Source of the DNA: a virus
Direction: 5' to 3' (one strand)
DNA: 64,000 nt
IMG/VR virus record: IMGVR_UViG_3300034121_000527
Coordinates: 1-64,000 of that record
Position numbers and translations under genes: made by a program. The notes beneath the pieces are model-generated. The model made no database searches. It worked only from the letters and a program-made list of their open reading frames with translations, and had not been told where the DNA came from. The first letter of the stretch is position 1. Each line of letters starts with the position of its first letter. Below are positions 1-64,000 of this stretch, piece by piece.

Positions 1-154
1 TTGAAGTATTATTTGCATACAACCACACCTCGTCAATAATTGAAGACGAAGTTCCTGTTGCGTGAATGGTTGTGCCAGTTGAAGCAGTTTGAACTACTGT
101 GATGGGTTGTCCTTGTGTTGAACCACTCAGTAAAACTTTGCTAAATGTTGCCAT
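1..154 (-). CDS. Virion-associated hypothetical protein, 5' part only (runs off window)
   Basis: ATG at 154 after AGGAG SD; reads MATFSKVLLSGSTQGQPITVVQTASTGTTIHATG...DEVWLYANN with no stop. Confidence 0.7.
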   Translation of the reverse strand, partial: MATFSKVLLSGSTQGQPITVVQTASTGTTIHATGTSSSIIDEVWLYANNTS

Positions 155-163
155 GGTTACTCC

Positions 164-2782
164 TTAACCAAATACTTGATTTGCTATAATGTTTTGGTCG
201 CTTTCAAAACTACCACCAGCATTGGCAATCACAAACGCAGTCGTCGCTACTTTGGTTGAGTTATCGCCAACAGTCTGAGTTGTAGCGGTTACCGCTGATG
301 CTAATGCGCCAGTATAGGTTGTTGCAGTAATAGTCCCATTTACTTGAAGGGCTGTTGCTGGTGAAGCCGTACCAATACCAACATTGCCTGATGAGTCAAT
401 ACGCATCCGAACTGTGCTATTAGTAGTAAAGGCTAATGTAGTTGCACCTTCAGAACCAATAAACGGTGTATTGCCAGTAATAGAACCAAGCAGCAAACGA
501 CCACTTGTAGTAGTACCAAAAACACCCGACACATTGGCTTGCGAAGAAACTGTGTTGCTACCCAAAACTTCAAGTCTTGCCACTGGAACGGTAGTGGCGA
601 TACCAACATTGCCTGCGTTGGTAATACGCATACGCTCGGCGTTTACGGATGCGCCATTGGAAGTGGTGAAAAAAGTTATACGACCAGGAACACTACCTGT
701 TGCTACGGTACCATCAACATGAGCCGTAATTTGTGCTGCAATAGGGTCTAGTGTTGTTCCATCCGCACCAGCAAACATCAAATTTGCAATGCTGTCACCA
801 TCAACAAGTGCTGTTACTGCACCAGCAGCAGTGCCACGACTTTTACCCAGAACAAAACGCAGACCATTACTGTCGGCTCTGTTAAGAACAGAAGTAAATG
901 CAGTTAACCCACCGCTTCCTTGTTCATTGAAGATTTGGTTTACTACAGCATTTTGATAAGAACCACCAACACTTCTAGCACTGGTTGCACCAAGTAAAAT
1001 GTTTCCTGTTGAAACTGCCAAACCAGTTAAAGTACCGACACTAGTAATTGCTGTTTGAGCCGCACCAGTAACAGTTGCCGCACTACCAGTAGTGGAAATC
1101 GCCCAAGTGCCTGTTGCGTTTGTGCCGTCTGTCCACGCAATGTCTTTGAAGGTGGTGAACGCTGTGGCTGACCCGTATGCCTGCTGCCAGAGACGAAGCC
1201 CAAGGGCATCTTTTCGTAGGGCGAGCATGTTGTCGTTACCACCAGAAGCGTCGCTATATGTCCTGAATATAATTGCGTCAGCGTATGGGCCTGTGTTGTT
1301 GTTGTTCCATGATGTGAATGCTGTTGTGGCATAGTTCGCTGTAAAACTACTTGGGGCGGCAGTTCTATTGTCAACGCTTATTACTCGTGGAATAAAAATG
1401 TTGGCTGAACCGTTGAACGACACCCCGTTTATGTTGCGTGCTGTAGTTAAAGTCGCCGCGCTAGTCGCAGTGCTAGCGTTACCTGTTAATGCGCCAACGA
1501 AAGTTGGTGCTGTAACAGTCCCGGGAAATGTTGATGTGCCATCAGTGGCACATATTGTTGCTGTCTTTCTACCTGCCCATCCCGATACCCAGTTGTCAGG
1601 TGAACTATTTACCTGTAGCCCACTTTCTGCATTTACATATAAAAACTCATCCGTTTGTCCAGTAGCATACGAACTACTTTCGCCTGCATTTATAACAAGG
1701 TAATTTCCGTTTGATGTTCTCAACTCATTCGTGATAGTTGTTGAAGCAGTAGCCGTACCTGTAACATTCAATGAAGTCAGAGTACCAACACTAGTGATTG
1801 CTGTTTGAGCAGCACCAGTTACAGTTGCCGCAGTACCAGTAGTGTTTTGGTTGAGCGTAGGAATATCAGCAGCAACTATTGACCTAAATGTAGGAACTCC
1901 AGCAGTGCCATTGGGGGCCGCTAAAACATAGTTTGCAGTTTTGGATGCGTACGGGTTTTGTGTATCTCCATAACTAGCCGCTAAAGAAACGGTAGCCGAC
2001 GAACCTTCGCCAGCAGTATGCGCCACAGATACAGGACTTGTTCCAGAAATGCCCGACATGTAGTTACCTGTCGTGTCTGTACCAAGGTCAATAGCGTCAG
2101 CGACCCACAGTGAGCCGTTGTACTTTAAGAAGTCACCAGAAGCAGGTGAGGGCAGGCTCACATTATGTAGTTCATCTAGTTCATACCCATTTTGAGTAGC
2201 AACATAGATAATGCCGTTACTATTGGCTCGGACAACTACACCGATGAATACCAAGTGGTCTGGTGCTGCGGGCTTAGTTTTGGTAAATGCGCCAGCCTCG
2301 CCCAACCATAAAACATCTCCAGCGGTATATCCAACCGATAAATCAATACCATCTACATATCCACGGGTAACAATAGGCCCGTTGTTACTAGCGGTAATGT
2401 TTGCACCAACAACACCAATGGTCTTGGATGAGGTGGTATCACTGTTATTGTCTGCTCGTTTTACTGAGGCGTGGTCACCTGTTGCGCCAAATAAATAGAC
2501 GCAAGTACCAGTTGTAATAGTGGTTGCCTCAGCATTACGGACATAGGTAACTACTGGCGAATAATTATTAACCCAGTTAGTACCATCATAAGAAAGTCCT
2601 TGAAACTCTGCTGGTGATGTAATAACAACATCTGTAAGGTCGTTTAATGCCGCTACTGCTGATCCACCAGCAGAAGCCGCCCCAAACTTTGTGCCGTTAT
2701 ATTTAAGGACATCACCTGTTACAGCTCCCGCTGTATCAATTTCAATCCCTTTAACTTTAAGGGACTTTAAAAAGTTAGACAT
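164..2782 (-). CDS. Tail fibre / receptor-binding protein (872 aa)
   Basis: Gly/Thr/Ala-rich; repeated RMRIxxxGNVGIGT, LNDLTDV/LDELHNV and STKVATTAFV fibre motifs. Confidence 0.8.
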   Translation of the reverse strand: MSNFLKSLKVKGIEIDTAGAVTGDVLKYNGTKFGAASAGGSAVAALNDLTDVVITSPAEFQGLSYDGTNWVNNYSPVVTYVRNAEATTITTGTCVYLFGATGDHASVKRADNNSDTTSSKTIGVVGANITASNNGPIVTRGYVDGIDLSVGYTAGDVLWLGEAGAFTKTKPAAPDHLVFIGVVVRANSNGIIYVATQNGYELDELHNVSLPSPASGDFLKYNGSLWVADAIDLGTDTTGNYMSGISGTSPVSVAHTAGEGSSATVSLAASYGDTQNPYASKTANYVLAAPNGTAGVPTFRSIVAADIPTLNQNTTGTAATVTGAAQTAITSVGTLTSLNVTGTATASTTITNELRTSNGNYLVINAGESSSYATGQTDEFLYVNAESGLQVNSSPDNWVSGWAGRKTATICATDGTSTFPGTVTAPTFVGALTGNASTATSAATLTTARNINGVSFNGSANIFIPRVISVDNRTAAPSSFTANYATTAFTSWNNNNTGPYADAIIFRTYSDASGGNDNMLALRKDALGLRLWQQAYGSATAFTTFKDIAWTDGTNATGTWAISTTGSAATVTGAAQTAITSVGTLTGLAVSTGNILLGATSARSVGGSYQNAVVNQIFNEQGSGGLTAFTSVLNRADSNGLRFVLGKSRGTAAGAVTALVDGDSIANLMFAGADGTTLDPIAAQITAHVDGTVATGSVPGRITFFTTSNGASVNAERMRITNAGNVGIATTVPVARLEVLGSNTVSSQANVSGVFGTTTSGRLLLGSITGNTPFIGSEGATTLAFTTNSTVRMRIDSSGNVGIGTASPATALQVNGTITATTYTGALASAVTATTQTVGDNSTKVATTAFVIANAGGSFESDQNIIANQVFG

Positions 2783-2802
2783 TGTTGTCCTTTAATGACA
2801 GA

Positions 2803-4236
2803 TTAAGCAAGAATGACGACTCGGTATTGGTTGGCAGTCGGAGCAGTTGCAAAGTATACAGTTGTTGTAGAACTGGTATTAACAACATCAGCGTACACAA
2901 CTTCTCCCGTGGAAACTTCATATACCGACACGGAAATGTCTGCTGTACCAAGTCCATGGGTAAGTGCATAAGAAGTAGCACTAGTGGCTAAGGTTTCAGC
3001 ATGCTTTTTCTTTGTCCAAACTGGTGCGCTTGCTCCTGCGGTAAGTACATGTCCTGAAGTGCCTAATCCAAGGGTCGTGGTTGTTGCAGAACCAGTCTGG
3101 TAAACAATTGAACCAGCGGCACCACCAGTAACATTGGTAGCAGTAGTAGCGGTTGATGAGTTACCCGTGTACTGAGTAGCAGATAGAACTTGCGTACCAG
3201 CAATCTTTAGGACTTTACCCGATGCAAGGTCAATGTGCTCTGAAGAAGTCCATGAACTAGTTGCAGACACCCAGTTCCAGGTTTTGTTTCCATCTACACC
3301 ACCTGCAACAGTGATACCTCCACCATTTGCGGTGCTGTTGGTTGGGGTAGTTACTGAACCTAGAACAATGTTTATGTCGTCTACGGTGACAGTAGTGCTA
3401 TTAATAGTAGTGGTTGTACCGTTTACAACTAGGTCACCAGCAATTGTTACCGTACCTGCGGCATTACCAATGTTGACCGCAGTAGCCGCACCAGCAAAGT
3501 TTACTGTTGTTGCTGCTGTGTTGATTAGGTCGAAAGAAGTGCTTGCAGTAGTAAGTGAGGTAGTAATTGCGGGGCTAGTACCAAAGACAAGTGCTCCAGT
3601 ACCAGTTTCACCTGTAACTGCAGATGCTAAGTTTGCAGAAGATGGAGTAGCCAGGAATGTGGCAACCCCAGTTCCAAGACCCGAAATACCAGTTGCAACG
3701 GGGAGACCCGTTGCGTTAGTCAATATTGAACCAGCACCAACTGTACCAAGAACGGGGCTAACAAATGTTGGACTGTTGGCAAATACCAATGCTCCAGTAC
3801 CAGTTTCGTCCGAAATTACCCCTGCTAGCTGGGAAGATGTAGTTGCAGCAAATTGCGCCAAAGTATTAGTGGTTAGGGCCACATTAGAAATTGCGCCACT
3901 AGAACCGTTAACCGTAGTTACACCAGTCGTTGAAGTCAAATAAGTGTTGGTATCAACAGTCCAAGTACCTGAACCATTTGTCTTGAGGAACCCTGCGGTA
4001 CCTGTAAGGCTGGCAATAGCCGTAAGGTCAACGTCTGATGGTTGGTAAGTTCCTGAAGCACCTGCTGATATGGTTACCCAGGATGTACCGTTATGGAATT
4101 TAACTACATTACTACCGGTATCATAGTAAATCCCACCTGCGGTGGCGCTGGTTGTGGGAGCAACGGCTAAGTTTTGCAACTTAATATTTCGTAATTCATT
4201 GCCATTAAGATCAACATTATTTAAAAATTTAGACAT
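2803..4236 (-). CDS. Tail fibre-like structural protein (477 aa)
   Basis: SDETGTGALVFA repeats, GDLVVNGTTTTINSTTVTVDD motif; in tail-fibre cluster. Confidence 0.75.
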   Translation of the reverse strand: MSKFLNNVDLNGNELRNIKLQNLAVAPTTSATAGGIYYDTGSNVVKFHNGTSWVTISAGASGTYQPSDVDLTAIASLTGTAGFLKTNGSGTWTVDTNTYLTSTTGVTTVNGSSGAISNVALTTNTLAQFAATTSSQLAGVISDETGTGALVFANSPTFVSPVLGTVGAGSILTNATGLPVATGISGLGTGVATFLATPSSANLASAVTGETGTGALVFGTSPAITTSLTTASTSFDLINTAATTVNFAGAATAVNIGNAAGTVTIAGDLVVNGTTTTINSTTVTVDDINIVLGSVTTPTNSTANGGGITVAGGVDGNKTWNWVSATSSWTSSEHIDLASGKVLKIAGTQVLSATQYTGNSSTATTATNVTGGAAGSIVYQTGSATTTTLGLGTSGHVLTAGASAPVWTKKKHAETLATSATSYALTHGLGTADISVSVYEVSTGEVVYADVVNTSSTTTVYFATAPTANQYRVVILA

Positions 4237-4242
4237 GGTACC

Positions 4243-4698
4243 TCACGATAGATAAGCCGATCCCCCAAATGGGGATGAAAATGAAACTGTTAAAACATTC
4301 GCTGACACATAGTTTACATCACCTACAACATGGTTGCCGCCGCTGTCAACAACTGAAACAGAGGGGGGAAATCCAAGATTATGGGTAATTGTCCAATTTG
4401 CTGATGAAACACTTTGTATATGGGTATAATTACCAGATATTGGTAAAACCAAGTTAAGAACTTGAGCCGGGGTAGTTCCTGTAATGGTTGCAGAAGCTTC
4501 ACCTAAGGTAACAGTGCCAACTGTTAGGACATTAGAGGGGCCTGTAGCACCAGTAGCACCCGTAGCGCCAGTAGGACCAGTTAACGTTTGTGTTTGAAGT
4601 TTCCATGCGCTAATGGTGGTCGAATAAATCCATGTCTTATCGCCACTTGTAAATGTTTGATTGTTTGTTGGGGATGCTGGGAAATCTATAGCAGCCAT
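4243..4698 (-). CDS. Short collagen-repeat virion protein
   Basis: Start MAAIDFPASPTNNQ; GPTGATGATGATGP repeat; C-terminal WTITHNLG domain. Confidence 0.7.
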   Translation of the reverse strand: MAAIDFPASPTNNQTFTSGDKTWIYSTTISAWKLQTQTLTGPTGATGATGATGPSNVLTVGTVTLGEASATITGTTPAQVLNLVLPISGNYTHIQSVSSANWTITHNLGFPPSVSVVDSGGNHVVGDVNYVSANVLTVSFSSPFGGSAYLS

Positions 4699-4699
4699 T

Positions 4700-4924
4700 T
4701 TATGGACTTTCTGGGAAGTCAACGGCAGGGGCTGGTGTCCAAGTAGCGGGGAAGTCACGCAATGTTTGGCGGTAGGTCGCCCATGCTGTTTTGTCGGTTG
4801 GTGTGTCTGGGATCATCGCCCAATCAGATTCGACTAGGAGTGCGTCACGGCGTAAACGCATGCGCTCTAGGAGCCATTCATTGGGTACTGAAGTTTCGTT
4901 TTCTGCCAATAGGTTCATGTTCAT
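4700..4924 (-). CDS. Phage tail (fibre) assembly chaperone
   Basis: RxRRDALLxESDW...W..YRQxLRDxP signature. Confidence 0.8.
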   Translation of the reverse strand: MNMNLLAENETSVPNEWLLERMRLRRDALLVESDWAMIPDTPTDKTAWATYRQTLRDFPATWTPAPAVDFPESP

Positions 4925-5688
4925 GCTGCCTTATAATACATGTTCCACCAAAGGATGTCATTTTCATCCCAAGTAATTGGTGCAGTATCAGTAATTGATG
5001 CGTTACTTAAGTAAGTACCCGAAGCGTCTAGGACTTGTAAAACAACACGGTTGGGGACATCACTAACTCCTGCTGTAGTAACAATCCCAGCATAACCTGT
5101 TGTTGCTGAAGTATCACGAATACCAACTTGACCGATAACAGTTCCAGGGAAATTTCCTGAAACAGTCGCATCTATGTTTACGGGAATTATCATTACGACA
5201 GGACCAAAAGCACTCACGGTAGTTGTACTACCAAAGACTACACGGCCCCAAACATGAACAAAGTCGTTTACACGACAATACGAACCTGTGGCTGTGCCAT
5301 TACCAATAGTCAAGCCAGCACTGAAAGTTGGGATGAAGGTTGGTGTATAAGAGGTGTAGATGCCAAATGAACCACCAATGTTTGCATTACCAAACTCAAC
5401 CCATTGTGTTGTATTACCATCGTTATAATAAATGTAAGTTCTACCATCATCTGAGTTAAACCAAACATCACGTACTGATGGAGATGTTGGAGTTGTCGCA
5501 GAAACAATATAAGTTGTATTACTTTCCCAACTTCTGACACCGGAAGTATTTGACGTTAAAACTTTTCCTGAAATGTCTGGAACTCCTAAGTCGGGCTCAG
5601 CATCCGCCAAATTAAGAAATTCATATCTATTAGCGGGGACTAAAGTAGGTGGAGTTTTCTTTACTTTCCCAGATTTAATCTCAGCCAT
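4921..5688 (-). CDS. Tail fibre-associated protein
   Basis: WFNSDDGRTYIYY motif plus C-terminal beta-rich domain; overlaps chaperone start. Confidence 0.65.
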   Translation of the reverse strand: MAEIKSGKVKKTPPTLVPANRYEFLNLADAEPDLGVPDISGKVLTSNTSGVRSWESNTTYIVSATTPTSPSVRDVWFNSDDGRTYIYYNDGNTTQWVEFGNANIGGSFGIYTSYTPTFIPTFSAGLTIGNGTATGSYCRVNDFVHVWGRVVFGSTTTVSAFGPVVMIIPVNIDATVSGNFPGTVIGQVGIRDTSATTGYAGIVTTAGVSDVPNRVVLQVLDASGTYLSNASITDTAPITWDENDILWWNMYYKAA

Positions 5689-6013
5689 TTGAAGTTTCCA
5701 AAATACTCAATACTACTTTGACTGAACTACTCGCAACATTAGCACTAGCCGTTATAGACTGTCCTGTTTCAAGCACTAATTTTCCTGTTGTTGCAGAAAC
5801 TGCGTCATTTGGTGGAATAGAAAAATCTTTCAATAATTCAGTAGTTGTTACACCACTAACATGTGAAAATGTAATTGTTTTAGTTGCAGAAGTTATGTTA
5901 CTAACTTGCGCCATCAATATGATTGATGTATACCCCGTTGGAGCTGTATAAAGAGTCGTGGATGTAGTTAGAAGACTAGCAGTAACTGTTTTAAAAACAT
6001 TTAATTGAGCCAT
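5681..6013 (-). CDS. Virion-associated hypothetical protein
   Basis: TTLYTAP...GKLVLETG motif typical of small tail-region proteins. Confidence 0.7.
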   Translation of the reverse strand: MAQLNVFKTVTASLLTTSTTLYTAPTGYTSIILMAQVSNITSATKTITFSHVSGVTTTELLKDFSIPPNDAVSATTGKLVLETGQSITASANVASSSVKVVLSILETSNG

Positions 6014-6015
6014 TT

Positions 6016-6309
6016 TTAACCTTCTTCTACGCTATTAGGAAATTCGTCGCCAATATTAAATAAATGTTTAATTGATGAATCAAATGCATACATGTCGCCT
6101 TGTGCAACTTTATGAACTTCTGGGTTATTGTGGAACACAGAGTAAACGAGAGACCTAAGAGATTTTTCCACTATTTCCATAGTAGCTTCATCAAATTCTA
6201 ACAATACTTTCTCTAATTCGTTTTCTATTGATTTTTCTACAAATGCTCGTAACTCACGTACTGTTGGGGACGTTGTTGCTGGCATTGACTGGGGGTCAAA
6301 CTTTTTCAT
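6016..6309 (-). CDS. Hypothetical protein
   Basis: ORF tightly packed in operon. Confidence 0.6.
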   Translation of the reverse strand: MKKFDPQSMPATTSPTVRELRAFVEKSIENELEKVLLEFDEATMEIVEKSLRSLVYSVFHNNPEVHKVAQGDMYAFDSSIKHLFNIGDEFPNSVEEG

Positions 6310-6311
6310 TT

Positions 6312-7616
6312 TTAACCTTCCAGAGCTAAGATATACGGGGTCATGATTGCAAAAAGACTTCTTTCAAAGGCTACACCTTCAATTGTGCCACTACCTCTAT
6401 CAACTTTTAAATCAGTACCAATTCTGAAGTCACCTTTTTGGTCGGTGCTAGTAAAAAAGACTTGTCCACCACCTGTCTGAATAACTTCTTTTGATTGATC
6501 TGGTATTCCACCAAATTGTGGACGAGAAGTTACTAAATCAGTACCAGAACCACAGTACTCAAAAGTGTGATTGGATGCCATAATTCGGCTTGCTTGATAA
6601 AACTTTGCTGTAGTCCCATTCGCAACAGCAGTTACTAATCGCTGGTCAAGGGATATCGTTGATGAACCCGAAGAAATGGCCGTTGCACCATCTATAGAAT
6701 AGTATGTTGTTCCGTTATCAAATGTTACTACGTTATTCAAATAAGGTGTATGACTAAGGCCGTTTATGGTAATTGTAGAAGAAGTTGCTGGAGTGGCTGC
6801 TGCTGCGGTACCTGAGTATAAAAGACCGCTAACACCTATAGCCTTTAATCCATAATTGCCAAAAGATGTATCTGACCCAATTAGGGAACAAAAACCACCA
6901 CTTTCACACAGCACACTTACATCGCAACAAATTGTATAAATAGCAATCAACTGTGCGTATCCACTATTAATTATATGAATACCTTTGCCACCAAGATTTA
7001 TTTGTGTAAATTGGCCGGCAAGCATTGATTTTCCGCCAGTAACAACAGAACCATCAATGCGCATTCCCGTGCCAGTAGTTGTATATGAGGAGCAATCAAA
7101 TACGTAGGGGCTTTGATATATGTTTCCAGCAGAACCGTTTGGGTTGTAAGCTATTGCTGCTGCTGGGGACACATGGTCTTTGAATGTAAATCCAGTAATG
7201 TACGAAGCATTGTTAACATACAAAATGTCTTGGCCAGTATTTAATGGTCTGATTGTTGTAGATCGTGCGCTATCGCCAATAAGTGAAACTTTTACAGGAA
7301 CTGTTAGCGGGTTGTTTTCTGTGTAGTCGCCACTTTTAACAAATACAGTGGTGTCAGAAGTAGCAATTGCTAATGCTGCTTTGATTGTAAGTTTGGCTTT
7401 TCTCAGGGTTGTACCGTCGTTAGAGTCGTTTCCACTTTTAGATACATAAAGAACATTTAAAGCAATTGATTGTTCTGTAGGACCAGTAGGACCAGCTACT
7501 CCAGGATCATGTATTTCTAATATCCCTTCTAAGGGTTTAGAAACACTTGAAACCGTAGTTGTCTTAGTTACTGTAGTGTATTTACTTGCTGGTTTTGAAA
7601 CTTCTACAGTACTCAT
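6312..7616 (-). CDS. Structural protein with pectin-lyase-like beta-helix
   Basis: YVSKSGNDSNDG...VFVKSGDYTE and STDQKGDFRIG motifs. Confidence 0.7.
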   Translation of the reverse strand: MSTVEVSKPASKYTTVTKTTTVSSVSKPLEGILEIHDPGVAGPTGPTEQSIALNVLYVSKSGNDSNDGTTLRKAKLTIKAALAIATSDTTVFVKSGDYTENNPLTVPVKVSLIGDSARSTTIRPLNTGQDILYVNNASYITGFTFKDHVSPAAAIAYNPNGSAGNIYQSPYVFDCSSYTTTGTGMRIDGSVVTGGKSMLAGQFTQINLGGKGIHIINSGYAQLIAIYTICCDVSVLCESGGFCSLIGSDTSFGNYGLKAIGVSGLLYSGTAAAATPATSSTITINGLSHTPYLNNVVTFDNGTTYYSIDGATAISSGSSTISLDQRLVTAVANGTTAKFYQASRIMASNHTFEYCGSGTDLVTSRPQFGGIPDQSKEVIQTGGGQVFFTSTDQKGDFRIGTDLKVDRGSGTIEGVAFERSLFAIMTPYILALEG

Positions 7617-8350
7617 GTTGGGGGAGCCGATACTGCTGCTTCAACCACTACCGTTCCAGAAGCTAGGCAATCCCAATCTCCTGCTGAGTCTTTTACAAAC
7701 ATGTCGAATGAGTGAATACCTGCAGGTACGGTGTTTTTATCTGATATATGCAATTCTAAGGTTGCACCTGCTATTGGGGCTATATAACCACGACGATTTC
7801 CGGTCAGGGCTACAACAGTCTCTTCTGATGGCTTGGTAGCATACCAACGAAGGTCAAGTACAGTAGCACCAGTACTATCTTTTGCCTGCATAAAGGCATC
7901 TTGTACAGAGATAATAGTGTCTGTAGAGTCACGCCAAGTAAAGTTACGACGGAAATCAACACGCTGTTTAAATCTGATTTCCATAGCTTGCGTATCCTCC
8001 AAAGGCGTAACATTATTTAGTGCTGTAACACTAAGTGTACCTGCTGCAACAGGCCTTGTTATCTGGTCACTTGCACCATCATAGGGTGCTTTCCTAGCGT
8101 AAGTAGCTAAAACATCATAACTCAAGTCACCTACTGGCAAATCTGCAGTATCTTCTTCAGTTAGGGCTATCATAATTCCACCTTCTGAAGTAATGATAGT
8201 AGTCATTTCTTTACGGCCAGTTATGCTAGTTTGTACACTAGCACGTGCACTAATCGGTCGGATAACACGATGCGTGCGCTTATCCTTCACAATAATGAGT
8301 CTTTCCCACGGTAGACCTTTAGATATAGAATAGTTAACTTTATTTGTCAT
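7613..8350 (-). CDS. Tail/baseplate adaptor-like protein (two BppU-like halves)
   Basis: Duplicated L..E.T..LP.G...YD / H.FD motifs; leaderless promoter upstream. Confidence 0.5.
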   Translation of the reverse strand: MTNKVNYSISKGLPWERLIIVKDKRTHRVIRPISARASVQTSITGRKEMTTIITSEGGIMIALTEEDTADLPVGDLSYDVLATYARKAPYDGASDQITRPVAAGTLSVTALNNVTPLEDTQAMEIRFKQRVDFRRNFTWRDSTDTIISVQDAFMQAKDSTGATVLDLRWYATKPSEETVVALTGNRRGYIAPIAGATLELHISDKNTVPAGIHSFDMFVKDSAGDWDCLASGTVVVEAAVSAPPT

Positions 8351-8375
8351 AGGACCATTCTACCTCGTGGAGTAC

Positions 8376-8404
8376 AGGGTGGGCCACCCTCAGATAGCCC
8401 ACCC
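8376..8404 (-). terminator. Hairpin after holin-like gene (possible terminator)
   Basis: AGGGTGGGC...GCCCACCCT inverted repeat; no strong U-tract. Confidence 0.35.
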
Positions 8405-8427
8405 TTAACCGGATTCCGTTCTAATAA

Positions 8428-8700
8428 TTATACACTGCGCTTAGAGCGTGGTTTAGTAACTTTTAATTCAGGAAGTGCTTTAGTATTTTCAATGTTAGTA
8501 ACTCGAGAATCTATTCGATCTACTTTCCCATCTATTTTGTCTATTTTCCAATTCATTTGGTCAACTTTGATATCTAACTTATCAAGTATTTTCATATTTT
8601 GACCGTGTTGTTCTGTGTTTCGCTTATCAAAACGACTGAGGAACCACATAACTGGTCCTCCAATTAACGCAACTACGATGGGAATGTATATCGGTTCCAT
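8428..8700 (-). CDS. Small membrane protein with coiled coil (holin-like)
   Basis: N-terminal hydrophobic helix IPIVVALIGGPVMW then KIDKIDGKVDRID heptads. Confidence 0.6.
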   Translation of the reverse strand: MEPIYIPIVVALIGGPVMWFLSRFDKRNTEQHGQNMKILDKLDIKVDQMNWKIDKIDGKVDRIDSRVTNIENTKALPELKVTKPRSKRSV

Positions 8701-9380
8701 TTACTTTTCTACTTTCTTTTTATAAATAAGTGCTATAACCTGGTCATCAGCTAGTTTATTAAATACTTATTCACTAAAAACAACGTAGATTGATTCCCCG
8801 GTTAGTGAACTTACCTATATAAATTCTACTATGTTAGTAACGCCTTAGTCATGTATTTTGGAAATTGATGATACTAACATCAACTTATTAAATGTATCGG
8901 ATGTATGGTTCTCCGGATTCATTATTTCTTCTTTTGGCTGATTTGTACTCGTCGTAGGCAAGTTGGTATAAGTGGTGAAAGTTGTCACCATTGTCGTAAT
9001 TTCTGGTAATGTCATCAAGTGTTTCGGGAAAAAGGGACTTAAAGTAGTTGTAGGAGCTAGAGAAGTCTGCGGGGGCTCCACAATTGTCACAGATTGGCTC
9101 ATCGTAGGCATTGTAGCAGTAACCACAGTGTCCACAATAGTAGTTGTTGTAGTTACTTATATTACAGGGGCAGTCGTCGTTGGGGCAATAGTAATAGTTG
9201 TCGTCGTCGGTTCCGTGGATGTTGTAGTTTCCGGACATGTTGTTGGTGTCTCCGTTGTAGTTGAGGAAGTTGTTGTAGGCAATTATGGAAGGGTCGTCGT
9301 CGTAGATACTTCGGGTGGTAGCGATGTTGTCACCTCAGTTGTAGTCGTTGTATTTACTGGATTACCGTTAAAGGATAACA
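8701..9380 (-). pseudogene. Decayed Thr/Pro-rich (mucin-like linker) gene
   Basis: One frame reads TTTTTEVTT...PETTTSTEPTTTT...VFNKLADDQVIAL with five internal stops and no start codon. Confidence 0.7.
8888..9238 (-). CDS. Possible overprinted Cys/Asn/Tyr-rich ORF (116 aa) in alternative frame of pseudogene
   Basis: Open frame with GGAG ~11 nt upstream; CxxC pairs; composition also explicable as frame shadow. Confidence 0.3.
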   Translation of the reverse strand: MSGNYNIHGTDDDNYYYCPNDDCPCNISNYNNYYCGHCGYCYNAYDEPICDNCGAPADFSSSYNYFKSLFPETLDDITRNYDNGDNFHHLYQLAYDEYKSAKRRNNESGEPYIRYI

Positions 9381-9381
9381 G

Positions 9382-9455
9382 TGCCGGATACGGGAGTTGA
9401 ACCCGTCTACGGGTGTTTATAAGACACCTTGCATCAACCGGACGCATCATCCGGC
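9382..9455 (-). tRNA. tRNA-Ile (anticodon UAU)
   Basis: GCCGGAT/ATCCGGC acceptor, GGTGT-CTTATAA-ACACC anticodon arm, ACGGG-TTCAACT-CCCGT T arm; no encoded CCA. Confidence 0.85.
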
Positions 9456-9463
9456 TAGCCGGG

Positions 9464-10060
9464 TTATTTAGCTATAGCATGTATAGCAAATTGCCAATGC
9501 CATTTACCAACAACTGGCCAAGTAATACCAGTATTTTCATCATGCCACCATTTAGCTTCAGTGTCATTAGGTATTTTATTAAAATAATCAGTTATTTCAG
9601 AAAAACCTAAGTTAGTTAGCAAACTATGCACTCGGTCATGGTGACAATTCCAATGATGTGCAGCTCCATCCCAAAATTCATGTTCTCTATCTGGTTGGTA
9701 GTTGTGTTCTTGGTGTTCCAGGGTAGAAAGTACCATGTGCCAGGGTTCTAATCCATCTTTCCATCTATTAATTGTCTTATATACGTCTGGGCCAACAATT
9801 AAAATTGGGGCATTTGGCTTTGCAACTCTTTTTATCTCTAAAAGGAAGCTATTTACAGATTTCCAATCAATATGTTCAATAACATGCCCTAAGTAGACAG
9901 CATCAAAATGGTTATCTGGAAAAGGATATGGTTCTCCAGGAAATACAACGACATCTGGTTTAGTTGTGGCACTAGACCATACATCAACATTTACCCAACC
10001 CTCTGCGTAGTGCGTTCCGCAGCCTGCATTTAGTAATAATTTACTATTGTTTTGTGACAT
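9464..10060 (-). CDS. Class I SAM-dependent methyltransferase
   Basis: LNAGCG motif I, PFPDNHFDAVYLGHVIEH, RVAKPN. Confidence 0.85.
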   Translation of the reverse strand: MSQNNSKLLLNAGCGTHYAEGWVNVDVWSSATTKPDVVVFPGEPYPFPDNHFDAVYLGHVIEHIDWKSVNSFLLEIKRVAKPNAPILIVGPDVYKTINRWKDGLEPWHMVLSTLEHQEHNYQPDREHEFWDGAAHHWNCHHDRVHSLLTNLGFSEITDYFNKIPNDTEAKWWHDENTGITWPVVGKWHWQFAIHAIAK

Positions 10061-10094
10061 TTTGTGCAGCTCCTTGTGTTAGAGGAGAATTCTA

Positions 10095-10421
10095 TCACAT
10101 TGGACCACTCACATCGCAACAACCCGCACTATCACAGCTACATGATCCTATTGCATGCAGGAAATTAGCCTTTTTACTTGGCCAAGTGCCTGAAATACTA
10201 GTTGAAGGGACCATTACGTCACCTTGTTCATCCATAATATTTTGATCAGATGCCGATGCGTCTGCAATCATTGCAGATGTAGCTACTTTTCTTTGATTTT
10301 TTTCTTTTATAGACGGGTTATTAGACGGTTTTTTGTACTTTTTTACTGATGCAGCGTCAGATCTTGAGTATGGATCGTTAGGATTACCCTGATAATTGCC
10401 ATGTTTGTCAATATAACCCAT
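10095..10421 (-). CDS. Hypothetical protein
   Basis: ORF with GAG-type SD; Cys-rich C-terminus. Confidence 0.6.
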   Translation of the reverse strand: MGYIDKHGNYQGNPNDPYSRSDAASVKKYKKPSNNPSIKEKNQRKVATSAMIADASASDQNIMDEQGDVMVPSTSISGTWPSKKANFLHAIGSCSCDSAGCCDVSGPM

Positions 10422-10430
10422 AAATTCTCA

Positions 10431-10982
10431 CTAATCTGTCAATTTTGTGTTAGGTTGAGACAATTTAGGGGCTTTATCAGGGTTGTCAGCATAATACTGA
10501 CGAACTTTGGCCAGTCCTTCATTTTCAATCTCTTTAACACGCTCTCCAGTAAGGTTAAATTGCAGACCAACTTCATCATGTGTTCGTGGTCTGTTCCTAT
10601 CTAAGCCAAGACGCATACGAATAACGTCATGTTCATGCTCATTAAGGCCCGGAAGCATGCTAGAAGTCTCATTAACAGTCATGCTTGACTGTGCTGGGTG
10701 TGTTCCTTCTTGCCTACCTACTACTGCAGCGGGGTCTGTACCATGTGCAAGATACTTAGAAACTGCTGCTTCTGGAAGTTCAGTGTCATCTAAATCTGAT
10801 GATCCGGCTCTTTCATCTAACCGACGTGTGGTTGTTGCATCAATTTCATCTCTACTTCTACGGTAAGTGTCAATAGACGCTTGTGTAAAGCCAGTTCTTG
10901 CTTGTAATCTTGGAGTCCTGCGATAGATCTTTTGCATACGTCCACGACTATCACTATATTCTTGTGGATGAAAACTAGTCAT
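10431..10982 (-). CDS. Stand-alone sigma-70 region 4 domain protein
   Basis: LNEHEHDVIRMRLGL...RTHDEVGLQFNLTGERVKEIENEGLAKVR matches primary sigma region 4; no region 2. Confidence 0.8.
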   Translation of the reverse strand: MTSFHPQEYSDSRGRMQKIYRRTPRLQARTGFTQASIDTYRRSRDEIDATTTRRLDERAGSSDLDDTELPEAAVSKYLAHGTDPAAVVGRQEGTHPAQSSMTVNETSSMLPGLNEHEHDVIRMRLGLDRNRPRTHDEVGLQFNLTGERVKEIENEGLAKVRQYYADNPDKAPKLSQPNTKLTD

Positions 10983-10984
10983 TT

Positions 10985-11416
10985 TTACTTACGTGAACCT
11001 TTAGGCATCTTGCGGGTGTCGTTAATAAACTTACCTGCCACTCCAAGAGCAGCTCCTACTGCTGCTCCCTTCATCATTTGTGGGGTGTCCATAACTGGGA
11101 GGTTTTCTGCGGGATGGCCAACTTCACCAGCGGCTAGGTTTACACCTCCGCCAAGAACAGCTGCTCCTGCAGTAGCGCCTAGTACTGCAGCAGTACCATA
11201 ACCACTATTAGCAAGTTGATTTCCAGCGTTAATAGACGATTGTTTAATGCCATCAGCAGTCATTAGTGGGGGAACTTTTCCAGTTTTGTGACCCATAATG
11301 GCATCTGCTTCAGCAGCAGTCCTACGTTGCTTACCATTTAAATATTTGGTACTTCTAAAATTACCATGTGGGTGTTCTCCACCAGATCCACCTCTGAGTA
11401 TGTCTTTAATTCCCAT
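10985..11416 (-). CDS. Gly/Ala-rich hypothetical protein with glycine-zipper-like segments
   Basis: AAGGAG SD and TATAAT upstream; AAVLGATAGAAVLGG and GAAVGAALGVAG. Confidence 0.7.
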   Translation of the reverse strand: MGIKDILRGGSGGEHPHGNFRSTKYLNGKQRRTAAEADAIMGHKTGKVPPLMTADGIKQSSINAGNQLANSGYGTAAVLGATAGAAVLGGGVNLAAGEVGHPAENLPVMDTPQMMKGAAVGAALGVAGKFINDTRKMPKGSRK

Positions 11417-11481
11417 GGAAACTCCTTAAGTTGTTTAGACCATTATAGACTAAGTTGACTTAACCTTCTCGTACTAATTTA

Positions 11482-12294
11482 TCAGTCTGGGAAGTAACCT
11501 TCAGGATCTATTTTAGCCCAAGTTCCTGTTTTAAGGTCAATATGGTCAACCTTTCCCTCTCCTATTGCAGAAGGTAAATGCATTACTTTCAAAAATTGAG
11601 AACCAAGCGTATGTGGATCTAATCTACGCTGTCTATCCATCTTGCCTAGAGATGGATTGTTAATAGACCTACTAACAAGAGCAGATACGTCTGCACTTGT
11701 CCCTTGTCTATTTCTATTAAATTCCTGAAATCTACTACTTATAGTTTTGATAGCATCTTTATAGTTATCATGATGGGTAGCGTCTAGATCAGAATGAGGG
11801 GTATTTCTATCACGATTTAACATGCTCATCAGATAGCCACTTGGAAGGGCAGAAGTAACATCAGTGACGACATCTTTGTATATGTCTCCTGAAAGATTAA
11901 AATCTTCATCAGGTACTCTAGGAATACCAGCAGCAAACTTATGTAGGTATGGTGCACGATGATCCAGTTCGTGCTGTGCACGTGCTCTTACTTCTGGATC
12001 ATGCTCTGTCGCCTGTGAAACTGACTTACGAGCAGATCTAATATGTCCCTCAGTAAGTTGTAGTCCCTCGTCATGACTATTGAAATCTAAATCTTCGTCT
12101 CCATCATATGAATCTTCATAAGAACTTAGTACTTTACTACTAAATTGAGGGTGTGCAGAAGCTAGGTCAATTCCCATACCACTACCAAAGTGTTGAAGTC
12201 TACGTATGTGGAATTCTGGATCGTCAGCCCTACCTGACATACTTGCAGCTGCACTCGGAATAATTAAACCACTTGCATTACGTAAAAGTTCCAT
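11482..12294 (-). CDS. Hypothetical protein (candidate virion internal protein)
   Basis: 270-aa ORF with AAGGA SD and TATAGT upstream. Confidence 0.7.
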   Translation of the reverse strand: MELLRNASGLIIPSAAASMSGRADDPEFHIRRLQHFGSGMGIDLASAHPQFSSKVLSSYEDSYDGDEDLDFNSHDEGLQLTEGHIRSARKSVSQATEHDPEVRARAQHELDHRAPYLHKFAAGIPRVPDEDFNLSGDIYKDVVTDVTSALPSGYLMSMLNRDRNTPHSDLDATHHDNYKDAIKTISSRFQEFNRNRQGTSADVSALVSRSINNPSLGKMDRQRRLDPHTLGSQFLKVMHLPSAIGEGKVDHIDLKTGTWAKIDPEGYFPD

Positions 12295-12368
12295 AATTTA
12301 ATCCTTTGTTATGTGACGCCCGTCACTATACGAAATCAGCAGTAGATCTATTTTACAGTATTTTAATG

Positions 12369-12857
12369 TTACTTTACAATAGATCCGGTAACCTTAACTG
12401 CGTCTGGGTCCCATACTGCAACAGTGCTGTAAGGCTTACCTTCTTTATTCACCCCAGAATTTTTATAGCCATGAAACCCGCGAGATTTTAGATACTCGTG
12501 TAAGGCAGTTCCGTCACTGAGAAACTCCCCATCACGATTCGCTTTGACGGTTGCGCCATGGTCCTCTGAGGTGGCCAAACGGGCGTCAGGCGACAATTCT
12601 GCGGTAACCACAGCGCCGGGCTCCAGCGGGGCTTTAACACCGGTATACGGGTCATCATGGTGGCCGCCCGTACGGGGAACTACATCAGTGGCGTAGTCTG
12701 AAGCTTCGGCAGGGTCTTCAGTGAAGTACATAGCCTGGCCGTACCGTTTACCATTAATAGACGGTCTAGTGGTATCAAACCCATCAGTCAGTATGCTGTT
12801 AGCACTGGCCAGTGATGTGCCATGGTACAAAGCAAACTGTTTGGGACTAAGAGTCAT
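12369..12857 (-). CDS. ADP-ribosyltransferase-like protein
   Basis: LYHGTS...I...GF...YGQAMYFT.DP..A..YA...VAVWDP pattern of HY-clade ART folds. Confidence 0.65.
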   Translation of the reverse strand: MTLSPKQFALYHGTSLASANSILTDGFDTTRPSINGKRYGQAMYFTEDPAEASDYATDVVPRTGGHHDDPYTGVKAPLEPGAVVTAELSPDARLATSEDHGATVKANRDGEFLSDGTALHEYLKSRGFHGYKNSGVNKEGKPYSTVAVWDPDAVKVTGSIVK

Positions 12858-13165
12858 ACCGGTGGTCTACTTAGCTTAGGGGTCATTCTATACATAGAGG
12901 GATTACCCTTCTCATTTGTATACTTCATAATTCTTCCACGTGGATGATTATTTACTATCTTTGACCTGGTATCCCACGATTGCTCAGTATTGTGAACGTA
13001 TATCCCTGATCCTGATATTCTATCAATTTCTTTTGGTATTATTGCTCGCTGCAATTCTCCATACTTGTTATTTCCATCAGGGTTGTATGTATTCCAGCGA
13101 CGGTGTTGATCCATAGCCATATACCCAAAGTCACCGTAGTCACCAAATTGATCAGGGTTAAGCAT
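12854..13165 (-). CDS. Hypothetical protein
   Basis: Overlaps next gene (ATGA); begins MLNPDQF. Confidence 0.65.
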   Translation of the reverse strand: MLNPDQFGDYGDFGYMAMDQHRRWNTYNPDGNNKYGELQRAIIPKEIDRISGSGIYVHNTEQSWDTRSKIVNNHPRGRIMKYTNEKGNPSMYRMTPKLSRPPV

Positions 13166-13171
13166 TACTAC

Positions 13172-13471
13172 TTATGCTTTTTCGTTAGTTCCACCGATAG
13201 GCATAGCTGGAGCAGCATAGTTGTCATTATGACGATTCTTGAATGCACGACCTATCGTCTTAGCGGAACCTTCTGCTGTAGTTCCCTCCTCATTAGGAGG
13301 GGAGTCACGCAGAGTACGGTAACCATCAAGGTCATTTTGCAACCCTTCTGGAGTTTCATCAGGCATACCACCTGCGCGTTCCCAATACCTATTTGCTTGG
13401 GTAGCCATCAGGTGGGCTAACCTGGTAACTTGACGTCCTGGGTGTCTTGAAGTGTCTTCGCCTCTGGCCAT
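13172..13471 (-). CDS. Hypothetical protein
   Basis: AAGGAG SD, own TATAAT promoter; MARGEDTSRHPGRQV start. Confidence 0.7.
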   Translation of the reverse strand: MARGEDTSRHPGRQVTRLAHLMATQANRYWERAGGMPDETPEGLQNDLDGYRTLRDSPPNEEGTTAEGSAKTIGRAFKNRHNDNYAAPAMPIGGTNEKA

Positions 13472-13491
13472 GGTGTAGCTCCTTAGTTACG

Positions 13492-13507
13492 GAATAGGTC
13501 TATTATA
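13492..13507 (-). promoter_or_regulatory. Promoter, TATAAT-AGACCTATT motif copy 1
   Basis: Identical to 14150-14165; upstream of 13471 start. Confidence 0.6.
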
Positions 13508-13509
13508 TC

Positions 13510-14133
13510 TCAGTTTAGAATATGATCGTCAAACTCACCGGTATACATATTAAAATACCTAGGGTTTTCTATAGGTCCGGCAGATGTGCTTCCTACCTTC
13601 AAGTGGCTTGTTGAACCATCTAAAAAATGAGCTTTACGTCCAAGCACCGCGTCGGTATCAACTCCATGTTCTTTGAGAACATCCATAGTTCTTTCACGGT
13701 TTGCTTCTGCACCTATTACATCCCCTGTATGAGGATCTGCACGTGGTCTATCTCTTAGTACTTTGTCAACATGCTCTTTAGCACCTTCTTCATTTAAACC
13801 TATGTGGTCCCCTTCAGTCCATGCTTTTCCACCACTGTATAACCCCCATGGAGCAGCACTAACTGTAGCTTCGTGACCTTTTTCTTTAGCACTACCGACT
13901 TGACCAATAGAAAGACTAGCTGGTATTTTTCTATTTTTTAAAGGTATATCTGCACGTAAGTTACTACCATAATGTTCATCATAAGGGGTATGCCTATACT
14001 CTGGCTGACCTATTGGAACTACATGACCAGTTGGCAGGTGGGCAAACCCCGGGGTAATATCAACACCTGTATTTTCTTTCATACTTTGGAGTACACCTCG
14101 CATCTGTTCACCAGTTAGATGTTCATGTGACAT
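13510..14133 (-). CDS. Hypothetical protein (first gene of left arm)
   Basis: GGAGG SD before ATG 14133 (MSHEHLTGEQM). Confidence 0.7.
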   Translation of the reverse strand: MSHEHLTGEQMRGVLQSMKENTGVDITPGFAHLPTGHVVPIGQPEYRHTPYDEHYGSNLRADIPLKNRKIPASLSIGQVGSAKEKGHEATVSAAPWGLYSGGKAWTEGDHIGLNEEGAKEHVDKVLRDRPRADPHTGDVIGAEANRERTMDVLKEHGVDTDAVLGRKAHFLDGSTSHLKVGSTSAGPIENPRYFNMYTGEFDDHILN

Positions 14134-14149
14134 AAGATCCTCCAATTAA

Positions 14150-14165
14150 GAATAGGTCTATTATA
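14150..14165 (-). promoter_or_regulatory. Promoter, TATAAT-AGACCTATT motif copy 2
   Basis: Identical to 13492-13507. Confidence 0.6.
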
Positions 14166-14391
14166 ACCTATTTAACGGTTGGGCCGCTTTACGTTATAAC
14201 CGGTTAAGTTGCGGAATAGGGCTATATGGGGGGTGGTGGTTCCTTGGGGGCTGGCCTCTACCGACTACACTTCGCTGGACTCCGCTTAATGGTGGTAGCC
14301 CCGCTCACGCATGGGGCGCCCTCACAAGGGAGTGCTGTGCGTGGGTCAGGTTAGCACGAGTGGTTCGTGCGTTCGTAGCATGGGAGAAAAC

Positions 14392-14967
14392 ATGTCTACT
14401 ATTACCCTGTCCACACTCCTCACGGAAGGTCTACAGTCAGACGGCTCTGCCCTGTCATCTCTTGACAAGGCTAAGTTGGCTTGGCTCAGGATTAGCGAGC
14501 GAGCGAGCGAACTCGCAGGGGCGAAAGCCTCGGCGTTAGACCTCGAACTTGGAAAAGTCGTTTCGACGGCATACGGGGAGAAAGCACTTCCAAAAGGTTG
14601 GGCAAATATCCTCGTCGCTTTCGGGCAATTCTTTCTCAAGACGGCTCCCGTCAAGGAGAACCAGCGGTTCACGGCACTAGATGTGTGGCGCAAAATGGTG
14701 AGCAAGGGCGACCACGAAATTGTGGAAGCACTTATCGCCACTAGCACCACTCAGATGGGCGCATGGACTGCCCTGTGTGCCAAGCCCAAGGTTGAGTCAA
14801 CCGTTACTGACAATGCCAAGGCTGAGGCTGTGGCAAAGGTGTTCCCTCGTTCTGTCAAGAACTTGGAAGTGTTCTTTGCTGTGCCTCGTGCGCAATGGTC
14901 AACTGAGATGTTGATGGTCGAAAAGCAGATGGAAGTGTTCATCGAGCGTTGCTCGAACCACTCCTGA
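14392..14967 (+). CDS. Hypothetical early protein (GC-richer, monocistronic)
   Basis: GGGAG SD before ATG 14392; followed by strong terminator. Confidence 0.75.
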   Translation: MSTITLSTLLTEGLQSDGSALSSLDKAKLAWLRISERASELAGAKASALDLELGKVVSTAYGEKALPKGWANILVAFGQFFLKTAPVKENQRFTALDVWRKMVSKGDHEIVEALIATSTTQMGAWTALCAKPKVESTVTDNAKAEAVAKVFPRSVKNLEVFFAVPRAQWSTEMLMVEKQMEVFIERCSNHS

Positions 14968-14980
14968 GTGCTTGGAAAAG

Positions 14981-15018
14981 AGTGCCTCCACCCTTATGGG
15001 TGGGGGTGCTTTTTTTTT
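14981..15018 (+). terminator. Intrinsic terminator
   Basis: AGTGCCTCCACCC-ttat-GGGTGGGGGTGCT stem plus T9. Confidence 0.85.
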
Positions 15019-15099
15019 GCCCATTTTTCCCCTGAAACTTTTGGGCTCTGTACACATTTTCATAGTGTGTAGAGCATAGGTGAGCGCTGTGTGGCGCTG

Positions 15100-15131
15100 G
15101 ACTAGCCTGCGTCGCAAACGTGATTGCGTCA
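15100..15131. repeat. Dispersed motif GCAAnCGTG-N5-GTC copy A
   Basis: GACTAG-N4-CGTCGCAA-r-CGTGAT shared with 27438-27462. Confidence 0.55.
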
Positions 15132-15149
15132 AGGGTGACGTCCTATGGG

Positions 15150-15222
15150 TGTGACATATGTAACAGTGATGTGACAATTGTCATACCTACCCTAAATACC
15201 TCATAATGTGGCAAATGTCACT
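15150..15222. promoter_or_regulatory. Three CRP-like palindromic operator sites
   Basis: TGTGACATATGTAACA (15150), TGTGACAATTGTCATA (15170), TGTGGCAAATGTCACT (15207). Confidence 0.55.
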
Positions 15223-15247
15223 AAGATTTGGCCTATGAGTGGGCCTA

Positions 15248-15528
15248 TAGCGTGGTTGAGCACCAATATTGCGGTGCAAGCCCTGCTACAAGCACTACTA
15301 CCCCCATTCAGTAGTTGCTATCGCTACATTGCTCCCATGATGTAGTGAGTCCACTGCATAGGTGAGTCAGTGAGTGAGTTGCGCATACCATTGCATGCAC
15401 CACCACTGACAAGATCATCACTGTCTCTACCATTGACTAGAGCAGTGCTTATACCTTCTCCTATATAAAAGGGGAAGGTTAATCGGTTTGGGCGAAAAAA
15501 GTCGTCCATTGAGTGCCTGAGGAGGCAT
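15248..15528 (+). ncRNA. Putative structured RNA / leader of about 8 back-to-back hairpins
   Basis: Consecutive inverted repeats with G-U compatible pairs on + strand; no credible ORF. Confidence 0.45.
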
Positions 15529-15530
15529 AT

Positions 15531-15914
15531 ATGTCAGTAATGGAAAGGGAACACGCCCAATATACGGCGTTGTATCCAACATCAGATATCCATGACGCTT
15601 GGGTGTGGCACACCCTGAGTGGTTCACACTACTCATATCATGGATTCAATGTGTGGCAACACCATGATAATGGTGAACTGGAAGTTGTGTTACGTAATGT
15701 AGCAGAATACTGGTTCCCTGAAATAGCGGGCTTTCGCCCGTTCTTCATGGCTGAGTCACCCACCAAAGGAAGATCATACTTCCGTAGTAACTTGGTGACC
15801 TCTTATTCATCTCCTTTATGGCAGATGAAGCGGTCATCTCGGGGCGATGTGCAAACCTGGTTGGTTCTTGATGACCAAGGTTGGGGCACAAGAGAAATGA
15901 TCAGAGCCCGCTGA
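15531..15914 (+). CDS. Hypothetical protein
   Basis: GAGGAGG SD before ATG 15531. Confidence 0.7.
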   Translation: MSVMEREHAQYTALYPTSDIHDAWVWHTLSGSHYSYHGFNVWQHHDNGELEVVLRNVAEYWFPEIAGFRPFFMAESPTKGRSYFRSNLVTSYSSPLWQMKRSSRGDVQTWLVLDDQGWGTREMIRAR

Positions 15915-15920
15915 TCAAAC

Positions 15921-15997
15921 GCCACCATAGCTCAGTTGGTTAGAGCAAGGCACTCATAATGCCTGGGTCACAGGTTCAAGTCCTGTTGGTGGCACCA
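15921..15997 (+). tRNA. tRNA with CAU anticodon (Met elongator or Ile2)
   Basis: GCCACCA/TGGTGGC acceptor, AGGCA-CTCATAA-TGCCT, GGTTCAAGTCC, encoded CCA. Confidence 0.92.
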
Positions 15998-16028
15998 TAA
16001 TCTTACATAACAAACGAAAGGATAGATT

Positions 16029-16391
16029 ATGACCAAAGAAAAACTGATAGTTAATCTTTGCCTTGATGACATTATCAAGCCTGACCACGCTCTGAGGATA
16101 CTTGCCTCAGAGATTGGACTCAATGATGATGAAACCGAAGCATTCATCATCAAAATTGCCAGTCATTTCAAGGATAGAACTGGTAAGTCCAGATGGACAG
16201 ACAGCGAAGACGATCTCGTTGTCTCCATGTATGGGGAAGGTTATCCCCCCAAAGATATAGCTAGTAGATTGGGGCGAACTGTTGCCTCGGTAAATCAGCG
16301 CATTTTTATTTTGCGCAAGTGTGGGTACAACCTACCTAGTAAACGGCCTGATGCAATGGGTAACTCCTACGCTAAGAGGTGGGTGTCATGA
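16029..16391 (+). CDS. Myb/SANT-like helix-turn-helix protein
   Basis: RWTDSEDDLV...IASRLGRTVASVNQR. Confidence 0.7.
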   Translation: MTKEKLIVNLCLDDIIKPDHALRILASEIGLNDDETEAFIIKIASHFKDRTGKSRWTDSEDDLVVSMYGEGYPPKDIASRLGRTVASVNQRIFILRKCGYNLPSKRPDAMGNSYAKRWVS

Positions 16392-16615
16392 ACCCTTTAG
16401 ATAACTTGGGCGACAAGCTCTACCGACGACTCACTAACATTGAGTCAATTGAGGTAGAGGAATATATCATCAAGACGTACGGCCAAAAGGTTGGCATGCG
16501 AATTATTCGCTTAGCCGACAACATTGGTTGGAGTGATGGTGAAGAAACAATTACAGCCGTTGCCGCTTTCAACCGTGCGGTGCAGTATTACCGCAGACAA
16601 CGGCTTGCTATCTAG
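16388..16615 (+). CDS. Hypothetical protein
   Basis: ATGA overlap with previous gene. Confidence 0.6.
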   Translation: MNPLDNLGDKLYRRLTNIESIEVEEYIIKTYGQKVGMRIIRLADNIGWSDGEETITAVAAFNRAVQYYRRQRLAI

Positions 16616-17035
16616 GCCCCTGATGTGTGGGCTAGTAGATGACACTGTGCTATCTGTGGATAGTAGAAGAAATTTACGAAAGCGTTGGGTAAGGCAGTTT
16701 TGGCTTAGATGCCGGGTTCGCCCTTTAGCAGCATCGCTGTCTTACCCCCTAATACATCCCCAGGAAGAAGCGGCTGGGTATCAAGTGAGCTGATGGGCGA
16801 ATGTGTAAGCCCTAGTATCCCGAGTACCTCATCGGGCAAATTACACTACGAGGATATGGTCTGCTCGACCTTAACTGGCAAAAGCAACTATAGGAACTTA
16901 CATTGGCCTATAGCCAAGAGAAAATGTTCGTAATTAGAAAGCCAACGTAACGGCTTTATCTCGGAATACTGCTTCCGTCATCACGCCAGTAAGTTTTTTG
17001 TATATTTTTTACTTGCCAACTTTAAAAAATATACA
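16612..17035 (+). ncRNA. Putative large structured ncRNA
   Basis: ~420 nt with more than 10 helices, including nested and long-range stems, directly upstream of tRNA-Arg. Confidence 0.55.
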
Positions 17036-17037
17036 CT

Positions 17038-17113
17038 GCACCAGTAGCTCAATGGATAGAGCAACAGACTTCTAATCTGTAGGTTGTAGGTTCGAGACCT
17101 ACCTGGTGCGCCA
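17038..17113 (+). tRNA. tRNA-Arg (anticodon UCU)
   Basis: GCACCAG/CTGGTGC acceptor, ACAGA-CTTCTAA-TCTGT, GGTTCGAGACC, encoded CCA. Confidence 0.93.
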
Positions 17114-17202
17114 AGCCAAGGGCTACGGTCATGTCATTCTTTTGGGGCTTTAAGAATAACCTGCGTTTAATTCATGCGTTAAAAGGTTATTCGCCCTTGG
17201 CT
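17114..17202 (+). ncRNA. Structured element immediately after tRNA-Arg
   Basis: AGCCAAGGGC/GCCCTTGGCT (10 bp) stacked on GAATAACCT/AGGTTATTC (9 bp). Confidence 0.4.
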
Positions 17203-17235
17203 ACATATCTAAAACAACAAACGAAAGGAACAGCA

Positions 17236-17697
17236 ATGACCATATCATTAGTTATAGATCCAATTGGGACAATAAGAAAGATTGATTTAGACGGGTATGA
17301 ACCACTGTCTAACGCTGTGGGTGGACTCATTGAGTCAGTCCCAGCAAATCTTGCGGTCACCATTTGGTGCAACGAAGAAGGCAAGATGTTAGGTCAAGAT
17401 TTTAATCTTGTTGCCACAGACTTGTGGGAAGTGTTTGACGAATACGGCTGTGTAGCAGCTGGGGATGTACTGGTTGGTCCAATTGTTATTCAAGGACCAG
17501 CTGATGAGGAAGGGGAATGTACAGATGTTCCCGACTGGTTGCTCATGCACCTGGGCTTTAGTATGCAAGCACCAGCCCCCAATAGCGGAAAGACCGTGTG
17601 TGTCAACTGCCATGGAACTGGTTCTTTAATGAGAAACGGAATCCATGACGGGGCAGAATGCCCCAAGTGTTACGGATGGGGTAGCACTTATGAATAA
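17236..17697 (+). CDS. DUF3846-like protein with C-terminal CxxCxGxG zinc finger
   Basis: L..AVGG.IE...IWCNEEGK...N..AT; CVNCHGTG/CPKCYGWG; AAAGGA SD. Confidence 0.75.
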   Translation: MTISLVIDPIGTIRKIDLDGYEPLSNAVGGLIESVPANLAVTIWCNEEGKMLGQDFNLVATDLWEVFDEYGCVAAGDVLVGPIVIQGPADEEGECTDVPDWLLMHLGFSMQAPAPNSGKTVCVNCHGTGSLMRNGIHDGAECPKCYGWGSTYE

Positions 17698-18034
17698 GTT
17701 AATTAAATTCAAGTCAAAAGAAGATATCAATGGGTGGGTTGCACCACCTGATTACTTCCCAGGGCAAGACATTGCCCTGAGTATTGGGTTGAAGTGCCCA
17801 CAATGCAGAGGTCAGGAAGTAATAGCTATTCCTTATGATGACGCAACAATGCTCATAACATTGCGTACAGAAGCGATCAACTTTCCCGAACGTGCTGATG
17901 AGATTATTGACACTCTAAAGAACTTTGTTGACACTCTTGACTACTTTACCCCTGTGGAAAGAATCCAATTCATGTGGGGCTTCTGCAACCATGATTGTAT
18001 TGTCAATTGGCAAGCAGAACACCCTAATGAGTAG
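17690..18034 (+). CDS. Hypothetical zinc-binding protein
   Basis: CPQC...CNHDC; overlaps neighbours. Confidence 0.6.
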   Translation: MNKLIKFKSKEDINGWVAPPDYFPGQDIALSIGLKCPQCRGQEVIAIPYDDATMLITLRTEAINFPERADEIIDTLKNFVDTLDYFTPVERIQFMWGFCNHDCIVNWQAEHPNE

Positions 18035-18185
18035 GACACGAGTTCAACACCACTACACCCATTTCTTAGGGTGTGGTCATCAATTACTTATGCTTGCAAA
18101 AGTAAGCAGAAGCAACAGGGACGTGGTAACCCGCCACCCCTGCTATTGCCCCAAGTGTGGGGCGGAATGGAGGAAGCAAAAATGA
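18027..18185 (+). CDS. Small zinc-ribbon protein
   Basis: CGH...CPKCG; coupled overlaps. Confidence 0.5.
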   Translation: MSRTRVQHHYTHFLGCGHQLLMLAKVSRSNRDVVTRHPCYCPKCGAEWRKQK

Positions 18186-18337
18186 TCACAGCTATTGGTT
18201 GGGGCATTTACTTGTCCCTCATTGGCTTGTTAGTTTGGCCAATTAAGACACTCATGGAAGACATAAGACAAAGGTCATTAGACAATGACTTTGAAGAGTT
18301 CGATGACGAGTTCCCATTTATGTGGGAGGAGGAGTAA
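18182..18337 (+). CDS. Small membrane protein
   Basis: GGAGG SD; one TM helix plus acidic tail. Confidence 0.6.
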   Translation: MITAIGWGIYLSLIGLLVWPIKTLMEDIRQRSLDNDFEEFDDEFPFMWEEE

Positions 18338-18588
18338 TGCTTGTGGAATCTTTTGGTTCAATAATCATTCCATTAGGAAAAGATATGTCGGCATCTATCC
18401 GACAAGATGGTAACACCAAGTGTGTTGCCTTGTACGTGCCAAACCAACTTGTACCAGCAGATGATTGGACTACCCGGTCATCTGACATTACAGGATTTTG
18501 GGTTGTGTTCCAAACTACTGAAGAATTAATTGTTCTTCTTGATGAACTAGTTATCTACAGCGAGGAGAAAGATAATGAGAAAGCATAA
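18337..18588 (+). CDS. Hypothetical protein
   Basis: GGAGG SD, TAATG overlap. Confidence 0.6.
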   Translation: MLVESFGSIIIPLGKDMSASIRQDGNTKCVALYVPNQLVPADDWTTRSSDITGFWVVFQTTEELIVLLDELVIYSEEKDNEKA

Positions 18589-18814
18589 AGTGTGTGTTTC
18601 AATTTGTGTTGAGTTGGATGGGGATATGTATTTCCCCGAACGCTTTCAGCTTGACCCACAGGATGTGTTAAGCATCCGATCAAAGATGGCCGATGATGCT
18701 GAACCGTACATGATAGAGATTCTTGTACAAAAGGTTCTGCAATCATCTGTAGAAGATCTGGGGGCCAAGTGCGGGAGCATGTGGTCAACTAGCGAATCAT
18801 GGGACGCCCCATGA
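18575..18814 (+). CDS. Hypothetical protein
   Basis: GAGGAG SD, operon packing. Confidence 0.6.
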   Translation: MRKHKVCVSICVELDGDMYFPERFQLDPQDVLSIRSKMADDAEPYMIEILVQKVLQSSVEDLGAKCGSMWSTSESWDAP

Positions 18815-19008
18815 AGACCTGTGTGTATTGCGGAGAAACAATGCACCCAGAGCGACCTTTTGATTACTGCTTAGACAGCAGTTGTTATGCAAAAGGTTTC
18901 AAGCAAACGGAATACTACATCTTAGGAGTACATAAAAGTACTCCTATTATATGTGGCCCAAAGTCAAGTGAAGTCACAGCCAATGTGTCATTCATGAATG
19001 CAAAATAA
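18811..19008 (+). CDS. Small zinc-finger protein
   Basis: CVYC...ER...C...C; HKS motif; ATGA overlap. Confidence 0.6.
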   Translation: MKTCVYCGETMHPERPFDYCLDSSCYAKGFKQTEYYILGVHKSTPIICGPKSSEVTANVSFMNAK

Positions 19009-19043
19009 ACAAACCAACCAAACGTCCAAGGAGGACAATCATC

Positions 19044-20330
19044 ATGGCAAGTGTCAAAGAATTAAGGAATGGGATGAGAGTGGTGGGCAAGTATCCGCCA
19101 TTCAAAGATGCTGAGGGTGAGATCACTCGCAGTGTATTGGTGCCAGGTGGTCCTGGTAGCAAGATTCAAGTAACTTTCGATGATCCGTTGTTAGGTACAG
19201 TGGAGATTCTGCCCAAGGGTGTTGAATTGATTGGACGTGTTAGCGTTGCAAACGCCGCCTCGTCCACTACAGCCTCCGCCACTACAGTGGTTGGTAATGT
19301 GATTATCAGCGATATGCGTATCGAATCGCTAGACGATCCTGCTTTGGACGACTTCCGTCCGAATATCAATCCTGCTAACTACGTATCACGTACGCTTGCA
19401 GGCGGTAAGACAGACTTGGAAGTTATGGAAGCATACTTCAATCGTCGTGACGAGAACGACGGGTACCCCGTATCCGTCGCTTTGGTAGGCGATACGCAAT
19501 CAGGTAAGACCTACCTCATTCAGGTACAGGCTTTCCGTATTGCCAAACTGTTGGGACTACAAAAGCCATTGCCGTTGTTCCTGCTCGCAGGTTCAAGCGC
19601 AATCACCGATCACGACTTGTTCGGACAGTATCGTCCGATCATTGTGAATGGGCAAGAACGTCTTGTGTGGATGGAGGGCATCGTTGCTCTAGCCGCTCGT
19701 CTCGGTGGTATCTTGTATCTTGACGAGGTTAACGCTATGTCAGGCTCAGTAACGGCAGCAATTCACCCACTGCTTGACAATCGTCACCAGTTCGTGAACA
19801 TCCGTAAGCCTGTCTGGAAAGGCACGGTTGAGGTTGACCCAATCACAGGCGTTGAGACGCATCATGGTGCATATCGCCCCGAAACAGTGGTGGCGAATAA
19901 GAACCTGTGGATCATGGCTTCATGGAACCCTGGTTATGCAGGCATGGCCAAAACCAATGAAGCGTTTGCTAACCGCTTCAAATTGTTGGAATGGAACTAC
20001 GACGAAGAGGTTGAGAAGAAGCTCATCAAGTCACCAGCAGTTCGGTTGCTTGGCCAGGCTTTGCGCAATGCTCGTGCTCAGCGTTCAATCACAACTCCTG
20101 TTGGTACACGGGCACTGCAGTTGCTTGAGGGTGACTTGGTTCACCTTGGAGTTGACTACAGCCTTTGGGCTTTCATGGGCCAGTTTGTGTCATCACAAGA
20201 AAAGATTGTGGTGAACGAGATCATCAAGGATCGTGGAATTGCAATCATGATGAAAGACGAATTCGAGCCTGACGTACCTGCGCCAGCAGTTGACCTCACA
20301 TCGCTTATTGGCGATAACGAGCCGTACTGA
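19044..20330 (+). CDS. MoxR/CbbQ/CobS-type AAA+ ATPase
   Basis: Walker A GDTQSGKT, Walker B LYLDEVN, ASWNPGY, AFANRF. Confidence 0.9.
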   Translation: MASVKELRNGMRVVGKYPPFKDAEGEITRSVLVPGGPGSKIQVTFDDPLLGTVEILPKGVELIGRVSVANAASSTTASATTVVGNVIISDMRIESLDDPALDDFRPNINPANYVSRTLAGGKTDLEVMEAYFNRRDENDGYPVSVALVGDTQSGKTYLIQVQAFRIAKLLGLQKPLPLFLLAGSSAITDHDLFGQYRPIIVNGQERLVWMEGIVALAARLGGILYLDEVNAMSGSVTAAIHPLLDNRHQFVNIRKPVWKGTVEVDPITGVETHHGAYRPETVVANKNLWIMASWNPGYAGMAKTNEAFANRFKLLEWNYDEEVEKKLIKSPAVRLLGQALRNARAQRSITTPVGTRALQLLEGDLVHLGVDYSLWAFMGQFVSSQEKIVVNEIIKDRGIAIMMKDEFEPDVPAPAVDLTSLIGDNEPY

Positions 20331-20347
20331 TCCTGAGGAGGAATCAC

Positions 20348-22567
20348 ATGGTAAAGAAACAAAAAATGAACGAGGATGCTCTTGACCGACGGTCAAAGGC
20401 ACGCTCCATGAATCGCCGTGAGGCACTAAAGATTCGGGAGGACTACAATAAGGAAGTCTTAAACTTGATTTACTCAAATGACAATCAAGTTGATAAAGGT
20501 TTCCTTAACCACAAAAGTAAGGGTGACCCACGTGCTATCAGAGCTACTGCTTATGTATTAGCTGAACGAGCACGTAAGGTTCTTACTTCTATGGGTATCA
20601 ACCCACCCCTATCGTTGGATGTTGCGTATTACCGCAATGAAGTTAAGACAGTCAGTGCCATTACTGACTACAACAAAATTTCAATCCAGTTTGATATGGG
20701 TATGGTTGATCCATCAGATACAACAAAGATTGCAGAGTTGTTATCTGCTCTCAAAGCAGTGGTTTACCACGAAGGTGGGCACATCATGCTCACTTTGCCT
20801 TGGAAAGTGTTGTTTGATTGCTCATTAATGGATAACGGAATGAATCCAATTTCGTTTAACCCATATCAAACTAAGTGGGGTGACAACTTTGCAGAAACTT
20901 ACCCCGCTTATGTTGGTATGCGCAGTGACCTGAGATCAATTACAGACACCGTTCCTACTCCCACCGACCATGGAATTGTTTTTAGCAGTGATTCCAAATG
21001 GCAACAACATCACAATCATTATTATGGTGTAGCTGAGGTTTTGCACCCCAGTTGGAACCTATTGGAAGATGGGCGTATGGAGAGTGAGATGACTATCAAT
21101 AACCCTCCCATGATTAACTACTTCACTTCCTTAGTACTTAACTACATCGTTGATGAGGAAGAGCCAGGCTATGCTTGGCCGTTTGTTATCACTAGGTTGC
21201 ATTTGGATGAGGAGCTCATAGATAACATTAGACAATTGGCATATAAGTTTGCAGAAGATAAGAACTTAGATGTTACTCTTGTTGATCAAATCGAAGAGCA
21301 AATCCATGTGTATCGTCAAGCTAAGACACCAACAGATGTTGTTGTTGCTACTTGGCAAATGCACAACCTCATCACTCAGTGGATGGCCGGGGGTAAAGGT
21401 AATGATGGTAAGCAACCACAACCTGAAGATGGACGTGGACGACAAGGTAAAGGTTCACCTAATCCTGGCGGTACTAATGAGGGTAATAACCCTGGTAAAA
21501 CCGTAGTCCACGAACAACCAACCTTTGGTGATGAAGGTAAAGGTTGGGAGACAAAGCCCGGAGATCCTAAGCAAAAACCTGAAGAGGGTGAAGGTGAAGG
21601 TAAGGGGGAAGGTGAGGGTGAAGGTAACCCAACAAACGAAGGTAAAACTGGTAAGGGTAATGAATCTGATAAGGATTCAAAAGAAATTAGTCCTACCGGT
21701 GGTACTAAAGGCACTGGTGGTAAGGTTAAACAAAACATTAACTACCAAGAGATTCGTGAGAAACTCAAAGAGAAAACCAAAGAAGCAATGAAGCGTATTG
21801 TTTCTAACGACGAAGCGGAACAGCTCATCTCTGAAATCAATACAGAGTTGATGCGAGACATGCCACATAATGGTGCTGTATCAAATATGGACGGTGCTCT
21901 TATGGCCGATGCAATGTCTGTAGCTAGTCAAATGTTATCGGCGCTTGAACCGTTAGCATTGACAGCTGATCCTGCTTGGCGTTTCCGTCAGGAACATGGT
22001 GTGCTTGACCCCACGTCATACAAAATGCACGAGCCTGGTGACTCAGACTATTGGGTTGACTACGAAGGTGAAGGTGCCCATGGCCATAGTCTTGCTGTGT
22101 CTGTTATGTTAGACACTTCAGGTTCTATGCAAGGTTGGATGGATCAACTATCAGTTGCGGCGTATGGTATACGTAGTGCTTGTGATAGCTTAGAAATCCC
22201 ATGCACAGTGTCTACCTTTGACACAGAGCCATACATGATCTGGGATCATGATGAGGTTGCACAACCAGTGCTTATCCATGATGGTGGTGGTACAAATCCG
22301 CTTGATGGTTTGCGCCAAATTAAAAATCAGGTTGCTGGTAAAAAGCGCCACCTTGTTGTTATACTCACCGATGGCGAGTGGTCACAAGTAAATTCAATCA
22401 AGCCATTTGTACAACCTGGCCAGTACTGGTTACTAGTTGGCCTTGGTAACGCTCATTACGCCAAGGAGCTTGTATCCAAGAAAGGTGGTGACGTGGCAAT
22501 TGGTATTGATGACGTAATGAATCTCCCCAAGGAGATTGAGAAAGCTCTTATCGGATTCCTAGCCTAG
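20348..22567 (+). CDS. CobT/CbbO-like VWA protein with N-terminal HExxH domain
   Basis: YHEGGH, NLLEDGRME, Gly/Glu/Lys linker, MIDAS DTSGSM...GGT...LTDG. Confidence 0.88.
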   Translation: MVKKQKMNEDALDRRSKARSMNRREALKIREDYNKEVLNLIYSNDNQVDKGFLNHKSKGDPRAIRATAYVLAERARKVLTSMGINPPLSLDVAYYRNEVKTVSAITDYNKISIQFDMGMVDPSDTTKIAELLSALKAVVYHEGGHIMLTLPWKVLFDCSLMDNGMNPISFNPYQTKWGDNFAETYPAYVGMRSDLRSITDTVPTPTDHGIVFSSDSKWQQHHNHYYGVAEVLHPSWNLLEDGRMESEMTINNPPMINYFTSLVLNYIVDEEEPGYAWPFVITRLHLDEELIDNIRQLAYKFAEDKNLDVTLVDQIEEQIHVYRQAKTPTDVVVATWQMHNLITQWMAGGKGNDGKQPQPEDGRGRQGKGSPNPGGTNEGNNPGKTVVHEQPTFGDEGKGWETKPGDPKQKPEEGEGEGKGEGEGEGNPTNEGKTGKGNESDKDSKEISPTGGTKGTGGKVKQNINYQEIREKLKEKTKEAMKRIVSNDEAEQLISEINTELMRDMPHNGAVSNMDGALMADAMSVASQMLSALEPLALTADPAWRFRQEHGVLDPTSYKMHEPGDSDYWVDYEGEGAHGHSLAVSVMLDTSGSMQGWMDQLSVAAYGIRSACDSLEIPCTVSTFDTEPYMIWDHDEVAQPVLIHDGGGTNPLDGLRQIKNQVAGKKRHLVVILTDGEWSQVNSIKPFVQPGQYWLLVGLGNAHYAKELVSKKGGDVAIGIDDVMNLPKEIEKALIGFLA

Positions 22568-22575
22568 GAGGTTAT

Positions 22576-22851
22576 ATGGAATGGTCAGATGTTTCTGACG
22601 TTGAAATAGAGGAAGAACTACCTGGTGTTATTCAGGTAGTTAAAATAATCAGATACGACATTGAACATGTTTTATCTGCGATGCAAAAGAACGGAGAGTT
22701 CCCTAACCCAACCATAGATGACATTCTCAGTGTTGTTGCTGGTTGGGCTTCGGAAGACTTTGGGTGTCAGTGGGGTCATCCCACTGACGCATCAAAGTTG
22801 GTGTACTTGGATGACTTAGGTAATTCATTGTATGTTCCGGAGGAAGAATGA
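22576..22851 (+). CDS. Hypothetical acidic protein
   Basis: GGAGG SD. Confidence 0.65.
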   Translation: MEWSDVSDVEIEEELPGVIQVVKIIRYDIEHVLSAMQKNGEFPNPTIDDILSVVAGWASEDFGCQWGHPTDASKLVYLDDLGNSLYVPEEE

Positions 22852-24320
22852 GTGGACAACTCAGTTCGGCAAACGTGCCGGCGTCCAATTCGCTGTATCT
22901 TCCTAGCCTCGATATCAATCTGTTTGATTATCAAGTAGAAGCGTTTGAATGGGCTGTTGATAAACAACAATCTTATCTAGCGTTAGATATGGGGCTGGGA
23001 AAAACAGCGGTAGCAATTGCTGTTGCTTCGGCATTAGTTGAACAGCTACAGCAAAAAGTACTTATCATAGTTCCCCCAAGTCTTATATTAAATTGGGTAA
23101 CAGAATTTGGTAAGTTCAATAAAAACATAAGGGTTGCCGTGCTGCGTGGTAAATCCCCATCTGGGCTACCAGATGCCGATGTATACATAATCGGTAACGC
23201 AGTTTTAGCGCAATGGGTTTTAGTACTTATGGGAGAAATAGACGCCCTCATAGTTGATGAAGCCCATTTCTTTAAGAATAACTCCAAGCGTACAAAGGCT
23301 TTGATAAGCCTTAGTCAATACATGCCCACTAATGCAATACGTGTTCTTATGTCAGGAACACCTGCGCCCAATGGGAGAAACATGGAGTTAGTTACCCAGT
23401 TAGATACTCTTGGCCCTAATGCATGGCAAGGAGTTGGTGGTATTGGGTATTTTTGGCAACACTATGCCCCTTGGTCTGGCGTAATCATTAATGGGAAGAA
23501 AGTAGGAAGAATATCCACTAATGATCTAGACCTTAAAAACAAAATGCATGATTCTTTTATGTTTAGGCGTAAAAGAGATGAGGTATTAGATTTGCCTACA
23601 AAAACAAGAGCCACCGTTGTTCTTGAGGGAACAGGTACCGCTGTTGACGATTACATAGCCTGTGAGAATGATTTAATTGCATGGCTTGAGTCTTTAGACA
23701 AGGATACAACTGGGGCCGAAAGAGCATATGCATTGGTGCAACTTGGTTTTTTGCGTAAGCATGTGGGTAAAGCTAAGGTTGAATCAATCATCAAGTTTGC
23801 ATCTGAAATATTAGATAATGAACCTGGTGGTTTGTTCATTGTTGCCGAACACATAGACACTATGAATGCCTTAACTGCTGGTCTTAGCAAATATAAGGTT
23901 TGTGAAGTCCGTGGTGGTATGTCAGAGTCTGCTAAACACAAAGCAGTCAACGACTTTAATAGTGGCGCTTCAAGAGTTATGGTAGGTCAGATAATATCTG
24001 CTGGTACGGGCTTGACTCTTACTGGTAACGGAATTAACGTGAACCACCGAACAATCATTGCGCAGTTACCGTGGAATCCTGCCTCGCTTAAACAAGCAGA
24101 GGATAGAGTCCACAGAATTTCACAGTCAATGGATGTATGCGTTACCATTCCGCTGTGCCATATAGAGGGTCGCCAAACAATTGATGAAAGATTGTGGGGT
24201 GTCCTTGAAGATAAGGCGTTCTCAACAGGAATTCTTATTGATGGGGAAGCCGAAGTGTTACTAGAAACAATTCAAAACGGGGTTCTTGACTCCTACAAAC
24301 GAAAGAAGGTAAATCCATGA
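22848..24320 (+). CDS. SNF2-family helicase
   Basis: DMGLGKT, DEAH, SGTP, LPWNP...QAEDRVHR. Confidence 0.9.
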   Translation: MSGQLSSANVPASNSLYLPSLDINLFDYQVEAFEWAVDKQQSYLALDMGLGKTAVAIAVASALVEQLQQKVLIIVPPSLILNWVTEFGKFNKNIRVAVLRGKSPSGLPDADVYIIGNAVLAQWVLVLMGEIDALIVDEAHFFKNNSKRTKALISLSQYMPTNAIRVLMSGTPAPNGRNMELVTQLDTLGPNAWQGVGGIGYFWQHYAPWSGVIINGKKVGRISTNDLDLKNKMHDSFMFRRKRDEVLDLPTKTRATVVLEGTGTAVDDYIACENDLIAWLESLDKDTTGAERAYALVQLGFLRKHVGKAKVESIIKFASEILDNEPGGLFIVAEHIDTMNALTAGLSKYKVCEVRGGMSESAKHKAVNDFNSGASRVMVGQIISAGTGLTLTGNGINVNHRTIIAQLPWNPASLKQAEDRVHRISQSMDVCVTIPLCHIEGRQTIDERLWGVLEDKAFSTGILIDGEAEVLLETIQNGVLDSYKRKKVNP

Positions 24321-24673
24321 AAGTTAACTCATTCAATATAGGTAAGGAATGGTTAGACAAGAAGAAAGCACTTGCTGAATTGCAAGCTGAATTTGATGAG
24401 CTAGATTCGAAGCTCAAGGAGTTCATGTTTTCTACTGGCCTCAAATCAATTGAAATTGACAAGAGTGTTATTGAGTTACAAGTTAACGCTCGCAGATCAT
24501 TCGATGCTACTGCATTGAAGGATATGGTTAGCGCCTCAGTGTTTAACAAGATAACAAAGCCAACTGTTGACACAGCATTGATTGACGCCGCAGTTAAGTT
24601 GGGCACAATCAAGCCTGATGTGGTTGAACAAGTAACCAAGAAAACCGAATACAAACAACTACGAGTGAAGTGA
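24317..24673 (+). CDS. Hypothetical coiled-coil protein
   Basis: ATGA overlap; heptad N-terminus. Confidence 0.7.
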   Translation: MKVNSFNIGKEWLDKKKALAELQAEFDELDSKLKEFMFSTGLKSIEIDKSVIELQVNARRSFDATALKDMVSASVFNKITKPTVDTALIDAAVKLGTIKPDVVEQVTKKTEYKQLRVK

Positions 24674-24680
24674 GGAAAAA

Positions 24681-24947
24681 ATGAGCACATCAACAAATGT
24701 ACATTTAACTGGGTTTTATACCCCAAAGGTAAGCATTGAATTTAATGACTACCTTGATTGCGGAGCTCCATTTAGGACATTGAAGCTATGCGCAGGAGAA
24801 CATGAGGTAAATGTATTCTTCATGGAACATGATGAACCAAACCTAATTGAGGTTCTTAAGCAAATCATTGAGTCAGCAACTAATAAGTTGAATGAGTTGT
24901 CTGTCTCGGCATGGGTAAATGCAGTCAAAGAATTGGGGGAGAAATGA
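24681..24947 (+). CDS. Hypothetical protein
   Basis: GAGG SD. Confidence 0.65.
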   Translation: MSTSTNVHLTGFYTPKVSIEFNDYLDCGAPFRTLKLCAGEHEVNVFFMEHDEPNLIEVLKQIIESATNKLNELSVSAWVNAVKELGEK

Positions 24948-25156
24948 ATGAGCCTATTGGAGTTAGCGCATGGATTCATCCACCTGTAAAAGGTAGGGAT
25001 GAATGGTTAGTTGAACTAACAACAAAGGAAGGGGTGGGTAGTAAGGAGTTTAGTTCCTCTGCCCAAGCGTTTAAATTCCTTGAGCAAGCAGCAGAAAATC
25101 TAGTAGCACGTCTTGGCCCGATGAAGGTTGAGCTATTCTCAAACAAGGAGAGATGA
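24944..25156 (+). CDS. Hypothetical protein
   Basis: GGAG SD, ATGA overlap. Confidence 0.6.
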   Translation: MNEPIGVSAWIHPPVKGRDEWLVELTTKEGVGSKEFSSSAQAFKFLEQAAENLVARLGPMKVELFSNKER

Positions 25157-25157
25157 C

Positions 25158-25358
25158 ATGCCAGGATACAACATGCCCGACGGTTGTTACGAGAGTGACA
25201 TACCCGGTTGGTACGACGAAGACATAACCACAATGGTTTATTGTGACGACTGCCAAATCGACTTTGAAGCAGAAGTTACTTACAATCGTGGTTCAGAACA
25301 CGGGGATGTAACTTGCCCCGAATGTAATAAGGAATGGTTTTACGAATATGACAACTAA
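25158..25358 (+). CDS. Small zinc-ribbon protein
   Basis: YNMPDG..E.DIPGW; CDDC...CPEC. Confidence 0.65.
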   Translation: MPGYNMPDGCYESDIPGWYDEDITTMVYCDDCQIDFEAEVTYNRGSEHGDVTCPECNKEWFYEYDN

Positions 25359-25974
25359 CCAAAACAACAACAACAACAAGGAGCCAGTAATGTTTACCTA
25401 TCACGGAGTGTTTAAAGAACACGGAAAATCACCTGCTACACCGCAAGAGTGGCAGACCTGTGAAACAACACATGACTACGTTTGGATGTTCTATGTAACA
25501 TCCGAGTTCACTAAGTCAATGATGATGTCTTACTTGAACGACCATCAGAATCCAAAGATTGTCGAGAAAGAAATGGATCAGTTCATGGAAGAACTACAGC
25601 GTCAGACTGGTTTGTCTGTTGAAGAAACGGCCATGTATGCAAGACTTGGACAGTACATTGTGCAAGACCGTGAGTACAGGGATGACCCTGAGGGTGCCCG
25701 TCAATCTGCTTACCAAAGTTTCCAAGAGCATATGGAAGTCAAAGAGCAGTTTGATAATGCTGAAAGCATTGAAGACTTGGACATGCCTGAAGATATTGTA
25801 CGCATGGCAGAAGAGTTCAACAACATGATTGAAGAGCGTCATGAAAAGAACAACAAGATTGAATTAGAGCTTGCAGCTTTGGAAGCAGAAATGAAGGCCG
25901 ATGAATTGGCTGGAGTGTTCACTGAACTTGAGAACCTTCTCAAGAAGATCAATGAAGAGGAGGGAGACAAGTGA
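25348..25974 (+). CDS. Hypothetical acidic helical protein
   Basis: 208-aa ORF (alternative start 25390 with AAGGAG). Confidence 0.7.
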   Translation: MTTNQNNNNNKEPVMFTYHGVFKEHGKSPATPQEWQTCETTHDYVWMFYVTSEFTKSMMMSYLNDHQNPKIVEKEMDQFMEELQRQTGLSVEETAMYARLGQYIVQDREYRDDPEGARQSAYQSFQEHMEVKEQFDNAESIEDLDMPEDIVRMAEEFNNMIEERHEKNNKIELELAALEAEMKADELAGVFTELENLLKKINEEEGDK

Positions 25975-26510
25975 TTACTATTGACACTCTAAGAGACATG
26001 CTTGTGGATCTTAAAAGTAAAACTCGTAAAGATATCCACGATGAACTAATGCCATTCCTTATCCCTATAAAAGATATGGAGAAGGAGTTGTTTGGTGCAC
26101 CCATTTCTACCATACCGTTTGGTGATGGAGATACTTACAAGTTATTTAATTTCCTTTCACAAAACCTGCTTATGCTAGAGGGGTATGCTCAGTTTGCTTT
26201 AATTGCTCCAGGAAGAGGGTTTAACCCTGAAACTAATGAACGAAAGAAAGTGTTCTTGTTGTTCGTTGTTGAAAGCCATGACGTTGTAACCGTTGGTACT
26301 TGGGATCATGAATCTGGTGAATACCTTCAAGAACCCCAGCTGATACATCCAGACGAAGTGGCAGGTGATCTTCTTTTAGCAATCAAACTCTTTGCGTACC
26401 TTTTAGAATGCGCTAAGAATGGCATATATAAGCCTGGTGAGTTTGCTCAAGCAACTAAGTTGGTACAAGAAACAATGGGTATTCTTGTGTCAAGAAATGC
26501 AGGTGACTAA
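25971..26510 (+). CDS. Hypothetical protein
   Basis: GTGA overlap, GGAG SD. Confidence 0.7.
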   Translation: MITIDTLRDMLVDLKSKTRKDIHDELMPFLIPIKDMEKELFGAPISTIPFGDGDTYKLFNFLSQNLLMLEGYAQFALIAPGRGFNPETNERKKVFLLFVVESHDVVTVGTWDHESGEYLQEPQLIHPDEVAGDLLLAIKLFAYLLECAKNGIYKPGEFAQATKLVQETMGILVSRNAGD

Positions 26511-26905
26511 TGCAACTGCGACCTGGACTCGAAGACCTAGCCAATCGTGTGCACTGTGATTTTACTGCATCCTTTCCCGAACAAGGTTGGGATAAAATTA
26601 TCATTGACTGCCATAACAGCATTATAACTATTGATCCTGATTATGTAATACACCAGGTTAAGGAAAAGTTTGGAACGCTTAGGTATTACATAGCTAGTAG
26701 TCACGTTGATAGAAATAAAATAGATGAAATCATTAGGCAAGCAGAACAACTAAGTGCGGTGACTTGTGAACGGTGTGGTGAGCCTGGTAAGTTAGATCGT
26801 GAGGAGCGATGGGTTATGACCCTGTGCTCCGAATGTGCATCTAACAGAAAGGCTAGACGTGATGCCACGACAACATCAGTCAACGTCAATGAGGAAATTG
26901 CTTAA
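26510..26905 (+). CDS. Conserved phage protein (QVKEKFGxLR family, zinc ribbon)
   Basis: GW...QVKEKFGTLRYY...CERCG.PG...TLC..C. Confidence 0.75.
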   Translation: MQLRPGLEDLANRVHCDFTASFPEQGWDKIIIDCHNSIITIDPDYVIHQVKEKFGTLRYYIASSHVDRNKIDEIIRQAEQLSAVTCERCGEPGKLDREERWVMTLCSECASNRKARRDATTTSVNVNEEIA

Positions 26906-27071
26906 AGAAATCAAAGACTTAGGGTTTGACATAACCCAAAAGAAATCAGGAACCTATGTACTTGTACCGCCGGCTCACATTGATGGGCCGGCGTATACAA
27001 CTCACGCAACTGAGTCTGCATTTCATCCAATAAAACGAGACTTCAAAAAACTATACAAAATAGAACTGTGA
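26889..27071 (+). CDS. HicA-like (dsRBD-fold) small protein
   Basis: MRKLLKEIKDLGF...KKSG...TH.T pattern. Confidence 0.45.
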   Translation: MRKLLKEIKDLGFDITQKKSGTYVLVPPAHIDGPAYTTHATESAFHPIKRDFKKLYKIEL

Positions 27072-27077
27072 GGAAAT

Positions 27078-27341
27078 ATGGAAACTAAAGAATGGCGATC
27101 TATGGCCGCTTGCCTTGGAGTACCAACAGAACGATTCTTTCTTAGTAAGGGAGAGTCAAGTAAAGAAGCAAAGGAGATATGTAGTACATGCCCAGTCAAA
27201 GCTGAGTGCTTAGATGAGGCAGTACACATGAACCCCATATATGACACCTATGGAATTTATGGTGGCAAGTCATCTAGGGAGAGAAACAAGATACGTAAAC
27301 AGTTAGGTCTTGTGTTTTCACCCATAGATCATAAACAATAA
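27078..27341 (+). CDS. whiB: WhiB family Fe-S transcription regulator
   Basis: AAC...FF...AK.IC..CPVK.ECL...GIYGG.S..ER. Confidence 0.92.
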   Translation: METKEWRSMAACLGVPTERFFLSKGESSKEAKEICSTCPVKAECLDEAVHMNPIYDTYGIYGGKSSRERNKIRKQLGLVFSPIDHKQ

Positions 27342-27342
27342 G

Positions 27343-27400
27343 AGCAACCCCTGACGGGAGTCACTGTAACAAGTGGCCCCGTCAGGGGTGCTTTTTTTTT
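27343..27400 (+). terminator. Intrinsic terminator
   Basis: ACCCCTGACGGG...CCCGTCAGGGGT long stem plus T9. Confidence 0.85.
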
Positions 27401-27437
27401 GTCAATTTTTTGTCTGTAAATTTCAGTGGATAGTGTA

Positions 27438-27472
27438 GACTAGTACTCGTCGCAAGCGTGATGCTGTCCAAA
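27438..27472. repeat. Dispersed motif copy B
   Basis: GACTAGtactCGTCGCAAgCGTGATgctGTCCAAA. Confidence 0.55.
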
Positions 27473-27482
27473 GGAGAAATCT

Positions 27483-27953
27483 ATGAGTCTATGCCGTGGC
27501 CCGTTATGTAGTGAAAAAACTGTGGCTAAAGGATTATGTGCTGCCCATTACAAACAATTGAAGCGTGATGGTAAGTTGCATGTCATTGAGAAGTCACAAC
27601 TTCCAGAAGATAAGTTCTGGAAGAACATCAAGAAAGAAGAGAATGGTTGCTGGACATGGACAGGCACCGTTGACAAAGGTTATGGCCGTATGTATGTTGG
27701 AAACAAAGCATTCCAATCGCATAGATGGTCATATGAGCAACACAGACATGTGTCTTTGACTAAGGCCGAAACACTTGACCACTTGTGCAGAAACACACTA
27801 TGTTGTAATCCTGAGCATCTTGAAAAAGTTGCTCTAATTGAGAATATTGAAAGACAGCACCTGTATCATGCACTCAACGCAGAAATAAAAAGACTGCGTG
27901 AGTTCCTTACTGATATTGGTTACGATCCCGATACTTTACAAAAGGAGTTGTGA
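27483..27953 (+). CDS. HNH endonuclease with N-terminal zinc finger
   Basis: AKGLC..HY; CW.WTG...GYG...HR..Y...LDHLCRN..C.NP.HL. Confidence 0.9.
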   Translation: MSLCRGPLCSEKTVAKGLCAAHYKQLKRDGKLHVIEKSQLPEDKFWKNIKKEENGCWTWTGTVDKGYGRMYVGNKAFQSHRWSYEQHRHVSLTKAETLDHLCRNTLCCNPEHLEKVALIENIERQHLYHALNAEIKRLREFLTDIGYDPDTLQKEL

Positions 27954-28028
27954 TATGTGGATAGTTATGGCAATTATTTTGTGCGTAATTTTGTACTATG
28001 TAACAAGCCAAATAGATGGAGATAAATA

Positions 28029-28493
28029 ATGCAAACGTTTGTACCACACGGAAGTGACTTCACTAGCAATGCCATGGTGCTTGATCGGCAACGCCTTGGT
28101 AAACAGCGAGTTGAAGGCTTACAAATTATTAATACATTGCTCGGTTACAGTGATGGCTGGGCAAATCACCCAGCGGTAAAAATGTGGAAAGGGTATGAGC
28201 AAGCCCTTGTTAAGTACACATTGAGTATGTGTAATGCTTGGACACTAAAAGGATACAAAGATACATGTGCCACAAAAATATTAGAAAAAAGCATTGACTC
28301 AGGGTTATTTGTTCCCGAAACTGTTTGGGCAGATATTGAGTTGCCCACTTGGTTAGATGACCCTGAAGTAATGGAATCACATAAGTCAAATTTACTTCGT
28401 AAGTTACCTAGCCATTACTCAAAGTATTGGCCTGAAGTGTCACCTGACCTGCCTTACAAATGGCCAACCCCAAGTTCAAAGGATGTTAAATAA
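28029..28493 (+). CDS. Pyrimidine-dimer DNA glycosylase-like protein (MSMEG_6728/DenV-related)
   Basis: MQTF.P...LD..RLGKQRVE..QI...HPAV.MW.G...SH.SNL..K. Confidence 0.85.
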   Translation: MQTFVPHGSDFTSNAMVLDRQRLGKQRVEGLQIINTLLGYSDGWANHPAVKMWKGYEQALVKYTLSMCNAWTLKGYKDTCATKILEKSIDSGLFVPETVWADIELPTWLDDPEVMESHKSNLLRKLPSHYSKYWPEVSPDLPYKWPTPSSKDVK

Positions 28494-28735
28494 TGATTGC
28501 CATAGGATTCATTGAGTTTATGATGTTTATATGCATCCCAGGAGTGTTTGTTATTATGTTAATTTCTTTTGTTTGTGCAGATAATAGTGAATCCTCGGTA
28601 AGAGAACGACAACACAGAACTGGGAATCTTTGGGGGGATGACTCCGAGGATGATGAGCAAGGATATGAGCTACGTAGAGACATGTCATATTATTACAGAA
28701 ACGAAAACTTTGATAGACAACAAGGGAATAGATAG
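28493..28735 (+). CDS. Small membrane protein
   Basis: N-terminal TM helix, acidic tail. Confidence 0.55.
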   Translation: MIAIGFIEFMMFICIPGVFVIMLISFVCADNSESSVRERQHRTGNLWGDDSEDDEQGYELRRDMSYYYRNENFDRQQGNR

Positions 28736-28749
28736 TACTGTACCTTATT

Positions 28750-28770
28750 GCAATCGTGGCTTCGTCCAAA
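28750..28770. repeat. Dispersed motif copy C
   Basis: GCAAtCGTGgcttcGTCCAAA, same spacing as copy B. Confidence 0.45.
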
Positions 28771-28772
28771 AT

Positions 28773-28823
28773 AAAAAACCCCTAGTGGTGCCAATTTGGT
28801 GCCACTAGGGGTTCTTTTTTTTT
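28773..28823. terminator. Bidirectional terminator at convergence of genome arms
   Basis: A-tract, AACCCCTAGTGG...CCACTAGGGGTT, T-tract. Confidence 0.85.
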
Positions 28824-28824
28824 G

Positions 28825-29889
28825 TCACAAATTACTGATGAAATTTATAAGGCGTTCTAACCCAATGTTTATGTCTCTTGAAGCAATCTGCTCTCGCATT
28901 GGGGCACCAAGTTCTTCTCGAACTTTTGGATCGCATAGTCTTTTTATAGACTTAATCCAATCTACTGGCTTTTTAGCTATTATACCAACTCCTAAAGTTT
29001 TATTTAGGTTTATGTAGGCATCTAAGTCTTGGGCAATGAATGGGATTCCAGAGGCCGCATACTCTAATCCTTTAATATCAGATTTTGCCATATTAAAAGG
29101 TGTTTTGTTTAACGGAACAATACCCACATCCATGGTTAATAAACTTGGGTATTCTACAGCTGGGACCAATGGCTTGGTAGCTACTAAATTTAAGTCAACC
29201 CCTATTTTACTAGCAAAAGAAGGAGCAGCTATATGGTTACCCCCATGGTAAAGCTTGACTTTACCAGCGTTGGCTAATGGGGATAAGATTCCTTTAAGTG
29301 TTTCAATATCTTTGCTTCTATGAGAAGTTGACCCAACCCACCCAACTATGGGTGTTGTTGTGTCAGTGTATTCAATTTGCTTAAATCTTGAAATGTCCAC
29401 TGTGTTCTCTAGAATGTGTATTGGGCACCTTACAAACTTAGATATACGATCCCGTAGGTAAGGGGTGCTTACAGTGACTACATCAGAATGTGTCAATATT
29501 GATTTATAAAAATTGGTATTTTCATTTTTATTGAATTGAGGGTGGTTGTGTTTAAATGCCATATTTGAGGTGTCTAACCCCCAATACCAGTCATCTAAAT
29601 CATTAATAACCTTTTGGCCGTTTGCTCTAGCCCTTAGCACATGTTGTGTTAGGCCCTCATGCATTAAACGTTGCATATATATAATGTCAACTTCATGTAG
29701 TTTTTCATCAATGGATTTAATTACAAACCTATCATTAAACCAAGTGAGTACACCAACACTGACGTCAAAGGGTAAAGTTGAGATGTACTGACCCAAGCGG
29801 GCCCATCCACTTCCACCCCATTGTTCAGTTTCTAAACCAGTTTTGTTTGGGTGTAACCAATCACCCGATGCTATGCCTAGACGAAGCAC
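28825..29889 (-). CDS. Glycosyltransferase (GT-B fold)
   Basis: DLDD, VTVST..L, VGWVGS..H, D.GIVPL...FN..KS.IK.LEY.A.G.P. Confidence 0.85.
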   Translation of the reverse strand: MLRLGIASGDWLHPNKTGLETEQWGGSGWARLGQYISTLPFDVSVGVLTWFNDRFVIKSIDEKLHEVDIIYMQRLMHEGLTQHVLRARANGQKVINDLDDWYWGLDTSNMAFKHNHPQFNKNENTNFYKSILTHSDVVTVSTPYLRDRISKFVRCPIHILENTVDISRFKQIEYTDTTTPIVGWVGSTSHRSKDIETLKGILSPLANAGKVKLYHGGNHIAAPSFASKIGVDLNLVATKPLVPAVEYPSLLTMDVGIVPLNKTPFNMAKSDIKGLEYAASGIPFIAQDLDAYINLNKTLGVGIIAKKPVDWIKSIKRLCDPKVREELGAPMREQIASRDINIGLERLINFISNL

Positions 29890-30067
29890 GTGAACTCCCT
29901 CTGTATTCCATTTTGTGAACTTTTTTACCTACGCCACAATGATGAGTGGGGTGGTCGTTCAAAGGAACGAACACCTCCACTCCCTCATTGCATTTAGGGC
30001 ATGCATAGTACCCTTTCGGGTATTGTGCTTTCTCTGTATCAGACATGAGAAACATTGTACTACTCAT
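29861..30067 (-). CDS. Small zinc-ribbon protein
   Basis: TGATG overlap; Y.CPKC...H.C. Confidence 0.5.
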   Translation of the reverse strand: MSSTMFLMSDTEKAQYPKGYYACPKCNEGVEVFVPLNDHPTHHCGVGKKVHKMEYRGSSRASSRHSIG

Positions 30068-30306
30068 CAGACTGATTTGCGGCGCTTCCAAGTGATAGCA
30101 AAGAACTTGATATCCATTGCGTTCCATAATGGGGTGGCGGCCAAGGTTGTGATTGGCTTGGGGAAGTCAGCTCGTTTACGAAGAGCATGGATCTGTTGCT
30201 TTGGGCAATTTAGGATCTCTGCTACTTCTGAAGTTCCAACAATGTCGCCAATGTTAATAAGCAACATATCAGAGTCTAATTGAACTGTTATGGTGTTTTC
30301 ATTCAT
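30067..30306 (-). CDS. AlpA/excisionase-like HTH DNA-binding protein
   Basis: VGTSEVAEIL...FPKP...LAATPLW; AAGGAG SD. Confidence 0.75.
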   Translation of the reverse strand: MNENTITVQLDSDMLLINIGDIVGTSEVAEILNCPKQQIHALRKRADFPKPITTLAATPLWNAMDIKFFAITWKRRKSV

Positions 30307-30389
30307 ATTGTGCTCCTTATGAGGTGCCCATACCGGGCTTTGTTTAGATACTACAACACATTATTAACAATTACAACTACCGTTGTATA

Positions 30390-30935
30390 TTATTTGCACT
30401 TACGAGTCCACGGTATAAACCCGCAACCCTTGTGGTCATCAAACCACCTATACATTTCCCAAGCCCACGTGAAGTTCACTAATGGATCTTGAATCATGTC
30501 CCAATCTCCAAAGAAGTCTTCAACTTCGTTAGACCAAACTCTGTTGATCTGCAGTGGTCCATAATCTGAACCGTTCCAGTTTGGGTGTCCTGGAATGATA
30601 TTTAAGCAACGTGATTCTGACCACGCTTCTTCAAGAACATCTACTAGCAGTTCTTGGGGCCACCCAGCTTGTAAAGCAATGGGGGCTAACTCTTCACATT
30701 TTGAACCAACTGGAACCAACGTAGTGGTTGTTGTGGTCTCGGGGATTGTAGTTGTCGTTTCAGGAACGACAGTTGTTGTGGTTGTTTCTGGGATAGTGAC
30801 CACAACAGTAGTTGTGATGGGGTTTTCTTGGATTTTTACTTTCTGTGATTCTGTACCGTTTGCCAGTGGTGCGACGATTGCGATACTTGCGGCTAGTGCT
30901 ACTAGTATAACTGGTTTAGAGTATTTAATTTTCAA
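30390..30935 (-). CDS. Secreted lytic transglycosylase (SLT-like) with Thr-rich linker
   Basis: Signal peptide, TTTT.PETTTT linker, ESRC...DYGPLQIN..W...DP..N. Confidence 0.8.
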   Translation of the reverse strand: MKIKYSKPVILVALAASIAIVAPLANGTESQKVKIQENPITTTVVVTIPETTTTTVVPETTTTIPETTTTTTLVPVGSKCEELAPIALQAGWPQELLVDVLEEAWSESRCLNIIPGHPNWNGSDYGPLQINRVWSNEVEDFFGDWDMIQDPLVNFTWAWEMYRWFDDHKGCGFIPWTRKCK

Positions 30936-30965
30936 AAGCTAGCTCCTTGATAGGGGATAAAAACA

Positions 30966-30996
30966 ATGCCCAGCCTGAACTGGATTGGCTGGGCAC
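30966..30996 (-). promoter_or_regulatory. Hairpin upstream of transglycosylase
   Basis: TGCCCAGCC...GGCTGGGCA inverted repeat followed by T-rich tract on minus strand. Confidence 0.35.
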
Positions 30997-31033
30997 TATC
31001 TATATTACCAAAGTGTTACGAGTACTAGCTACA

Positions 31034-31417
31034 TTACATGCTAGAAAGCTTGAAAACTAATGATTCTATGTCAAAATCTTGCCCTCTAGCAGGGAAAATG
31101 TCTAGTGTGACATGTTTCCTAACTACAACAGAGGCCTCTCTACACTTAGGGCATCTGCATCCTGAACGATACATTTCAAGAGATCCATGATGCATTCTTG
31201 CTGTACCACGTCTCTCCTGTGGTGTCAAGCCACCCCACAAACCCCAATGCTCTTCAATACCATAATCAAGACAGCTTTGCCACACTGGACAAGTATTGCA
31301 TACTGCCTTACCCACTTTGTAATAGGCGTTGTGGTTGGTCTCCTCTAATGGAGGGAAGAATAAGTTTGGGTGTAGCCCCTTGCACGGAGCTTCCTCCATC
31401 CAAGGTTTAGAGTTCAT
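31034..31417 (-). CDS. whiB: WhiB family regulator with C-terminal HG...GCRC..C zinc motif
   Basis: C...FFP...K.VC..CPV...CL...GLWGGLTP.ER. Confidence 0.9.
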   Translation of the reverse strand: MNSKPWMEEAPCKGLHPNLFFPPLEETNHNAYYKVGKAVCNTCPVWQSCLDYGIEEHWGLWGGLTPQERRGTARMHHGSLEMYRSGCRCPKCREASVVVRKHVTLDIFPARGQDFDIESLVFKLSSM

Positions 31418-31731
31418 TCAGCTTCCCGACGAAACAAACACAAAGCAATAATTGCGTACGTAGCAATATCCAAAAGACTGTCTTCAACACCTTCGTTTTG
31501 AAGTGTTGACCCCTTGGCGTATGACTGGAGTCTTACAACTTTGTCATTTGCTCTGACCATGGCACCTACCCACGGTGGTATGCCCCATTCTTGAGAAGCA
31601 CTTACGTTGGCAAAGAAGTCCTCATCTGTTCCGTAGTCTGCACCCTTACGGCGATGCATTTCCATAACTTCGTAAAGAACCTTTTCAAATTCCGGATCAC
31701 CAGTCATGATACACAGTTCCTTCAAATTCAT
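31414..31731 (-). CDS. Nucleotide-modification-associated domain 1 (DUF1599-like) protein
   Basis: K..DYG...R.NDK..RL...E.VEDSL.D.A.Y. Confidence 0.75.
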   Translation of the reverse strand: MNLKELCIMTGDPEFEKVLYEVMEMHRRKGADYGTDEDFFANVSASQEWGIPPWVGAMVRANDKVVRLQSYAKGSTLQNEGVEDSLLDIATYAIIALCLFRREAE

Positions 31732-31900
31732 CTAAAAGTCTCCCTCCAATTAACGGGCTCGTAGTTAGAAATGTAAAGAAACTCCAAGTAACTAAAAATG
31801 GCCAATCTATTCCGTTACTAGAGATAAGGTTAGTAAGTGTAGCTATGGTTGAAATTACAATAGCCATAAACACTCGGCGTCTAGTTTGATATATGGTCAC
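31697..31900 (-). CDS. Small membrane protein
   Basis: Two hydrophobic segments. Confidence 0.55.
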   Translation of the reverse strand: MTIYQTRRRVFMAIVISTIATLTNLISSNGIDWPFLVTWSFFTFLTTSPLIGGRLLDEFEGTVYHDW

Positions 31901-32196
31901 TCTTGGTCACCATCTGATACATAAAAAAGTACATTGTATATCTCGTTAGTTAACCACTCAGCTGCCTTCTGCAGACCATCTTCTGATGAGATGTCCCAGT
32001 TAACCCAAAGAGTACAACCCTTGGTGCTTAGATAGCTCATTACTTCTTCTACCCCAATAACAGAGGTTTCAATATTATTTCCAATAATGTTGTTACAGCC
32101 AGCGATATTCCCAGATTGGTAAGCATTATCACCAAAGTGTTGAACAGCACTTTCTGGATCAACTTTCTTACCGTCTCTCCACCATATCTTAGTCAT
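31897..32196 (-). CDS. Hypothetical protein
   Basis: AAGGAG SD. Confidence 0.65.
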   Translation of the reverse strand: MTKIWWRDGKKVDPESAVQHFGDNAYQSGNIAGCNNIIGNNIETSVIGVEEVMSYLSTKGCTLWVNWDISSEDGLQKAAEWLTNEIYNVLFYVSDGDQE

Positions 32197-32236
32197 ATTT
32201 CCTCCTTATTGTGTTACTTGTATTCTATAGACTGGG

Positions 32237-33664
32237 TTAGCTTAAATCAATTACATCTTGGATAAATTGGTCTGTTTGATTTGGGCCCAATCCTCCACCA
32301 GGAAGCTGCCGAGCAGTTTCTCCGGCTTTGCTACCAAACAATCTAGAAAGTACCCCTGCGTTACCTCTTGCTTCTACTTCAATGCGCATAAGATCACGGG
32401 TGTCGGAGATGTTTTTAAACTTGTCAATTAGAGAGAATAACCTATCCATTTCTGATGACAAGGCGGGGTCAAGGCCCTGGCCCTCAAGCTCTTCGGCAAA
32501 TCTTGCAAACAAAACTCGACTGGCTTGCATCTCAATCATTGCCTGCAGAACAGCATTTAACTGATCCTTAGATCGTATTTCTACAGGTAACTTAAACCCA
32601 CAATCTGAATGTTCCTTGAATGCAGGACAACGTGATGCAAGATAGCAACTATCACATTGTCGCAAAGGTCCACTTTGATACCTAATGACAGGGGTTTCTG
32701 TAGGGGCGATTTCTATGTGTTCTCCCTGCTCAGAGCCACTTTGTGTACCCATTGAGATGATATGTTCTATGCCCATAACCGGTAGCAATAGACGCTCACT
32801 TTCGTGCCGCTTCTCTAGGTGGGAGATAGCAATATTACCCCCCTTGGAAACCGGTTTATCTACATTAGGTGACATAGGGGGTATATCAACTATATCCCCC
32901 TCTTCTACCTCTCCAAACTCAGACTCATCATCAGTAACTTGAGGGTCATAGCCCAAAAATGTGGACTGTTCCCAAGCCTTCCAAGACTTGATTGCAAGTG
33001 ACCCAACCGCTGTCACATTGTCTTCTAAGATTGCTTCGTAATCAATACCTAATCTTAAAATGTCCGCTCTGTGCTTCTTGCGAGAAGATTCTTTCTGCTG
33101 CGCAGGGTATCTATGGAGACCATGACCATCCCATACTTGGGTCTCACCATAGCGTATGGATGAGGTCCAAGATCCAACTACAACAGCTTCCCAAGGGAGT
33201 GCTTGGATAACGTCAGGTTTACTTGTTAAACCATAAAGCTTTGCTCCCCAACGCTGTGAGAGTGACCGGATACGCGGAAGTGTTTTAGAGTTTATGGCCT
33301 TGTCTGAGATAGCAGCTCTACCATAACGTTGGCATAACCATGCCAGTCTTTCTAAATCGTCGTCATCTGACCATACCGGGACGTACTTATCTCCCAACCA
33401 TTCCCCATCCATATCAGGACGCCCAATAACAACAGATAAGGAGTCGGCGTGGTCTCTTACAAAGGTTTCATACTTATTGAGGTCCTCATCCCCCTCTGAT
33501 GTATACACCAGAATTTCAGCAGAAGCAAACACCTCTTCAGGGTTAAACTCCTTACGTTTTGGGATGGGCAAGTGAGTAATGTTCACAGCTACTCTAGTTA
33601 TTTCATTAGATATGAGCAGGTTTCTGTGGGTGCCTTTTTCGGCACCTCCAAAGAATATGTGCAT
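32237..33664 (-). CDS. Hypothetical protein: possible degenerate TGT/DpdA-like N-terminus plus Cys4 cluster
   Basis: IFFGG.E start; L.GL...LPW.....SW...RYG; CDSC...CP...C; ORF certain, function tentative. Confidence 0.55.
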   Translation of the reverse strand: MHIFFGGAEKGTHRNLLISNEITRVAVNITHLPIPKRKEFNPEEVFASAEILVYTSEGDEDLNKYETFVRDHADSLSVVIGRPDMDGEWLGDKYVPVWSDDDDLERLAWLCQRYGRAAISDKAINSKTLPRIRSLSQRWGAKLYGLTSKPDVIQALPWEAVVVGSWTSSIRYGETQVWDGHGLHRYPAQQKESSRKKHRADILRLGIDYEAILEDNVTAVGSLAIKSWKAWEQSTFLGYDPQVTDDESEFGEVEEGDIVDIPPMSPNVDKPVSKGGNIAISHLEKRHESERLLLPVMGIEHIISMGTQSGSEQGEHIEIAPTETPVIRYQSGPLRQCDSCYLASRCPAFKEHSDCGFKLPVEIRSKDQLNAVLQAMIEMQASRVLFARFAEELEGQGLDPALSSEMDRLFSLIDKFKNISDTRDLMRIEVEARGNAGVLSRLFGSKAGETARQLPGGGLGPNQTDQFIQDVIDLS

Positions 33665-34134
33665 TACTCTCTCCAGGTCTTCTCAGCAGCTTTTAGGGCT
33701 TGACTGTCTAATTCCTCAACCAAAACATCCCACTCTTTTATTATCTTCATGTTAGACCATTCAGGTCGTACCAAGTACGGGGATGCAATTAAAAGGGTAG
33801 CCATACCTAGTTTAAGTAGTTCTGCACAGGTTCTAGGATTGTTATCTACATACCACTCTGGTTTACCAAAAATTGCACCAATACGGTTTATCTTTTCTGC
33901 CTGTAAAACAGGATCAGGTTCATCAAGCATTTCATAAAATGAAGGTTTTATTCCTTCTTTTTTAAGCCAATCTTCAAGTACTGGTCTGCTGTAGTCCTCA
34001 TTAACTACTAGGCATATACGACCAAGTGACTGTTCATGCAACATACGCCAGATATACAACCCTTGTGAGTCTGGCTGGCGTAATGCTATGGAGTCTGCTG
34101 GGCGAGCCAATACAGAAAAGTTAAAAAGTATCAC
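33664..34134 (-). CDS. HAD-like hypothetical protein
   Basis: WL..EG, YVDNNP motif IV-like; motif I degenerate. Confidence 0.5.
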   Translation of the reverse strand: MILFNFSVLARPADSIALRQPDSQGLYIWRMLHEQSLGRICLVVNEDYSRPVLEDWLKKEGIKPSFYEMLDEPDPVLQAEKINRIGAIFGKPEWYVDNNPRTCAELLKLGMATLLIASPYLVRPEWSNMKIIKEWDVLVEELDSQALKAAEKTWRE

Positions 34135-34589
34135 TAGTCATACATCTTTTTAGCAATACGATTCTTGTGAGTTACAAACTCTTGTGCTGGGCAGTAGTGG
34201 CAAAGGTACTGGCGGTTTTCTCTAGGAACACCAATCTTGCGACCAATGGTTTTGCTCTCATCTTCATAGTCAATACACATGCCTGCTGGCCGGTTATGTC
34301 TACTAAAGCACTTAAGAGCTTCAACTTTTAGGTCATCTTTTAGTTCACGAACTTGCCATTCATTTTTAGCAAGTTCTTTATTGATCTGAGTTTCATCACC
34401 AAGTTTGTCCCAGGTGGCTTGATCACACCTAAGAATAAGGGATTTGTGGGCGTCTGGATCAGGGTTTGCGGCCTGACCAAGGTGCCTATTACACAGCTCT
34501 ATAAGCTCCATGTCATACTGAACAGGACCTTCATAGTCCTTCATTCTGTACATGGTTCCACAGGTTTGACACGTCAAAAGACGGGGCAT
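34134..34589 (-). CDS. Cys/His-rich hypothetical protein
   Basis: C..C, C...H.RP...C.DY, YLC.YCP; AGGAG SD. Confidence 0.75.
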   Translation of the reverse strand: MPRLLTCQTCGTMYRMKDYEGPVQYDMELIELCNRHLGQAANPDPDAHKSLILRCDQATWDKLGDETQINKELAKNEWQVRELKDDLKVEALKCFSRHNRPAGMCIDYEDESKTIGRKIGVPRENRQYLCHYCPAQEFVTHKNRIAKKMYD

Positions 34590-34611
34590 GTTGTACTCCT
34601 AATTGTTTATA

Positions 34612-34836
34612 CTACTGCTTGTCTGCGTAGCCGTATTCGTAATCATCATCTGAGTTTACATTAACTCCACGCTTTTTGTCAACGACATTGTACTGTGTTT
34701 GAAGCATTTTTGCTCTGTCAAATACATGGCTTTCTTCAAGGTCACCACCACGGTCTGGGGTGATGCTCTTCATTGTACCGTCTTGTTCTCCAAGCTTACG
34801 GTCACCATTCATTGATCTTGATGTATTAACTGCCAT
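34612..34836 (-). CDS. Hypothetical protein
   Basis: GGAGG SD; MAVNTSRSMN. Confidence 0.7.
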   Translation of the reverse strand: MAVNTSRSMNGDRKLGEQDGTMKSITPDRGGDLEESHVFDRAKMLQTQYNVVDKKRGVNVNSDDDYEYGYADKQ

Positions 34837-34846
34837 TTTAACCTCC

Positions 34847-36532
34847 TCAGGTTCCTGGGCGTCGTGAACGTTGGCGGAAAGCCTGACGCTTCATTTCCAT
34901 ATCAGCTTGCCCAATTCCTTGCATTCCAACTCCCGCATAACCTGTTTGACCTTGGGTAAAGTCAGGAGTAGGGGCTTGTGGGTGACGTGATGGGCCTTGA
35001 TAGCTTGGGTTACCAAAATCAGGACGTACTGCACCAGTAAGTGGGTTCATATCATGACGTCCTGGTTGTGGGCCCATTGGGGTCATTTGTGATGGGTCAA
35101 ACCCCATGTTTTGTGATTGTTGCATAGCATATGCATTATAGCCGTTCATCTTACCCTGCCATGCATCATTGCTTGGAAGAGCACCTGGTCTTGCAGTTCT
35201 TCCAACTGGCCCACGTCCACCATAAGCACCTGGTGGAGTAGTGTTTTGAATAGGGGCAGCTGCGGGGTTACTACCAACACCATTAACACCTATTGTTCTA
35301 CCTGGTGTGTCTAATGCTTGCACCTGTGTTTGGGGTAGTCCTGTAGTTGCAGGGGGCTGTGCTGCTTGTGGTTGGCTAGCAACCGGGGTGTTACCTACAC
35401 CACGTGCTTTTGCGTCTTCTAATCCTTTTAAAGCCGTTTGGGTGTATACATCTAGGTTACCTGGATTTTGGTTTACTCCAGGAGTTGCGGATTGTGTAGT
35501 GGGTTGTGCCATGCCTGGGGTGACTGGCGGTACAAAGCCAGCACCAGGAACACCATTACCAGCACCACGTGCTTTTGCTTCTGCTATGCCTTTTTCGGCA
35601 GTAGCTGTGTACACATCCACATTACGTGGAGCAGCTTGTTGTGGAGTGGCTGTTTGTTTTGGAGCAGCACCTGGTTTTGCTTTGGGTGCCCTAGGGGCGC
35701 GTGCCTTTTTAGCTGCAGGAGGTGCTGCACCTCCACCAGGGGGCGGGGGAGGGGGCGGAGGTCCACCTGGAGGTCCACCTGGAGGTCCACCTGGAGGGCC
35801 ACCTGGAGGTCCACCTGGTGGGTTGTTGAACGGGCTGTTAGGGCCAAATGATAGGTTTAAACTGGATTGCCTTGCAAAGGCTCCTAAGTTGTTTTGGGTG
35901 CCAGATCCACTATTTATGTTTCCTAGAGCGCCCATGTTTCCAGACATGTCGTTTCCAACAAAGTTTCCAACACTACCAGACATGTCATTACCTATAATAT
36001 TATTGCCACCAGCTTTGTTGCCTGATTGACTCATGGCTCCTCCTCCTGAACTCTGTGTGGTCACGGGGGGTTGAACCGACCCAGACGCTCCTGAACTTTT
36101 CTCTGTCTTATCTTTTTTCATCTTGCCCGGTCCTCCAAAGAACTTTCTAATAGTAAATTCTTCGTTAGAACCACTACCTTGGACTCTCCTACTATTATAG
36201 CTTGGGCCTGAATTGGGAACTCCAGTAGTTCCTGTTGCACTGCTTGCTTCATACCCAACTCTTCCATTACTACCTAAGCTAGTATTAATGTCTCTTGCAT
36301 AAGTAGAGCTAAACCCAGGATTGGCAGGGTTACTACCCATGGCCGGAGCACCCTGTATGGGGTTGATATTCCCACGTATTTCTCCAGAAGACTGCGCTCC
36401 ACCTTGAGCATATGCTTGGCGCATTTGCCAAGAGCCCTCAAGAGTACCTTTGTTCCTTAGGTTCTGAGAGTAAAAGTCATGTGTAGGGGCTTTACCGTCA
36501 TTCTGTGTATAAAAGTCTCCGTTGAAAGGCAT
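34847..36532 (-). CDS. Gly/Pro/Gln-rich disordered protein (candidate virion internal protein)
   Basis: 561 aa low complexity; PPGG repeats; duplicated DVYT.TA.KG...AKARG. Confidence 0.75.
   Translation of the reverse strand: MPFNGDFYTQNDGKAPTHDFYSQNLRNKGTLEGSWQMRQAYAQGGAQSSGEIRGNINPIQGAPAMGSNPANPGFSSTYARDINTSLGSNGRVGYEASSATGTTGVPNSGPSYNSRRVQGSGSNEEFTIRKFFGGPGKMKKDKTEKSSGASGSVQPPVTTQSSGGGAMSQSGNKAGGNNIIGNDMSGSVGNFVGNDMSGNMGALGNINSGSGTQNNLGAFARQSSLNLSFGPNSPFNNPPGGPPGGPPGGPPGGPPGGPPPPPPPPGGGAAPPAAKKARAPRAPKAKPGAAPKQTATPQQAAPRNVDVYTATAEKGIAEAKARGAGNGVPGAGFVPPVTPGMAQPTTQSATPGVNQNPGNLDVYTQTALKGLEDAKARGVGNTPVASQPQAAQPPATTGLPQTQVQALDTPGRTIGVNGVGSNPAAAPIQNTTPPGAYGGRGPVGRTARPGALPSNDAWQGKMNGYNAYAMQQSQNMGFDPSQMTPMGPQPGRHDMNPLTGAVRPDFGNPSYQGPSRHPQAPTPDFTQGQTGYAGVGMQGIGQADMEMKRQAFRQRSRRPGT
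35756..35822. repeat. 12-bp tandem repeat (GGAGGTCCACCT) x5 encoding PPGG
   Basis: Directly visible. Confidence 0.85.
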
Positions 36533-36533
36533 G

Positions 36534-36827
36534 TTATACGTTTCCTAACGAGTTCATAGAGTACCGTCCAGTGGCTTCAAAGTCACCAGTGTTCATCTCT
36601 GGCATAACCGGCATACCTGAGATCCACGAACGATTGGTTACCCCATAGCGGCTCATACTAAAAATGTCCATAAGGTTAGGTGACTGCTTAATAAACCCAC
36701 GAGTCTGTGGAAAAAGCTGTTGAGGAACAGTAGGGCGGATTGCACGTATGGTGTCGGGGTCGCTAATGGCGGCCTGTAAGGCCTGATCCACTAGAAACTC
36801 CTGACGTGACTGCCATGGACGTGCCAT
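36534..36827 (-). CDS. Hypothetical protein
   Basis: AAGGA SD; RPWQSR.E.LVD..L. Confidence 0.7.
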   Translation of the reverse strand: MARPWQSRQEFLVDQALQAAISDPDTIRAIRPTVPQQLFPQTRGFIKQSPNLMDIFSMSRYGVTNRSWISGMPVMPEMNTGDFEATGRYSMNSLGNV

Positions 36828-36845
36828 TCTTATCCTTTAAATATG

Positions 36846-37043
36846 TTACCCAGTGTATCCTGGGTAACCTCTACGGTTACCTAAACTGTTTTGCATTTTT
36901 GTAGATGTAGCTATTACATCTTTGTATTGCTCACTAATCTTTTCTGAAGTTTTAATTGCTTCTTCTAAAGAAAGACCTGGGTTAAGTCCTTCAACGTTAA
37001 TCTTGTACCAAGCTTCAGCAATTGTCATGTGAGGCTTAATCAT
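36846..37043 (-). CDS. Hypothetical protein
   Basis: AAGGAG SD. Confidence 0.65.
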   Translation of the reverse strand: MIKPHMTIAEAWYKINVEGLNPGLSLEEAIKTSEKISEQYKDVIATSTKMQNSLGNRRGYPGYTG

Positions 37044-37068
37044 ATTGTGTTCTCCTTGTTGTGTTTAG

Positions 37069-37494
37069 TTAGTATCCGCCAACTCTAGGTGTTGGCTTTC
37101 CATAAGCATCTTGAATCATATTCTGGTGTCCATTAGCGCCGACAATTGAAGCTTGTCGTGCATTACTTCTACCCATTGTTTGATTTTCTGGGTTCTTACC
37201 TGAGTTATTGGTACCCGTTCTAAGATCTCTATAATGGTCTTTAATTCCAGCCATATTTTCATTAGGAACAGCATACGCCGCAGAACCTGAATAACCACGC
37301 TGACTGGTGGGAGCGTTATAAACTTTAGATGTACCCATGGGTGCTGCTACTCCTGCGGGGGTAGGATTAGCAGATTTTACAAGAGTACTAAGTTCGGGGG
37401 TACCCATATCGCCTGATGGTGCAAGTCTAGGAGTGTGAGGGTTATCTCCACGTCCGGCATTCCCGCCGCCTCTCATACTGTCTTTAATAGCCAT
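37069..37494 (-). CDS. Disordered hypothetical protein
   Basis: AAGGAG SD; MAIKDSMRGG. Confidence 0.7.
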   Translation of the reverse strand: MAIKDSMRGGGNAGRGDNPHTPRLAPSGDMGTPELSTLVKSANPTPAGVAAPMGTSKVYNAPTSQRGYSGSAAYAVPNENMAGIKDHYRDLRTGTNNSGKNPENQTMGRSNARQASIVGANGHQNMIQDAYGKPTPRVGGY

Positions 37495-37524
37495 AATTTA
37501 CTCCTTTGTTGATACACAAGTTTA

Positions 37525-38028
37525 TCATCTCCACGGGGGAGCAAGTGACTTTAATAAGCTTCTTCGTTGCATGTCTACAACTTCTTCTTGAGGGCGGTCT
37601 AGGCCCCTAGGAATGCCTCTGGGACCAGCTTTACCATCATTAGTTAACCTTACTGGTTCAGCCCCTGGAGGGGCAAACTTGAGTCCTTGTGACTGTAGCA
37701 CTAACCCTGTTTGTAGGTTGAACTCATCTGGCCAAACATAGTCACCGGCATTAATACGCTCACCCTTATGTACACCACGTGTATAAGGACGACTATTAGT
37801 ACGTTGTACAGCATTTAATATCTTGTCTTGTCTCCGGTTGGATGACATAGTTCCCAGGTAGCCGTCTGGGTATTGCGTGTCAGGTGAACCACCCCATGCT
37901 GAAAGTTGTGCGTCTTTAGCACTACGAAAGGTAGGTGTAGGGCCTAGTAATGGTTGGCTCTCTGGAGTATAAGGGTCGTAACCCCCACCCCAGTCAGTGA
38001 ATGTTTGCTGGTTTGGACTAGCGGCCAT
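37525..38028 (-). CDS. Conserved-looking phage protein
   Basis: YPDGYLGT..S.RR.D...Y.RGVHKGERI...Y.WP. Confidence 0.75.
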   Translation of the reverse strand: MAASPNQQTFTDWGGGYDPYTPESQPLLGPTPTFRSAKDAQLSAWGGSPDTQYPDGYLGTMSSNRRQDKILNAVQRTNSRPYTRGVHKGERINAGDYVWPDEFNLQTGLVLQSQGLKFAPPGAEPVRLTNDGKAGPRGIPRGLDRPQEEVVDMQRRSLLKSLAPPWR

Positions 38029-38167
38029 TTACTCCACCAAATGCCCCAAGAATTCCACCTTGTCCTCCACCAACATTAGAAATTGGCTTAGGACGTGGAG
38101 CAACCTTCTTAACTACTTTTTTATTAAGCTTTTTCTTAGAAGTTGAAGAAGTCTTCTTTGAGGCCAT
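38018..38167 (-). CDS. Small basic protein (49 aa)
   Basis: AAGGA SD; MASKKTSSTSKKKLNKKVVKK. Confidence 0.5.
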   Translation of the reverse strand: MASKKTSSTSKKKLNKKVVKKVAPRPKPISNVGGGQGGILGAFGGVNGR

Positions 38168-38297
38168 GACGGTCCTTTTCTTTACGTTTCTGTTTGCGTT
38201 CTAGCTTATCTTGTTCTTCGTAGATGTTATCAAACTCATCATCTAAATGTGGTGAATTAGCTAGCTTGCGCCAATCGTCATTATTATACTTACGCAT
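38136..38297 (-). CDS. Small hypothetical protein (53 aa)
   Basis: MRKYNNDDWRKLAN...; fills intergenic gap. Confidence 0.45.
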   Translation of the reverse strand: MRKYNNDDWRKLANSPHLDDEFDNIYEEQDKLERKQKRKEKDRHGLKEDFFNF

Positions 38298-38329
38298 TTT
38301 AGTAGTTTACACCTTATACCTATATTTGC

Positions 38330-41300
38330 TTACATTCCCTGAGGAATTATTTCTCTACCCATACGTGATGGGCCCTTGGTAGGGTCATACACACGGTTGG
38401 TAGTATTACCCATTTGCTTCATGCTTAAATGGGTGTTGGGAGCACTAGCTGGGGTTCCTGACCATGCGTAATCACTAGTGTTATCTTCAACTGCTGTAGG
38501 TGCTTCAATTGCTGCTGGTGCTGTTGCACTAGCTTCTTGTGGACGCATTCTTTTTGGTGCAATCTTTGAGTATTGCCCTGCATTAAACAAACGGCCAGTT
38601 GGCTTAGCATCTTGTCCTCGTTCACCGAAATGTGCCCCAGTGCCAAGTCCTTGTGTTTGTCTTTGTGATAGTTCTCTACGTGTCATCTCAACACCAGTAG
38701 TAGGAACTGTATAGTTCCGTTCTTTAACAGCTGTTTCTTGTGGAGTTAAAGAAGGAAGTTGCTTATAGAGAACAGGTATTCTTTCTGTTTCTATATTGCT
38801 TGTTTTGTAACTTGGTGGAGCAATAGGTTTACCCATAAGAGGATTACGTGTTGTAGAGTTAATTCCAATAACTCCACCAGAGCTATCTTTAAGTTGGTCT
38901 TCTGAGGAAGTGTAATTACCTAAGTTTTCACCCTCAATAGGCGTTTTAATAAACTCAGCTTTTTTAAGTCCCTCTAAAGCCATACGTGTGTATGCATTAG
39001 CATTATTTGGAACATTAAATTGTGAGCTAAGGCGTGATGACTGCGGGGGAGTTGGTGCAGATCTTGTGGGTTTAGTTTGCGCCCAAGGAGTTGCCGTAGG
39101 AGAACTAGGTTCAGTCCTGGTAACAGTCTCCCTAGAAACAGTACCTGCTGGTTCTATCATACCTCTACCAGCAGACTTTGGTAGTATTCTGTCGCTGGTA
39201 CTGGTTGTTTCTATAGTTTCACTTACTTGTGAAGTACCCTCTGCTGCCTTGCGCGCTGCAGATTCTGCTCCAATTTTTCTTCCCATTTCAATTTTACCAA
39301 ATGATGGGAGTTCGGTTCCAGCAGTAATATTCCAACCTCTTTTACGTACTGCTATAGATAAGCGTTGACGTTCTTCGGTTGATTCTGGAATATTAATAGC
39401 ACCAGATCTATCTGATACACCTAGGTCATGCAGAGCTTCAATAGTCATACCATTTGGTAAGGTACCAAATGGTCTAGAAACTTCTCCAGTTTCGGAGGTG
39501 TCTGTGTAGCTTTCCAATGCACTGTGAACTTGCTCACTAAGAGTTAGTGGGGACTTAGCTCTTCTTGAGGTGGAAGTTGACGTATCCTTGACCGGTGCAA
39601 GTTCAATTTCTTGGTACTTGGGCTTGCCTGTCTTTTTATCTATTTCTTTTGCTTTTGATCCATATGCAATAGCGTCAATCCATTTAACGCCAGGGTCAAC
39701 GCTTGAGTCACCCCTAGTATAGGCTTCATCTGGGTTAGTGGTACTGACTAGTCTACGCCTACGTATTACCCGCTCTTTGCCCCCTGCTTTTGACAGTCCA
39801 GCAATAGACTGAGCAACATGTAAACGAACCGCATTTGCTTTTTCAGCTTCTGCAGTGTCTGTTGCAGACCCAGCAGATACTGGCCGGTCTATGACCGTGC
39901 CATCCGGTAGTTCTACTTCTTCAGTCTCCATGTTTCCACGAAGATCGCGTTTGACAGAACCTTGGGAAGCAATTATATCAAGGTGTTCTCTTGCTGCTTT
40001 GTCACCTGCAGCTTTTATGGCCTTAGTATGAACAGCTCTTAAAGCTTGATGAGCACGTTTTTGAGCGTCATCAGCATTAGCTGGGAGTTCAGTAAGCATA
40101 GCAATTTGTTCACCCTTAGCATTTACATGCGTACCTTCTTCAAGGGCTTTTCTAGTTTCCATTTGTGCTTTTTGCCGTTTTGATTCAATGTCTCTAGCAT
40201 CTATGATGCCTTGTTCAACATGTGGTTTTCTGATGTTTAGAACTTCTACTGCTCGTTTTACAGCATCTACGTCTGCATCAACAAGGCCTTGCCGTACGTC
40301 ACGAGCCATGCTTGTGTTAGGGGATTCTTGAGCAAGACCAAGTTGGTCTTTAAGTTGGGTAATGTCTGTACCTTCAGCATTTGCTTTTGAAATCTGTGCC
40401 TGAATACCTCTAGCGGCAAGTGCTTCATAACCTTGGAACTGTCTACCAACTGGGCCAATGGCTACAGGGTCGGTATAAGTTCTGTTTAAAGCGCGTCCAC
40501 CTAATTGACGTACTTCCCATGGTTTAGCCGCGGTTGCATCCCGCATAACTTTTATGGGGGTACCTCTAGAGTTGGTCTTATCTACCAATCGTCCATCTTT
40601 ATCTTTTACTTTTTCAGTTTGGACAATGTTTTCTGGAATCTTTCTCTTTGCCATTTCGGCAGCAACTTTTGTTGCAACAAGTGAAGATTCTGGCATGCTT
40701 GCAAGTTCTTCTTCAGTATGCCCGGCTGCTTTAACTTGGGATTCAACCAGTCGTCTAGTTATATCATATTGTGGATTACGAATACGTGAGGCAGTTTGAG
40801 GAGTAAGAATCCCTTCGCGACGTGCTTTCTGCGTTATCTTTGCTTGTTCTCTTATAGGTAGCTTCTCAAAACCTGGTGCGCGTGTTGGGTCACCTTGGTC
40901 AGAAATAAATTCACTTGTCTTAGTACTTGCAGCGAGCTTTTCACGTTCTTCTGTACTTAAATTAAGTAAAGAACCAGAACCAGTTCCTTCAGCCATCTGA
41001 GATAGCTTCATTCTTTCTCTATCTCCGAGATTAGCTTTACTGTTACGAGTAACTACATTTGGTCTGGTAGCTCTTTCTTTTGCTATTTCATGAAGGTCAT
41101 GCAAGTAATCAAGTCTGTTTGGAGTAACATTACGCTTTACGTAAGACCCACCTCCTGCAGCTCCAACCTTTACTACCTCTCCACCCTGCCCTGTTATTTC
41201 ATCTACTACTTCTTTAATGAGACCAAGGCCAGTAATATTTTTTGTGGATTTTCCTTCTTCATCTTTTCCGTCTTCTACTTTAACGCCTTGTCGTGTTGAC

Positions 41301-42928
41301 TTGGCTCTGACGTAGTTGTAATTGATTGGTTTATCACCCTCATACGCCACAGGACGGGTTTGCTCGTATTTGAATCCTGCTTTTTCTAGGATTCCATGGA
41401 TTTCTGAATTTGGGTCAGCTACTTCTGCAGCAGTAAGTGAAAGAGGGGTTCCTTCTTTAGCTGCTCTTTTCTTTTCTTGTTCAATAAAAGAGTTGTAGTC
41501 TACTGGTTCGTCAGAAGATACACCGTATTCATCCTTGTTTGTTGCTGCTTTTTCTCGTCTCCAGCTTTCAAAAGAGGTATTGCTAGCAATTGTGCCTTGA
41601 GCTTTTGCGGCATCAAACTCGGTTTTCATCAAACCTATTTTGTTACTCTCGGCTGTAAATCTTGCTTTTTGACCTCTTGTGGCTTCTCTAACTGCGGAAA
41701 ATGCAGGTGCAAGTGCGTCTCTATTGGAATCAATCCATGCTTGTGCATCTTGTAATGCAAGAGTTTTGCGCTCATCTTCAATACCACTAGCAATATCTTT
41801 AAATGCGGCTGGATCAATATCTGTATCTGGGGATTGTTCAGCTTTACGGAGTTCTGATACTTGACCTGCTTGCCCACCAATAAACCTTGCTGCGCTAGCT
41901 TCTCGTGCTGCGTTTCTACCCTCACGTGTTGATACATCAAACTGGGGGCCCATTGTTCCGCCAGTACCAGCAACCATTCCAGAACCTTTAGCATCAAGTT
42001 CTGCTTGTTCATCTGCTGATACATCACCAAATTGTGGTGTTACGGCATTAGCTGCGGCATATTCAATTTCAGCAGCTGTTTGTAAAGTACCTCTAGCTTT
42101 TTCAGAGCCACCACCAGAAGATGGGTTATAGGCATCTTTAGCAGCTTCAATGTCTTTATCTGAAGGCATTGTCTTGCCTGTGTCAATACCCTCGGTATCA
42201 CTGGGGATCTGTTCGCCTGCAGCGTTTTCACCAGATACTCCACCACTACCAGAAGGTCGGGCTGTCCCAGGTCCAAGAGTTTCTCTAACGTTCTCATCTA
42301 TACCTGGGATACCACCCATGTACCATATACTGGCAATAAAGTCAGCTTCTGTTGGCGTTTGCCCAGTGCTAGCACTTACATAACCACGGTAAGCTTTAGG
42401 ATTTTCAGGTTCGTAGCGAACTCCGGTGGTACGTCCACCAACTGTTTTAAAGAATGCTCGTGTGTCAATACCCATTCTTGCAGCTGCTTCATGACGGGCA
42501 GCTTCACGTGCGTCCTCTTCTTGGATGACGTCATCTTCACTGTAATAGCTTCTTTTTGCGCGTTCTGCAACAACTTGTCTGTTCTGTTCTGCAGTGGTGT
42601 CTTGCCTTGAAGTGCGAGCTACTGAGGTGTTTCTACGGCTGGTTTTAACCGACTTGGTTTCTCCACGCTTACGTTGTTTTGCCTTAGGAGTAGCTCTTGT
42701 TGCTTCAGCTGCACCTGTTTTACGTTGGTTTGCTTTGCGGTTTATTTCATATCTTTTAAGGTTCGGTGGAAGAGCCTTAAAAGCAGCTGCGTAAGTTTCA
42801 GTTAGAGGGGTTTCTTTACCTTCATCATCCCAAAATCTTTCCATACCGCCTGGCTGGTCTTTGGATAGGTTTGCTAATATCCCCAGTTCTTCTGCACTAA
42901 ACGGTTTTGGTATTTTCTTTTCAGCCAT
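38330..42928 (-). CDS. Very large charged/low-complexity protein (1532 aa), candidate internal/ejection protein
   Basis: Uninterrupted ORF, GGGAG SD; no enzyme motifs recognised. Confidence 0.8.
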   Translation of the reverse strand: MAEKKIPKPFSAEELGILANLSKDQPGGMERFWDDEGKETPLTETYAAAFKALPPNLKRYEINRKANQRKTGAAEATRATPKAKQRKRGETKSVKTSRRNTSVARTSRQDTTAEQNRQVVAERAKRSYYSEDDVIQEEDAREAARHEAAARMGIDTRAFFKTVGGRTTGVRYEPENPKAYRGYVSASTGQTPTEADFIASIWYMGGIPGIDENVRETLGPGTARPSGSGGVSGENAAGEQIPSDTEGIDTGKTMPSDKDIEAAKDAYNPSSGGGSEKARGTLQTAAEIEYAAANAVTPQFGDVSADEQAELDAKGSGMVAGTGGTMGPQFDVSTREGRNAAREASAARFIGGQAGQVSELRKAEQSPDTDIDPAAFKDIASGIEDERKTLALQDAQAWIDSNRDALAPAFSAVREATRGQKARFTAESNKIGLMKTEFDAAKAQGTIASNTSFESWRREKAATNKDEYGVSSDEPVDYNSFIEQEKKRAAKEGTPLSLTAAEVADPNSEIHGILEKAGFKYEQTRPVAYEGDKPINYNYVRAKSTRQGVKVEDGKDEEGKSTKNITGLGLIKEVVDEITGQGGEVVKVGAAGGGSYVKRNVTPNRLDYLHDLHEIAKERATRPNVVTRNSKANLGDRERMKLSQMAEGTGSGSLLNLSTEEREKLAASTKTSEFISDQGDPTRAPGFEKLPIREQAKITQKARREGILTPQTASRIRNPQYDITRRLVESQVKAAGHTEEELASMPESSLVATKVAAEMAKRKIPENIVQTEKVKDKDGRLVDKTNSRGTPIKVMRDATAAKPWEVRQLGGRALNRTYTDPVAIGPVGRQFQGYEALAARGIQAQISKANAEGTDITQLKDQLGLAQESPNTSMARDVRQGLVDADVDAVKRAVEVLNIRKPHVEQGIIDARDIESKRQKAQMETRKALEEGTHVNAKGEQIAMLTELPANADDAQKRAHQALRAVHTKAIKAAGDKAAREHLDIIASQGSVKRDLRGNMETEEVELPDGTVIDRPVSAGSATDTAEAEKANAVRLHVAQSIAGLSKAGGKERVIRRRRLVSTTNPDEAYTRGDSSVDPGVKWIDAIAYGSKAKEIDKKTGKPKYQEIELAPVKDTSTSTSRRAKSPLTLSEQVHSALESYTDTSETGEVSRPFGTLPNGMTIEALHDLGVSDRSGAINIPESTEERQRLSIAVRKRGWNITAGTELPSFGKIEMGRKIGAESAARKAAEGTSQVSETIETTSTSDRILPKSAGRGMIEPAGTVSRETVTRTEPSSPTATPWAQTKPTRSAPTPPQSSRLSSQFNVPNNANAYTRMALEGLKKAEFIKTPIEGENLGNYTSSEDQLKDSSGGVIGINSTTRNPLMGKPIAPPSYKTSNIETERIPVLYKQLPSLTPQETAVKERNYTVPTTGVEMTRRELSQRQTQGLGTGAHFGERGQDAKPTGRLFNAGQYSKIAPKRMRPQEASATAPAAIEAPTAVEDNTSDYAWSGTPASAPNTHLSMKQMGNTTNRVYDPTKGPSRMGREIIPQGM

Positions 42929-42991
42929 AGCTAGCTATCTCCCAGAATGCGCAATTAGAGGTACTTAATAATACCACTTTATATAGGGTTA

Positions 42992-43273
42992 TTATCGTTC
43001 GACTGGTTTAAAGGCGATAGCTGAGATGGTCTCTCCGTTATCCCCTTCAATGTCATCAAAACCAATAACAAAGCATAAATCTACGCCTCGTGGAGCAACA
43101 AAGCCACGTGCGATAGCGCATGCTTTGACGGCCTGGTTTACCGCGCTTGCACCAATAGCGCGCATCTTTGGGTGCTGTCCGGCGATTACGGCTCGGGCTA
43201 CGATAGATCCAACACTCTGTGGGTTGCTGCTACCGGAAACTTTTACAATATCGTCTACGTTGTCTTGTGACAT
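42992..43273 (-). CDS. spoVS: SpoVS family protein
   Basis: KVS..SNP.SV...A...AIGA.AVNQAVKA.AIARGFVAP.G.DL...F...AI.F. Confidence 0.9.
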   Translation of the reverse strand: MSQDNVDDIVKVSGSSNPQSVGSIVARAVIAGQHPKMRAIGASAVNQAVKACAIARGFVAPRGVDLCFVIGFDDIEGDNGETISAIAFKPVER

Positions 43274-43317
43274 GATTTACTCCATATAGTTAAAGGGTTA
43301 TTATCAACCCTTTAATT

Positions 43318-43680
43318 TTACGAGTAACCACCCTCTTGTAGCAGTGTAACGAAGTCATCTAACCTCATCACAACATAGGTATCACCCAATGCTTTTTCAC
43401 CTTTACCAGCGCGTTTAACAACTAAGGCAGGCATAGATTTTCCTAACCTAGCTGCTTGCTCTACTGTAGCATCTAACCAGCCACTTAAGCTTAACTTACG
43501 TTGGTTTTTACATTGTATAGCAAGTTCTCGTTCTTGCCCCTCATTACGGATACCATTGATATCCCCGGTATCTTCCCCACCCTTTAAGACCGTACGGGAT
43601 GCTTTTGGAAAACCTTTAGCATTAAGGTACTTACGTATGGCTGTTTCAAAGGAAGTGCCTTTTTGTTTAGCCGCTGACAT
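43318..43680 (-). CDS. Holliday junction resolvase-like PD-(D/E)XK nuclease
   Basis: KQKGTSFE...D.GDI.G...IQCKN. Confidence 0.8.
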   Translation of the reverse strand: MSAAKQKGTSFETAIRKYLNAKGFPKASRTVLKGGEDTGDINGIRNEGQERELAIQCKNQRKLSLSGWLDATVEQAARLGKSMPALVVKRAGKGEKALGDTYVVMRLDDFVTLLQEGGYS

Positions 43681-43852
43681 TCTTGGTGTCCTTTATAGAG
43701 TTCCTAATTTCTATAAGAAGTGCTTTAATTTCTTTGAGTGTTTCATTAACTCCGTTAATAGGGGCAACTGACGCACGTGCGTTTGCAGCTTGGCGCATAC
43801 GCTCGTTTTCTTCTCTAGCGTTTTTAGCGCCAAGTTCATCCCATGTTGTCAT
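43667..43852 (-). CDS. Small coiled-coil protein
   Basis: GGAG SD before MTTWDELG. Confidence 0.55.
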   Translation of the reverse strand: MTTWDELGAKNAREENERMRQAANARASVAPINGVNETLKEIKALLIEIRNSIKDTKNVSG

Positions 43853-43853
43853 G

Positions 43854-44351
43854 TCATGCTCCAAATCTTGATGTACGTTGTTCTTTACTGTGCAAACCAA
43901 TTCTACGACTAAGTTCTCGTGAGAGCAGCTGTGCTCCACGTTCGCATGAGTCAAACAATGCTTCTAATAGCTTTCTATACGCTCTAGAAACTTGGTATTT
44001 CTCTTGTTGGGACAAGACGCGGGAATCTACATCTCTTTTTGCTTTTGCGATAGTAACGCGATCCCCCTTGGCATCTGCTCCCCACTGCTCTATTAAAACC
44101 TTTGCCTCTGTAACCCGACATTGATTACCCTCTCTGTCTTCTTCAATCTCTGCTTGAACTAGCTGGCCTTTAAGATATGACACCCATGCCATAAACTCCG
44201 TGTAGACGTTCATGAGGTCTCTATCATCCATGTCATCTAAATCATTAGGTAAGTCTGGTGGGGAGTCTGACGGGCGTGTTGGTAACGCAAACTTAGTTTT
44301 AAAGCGTGTAAGTGCTGGGCCTTCATCTTCAACTTTGGGAATTACTCTCAT
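43854..44351 (-). CDS. Helical hypothetical protein (UvsY-like recombination mediator?)
   Basis: ATGA overlap; LSRELSRR C-terminus; next to nuclease/RecA. Confidence 0.6.
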   Translation of the reverse strand: MRVIPKVEDEGPALTRFKTKFALPTRPSDSPPDLPNDLDDMDDRDLMNVYTEFMAWVSYLKGQLVQAEIEEDREGNQCRVTEAKVLIEQWGADAKGDRVTIAKAKRDVDSRVLSQQEKYQVSRAYRKLLEALFDSCERGAQLLSRELSRRIGLHSKEQRTSRFGA

Positions 44352-45217
44352 TTCCAGCATTCCTTTTTATATGGGCAAAACTTACATCCACTAGAATTTT
44401 TGTCGTACGCCCAATCCGGTGTATCGGGAAGGGTGTCCTCTTCTAAATGGTACATAACTGTTTTACAGTTATCTAGTATTGGCTGCATAATTTCTTCTTG
44501 GTAATTTACCGTAAACTCTTTTACCTCTTGTGTGGGCTTCCACTCGTAGATAAACACAATACTGTCATGCCCTGTGCAATACATGTACACATGGCCTTGT
44601 CGAACGTGTGAAGCAAAAGGCTTTTTAATGTTCTTCCAAAGTCCATCAAGAGTAAGTTCGCCACTTGAGTACGCTTTAAAAAGAGTTGGGTGATCCCATC
44701 TAACAGTTCCTAGCCCTACGCTCTTTATCTCAATAAGGGCTCTACCATCCGCATCCACAACTTCTCCATCGGCGTGACCGAGTATTCGGTGTGCATCGTT
44801 ACGTACAGGTACCTCCCTATAACGAAAGGCATTACTAGAACAAACAGGGCAGCACTTAGGAGAAACACCTTCCCAGCGTTCATTACAATCTTCACATTCC
44901 CAGGTTCCCCCAAGAATGCCAGCTTGCTGAATCCACTTTTGCCACTTTGCGTGTATTGCATGGCCCTCCTCAAAAACGTTAAGGCGACTAAAGGCTAAGG
45001 ATTCTTCTGCCGCAGGGTATTGTTTAATTTTATACCATGCGGCTCTAGCACACCAGTCCTTTTTAGAAAGTTCTGAAGGGTGTAGATGCTCTGTGTCTCT
45101 AGTGCTATTGCGCTCTTTACTATTAAGAGCCACTTGAGTTTGTATTGCTGGGAGGATTCTTCCCTTAACTTTTGCTAGATCTTTGTAGTTCTTTGTGTAC
45201 CACGGGGTATCAGTCAT
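44348..45217 (-). CDS. Cas4-like / RecB-family exonuclease
   Basis: HPS....C.R...G..IH, GHADG...EIKS, Q...Y, C..CPY...C. Confidence 0.85.
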   Translation of the reverse strand: MTDTPWYTKNYKDLAKVKGRILPAIQTQVALNSKERNSTRDTEHLHPSELSKKDWCARAAWYKIKQYPAAEESLAFSRLNVFEEGHAIHAKWQKWIQQAGILGGTWECEDCNERWEGVSPKCCPVCSSNAFRYREVPVRNDAHRILGHADGEVVDADGRALIEIKSVGLGTVRWDHPTLFKAYSSGELTLDGLWKNIKKPFASHVRQGHVYMYCTGHDSIVFIYEWKPTQEVKEFTVNYQEEIMQPILDNCKTVMYHLEEDTLPDTPDWAYDKNSSGCKFCPYKKECWK

Positions 45218-45350
45218 TTGTTTCCTTTGGAAAAGCAGCGATGATATCTTCAACGCTCTTATTTTTCCAGTTGTACATTGATGCAATGATTCTTGCTAGG
45301 TGTGCGCAATCGCTACGTAACTTTTCAAGTTCGTTAGGTGTGTCAGTCAT
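45210..45350 (-). CDS. Small hypothetical protein
   Basis: GAGG SD; MTDTPNELEKLR. Confidence 0.55.
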   Translation of the reverse strand: MTDTPNELEKLRSDCAHLARIIASMYNWKNKSVEDIIAAFPKETND

Positions 45351-45519
45351 TTTGTGCCTCTTCGTAGTTATACATTGCTGGAATTGATCTGTTCCTACAT
45401 GGTTTGCAGTTGTCCATGTGGGCTGCCGCCATGTATAAATCATAGGCAATCTTTTTCCATTTGTTACGTTCTTCTAATAAAGCCATGTAACTAATGGGCT
45501 CTGTGTTTGGGTTACTCAT
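45343..45519 (-). CDS. Small hypothetical protein (58 aa)
   Basis: ATGA overlap; EERNKWKKIAYDLY. Confidence 0.55.
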   Translation of the reverse strand: MSNPNTEPISYMALLEERNKWKKIAYDLYMAAAHMDNCKPCRNRSIPAMYNYEEAQND

Positions 45520-45845
45520 GCTTCTCCAATAAGCATTTGAAAATCAGCTTCGTTCAATACTACATAGTGACGACCACCCAAGTCAAATTGCAAAACAGGT
45601 AGTCTGTCTTCTAGTACTGCACGTTGTGTTAACTCTACCAGCTCTTGAGACTTAACTGAATATGATTTAACATTATTTGTAAGTTTGTTCTCAATAAGCA
45701 TCTCGTGAGTGCGCACATCATTCTTGCGCATCCAACCAGATCCTGACCCTGCATTACGACTTCCATTGTAAATCTTTGCAGAACGGTTTTCTTGTTTCTT
45801 GGAAGCCTTCATTATTGAACGCTTTTCTTCTTTACCAAACATCAT
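45516..45845 (-). CDS. PD-(D/E)XK nuclease (resolvase-like)
   Basis: S.KQE.R.AK...G.R..GSG...K.DV...IENK.T. Confidence 0.75.
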   Translation of the reverse strand: MMFGKEEKRSIMKASKKQENRSAKIYNGSRNAGSGSGWMRKNDVRTHEMLIENKLTNNVKSYSVKSQELVELTQRAVLEDRLPVLQFDLGGRHYVVLNEADFQMLIGEA

Positions 45846-46861
45846 AGGAAATACTCCGTAGCTTTCTGTCTTAGCTCTGCTTGCATGTCTAGATCTTCAC
45901 GAACAGCATTGAGTAATGCTTCCTTACCTTGCCATTTCTGACCGTTGTAGTTATAGTAAGCCCCACCTCGTGTAATGATTTCTACCGAGATGCAGATGTT
46001 AACAATATCTTTTATTGTGTCAAATTCCCCAAGTTTAAAACCGTTTGCCTCTGAGAAGTAGAAATCTACGACGGCAACCTGCTGTGGACGGTATGTCTTG
46101 TTCTTCATGGTGCGAGCACGTATAGTCTGACCTACTGGCTCATCCTTTTCTTTAATCCACTCGTCACGCTTAACTTCTACTCTGGCAAAGTAGTGGAAGT
46201 TCTTGGCCTTACCACCTGGGGTAGTTCGTGGGTCACCATACATGACGCCAATCTTTTCACGCCATTGGTTGATAATCAAACCTGTACAACCACGGTCTTC
46301 TACGACCATTGAGCGTTTCTGTGCCTTGCTACTCTTGCGGAAGAACTTACCTGTAAGACGTGCTCCTAAACCCATCGTGAACTCATCCATCATCTTTTCT
46401 GCTTCATCACCTGGGACTAGGGCAGGTAAAGAATCAAGAATGATGCAATCAACAGCACGGTTTTCCATTGCACGAATAATCAAGTCATAAACTTGTTCCA
46501 TGATGTTGGTTTCAACTACCCAAAGTCGGTCAAGGTCTACACCAATTGCTTTGGCATAATCCGGTACAAACTCTTCAGCAGCAATCCACATAGCTACCCA
46601 CTCGGGATCTAGTGCTTGGTTAGCCGCAATAGTTTTGTAAGCAAGTGCAGTCTTGCCTGAGGATTCATCCCCAATAATCTCAGACCACTGGTTTGCTGGC
46701 CATCCTCCGCCAAGCATTAAGTCATAGGCAAGAATACCTGTAGTAATACGGGGTACTTCTTCTTTGACTTGATTACCTTGGACAATTATGTTTTCGCCGT
46801 ACTTTTTATTGATTGCGGAGATGATTGAATCAAGGCTCTCGCGTGTTGCATCAATGCGCAT
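45842..46861 (-). CDS. recA: RecA/UvsX recombinase
   Basis: GGG.P...GDESSGKT, LDSL.AL, INQ.REKIGVMYG.P.TTPGG.A. Confidence 0.95.
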   Translation of the reverse strand: MRIDATRESLDSIISAINKKYGENIIVQGNQVKEEVPRITTGILAYDLMLGGGWPANQWSEIIGDESSGKTALAYKTIAANQALDPEWVAMWIAAEEFVPDYAKAIGVDLDRLWVVETNIMEQVYDLIIRAMENRAVDCIILDSLPALVPGDEAEKMMDEFTMGLGARLTGKFFRKSSKAQKRSMVVEDRGCTGLIINQWREKIGVMYGDPRTTPGGKAKNFHYFARVEVKRDEWIKEKDEPVGQTIRARTMKNKTYRPQQVAVVDFYFSEANGFKLGEFDTIKDIVNICISVEIITRGGAYYNYNGQKWQGKEALLNAVREDLDMQAELRQKATEYFL

Positions 46862-46875
46862 TTGTTTCCTTTTTG

Positions 46876-47280
46876 TTAGACGCCCCAGGAACTCTGGGAA
46901 GCTTGGTCATACATGCCATTCCAGCCACATTCAAAACATCTTGGTGCTGGTGACTTACCTTGAATACTTGTGCTTGCTGCTCTAGAACTGCGTGTAAATA
47001 CGTTAGGGCTACCACATTCAGGGCAAGTAACGTCCCCTTGTTTTTTGGCAGCTTCCCCACCCTTCCATAGTCTTAACGCTTCACCCATTGTAATTTGTGC
47101 TTGTGAATCTAAATCTGGGCGTAAAACGCGTTGTGGTTCATCAGGACCTTGTTGAGGGATTACTGGTTGCGGGAATCTGATAGCACCAGAGGTAGGTGGT
47201 ATAACTGGGTTGAAGCTACGGTTGGTAGATGTAACGGGCTTTTCTCCACTTAGTTTTTTTGACCACCAGTCACTGCTCAT
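46876..47280 (-). CDS. Zinc-ribbon hypothetical protein
   Basis: WW..KL start; CPECGS...RCFECG. Confidence 0.7.
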   Translation of the reverse strand: MSSDWWSKKLSGEKPVTSTNRSFNPVIPPTSGAIRFPQPVIPQQGPDEPQRVLRPDLDSQAQITMGEALRLWKGGEAAKKQGDVTCPECGSPNVFTRSSRAASTSIQGKSPAPRCFECGWNGMYDQASQSSWGV

Positions 47281-47737
47281 CTTCTTCGTCCTCCTCCTCA
47301 TAATCGTCTTCGTCATAGTCTAGGTCATCTAGTGCCGCTGAAAGCATCATTTCAACTAAAGATTCCATTGTTTTTGTCATAGATGGATCAGAGGTTAAAG
47401 TTTCATCAATAGATATTATATCTTGATCTACTAGATGCGCAATGGTAGCTACTGCAAATGATGTAATAATATTTTCAGTAGCTTTTAAGGTTACTTCATC
47501 AAAGTCATTGTTCTCTCGAAGGACTGTTATCATCCATGAGGCACATTCTTTTAAATGATGTAGTACTCCTGTATTAGATAATATAAACCACTTTTGCATA
47601 GTGTCTATAATCTCGTGTTCTTGAACATCCGGAGACGGCACAGAGAACCCAGCAGTGTGAGCTAACTTTTGACCCTCCAATATAGATAGAGTCAGATAGA
47701 AGTTACGTTCTTCTACTGGGCTTGAAGCCATGATCAT
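47270..47737 (-). CDS. Hypothetical protein with acidic tail
   Basis: ATGA overlap with polA. Confidence 0.7.
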   Translation of the reverse strand: MIMASSPVEERNFYLTLSILEGQKLAHTAGFSVPSPDVQEHEIIDTMQKWFILSNTGVLHHLKECASWMITVLRENNDFDEVTLKATENIITSFAVATIAHLVDQDIISIDETLTSDPSMTKTMESLVEMMLSAALDDLDYDEDDYEEEDEEDEQ

Positions 47738-49821
47738 CCTTTCGCCTCCGACCAGTTATAAGCTGAGTGGCAAGACACTCTTAGTGGTATTCCACTAATA
47801 ATGTTACCATCACCCATGGCATTTATAAATAAAGGTTGGATTACGTCCACTGAGTCTTCTGGAACCATTGCTACTAGTTCGTCATGTACTTGAACAAGTA
47901 TCTTAGAGTCTGTATCTTTGAGTACTTCATAAACGTCAATCATAGCTTTTTTACAGATATCAGCTGCTGATCCTTGAACCACCGCATTAACGGCCTGACG
48001 TTCTGCTCTAGAACGCAACATATAGTCGTCTGATCGTAAGTCAGGTAGTCTGCGGCGGCGACCTGAGATGGTTTTTACATACCCCATTTTTATACCCTCG
48101 TCAATAATTGACTTCTTCCATTTAGTTATTCCTGAGAACTGTTTATAGTACTGGTCAATAACAAACCGTGCGTGCTCTTCGTCAACGCCAGTTGTTCGTG
48201 CCAGTTTTTGAGGGCCTCCACCATAGGCAGTTAGGAAGTTAACCCCTTTTCCAAGCTGTCTTTCTTCTGAAGTAACTTCCTCAACTGGTTTACCCAAGAT
48301 AAGAGCAGCTGCTCCAGAGTGGATGTCATCGCCATTGAGAAAGAATTCGCTCATTTTCTTATCTCCTGAGAACATGCACATAACACGAAGCTCAATCTGG
48401 TCATAGTCAGCTACTAGTAGGACATTTCCTGGAGTGGCCACAAACAAGCTACGAACACTGCTGTCTCTTGGGATATTTTGTAGGTTGGGGTTACTTGAGG
48501 ACAAACGACCAGTGGCAGTTCTGTGTAAGTGGAATGACGGATGTAAAGAACCCTTATTCAGCTTTGTAAGCAACCCATCAACATAGGTTGACTTAACCTT
48601 TTTTGTTTCTGCCCAGTCAATTAACATTGGAACAATTGGGTGTTTGGCCTCAAGGTTGTGTAAAGCCTCTTCGTCTACTGAGGCTGAGCCCTTTTCTGTA
48701 AACTTGGTGGGCTTTAGACCAAGACCACCCTCCCGCTTCTTTGTAAACAACAACTGTTGTTTGTGTTTAGGGCTATCTGGGTTGAATCCAGGGGGAGCGT
48801 AGTCCATCATGTTTAGAAGCAAATTGTTTAGACTTTTGTCTAGTTCAACACCTAGCTTCTTCATAGATCTGTAGTCAACAGGTATACCTGTATCTTCCAT
48901 TTCCATAAGGACACGTATAACTTCCATGTCTTGGCGTAAGCATGACAGTAGTTCTTCTTTGTTTTGAATCTTCTGCCAAAGGATCTTGTACAAGTGCCAG
49001 GTCCATTTGGCATCTAGGTGCACATACTTTGTTGCTTTTGAAAAAGGAACCAAAGTTATCATTGCACCAAGTTTCCCATCTTGATGGTAGGGGTTAAACC
49101 CACCAAAGTTATGGGCTATTAGTTTATCCAGGCTGTACTCAGACAGATTCTCATTTAAGATATGCTGTGCGATCATTGTGTCAATGAACGGGCCCTCTGG
49201 CAGTTCATTATTAAAATACTTACGAACAGATCTTGCATCAAACTTGACGTTATGGCCAATCTTTACAAGATCACCAAAGAATATAGGTTCAAGTTCCTTA
49301 AAAACCTCAGTTCGAGACAGCTGTTCCGGAGCAGGGGAAAACACTGCTGGGATATAATACCTACCCTTAGCCATTGACTCCTTACCATTAGCCAGGAGTT
49401 TACGGTAGCCGCTTGGAGGAATGGTAGAGCCATCACCGCGTTCTTCAGGGATAATGATTTCGCCGTTGGGATGCCCCATTGGAATTGCCCATGAATGACC
49501 CTCTGTAGCAAGCCCAAGCCAAAATACTTCATTGCGCATTGGATCTAACGCAAGAGTGTTTGCCCATTTGTTTACAAGGATTTCTTTTGATCGGGCAATT
49601 ACATCTTCAGAGGTTGTTTTAATGGTTGTGGCGTGTGTTTCCCATTCCTGGTCAATCCAAGCCATAACATCAGAATGCCGTTCTACAATACCTCGGGTTT
49701 CAACGTCAAATGCAAACGCCCCTACTTCAGTAATTGTAGCTACAATTTCCTGTAACTCTTCTATTGTAGATACAACATGGGGGGCCGTTAAGCCCCCCAT
49801 GCAACCATTAAACTGGTTCAT
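47734..49821 (-). CDS. polA: Family A DNA polymerase with 3'-5' exonuclease
   Basis: FDVET, HNVKFD, TGRLSS.NPNLQNIP, ADYDQIELR, K.VNF...YG, QGSAAD, QVHDE. Confidence 0.95.
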   Translation of the reverse strand: MNQFNGCMGGLTAPHVVSTIEELQEIVATITEVGAFAFDVETRGIVERHSDVMAWIDQEWETHATTIKTTSEDVIARSKEILVNKWANTLALDPMRNEVFWLGLATEGHSWAIPMGHPNGEIIIPEERGDGSTIPPSGYRKLLANGKESMAKGRYYIPAVFSPAPEQLSRTEVFKELEPIFFGDLVKIGHNVKFDARSVRKYFNNELPEGPFIDTMIAQHILNENLSEYSLDKLIAHNFGGFNPYHQDGKLGAMITLVPFSKATKYVHLDAKWTWHLYKILWQKIQNKEELLSCLRQDMEVIRVLMEMEDTGIPVDYRSMKKLGVELDKSLNNLLLNMMDYAPPGFNPDSPKHKQQLLFTKKREGGLGLKPTKFTEKGSASVDEEALHNLEAKHPIVPMLIDWAETKKVKSTYVDGLLTKLNKGSLHPSFHLHRTATGRLSSSNPNLQNIPRDSSVRSLFVATPGNVLLVADYDQIELRVMCMFSGDKKMSEFFLNGDDIHSGAAALILGKPVEEVTSEERQLGKGVNFLTAYGGGPQKLARTTGVDEEHARFVIDQYYKQFSGITKWKKSIIDEGIKMGYVKTISGRRRRLPDLRSDDYMLRSRAERQAVNAVVQGSAADICKKAMIDVYEVLKDTDSKILVQVHDELVAMVPEDSVDVIQPLFINAMGDGNIISGIPLRVSCHSAYNWSEAKG

Positions 49822-49822
49822 C

Positions 49823-50518
49823 TCAGTCTGCCAAATCTTCTAAGGCAATCTGAGTAAGGTCCTTGCGGGTTGGGATTTGGATAATTTCAGGGGTGTAGGC
49901 ATCCTTGCGGAAAACCTTTAAGTCATCTTCGGTAAGACCGTCAATATTCCACTCTTCAAGATCTCGTTCCTTAACTAACTGATGGTTAGTTGCAGAAGTT
50001 GCACCCTTGCCTGAACGGCTGACCGCCCAGTAGTGCTTGGAAAGTGGTCCCTGTCGTGGGTCAATGTGGAAGTTCTTAAGTTGGTCAATAACTCGTGGTC
50101 CAACTTCATAGGACTTGTGCATTGGTTCAGCATCTGAAGACAACAACACTACGTTAAACGCAAATCGTGTTGAGGGTCGGCTACCTGCATCACAAAGCGG
50201 ACAACCCTTGGGGTCTAGGTCAGCAATGCAAGTAAAAGACTTCTGACCAGTACGTTCTACCCAGTGTTGGCGGTAGGTGGCGTACGGCTCATCTTCAAGA
50301 AACTTAATAATGGTTGTATCTTCTGAAATACGTAATCTCTGTGCGTATGGGGAATCTGCTGATTTAGCTTGCTCTACAGCACCCCAACCACTACGGATTA
50401 CTTTGGTAGCCACAGCGGGCTTGTCATCATCATCATCATCGATTTTGCGGCTTGCACGTGTTGGCTTTGCCGCTTCTTCCATGATTTCTGTTTCGTCGTC
50501 GTCGTCGTATCTGCTCAT
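49823..50518 (-). CDS. Single-stranded DNA-binding protein (gp32-like)
   Basis: IKFL...Y.QHW...C...CPLC; acidic; adjacent to polA. Confidence 0.65.
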   Translation of the reverse strand: MSRYDDDDETEIMEEAAKPTRASRKIDDDDDDKPAVATKVIRSGWGAVEQAKSADSPYAQRLRISEDTTIIKFLEDEPYATYRQHWVERTGQKSFTCIADLDPKGCPLCDAGSRPSTRFAFNVVLLSSDAEPMHKSYEVGPRVIDQLKNFHIDPRQGPLSKHYWAVSRSGKGATSATNHQLVKERDLEEWNIDGLTEDDLKVFRKDAYTPEIIQIPTRKDLTQIALEDLAD

Positions 50519-50538
50519 TATTTTGTCCTTTGTGTTTG

Positions 50539-50979
50539 TTAGTTGGGCCATTTTTGTTTTATGTATTTTCTGAATCCATCCCAGTTGGCCTTTGCTGGGT
50601 TGGAAATTTGAAACTGATCAACAGCGTCAATCAGAAACTCTACCTGCTCCAAACTGTAAAGTCTACGACCTTTCAAAGTTTTTCCAGGAATTTGTTGGCC
50701 ACGTGGTGTGGGGGTTCTAAAAGTGGCTCTAGGTATCCACCCCTGTTGCTCCCACATCCTAATGGTCACCGGCTTTCTATCTAATGCCTTAGCAAGTTCT
50801 CCAACAGAAAAGAACATACGCTCTTCTCCAGACATATGGAAAACCTTACCACGTGCACCATTTAGTCTATCTTCAAGTCTTGAATCTTTTTTCTTGGCAC
50901 TTTCTCTATTTTTAGGAGGAGTTTTACCAGGATAGTCAGGTAGATCGTTGAAGAAGTCTAACGGGTCTTTGGGCATCAT
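50539..50979 (-). CDS. MerR-like HTH DNA-binding protein
   Basis: FSVGELAKAL.R.P.TIR.WE..G.IP...RRLYS. Confidence 0.8.
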   Translation of the reverse strand: MMPKDPLDFFNDLPDYPGKTPPKNRESAKKKDSRLEDRLNGARGKVFHMSGEERMFFSVGELAKALDRKPVTIRMWEQQGWIPRATFRTPTPRGQQIPGKTLKGRRLYSLEQVEFLIDAVDQFQISNPAKANWDGFRKYIKQKWPN

Positions 50980-51404
50980 TCGTCTCCGTAACTCTTGCCC
51001 TCTACGACTTTAAACGCCCATGATTCTTTTTTGACATAAAGCTCGTCAAGTTCAAGTTTTAGTTCTGGGTTATCCCATACTTTACCTAAAAGCTTATCTT
51101 CGCTAAGTATTCTTACTTCTTCAGAGACGTCTTTCCACATGTTCTTAGATCTAGCCCACTGTTCTGCAGCATGGTTATCTAGGTTGATAGACACACGACG
51201 TTCTCTTTTAAGTTGGTGCTCTCCTGCAGGGAGCCACTTGTGTCCTTTGTCATCAACGTCTCCGAAAGAATCTACTTGGCTGCTCAGCTCTTTTTTAATC
51301 TTGTCTAGGCGCTCTTGGTATTTTTCAATAAGGCTCTTTAAGTTTACGTATTCAGTAACTATGCGTCCTAGGTCAATTTCATGGATCTTTGAGTTATTAC
51401 TCAT
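50976..51404 (-). CDS. Coiled-coil hypothetical protein
   Basis: AGGAG SD before MSNNSK. Confidence 0.7.
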   Translation of the reverse strand: MSNNSKIHEIDLGRIVTEYVNLKSLIEKYQERLDKIKKELSSQVDSFGDVDDKGHKWLPAGEHQLKRERRVSINLDNHAAEQWARSKNMWKDVSEEVRILSEDKLLGKVWDNPELKLELDELYVKKESWAFKVVEGKSYGDE

Positions 51405-51411
51405 GGTGCTC

Positions 51412-52959
51412 CTATACGTGTGAGTCACGCAGAAATTGCGTGAGGCTTCCTAGTGTTATGTCAAACCCACCACGAACATCATGGTGTTTTCCATCTACAA
51501 ATGCTTCATTAATTGAACGTTTTTGTTGAAGCATTTCGTATTGGCGTTCCTCAATACTACCCTGCATAACAAAAGTTGCAATAGTAACGTGAGGAAATTC
51601 TGAAGAAAGTCTAATAATTCTTGCTTCTCTTTGTTCAAGTTTTCCACTGCTCCATGGAAGGTCATATGAAATTAGATAGTTGGCCATAGGTAAGTCAACA
51701 CCATACCCACCAGCATCTGAGGAGAGGAACAACCTGGTATCTGGGTCAGTACCAAACTGTTGTTTAGAATTATCGCGATCTTCCGCTGACATCCCGCCCA
51801 TAAATAAAACACTCTTTGTTAACTTAGAGGTGGATTCTTTAATCAATCTTAGGTTTTCTTTAAAGAAAGAAAATAGAACTACTTTATTCTTGGGGTCAGC
51901 ACTAAGGACTTCTTCAATGTACTCAACTACTGCATTAAGTTTGGGGGTGTCTATCGCTTTAGATAGGTAACCTCTTGCGTCAATGTCAAATGCGTAAGCA
52001 CTCCCCTCATTGGGGCGTTTTGGGTCTGCGTATATTGCAGCGGATCTTGATACGAGGTTTGGGTTGTCACACAACATTCTAAGGACGGTCAGTCTAGACA
52101 TGATTTGCCCTTGTGCTTCGTTAGAAGCTGGGTCGTTGTAGTGTTTCCATAAGTTGAAAGAACCACCGTGCTTAGACATGGCTTGCTGAAGTTGGTGTAG
52201 TAGGTCAATTGCAATAGTTCTGTATAAGGTTGCCCCATGGGTATCAAATGGTACGGGGATTAATTGATGGATAATTTCAGGAAGCTGATCAGCAATGTCT
52301 TCTCGAGTTTTTCTGATCATGCAGTCTTCCATTGAAGAATGTAGGTTGTTTAAGTTTCGATAGCGCACGGGTTTACCATAGTAATCACGAACTATGAAGG
52401 TTCTATCAAAGGCATCAAATGGACCAAGTACCGTTGGGTCAACAAACTCCATGATGGAGAACAACTCTTCTGGTCGGTTTTCAATTGGCTGGCCGGTTAG
52501 AGCGTACCTGTATACCATTGGTTTGGATATTCTTTTTACCATCTTAGAGCGTTTACTTGAACGGGATTTAAGCATGGTTGCTTCGTCCACCACAATTGCT
52601 TGACATGGGATGCGTTTAAAGAACTCTAGGTCTCTAATAAGACATTCAGTATTAACAATCACATACTGTGATGAAATGGCTGCTTTCCAAAGTTTCTCTC
52701 TAGTCTTTGCAGGGCCATCAATAACAGTTACTCTGGAGTTTGTAAACCTCTGTATTTCACGTTTCCACTGGTACTTGAGTGATGCTGGGACAACAACTAA
52801 ACATCGATCAATATCTCTGTTGACTAAGAGGGTTTCTATGCAAGAGATAGTTGTAACGGTTTTTCCTGCTCCCATAACAAGTCCAAGAAGTACTTGACCA
52901 CGGTCAAGCATCTTTTCAACTGATTCTTCTTGGTATGGGTAAAGGGAACCTGTAAACAT
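51412..52959 (-). CDS. SNF2-family helicase
   Basis: MGAGKT, DEAT, LTG.PIEN, YDLPW...QR..RI.R. Confidence 0.9.
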   Translation of the reverse strand: MFTGSLYPYQEESVEKMLDRGQVLLGLVMGAGKTVTTISCIETLLVNRDIDRCLVVVPASLKYQWKREIQRFTNSRVTVIDGPAKTREKLWKAAISSQYVIVNTECLIRDLEFFKRIPCQAIVVDEATMLKSRSSKRSKMVKRISKPMVYRYALTGQPIENRPEELFSIMEFVDPTVLGPFDAFDRTFIVRDYYGKPVRYRNLNNLHSSMEDCMIRKTREDIADQLPEIIHQLIPVPFDTHGATLYRTIAIDLLHQLQQAMSKHGGSFNLWKHYNDPASNEAQGQIMSRLTVLRMLCDNPNLVSRSAAIYADPKRPNEGSAYAFDIDARGYLSKAIDTPKLNAVVEYIEEVLSADPKNKVVLFSFFKENLRLIKESTSKLTKSVLFMGGMSAEDRDNSKQQFGTDPDTRLFLSSDAGGYGVDLPMANYLISYDLPWSSGKLEQREARIIRLSSEFPHVTIATFVMQGSIEERQYEMLQQKRSINEAFVDGKHHDVRGGFDITLGSLTQFLRDSHV

Positions 52960-53877
52960 CTAAGCAATCCATGGGGGCATAATCTTGGCTGTTTCTAAAC
53001 CAACCTCAATTTCAACGTCCGTCATATCTCCTATATCTTTAGCATCAGTATTTTTGTAGTTCCACCAGTACAACCCTTTGCGAGGTGTACCAAGTGCGTG
53101 GTAAAGCTTCTTACTAGATTCTACACCAGCTTTATCGTTATCCATTGCTACTATAACTTTATCAGCTAAATGCAGTATAAGGTCTATTTGCTCTTGAGAT
53201 ACATACGCACCAAAAGTTCCAAGTGCTTGGGCTTTATCCGTTACCTTGGCAAACCTAATAACATCTAATGGTGACTCTACAATAACTGCTGTTGAGCTGC
53301 GGAAACGTTCAACTCCAAATAGGGTCTTAGATTTCTTTACCCCAGTTGGAAAATTTAATACACTACCTAATCTTTTTTCTTGCCAACCATCCAACCGTCC
53401 AGTAGCAGACATGATTGGGATGGCCCAGGATTTATTCTTGGGGTTCCAACGTACACCATATCGGTGTGTTATCTCAGGGTCTAAGTTGCGAGAATTGCAT
53501 AACCGTTCTGGAACTCGGTCAAATCCAAAGAAGGCATCGCGATCTACAAACACATCTTCTTGTTGGGCTTTGCCCTCTATCAAAGTTTTGTAGCTTGCGT
53601 CTACAATCATCTTCTGTATTTCAATCCCAGAGTCACCCCCTGAGAGCTCATACAATAAAGATGAGAGCGACCCACGTGCTCCACATGAGAAGCAGATCCA
53701 TAACCCAGTTGTGGCATTCATGCTCCAAGACGGAGAATTGTCTGGTTTGCCAACTGTTCTGATGTGAACTGGGCATTTACCAGTTATTTCTTTGTCTCCA
53801 ACTCTTTTAACCTCCACCCCTAGTGATTCTAGGACTTGGGCCAAGTTAGTCGAATGAGGGGTTGATGTGGTCGTCAT
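52960..53877 (-). CDS. dnaG: DNA primase (CHC2 zinc finger + TOPRIM)
   Basis: CPVH...D..PS...CFSCG..G; VES.LD; D.D.AG; KD.GD. Confidence 0.88.
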   Translation of the reverse strand: MTTTSTPHSTNLAQVLESLGVEVKRVGDKEITGKCPVHIRTVGKPDNSPSWSMNATTGLWICFSCGARGSLSSLLYELSGGDSGIEIQKMIVDASYKTLIEGKAQQEDVFVDRDAFFGFDRVPERLCNSRNLDPEITHRYGVRWNPKNKSWAIPIMSATGRLDGWQEKRLGSVLNFPTGVKKSKTLFGVERFRSSTAVIVESPLDVIRFAKVTDKAQALGTFGAYVSQEQIDLILHLADKVIVAMDNDKAGVESSKKLYHALGTPRKGLYWWNYKNTDAKDIGDMTDVEIEVGLETAKIMPPWIA

Positions 53878-55102
53878 AATCTGATACCTCCTCAAATTCC
53901 ATAGTAGTCCAGTCCCACTTAACGTGTACTTCACCAGTAGGGGCTGTTCGGGCTAATACAACTCTAATGATTGCTTGGTCTTCCATATCTGGGTTTCGCT
54001 CAACACCAAGAATCAAGTCAGCGTCTTGCGCAAAAGATGAGGTGTAACCAATTGCATCTGCCGTAACCGCACGAGTCTTTTTATTGCCTAGCTTCCAAGA
54101 AAGAACCTGGGTAGTTGCAACCACAGGAATATCAAAACGCTGTGCAAGTCTTTTCAGAGATCTTGTGATGTTGGTTAGGGCTTGGGGGCTTCCCTTTGCT
54201 TCACCCTCCTCATCATCCATCAAGTACACACCATCAACAAACAACACGTCAGGTTGGTACTCCTGTACTTTTCCAGCAAGAGCTGTAACTGTTGTAAGTG
54301 ATGAGGTATCTTCACTGAAAACAAATGGATGCATGTTTTTGCGGATGCTCAGGGCTTTGCGGATCTTTACCATGTCATCGTTGTTTAAGTCACCTGACAA
54401 GATGCGGGTATACGGTACTTTGGAAATCAATGAGTCATACCGTGCTTCTTGTTCTTCAATGCTCATTTCAAAAGAAACAAAGAGTGGGCGCTTGCCGTGA
54501 ATGTGTGCAGAGTTGGCAAGGATCAAAGCAAACAAAGACTTACCACGCTTTGGTTCACCAGCAAACACAATGAATTGCTGTGGACGTAATCCGTGTGTAA
54601 TTTTGTCAAGACCATGAAAGCCAGTTGGAATACCACGAAGAGCGTTTGGAGTATTCCGCATTACCTCATAGCGGGCCATTCTGTTTTCCCAGTTTTGGAT
54701 AATGTCAATGTCTCTAAGGCGGGCAGCATCAACCGATGCTTTTTGTAAACCTACCGATAGAGCGGCCATTGCCTCTTCAAGGTTGTTTGCGTCAATCGCA
54801 GGAATTGCATGAGACAAAGAATCCATGATGGTTCTTCTTCTAAACCCTGCTACCACTTCTTCAATCAACCTAGAGAAAGTTTCTCCAGAGGCATCTTCTA
54901 ATGTGACATCTCCAAATTCTTGGTTGAACACACGTTCGGTAGGAACTGCACCATGAACGCGGTTGAATTCCAATAACCATGACCATATCTCAGGCCATGA
55001 ACCAGTAAAGTGGTCAACTTTCAAACCGGCTTTGATTGGGGTATTCAAGTCTTTTTCTTGAATGATTTTTGAAACTAGGTATAGCTCGCTGGAAGCCATC
55101 AT
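53846..55102 (-). CDS. dnaB: Replicative DnaB-like helicase
   Basis: PTGF..LD...G, GEPKRGKS, S.EM, VDG.YLM, QDAD. Confidence 0.92.
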   Translation of the reverse strand: MMASSELYLVSKIIQEKDLNTPIKAGLKVDHFTGSWPEIWSWLLEFNRVHGAVPTERVFNQEFGDVTLEDASGETFSRLIEEVVAGFRRRTIMDSLSHAIPAIDANNLEEAMAALSVGLQKASVDAARLRDIDIIQNWENRMARYEVMRNTPNALRGIPTGFHGLDKITHGLRPQQFIVFAGEPKRGKSLFALILANSAHIHGKRPLFVSFEMSIEEQEARYDSLISKVPYTRILSGDLNNDDMVKIRKALSIRKNMHPFVFSEDTSSLTTVTALAGKVQEYQPDVLFVDGVYLMDDEEGEAKGSPQALTNITRSLKRLAQRFDIPVVATTQVLSWKLGNKKTRAVTADAIGYTSSFAQDADLILGVERNPDMEDQAIIRVVLARTAPTGEVHVKWDWTTMEFEEVSDYDDHINPSFD

Positions 55103-55542
55103 ATTCTCCATGCAGTGTTTGGTTTAACAACGTGGGCTCTAAACCCTATCGTAAACGCTTCTTCGTCAGTTGATACATACACCGTTCGTATGCCTCTGTT
55201 GTATCGTAAATCTATTTCGTAATCTTTTGGTGAGTCGTACCACAACACTGTGGTACGGACTCCTTTACGTAGTAACCATTCGTAAATTGGATCAACTGCA
55301 TCGGGGTGCAGGAAGGTAATTACATCAGTACCAATTCCCAACCGATTAACGCAGTCAGCTAGGGAGCGTACAGCAAGATCATTTGGTTTCCACATTGGAA
55401 TTGCAGTTTCCCAATTATTTGCTCGTTCATAAAATTTGTACTTGGTCTTAGCTGTAATTCCTTCGGGAGGTGTTGCTAGGACACCCTCCCATATACAGGA
55501 TTGTCCAAGAATGGAATACTCTGCTATGTCACCACGTTCCAT
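55099..55542 (-). CDS. Hypothetical protein (HAD-like, replication cluster)
   Basis: M.RGDI...WEGVLA; coupled overlaps. Confidence 0.65.
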   Translation of the reverse strand: MERGDIAEYSILGQSCIWEGVLATPPEGITAKTKYKFYERANNWETAIPMWKPNDLAVRSLADCVNRLGIGTDVITFLHPDAVDPIYEWLLRKGVRTTVLWYDSPKDYEIDLRYNRGIRTVYVSTDEEAFTIGFRAHVVKPNTAWRI

Positions 55543-56150
55543 TAGGAAACCCTTATTTCAGTCATCTCTGTTGTGGATACCTTGACCCGATCACCATACC
55601 GACGATTGAAGTCCATAGTTCCTAGGGTTGTGGTAATAATCATTGATCGGGTGTCCTCATACCGTCTGCGGATAAGACTGCCAACTTCATGAGTTGAAAA
55701 GTCTGTTTCACGCTCTTGTCCCACTCCATCCAGTAGCACAACATCAAATACTCCTTGGATGTACTTAAGCAAGTATGGCATTGAGTACATCTCTGGAAGA
55801 AGACCACCATCTTGTTCAAACGTATCTTTGAGCATGTCTATGTATCGGTCACTGCTTACAAAACGGCCAGATGCACCGTTGCGCAAAACAAGTTCTTGAA
55901 GAACTGCTTGACCAACAATACTTTTTCCTGATCCAGTCTTGCCGTACAAAAACAAGCTGTCACCTTGCTGGTAGTTATTAACCCAGTTGGTAACTTCTTC
56001 AATACAGCGATCACTTACCGTAAGTGACTCTAACGACCATTCTGCCCAGCGTGTGGGAATTCGTGTATGGAATAAGCGCTCTTCAACAGAGCGGTTTCTC
56101 CACCACTTCTCTGATTTCCAATCAGTCGGAACCTGGAATGTCTGTGTCAT
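55542..56150 (-). CDS. DnaC/IstB-like ATPase (helicase loader)
   Basis: IP.R, LYGKTGSGKS, LLDGVGQE, RY...IITT. Confidence 0.85.
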   Translation of the reverse strand: MTQTFQVPTDWKSEKWWRNRSVEERLFHTRIPTRWAEWSLESLTVSDRCIEEVTNWVNNYQQGDSLFLYGKTGSGKSIVGQAVLQELVLRNGASGRFVSSDRYIDMLKDTFEQDGGLLPEMYSMPYLLKYIQGVFDVVLLDGVGQERETDFSTHEVGSLIRRRYEDTRSMIITTTLGTMDFNRRYGDRVKVSTTEMTEIRVS

Positions 56151-56337
56151 GATTCTCCGTGTAGTAGCCATTTTCAATTATGCTCCAAAAGTCTGAGTCA
56201 ATGGTTGAAGCTTCTGAGGTGCGCAACTCTAGCCACTCTTCAAACTCTTCGTGTGTTTCAAATGCGGTTGTGACCCAATTCACAAAACGTATTAGTTCTT
56301 CAAAACTTGTAAATGCAAACACTCCATCAATTTCCAT
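56122..56337 (-). CDS. Hypothetical protein
   Basis: GGAG SD; acidic. Confidence 0.55.
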   Translation of the reverse strand: MEIDGVFAFTSFEELIRFVNWVTTAFETHEEFEEWLELRTSEASTIDSDFWSIIENGYYTENHDTDIPGSD

Positions 56338-57577
56338 GGGTCACTCTCCGATAGTTGTAAATCGCTGAAACAATCGTATCAGCGGCGGGTCGGAGGGTGG
56401 TGCGAGTTTTTGCAAGCAGTTCTTTTGGAAGTGTGATACCAACAAGATCTTCCTGTAATTCTTTAAGGTCTGCCTCTTCTTCTCCAATATGCCACTTGAC
56501 CAGGGAGTTTAAAGAACTAATTTGGTTTCTAAACATCGATGATGAAAAGTCATCAGCTAGCTCGATAACTTGTGCTACTAGCTCTGGGTATCTATAGCAA
56601 ACATCCATTCCTGAGATAATGATAACCTTACGTAAGGATTCATCAGAAGCTTTATCCCAAGGTAAGTCCAGCCCCTCACGATTAAAATCATTGAGCATCA
56701 AACTTAGAATTGGGCTGGTGTTATCTAACACTGTGTCAAGTGTTTCCATTAATGATGCTTGAACACCTTTGCTAGAAAACATGAGCACTGGGGATTCTGC
56801 TCCACGCATACGGTCGGTGCTAAAGAACTTGTCAATCATCTGACGAACGGTTGTTCGTGAAACACCAGCGTCTAGTAGAAGCTTGATTGTTCTGCGGAGA
56901 ATGTTCATGTCCTGAAAAGAGTACGAACAAACCATTACTGATCTGGGATGGTACACAAAGTAACTAGCTAAATCGTTTACCTCTGGTCGAGGTTTACGTT
57001 TTACGGGTTCTTCAACCTTTGCTTTTTCATTTACGTCTGCGCCAAGAATCATATCCTCTACCTTATCACGAGGGCCATCGGCCTTCTTTACGGTTTTATT
57101 ACTATTACTCTCTATTATTACTATTTCTCTAGAGATCAGCGCTTTTGTTACCTGTGCTGGTGTTATGTTCATTTTGATAGGGTCATGGGTGACCCTATCA
57201 GGGGTAGTAGGTAGGGTCATGGGTGACCCTATTGAGGGTGTTGTGTTGGTGGTTGATAGGGTCATGGGTGACCCTATTGCTGGTTGTGTGTAGTTAATAA
57301 TGTAAGTGTTTGGTTTTGGTTTTTGTCGTAATTTTGTTGTGATTATTTGTTGCTCTGAGAGCCATTTGAGTGATCGTTTTACAGTTTCTTTTGAAGTGTA
57401 TGATGCATCAGCAATCTCTTGAATAGACGCCGAAACAGATTTGTTATGGATGTGCATCATTGAAACAAGGCATGTTAAAACCTGCAGATCGCGTGGTTGA
57501 CCATGCTTAAAAATGAGGGGCACTGCCCACTCAGGGACTGCTAAAAAGCGTCCACCAAAAACGTTACTGGTTCCCAT
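56327..57577 (-). CDS. Replication initiator (N-terminal wHTH, lambda O-like organisation)
   Basis: S...IA.....S.ETV.R.L..L...N.Y HTH; internal iterons; upstream of loader/DnaB/primase. Confidence 0.75.
   Translation of the reverse strand: MGTSNVFGGRFLAVPEWAVPLIFKHGQPRDLQVLTCLVSMMHIHNKSVSASIQEIADASYTSKETVKRSLKWLSEQQIITTKLRQKPKPNTYIINYTQPAIGSPMTLSTTNTTPSIGSPMTLPTTPDRVTHDPIKMNITPAQVTKALISREIVIIESNSNKTVKKADGPRDKVEDMILGADVNEKAKVEEPVKRKPRPEVNDLASYFVYHPRSVMVCSYSFQDMNILRRTIKLLLDAGVSRTTVRQMIDKFFSTDRMRGAESPVLMFSSKGVQASLMETLDTVLDNTSPILSLMLNDFNREGLDLPWDKASDESLRKVIIISGMDVCYRYPELVAQVIELADDFSSSMFRNQISSLNSLVKWHIGEEEADLKELQEDLVGITLPKELLAKTRTTLRPAADTIVSAIYNYRRVTHGN
57175..57277. repeat. Three palindromic iterons TAGGGTCA-TGGG-TGACCCTA (putative replication origin)
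   Basis: Copies at 57175-57200, 57212-57231, 57256-57277. Confidence 0.8.
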
Positions 57578-57667
57578 TGGACTAGTGATCATAGCCCACT
57601 CAAGTCACCTCCACAACCCCTCTTCAAAAATGATACGATTTGTGGTGGCAAATAACAAGGAGTTTTT

Positions 57668-58102
57668 ATGAAAGATTTAGCCAAGTCGCTCAAAGTGTTA
57701 GTGTCTGACGTAGTTACATTCTACTTTATGGCACATGGGTATCACTGGAATGTGGAGGGTCAGGACTTCAGCCAGTACCATTCATTGTTCTCGGAGATTT
57801 ACGAAGATGCATACGGGTCAATTGACCCAATTGCTGAAAACATTCGTAAGTTGGATGATTATGCTCCCTTTAGTCTTCAAAAATTCCTTGATCTAAGAAC
57901 TATTGATTTTAAAGATGTTCAACCTAATCCTAAGGCAATGGCCAAGTCATTGCTAACAGCAAATGATTCTTTGCTTGTATCTCTTAAAGATACCTTTGAA
58001 GCAGCTATGAAGGCCGACGAACAAGGTATTGCTAACTTCTTGTCAGAGCGTATTGACATGCACCAAAAATGGGCTTGGCAACTTCGAGCCTCAACCAAGT
58101 AA
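57668..58102 (+). CDS. dps: Dps / DNA starvation-protection ferritin
   Basis: H.YHWNV.G..F...H..F.E.Y...D..AE.IR, H.K.AW.L. Confidence 0.92.
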   Translation: MKDLAKSLKVLVSDVVTFYFMAHGYHWNVEGQDFSQYHSLFSEIYEDAYGSIDPIAENIRKLDDYAPFSLQKFLDLRTIDFKDVQPNPKAMAKSLLTANDSLLVSLKDTFEAAMKADEQGIANFLSERIDMHQKWAWQLRASTK

Positions 58103-58111
58103 GGAGCCAGC

Positions 58112-58411
58112 ATGGCAGAAAAAAAGAAAGCCCCAGCTAAAAAGACAGCCGCTTGGTCTCGTGCCGAGGGTAAAGACCCCAAGGGGGGTCTTAACGAAAA
58201 AGGACGCAAGTCCTATGAACGTGAGAACCCTGGTAGTGACCTTAAACCACCGGTAAAGAAAGAACAGGCCGCTAAGTCTGAGAAGTCAGCAGCGCGTCGT
58301 GATTCTTTCTGTGCGCGTATGGAAGGCATGAAGAAAAAGAACACTTCATCAAAAACAGCCAACGATCCTGACTCCCGTATTAACAAGTCCTTGCGGGCTT
58401 GGGATTGCTAA
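58112..58411 (+). CDS. DUF6321-like conserved basic phage protein
   Basis: AW.R.EGK...GGLN.KGR...LKPPV...RR.SFCARM...DP.SRINK.LR.W.C. Confidence 0.8.
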   Translation: MAEKKKAPAKKTAAWSRAEGKDPKGGLNEKGRKSYERENPGSDLKPPVKKEQAAKSEKSAARRDSFCARMEGMKKKNTSSKTANDPDSRINKSLRAWDC

Positions 58412-58412
58412 T

Positions 58413-58577
58413 ATGGCTGAAAAGAAAAAAGTATGGGAAACTAAAGACCCTACTAAGTCAGACAAAAAACTTACCCCTGATCAAAAAGCTAAGGCAAAAG
58501 CTTCTGCCAAAGCGGCTGGTCGTCCTTACCCTAATCTTATTGATAATATGAAAGTATCCAAGAAGGGAGGTAAGTAG
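58413..58577 (+). CDS. Small basic protein
   Basis: MAEKKKVWE...AKAAGRPYPNLIDNM. Confidence 0.65.
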   Translation: MAEKKKVWETKDPTKSDKKLTPDQKAKAKASAKAAGRPYPNLIDNMKVSKKGGK

Positions 58578-58578
58578 T

Positions 58579-58692
58579 ATGTGCACAGCATGTGGATGTG
58601 ATCTTAAGGACAAGAAGGACCCCGGCTATGGTAAGGGTCCTGCAAAGAAGAAAGCAGCACCAGCCAAGAAGGCAGCCCCTAAGAAAAAGTGA
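58579..58692 (+). CDS. Very small Lys/Ala-rich (histone-like tail) peptide
   Basis: GGAGG SD; MCTACGC...AKKKAAPAKKAAPKKK. Confidence 0.55.
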   Translation: MCTACGCDLKDKKDPGYGKGPAKKKAAPAKKAAPKKK

Positions 58693-58726
58693 ACTCATTA
58701 ATTTAGTAGTAGTTACTACTGAATAA

Positions 58727-58754
58727 CAAAAGGCCCCCGCAAGGGGGCCTTTTG
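58727..58754. terminator. Bidirectional terminator
   Basis: CAAAAGGCCCCC-GCAA-GGGGGCCTTTTG perfect hairpin between convergent genes. Confidence 0.9.
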
Positions 58755-58786
58755 CTTGGTTTGGGAACCGTATGTAAAGGACAATA

Positions 58787-59560
58787 TTACTCGTCCGATT
58801 GACTATCTACAACCAAATTCATAATCTTTTTCAAAAGATCTTTATTTACTCCAAAGCCAAGTTCAGTCCCGTCATTAAACAATAACAGGATTGATCCAAT
58901 TTCAATATCTTCTTTGACCTTGGTTGAACCAGTCAAAGCGTCAATTGCTTCCTCCTTGTTCTTTACCAGGAACCCAGCATTAGCTGCCATTCTTTTTACT
59001 GATGCAGCTGGCATAATTTCAAGAGTTTCTCTATCAAAGCTAGTTACATCTAAATCAAGAACCTTGTCCAGATGATCTTCCATTTCAGATACCTCTGTCA
59101 CTGACAGGGTTACTTCACTTTGTTCTGGTAGGTCAACCACAATAGGACACAACCCATTAGTAAGCTCTAATGATTCAAGACCACGGTTAATTGTACTGTT
59201 GGCAAGATTAAGTGAACGCTCAGGATTGATTTCATCCCACATGATAAGTGCAATACCAGGTTTGCAGTCAACCAAAAGGTCAATCACTGTAGAGTCTACA
59301 TCTTCTACTAGGGTCACATTTAAAGCATGGTTGCTCAATGCTTTTGGAAGTGGTCGTCCTTCCGAAGAAGCAACTACCTCATAGTCAATTTCATTATCAA
59401 GCATCCAGTCATAAACGCATTCCATTGATGGGGAAATTGTTTTTGAACCATACCAGGGGATCACAAAAGCGTGTTTTGCAATATCATTAAGTGAAGCGTT
59501 AATTACTTCTTTTGGAACACTAGCCCCGCCAAGAATTCCGTATGTATTTGTCTTTGCCAT
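58787..59560 (-). CDS. Hypothetical protein
   Basis: AGGAG SD before MAKTNTY. Confidence 0.7.
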   Translation of the reverse strand: MAKTNTYGILGGASVPKEVINASLNDIAKHAFVIPWYGSKTISPSMECVYDWMLDNEIDYEVVASSEGRPLPKALSNHALNVTLVEDVDSTVIDLLVDCKPGIALIMWDEINPERSLNLANSTINRGLESLELTNGLCPIVVDLPEQSEVTLSVTEVSEMEDHLDKVLDLDVTSFDRETLEIMPAASVKRMAANAGFLVKNKEEAIDALTGSTKVKEDIEIGSILLLFNDGTELGFGVNKDLLKKIMNLVVDSQSDE

Positions 59561-59567
59561 AACACTC

Positions 59568-59822
59568 CTATCGAAGACTCTTGCGGTGTGCAGCATCTCC
59601 ACTAAGAGTCAAAAGGCGGAGCGCTGAATGCACTGTACCAGATAAAGCTGCTATTGCAGCACCGGCTACAATAATATTATCAACATCAATAACTAGGCAC
59701 GCTAAATAAGATAGGGCTATTGAAGCCAATATTTTGACCCATGGCATTGCCTCTTTTGGAAGCAGCGAGTCAATAAGTTGTAGCACTTTATATACAGCTA
59801 ATGAAGCTATTAATAAGTTCAT
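59568..59822 (-). CDS. Small multi-TM membrane protein (holin-like)
   Basis: 2-3 hydrophobic helices, basic C-terminus; ATGA overlap. Confidence 0.6.
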   Translation of the reverse strand: MNLLIASLAVYKVLQLIDSLLPKEAMPWVKILASIALSYLACLVIDVDNIIVAGAAIAALSGTVHSALRLLTLSGDAAHRKSLR

Positions 59823-62041
59823 GTGTCTCCTGGTATCACGTCGTACGTAACAGCATACTTGTAGGTGGGTGTTTTTGAAATTACATTACTAGTGTTTTTG
59901 TAGTAACCATTACTATACAGCGTTCCAGATGTTAAGAGCTCTGGGACTGGCAAGATACTTTGAAGGAATCTAGAAACTACTTGTTGTGTCTTTTTCCAGT
60001 TTGTACTGTATACAGAGTATGAATTATCTTTTTCTCCAAGCCATCGATAATCTGAAATGCTTCCAGTACTTAAGCCACTTAATAACCAACCACCTTCAAC
60101 GGTATTTCCATCAAAGTAGGTTCCAATGTAGTCTCGCTCCAAAAGCGTGTAAGCAAAATCATTATAAGAAATGCTTTGTCCTTGAAAAACATTATAATAT
60201 TCAATAGATAAAGTTAACTGTCTATAACTAGTAACAGTGCTAGGTATTTCTAATCTCCAATATTTTGTTGAACCAAATACCTGAGGGGTAACATCAGTTA
60301 CAATTTCCCGCCCTACCGCCGTACCACCTGATGAATAAGCAACACCCGCGGTAAAATAAATAAAATAGAATTGTGTTGGACTGGAAGCAACAACCTGTGA
60401 TGTGTGATCATAATCACTTGGTGTTACCCCAGTTACTGCAACAGTCTGTCCAGTAACAAAACCGTGAGGTGTTGTTGTGTTGTAAGTTGTTGTACCATAG
60501 AATGAAGAGTAAGAAGCACTGGATATACTGATTTCTGGTGGATTAGCGGCACCACCAGCTGTCCAAAAGGAAACGGATTTAATAGCTCCCTGAACATCTT
60601 TTACCCCAGATACAGCACCAGGAACATTTATTGAAAAGTAAAAAGTTTCTCCACCAGTCGCATTTACATAACTGTATGATTTATAGGCTTTACCAGATGT
60701 TGAAAACGTTCCCGGGCTGTTGCCTTGTGCAATTGTTTTAAAACTTGTAGTACTCAGCACAATTACGGATTGTTTAGATTTATTGTATCCGCTTGGGCTT
60801 ACTCCAGTAATATCAACTAAATCACCATTAGTAAAGTTATGGGGAGTAGTAGTTGTATAAGTAAACGTTCCAGAAGATGCCGAGGAATACACAGCATTAC
60901 TGACTGCATAAGTAATACCACCTGTTTCAAGTATAGAAGTACCAGTAGTCCCTTCTGGGGAAAAATTAAGCCAACTTTGAGTTGTAGGTGTTGCGGAAGT
61001 TAGAACAGTACTTGGGGTGCCTCCATCTAGTGGAGGAGTTGTAAAAGCTGAAGTGCTAGCGTTCCCATTATCGTAAACAACCCCACCATAACTACTGGAG
61101 GGGTATCCTCCATCAATACCAGCGGCAACCCCATTAACAAACCGTGGATCTTTAAGTAAATTTACTCTCTCAGAGTAAACTTTTATAGTTTTGTTAGTTG
61201 AGTTAACCTCAACATTAGCACCACATATTGCCTCTAGATACTTTTCAATGGAACTTGGTGAACCGTTATTGCGTCTTGTAGTGCTCACTACCTTTAGTAA
61301 TTCTCGTAATCTCTGTGATCCCAAATCATTAGTTGTTACGGGTACACCCATATCTTGAGCCAAAAAATTAAGAGTTTCTTCGTTGCCTACAAAAGGATCT
61401 TTCATAGCCATACTAAAATCTAGTGTTGTACGAACTTTGTCAACTTCCCAACCAAATATTGATAGGTACTTTTTAAGATCCCCGGTATTATTCTCATCCT
61501 GATTTTGGTAGTACACAGGAATTTTTGAATATAAATCCTCAGTAGAACCATAGTCATTTGGGATTAATACCTCTAACTTTGCAACCTGTTCGTAGTAGTC
61601 ATCACCACTAGTTGATAGGTACCTAATAAACATTGTGTAATATGCCCAATCATCAGCAATACCCACATGTCTAAATTCCCCAATAGTTCTTGTATCCACT
61701 ATTCTTGTTCCCTCAGCAATAGTGTCTGGGCATCCAGTTGATGAGTACACAATATGCACAGAATAGGGCTTTGGAAGAGATGTAGCATCATACAATGTAA
61801 GCCCCCAACTAAGTACTACTGATTGGTAGTCATACGCATATGCTTCAAAAAATGCAGCGTTAGATAGTTTTCCACCTGCAGTTATCTGTGTATCAAGAAT
61901 TGGGGCTATCTGTACATCGTCACCTTTAATATATGTAGCAGAAGCACCGTGAGTAGACGCACCAAATGTAGCTGTATCATACTGCACATACGAACCACCA
62001 AATGACTGGGTGTCTCTTAGTATAAAAGATTTACGTGTCAT
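59819..62041 (-). CDS. Baseplate wedge / tail protein (P2 gpI-like domain plus duplicated YTTTTPH.F..G beta modules)
   Basis: L...IP.YY...D...L.KYL..FG...L..LA..G; follows baseplate J. Confidence 0.7.
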   Translation of the reverse strand: MTRKSFILRDTQSFGGSYVQYDTATFGASTHGASATYIKGDDVQIAPILDTQITAGGKLSNAAFFEAYAYDYQSVVLSWGLTLYDATSLPKPYSVHIVYSSTGCPDTIAEGTRIVDTRTIGEFRHVGIADDWAYYTMFIRYLSTSGDDYYEQVAKLEVLIPNDYGSTEDLYSKIPVYYQNQDENNTGDLKKYLSIFGWEVDKVRTTLDFSMAMKDPFVGNEETLNFLAQDMGVPVTTNDLGSQRLRELLKVVSTTRRNNGSPSSIEKYLEAICGANVEVNSTNKTIKVYSERVNLLKDPRFVNGVAAGIDGGYPSSSYGGVVYDNGNASTSAFTTPPLDGGTPSTVLTSATPTTQSWLNFSPEGTTGTSILETGGITYAVSNAVYSSASSGTFTYTTTTPHNFTNGDLVDITGVSPSGYNKSKQSVIVLSTTSFKTIAQGNSPGTFSTSGKAYKSYSYVNATGGETFYFSINVPGAVSGVKDVQGAIKSVSFWTAGGAANPPEISISSASYSSFYGTTTYNTTTPHGFVTGQTVAVTGVTPSDYDHTSQVVASSPTQFYFIYFTAGVAYSSGGTAVGREIVTDVTPQVFGSTKYWRLEIPSTVTSYRQLTLSIEYYNVFQGQSISYNDFAYTLLERDYIGTYFDGNTVEGGWLLSGLSTGSISDYRWLGEKDNSYSVYSTNWKKTQQVVSRFLQSILPVPELLTSGTLYSNGYYKNTSNVISKTPTYKYAVTYDVIPGDT

Positions 62042-62048
62042 GTTTTTA

Positions 62049-63521
62049 CTACACGCTCATTCCTGAAAGCATAGTTACCCCTATATTTCCTTTTCTTAAA
62101 ACACTAGCTGGGTCTAAGGTAGTAACTATGTTCCCAGAAGCAGCAGCAGAACTTCTCATTTCAAATGCAGTTATATCTATGTAGTCTATCCCATCCAATG
62201 CCATTACAGTTTTGTATACTTCTGACTTTCTAAGTTGTTTACCAAAATCAGTATTATCAAAATCTAGCAAACCATTAATTGCGTTTTTTACATTTGTTTC
62301 AACCCAACTTCTCACAAAACCATCAGACACAGTAACAGTTATGTCTATATCTAATCTAACTACAGGGATTGAAGATACTGCAACTGGGGTGACACCTAAC
62401 ATAGATCTTGGGGTTACAAACGATAATATTGAAGTTCTTAAAGCAGCAGGAACAGCTATTGAGTACCCAGTCATTGTTAAGAAATCGCTAGTGTATGGAA
62501 GTGCATAAAGGTTTACTGATGCGTTTGCACCTGACGTTGGGGTGTACGTTGCAACAGCTTTATAAACCCCATTAACCGATTTAGTAAGATCAGCGTAATC
62601 AACAAGAGTTACGGCCCTATCCTGTGTACGCATGTACGAAACAATATTGGTTTTAAGAGTTTCTGCGGTTTCTCCGTTACTACCACCAGTAGCCGAAGTT
62701 GAGCCGTTTATTGTAATGTACGAAGGAGTGCTACTAACAAAACTATTTATTAAATTACTACCAATGTTTCCATTTACTCCAGAACTTCTAGTGTAGTTAA
62801 TTGTAATAGTTGACCCGGATGGAGGAATAAAACCATTTGTACGGTTACCAAAAGTAACACGTACATCACCAGACGCAGCCAAAGAAACAACAAACCCTCT
62901 AGCATTTTTAGGGATTTCCTGCACAGATGCGTACCTTAACCATAAGGTTTTAACGCCATCCTCAGTCACGTACACCGAAGTTGTTTTCATATCTGCGTCT
63001 GAATACCCAATAAGGTACGACTGGTTTGGGGCCCCACTTGCTGAAGTAGACAGTACTTCATCAACAATCTTAGTTCCTTCAAAAAGGTTAACCGCAGCAC
63101 TAACACTTGGCCCAACTGTAGCATCATCTATATTATAAAAATAATAAATTTTATTGTCTGATACTGCAGAAAACTTAGTTCCTGCGGGAATGCTATATGT
63201 ACTTGCAGAAGAGCTATTTGATATGTAAACAGTTGCCATTGCTGAAGCCCTACCACTAGGTACATACCCAAACATATTTGCGTACGCAACAAGGCTTTCT
63301 CTTTGTGTAGCAGTACTTATGAAAGATTCACGCCCAGCTCTATCCACATAATAATGTAGGATGTCCCCCATATAAGACCATAAGTCCACAAATAACATAC
63401 CAAAGTCAGAAGGATCACGGTCGGTCCATTCTGGGGACACTTTATTTGCCCTAGTCAATAGGTCTTGACGGATGGTTGAGTATGTCCTACTTGCGTAGTT
63501 AAATGTTTGTTCAGTTGCCAT
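62049..63521 (-). CDS. Baseplate wedge protein (gpJ / T4 gp6-like)
   Basis: Y..R.Y..IR..L...WTD...SDFG, IP.GT, G.PNQ, GG...E, RAVT..DY. Confidence 0.88.
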   Translation of the reverse strand: MATEQTFNYASRTYSTIRQDLLTRANKVSPEWTDRDPSDFGMLFVDLWSYMGDILHYYVDRAGRESFISTATQRESLVAYANMFGYVPSGRASAMATVYISNSSSASTYSIPAGTKFSAVSDNKIYYFYNIDDATVGPSVSAAVNLFEGTKIVDEVLSTSASGAPNQSYLIGYSDADMKTTSVYVTEDGVKTLWLRYASVQEIPKNARGFVVSLAASGDVRVTFGNRTNGFIPPSGSTITINYTRSSGVNGNIGSNLINSFVSSTPSYITINGSTSATGGSNGETAETLKTNIVSYMRTQDRAVTLVDYADLTKSVNGVYKAVATYTPTSGANASVNLYALPYTSDFLTMTGYSIAVPAALRTSILSFVTPRSMLGVTPVAVSSIPVVRLDIDITVTVSDGFVRSWVETNVKNAINGLLDFDNTDFGKQLRKSEVYKTVMALDGIDYIDITAFEMRSSAAASGNIVTTLDPASVLRKGNIGVTMLSGMSV

Positions 63522-63529
63522 TTTTCACC

Positions 63530-63928
63530 TTACACAATCGTATCTTCAGTAATTAAACCAGGAACAGCTATCTTTATATTGCTTCTTTGTACAACGCCCA
63601 GAGGGAGACGGTATGTAACGTACACGTTAAGTGTAGGATCAGAGTTTGTTATAGATGAGGCATCAAACCACATATCTAGTATAGTCGCATTTTTTATACC
63701 ATCTTCAAGATCCATTAAAGCATCAATCTTAGCGTCAATTAACATTAGGTCATCTGGGATCTCATTAATTAAGGATGCAACTGTACTTCCATAACTAGGG
63801 TTTAGGATTCTTTCTAGTTTTTGTGTATTTAATACATTCTCTATTTTTTGGTTTATAACAGTAGAAACATCTTTAGTTGCTGATACTTTTCCACCAACAA
63901 AAGTGAAGGGTGTTTTAATTGCTTTCAT
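63530..63928 (-). CDS. Baseplate wedge gp25/GPW-like protein
   Basis: Q.I..VL.T...ER...P.YGS. Confidence 0.85.
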   Translation of the reverse strand: MKAIKTPFTFVGGKVSATKDVSTVINQKIENVLNTQKLERILNPSYGSTVASLINEIPDDLMLIDAKIDALMDLEDGIKNATILDMWFDASSITNSDPTLNVYVTYRLPLGVVQRSNIKIAVPGLITEDTIV

Positions 63929-63941
63929 AGAATCCTCCTAA

Positions 63942-64000
63942 TTACGCTGTTCTACCATTGATATTGCTTACTAAATAAACTCTATTAAAGTTTTCTCCCT
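63942..64000 (-). CDS. 3' end of upstream baseplate gene (partial)
   Basis: Frame GENFNRVYLVSNINGRTA* ends just before gp25 SD. Confidence 0.5.
   Translation of the reverse strand, partial: GENFNRVYLVSNINGRTA

Follow-up and report, generated by a model that had tools for sequence, protein, structure and literature searches.

The window analysed here is the first 64 kb of a 93,972-bp IMG/VR virus record with a CheckV completeness of 100%. It belongs to a tailed phage whose genes include baseplate and tail-fibre genes, a family A DNA polymerase, and two SNF2-type helicases, and which also carries a DpdA-like tRNA-guanine-transglycosylase homologue and three tRNAs. Its nearest cultured relatives reach at most 31% amino-acid identity, in a helicase. 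The window also encodes, at 32240-33664 on the - strand, a 475-aa queuine tRNA-ribosyltransferase homologue (PHROG 887, 6.8e-38), a protein that in phages usually points to a DNA-modification pathway of the DpdA type, based on 7-deazaguanine.

The region of interest lies in a rightward arm that begins after a terminator (14989-15008) and a promoter-like site (15178-15207). The arm is laid out as follows:

15921-15997: tRNA-Met, ~0.6 kb upstream of the RNA region and followed by a gene for a 120-aa helix-turn-helix (HTH) protein
16388-16615 (+): 75-aa ORF of no family
16613-17037 (+): gap of 420 nt, the RNA region
17038-17113 (+): tRNA-Arg, anticodon TCT (ARAGORN and Rfam tRNA, 73.7 bits)
17236-17697 (+): DUF3846 gene with a CxxC zinc-ribbon-like tail (Pfam PF12957, 2.9e-15)

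The 75-aa ORF has 90-93% amino-acid identity in relatives and is swapped for a different ORF in one of them, L016, which retains the RNA. The DUF3846 gene stands directly after the tRNA in those relatives whose 3' side was inspected. No reverse transcriptase, nuclease, or transposase gene was seen adjoining the RNA region, and neither a sigma-70-like promoter nor an intrinsic terminator was found within 16612-17037, the nearest promoter-like site being the one at the start of the arm. Two small features flank this stretch. A 7-bp hairpin (TGATCAG/CTGATCA, 15898-15917) overlaps the stop codon of the ORF upstream of tRNA-Met and ends 3 nt before that tRNA, a hairpin-then-tRNA layout like that of the terminal hairpin (H7, below) and tRNA-Arg. 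On the other side, the window has a ~95-nt insertion between tRNA-Arg and the DUF3846 gene (17114-17210), where relatives have ~25 nt; it holds nested inverted repeats, GCCAAGGGC (17115-17123) with GCCCTTGGC (17193-17201) and GAATAACCT (17154-17162) with AGGTTATTC (17184-17192).

The original prediction took the gap for a large structured RNA beside a tRNA, possibly of a new class. Protein- and DNA-pattern searches of IMG/VR and JGI metagenomes recovered the region in eight distinct sequences, the window itself counted (the others are L027, L013, L014, L015, L017, L016, and L025), with 73-97% identity. All eight belong to one clade of uncultured phages of about 87-94 kb, and in every one the RNA ends 2 nt before tRNA-Arg(UCU). 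The window has ORFs of 89 and 74 codons in the region, and the prediction had singled out the 16524 and 16709 ORFs as places where a conserved coding signal might appear. None did. From one homologue to the next, the open frames shift in position, reading frame, and strand; most indels have lengths not divisible by three; and the variable columns are spread over the codon phases as 68/68/62, which is no codon periodicity. These two ORFs are thus chance frames, and 16613-17037 (+) is, on this comparison, non-coding.

Folding of the single sequence is modestly better than chance (z -2.0 on the + strand, -2.6 on the - strand). Because this energy signal is weak, we built the case for structure on comparison. 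An all-against-all scan of alignment columns, keeping stacks that pair in at least seven of the eight sequences, gave as its top helices the terminal hairpin, GGGTAAG/CTTACCC, CGGAA/TTCCG, TACTG/CAGTA, GATGTG/TACATC, and CCTC/GAGG, so that all three pseudoknots described below were recovered by the unbiased scan itself. The resulting model of 72 pairs, pseudoknots included, was counted on an alignment of the family (A3). In it, 98.4% of cells are paired, as against 37.6-49.0% when partners are slid by 1-3 columns. Seventeen pairs are changed on both sides, as against 8.7±1.8 in 500 shuffles (none of which reached 17) and 1-5 in the slid controls; the compensatory changes for which the prediction had asked are therefore clear. 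The model helices hold 26 G-U cells and 2 A-C cells, an imbalance indicating that the folded strand is the + strand transcript. With no more than eight sequences, which fall in about three clades and have recombined with one another, many of the compensatory cells trace to few events, and the counts carry no significance of the R-scape type. Three helices (H0, P2, and Hv) lie in poorly aligned stretches and were checked sequence by sequence; they occupy the same place in all or nearly all members, and their sequences differ. Taken together, the alignment indicates that about 16 helices are kept by compensatory change, three of them pseudoknots, each of which carries such changes. The region thus shows the general marks of a structured noncoding RNA (ncRNA), namely compensatory pairs, G-U strand asymmetry, and the lack of a coding signal. 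From 5' to 3', the parts are:

16615-16633 (+): H0, first hairpin, GGCCC/GGGCT around a 9-nt loop; it begins at the upstream ORF's stop codon
16622-16627 (+): PK-A 5' strand, GATGTG in the H0 loop
16635-16677 (+): P2, GTAGAT (16635-16640)/ATTTAC (16672-16677), around a variable insert, which the window has as a hairpin, CTATC/GATAG (16650-16654/16659-16663)
16687-16747 (+): H2, GGGTAAGGCAG/CTGTCTTACCC (16687-16697/16737-16747), 11 pairs, enclosing H3
16714-16723 (+): H3, GGG-TTCG-CCC (16714-16716/16721-16723)
16753-16758 (+): PK-A 3' strand, TACATC, part of the linker that leads from H2 to the core, 130 nt downstream of its partner
16759-16870 (+): conserved core of ~110 nt, 68% of columns invariant across the eight sequences versus 12-47% elsewhere
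16759-16763/16774-16778 (+): Hc1, CCCAG/CTGGG, followed by an invariant joining strand, AUCAAGU..GCUGAUGGGC
16803-16808/16841-16846 (+): Hc2, GTGTAA/TTACAC, enclosing Hc3
16819-16823/16832-16836 (+): Hc3, CCCGA/TCGGG
16827-16830 with 16850-16853 (+): PK-B, CCTC in the Hc3 loop with GAGG beyond the enclosing Hc2
16858-16861/16867-16870 (+): Hc4, GGTC/GACC
16871-16935 (+): variable region, holding hairpin Hv between two conserved single strands (AACUGGC; UUAG)
16936-17035 (+): 3' domain, comprising the elements that follow
16938-16943/16952-16957 (+): H5, AAAGCC/GGCTTT
16962-16966/16973-16977 (+): H6, CGGAA/TTCCG
16967-16971 with 16987-16991 (+): PK-C, TACTG in the H6 loop with CAGTA
16994-16999 (+): U-tract
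16999-17011/17023-17035 (+): H7, AT-rich terminal hairpin of 12-13 bp, then CU and the tRNA

In the 5' part, the H0 hairpin is in place in all eight sequences with varying stems (GGCCC, TTGAGCCT, TTGGGCCA, TTAGGC...). PK-A forms six pairs, with 100% of cells paired; U-A/C-G and G-C/A-U swaps split the sequences 4:4, and there is a G-U/A-U change in addition. P2 keeps its register in all eight (GTAGAT/ATTTAC, GTAGA/TCTAC, GTAGAG/TTCTAC, GTAGG/TCTAT, TAGGTGGA/TTCACCTA), around an insert of about 15 to 65 nt. H2 was found where it had been predicted, with three pairs changed on both sides, and H3 within it likewise, its GGG/CCC becoming AUA/UAU in three sequences. A further predicted helix, GATGC/GCATC, exists but is lineage-specific: the segment is deleted in three of the eight sequences.

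All the predicted core helices were borne out, Hc2 with one pair changed on both sides, Hc3 inside it, and Hc4. An overlap of CGAG/CTCG with GGTC/GACC had been read as a possible pseudoknot or switch; comparison resolves it as a pseudoknot, in the form GAGG/CCTC (PK-B), with two compensatory pairs. Past the core, the predicted hairpin CTATAGG/CCTATAG (16888-16894/16907-16913) keeps its position, and its stem is almost wholly replaced in relatives; across the members, Hv is a 7-10-bp hairpin with a 12-18-nt loop, always in the same place and with unrelated stem sequences. In the 3' domain, the predicted H5, H6, and H7 all hold up, with one, three, and three pairs changed on both sides, respectively. 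PK-C adds two more such pairs, UACUG/CAGUA becoming UGUUG/CAACA in L015 and L025. The predicted structure failed in its long-range junction helix, CTTAACTGGC/GCCAGTAAG (16870/16985). Just 76% of its cells pair, without a single compensatory change, and L015, L025, and L017 carry substitutions that disrupt it. Its 3' strand pairs instead with the H6 loop, in PK-C, where the disruptive substitutions of L015 and L025 (CAGUA to CAACA) are answered exactly by UACUG to UGUUG. What stands is a folded ncRNA of ~420 nt with most of the helices first proposed.

The eight-sequence alignment gave no pairing between the 3' domain and the core. Other long-range candidates were tried and rejected. A closing helix GATGAC/GTCATC, in which only one side of any pair changes, is broken in L017 and would overlap P2; another, AGAUGA/UUAUCU, rests on one compensatory event, is also broken in L017, and clashes with P2 and H5. 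A pair proposed by RNAalifold between GTAG and CTGC at the tRNA start is invariant throughout and hence uninformative. A MALAT1-like triple helix formed by the U-tract and H7 is ruled out by strand geometry.

The family is a mosaic, and its members are recombinants of each other, as the alignment shows for L027, L017, and L025. L027 is 97% identical to the window, yet its H5 hairpin is of another clade's type. In L017, the H2 domain is 97% identical to the window, and H0 and both PK-A strands are of the other type; that the two strands stay matched across a recombined H2 middle further supports PK-A. L017 and L025 share a ~30-nt insert inside P2.

A covariance model of the core (R1) found a single copy apiece in three near-complete genomes (G000, G003, and G004) and none in two more distant phage relatives (G001 and G002). 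It scores 132-152 bits on every family member and matches nothing elsewhere. DNA-pattern scans of IMG/VR and JGI metagenomes recovered only this one small family; seven further metagenome matches and eight in IMG/VR are chance hits in unrelated DNA, the latter not confirmed by R1. Among 185,579 prokaryote genomes, the pattern scan gave five chance matches, none confirmed by R1, and consequently no host or prophage lead. In blastn searches of the region, cultured phages matched the tRNA alone and plasmids gave no match. Within the collections searched, the family is narrow and so far purely viral. One by-product of the scans was an identical 170-nt stretch with a TAGAGAACC...GGTTTTATCTC hairpin in four unrelated-looking viral contigs (L032, L034, L036, and L039), which is a chance match of the H5 pattern and unrelated to the core.

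We compared the window and four homologues with Rfam 15, at the gathering score and at E<=10, and obtained only the tRNA and an antisense tRNA look-alike. The Rfam comparison that had been proposed for GOLLD, ROOL, tmRNA, RNase P, and group I introns thus gave no match at E<=10. The GOLLD covariance model (RF01998), which covers the conserved 3' half, was unmatched at E<=10, as was the ROOL model (RF03087), in the window and the four homologues. For tmRNA, which joins a tRNA-like domain made from its two ends to a tag reading frame, neither ARAGORN nor Rfam gave a candidate, and the adjoining tRNA-Arg is a complete, ordinary tRNA. The bacterial, archaeal, and other RNase P RNA models, whose hallmark is the P4 pseudoknot with CR-I and CR-V, found no match at E<=10. 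There is no Intron_gpI match either; the region sits between an ORF stop codon and an intact tRNA, and it ends in ...ACACU, which does not suit a group I intron. A riboswitch or attenuator should have an expression platform, and no terminator-like site was found in 16612-17037, where H7 is followed by CU and the tRNA with no U-tract. Apparent likenesses of the core to CR-I/CR-V of RNase P, P7/P3/P8 of group I introns, and a tmRNA tag all failed on inspection or against the Rfam models.

Membership in ROOL and in GOLLD was thus tested and not found, so the window RNA would be a new family of the same kind. ROOL is about 580 nt long; the window RNA, at ~420 nt, is shorter, occurs in one small clade only, and matches ROOL in neither sequence nor structure. 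GOLLD is often longer than 800 nt, its conserved part is its 3' region, and it too has no match to the window RNA, whose family is much narrower than either. The resemblance is one of setting and build. ROOL and GOLLD are phage and prophage RNAs of unknown function with several pseudoknots, often near tRNA islands; ROOL is large and multi-pseudoknotted, often lies beside tRNA genes, and has no associated protein gene, and GOLLD lies near or contains tRNAs and combines a conserved with a variable part (PMC12286853). The window RNA shares the location typical of GOLLD, being in a phage record, 2 nt upstream of tRNA-Arg and 0.6 kb past tRNA-Met. A further trait of ROOL and GOLLD is self-assembly into RNA-only multimers (nanocages). 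The best reading of the comparison is that the window RNA represents an undescribed family of large, ornate phage RNAs beside tRNAs, with GOLLD and ROOL as its models. The prediction of a large structured RNA, possibly a new class, is in this respect upheld by the lack of an Rfam match, the lack of coding, and the covariation.

Our preferred explanation, to which we give a probability of about 60%, is that 16613-17037 (+) encodes a compact ncRNA of ~420 nt, of an undescribed family, which is processed from a longer transcript and acts in trans. It would be transcribed together with tRNA-Met and small ORFs, as part of the rightward early transcript. Cleavage by RNase P at the 5' end of the tRNA probably makes the 3' end of the RNA, ...ACACU, two nt after H7. 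The spacing of 2 nt to tRNA-Arg, constant in all eight sequences, fits such 3'-end formation, and hairpin-protected RNase P ends would also fit the tRNA-Met hairpin, which stops 3 nt short of its own tRNA. H7 would guard the 3' end from 3' exonucleases, and the 5' end would lie at or near H0. By analogy with ROOL and GOLLD, the released RNA may work as a folded particle in trans, with the invariant core as a binding surface or an active site.

There are precedents for parts of this scheme. For example, species 1 and 2 of phage T4 (rnaC and rnaD) are stable RNAs of about 120-140 nt, of unknown function, which are co-transcribed with the phage tRNAs and excised by tRNA-processing enzymes. They are shorter than the window RNA and unrelated to it in sequence. 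In eukaryotes, RNase P cutting before the tRNA-like mascRNA makes the 3' end of the long noncoding RNA MALAT1, which is guarded by a terminal U/A-rich structure. However, the window RNA is followed by a true tRNA and its terminal structure is a plain hairpin, so the likeness is one of mechanism only.

Another explanation, which we consider unlikely but worth serious attention, is that the element acts in cis, as a leader or 3' UTR. It could tune processing, stability, or read-through of the tRNA-Arg and DUF3846 operon, or stabilise the upstream mRNA, as a riboswitch-like or processing element of a polycistronic transcript and not as a free RNA. The region does sit within an operon, where it has neither its own promoter nor its own terminator, the fixed tRNA distance and invariant core could mark a ligand or protein site, and the hairpin-then-tRNA layout recurs at tRNA-Met. 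However, the element has no expression platform: H7, which no U-tract follows, cannot serve as a terminator, and with the tRNA standing before the next ORF there is no sequestered ribosome-binding site. An element of 420 nt with three pseudoknots is also far larger than known leaders, and no Rfam riboswitch matched. A little less probable again is a mosaic of at least two independent RNAs, a 5' module (16613-16870, with PK-A and PK-B) and a pseudoknotted pre-tRNA leader (16936-17035). No covarying pair links these two parts, a hypervariable hairpin separates them, and the H5 of L027, which is of another clade's type, shows modular recombination. Against such independence, each of the eight sequences has both parts, similarly spaced and in an unchanged order, and the H5 pattern, searched in 2.9 million viral contigs, gave elsewhere only chance matches that lack the rest.

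It is very unlikely that the RNA is a ribozyme, self-cleaving or group-I-like, with the invariant core as its active site. The core is nearly invariant and pseudoknotted, and some cleavage must make the 5' end, but no Rfam ribozyme model matched even at E<=10, the element interrupts no gene and lies next to an intact tRNA, and there is no G before the tRNA for a group I 3' splice site. We give almost no credence to the idea that this is not an RNA at all and that the stretch is a small protein gene or a DNA-level site, such as an origin or packaging site. The window ORFs are what could suggest a gene, but they are unconserved and lack codon periodicity, and compensatory changes with a 26:2 ratio of G-U to A-C are expected of a single-stranded + transcript, not of duplex DNA.

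A more specific version ties the RNA to the tRNA itself, and we regard it as improbable, if somewhat less so than a ribozyme. Here, a ROOL/GOLLD-like self-assembling or T-box-like particle would bind, cage, or shield tRNA-Arg(UCU), or be delivered with it. Recognition might involve two elements: an invariant UAGA (16935-16938), complementary to UCUA of the anticodon loop, and UGGC (16876-16879, in seven of the eight sequences), complementary to the GCCA end, though for each such 4-nt complementarity ~0.6 is expected by chance in the unpaired conserved nucleotides. L017 has no UGGC, though its tRNA has the same discriminator base. Like the T-box (RF00230), the window RNA has a structure by which a tRNA might in principle be read; it differs in having no Rfam match, the two elements in reverse order, and no terminator or antiterminator. 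If the tie to the tRNA were true, the RNA could protect the phage's AGA decoder against anticodon nucleases of the host, or time its release.

To our knowledge, few large RNAs with intricate folds act without an obvious protein partner. The preferred reading, a free ncRNA acting in trans, would bring to this niche beside tRNAs a further family, smaller (~420 nt) than ROOL and GOLLD and unrelated to them, whose core is nearly invariant and whose three pseudoknots are backed by covariation. It would lend weight to the view that ornate RNAs tied to phage tRNA genes have evolved repeatedly, and the RNA is of a size that suits probing and cryo-EM. In a more distant relative (IMGVR_UViG_3300021093_000062, L011:245-1022), the ~780 nt upstream of tRNA-Arg(TCT) is also ORF-poor. 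This stretch has no Rfam match, no similarity to the window RNA, and no counterpart in cultured phages, and the 583 nt adjoining the tRNA (L011:440-1022) fold well, with a z of -3.1; it may be a different large RNA in the same slot.
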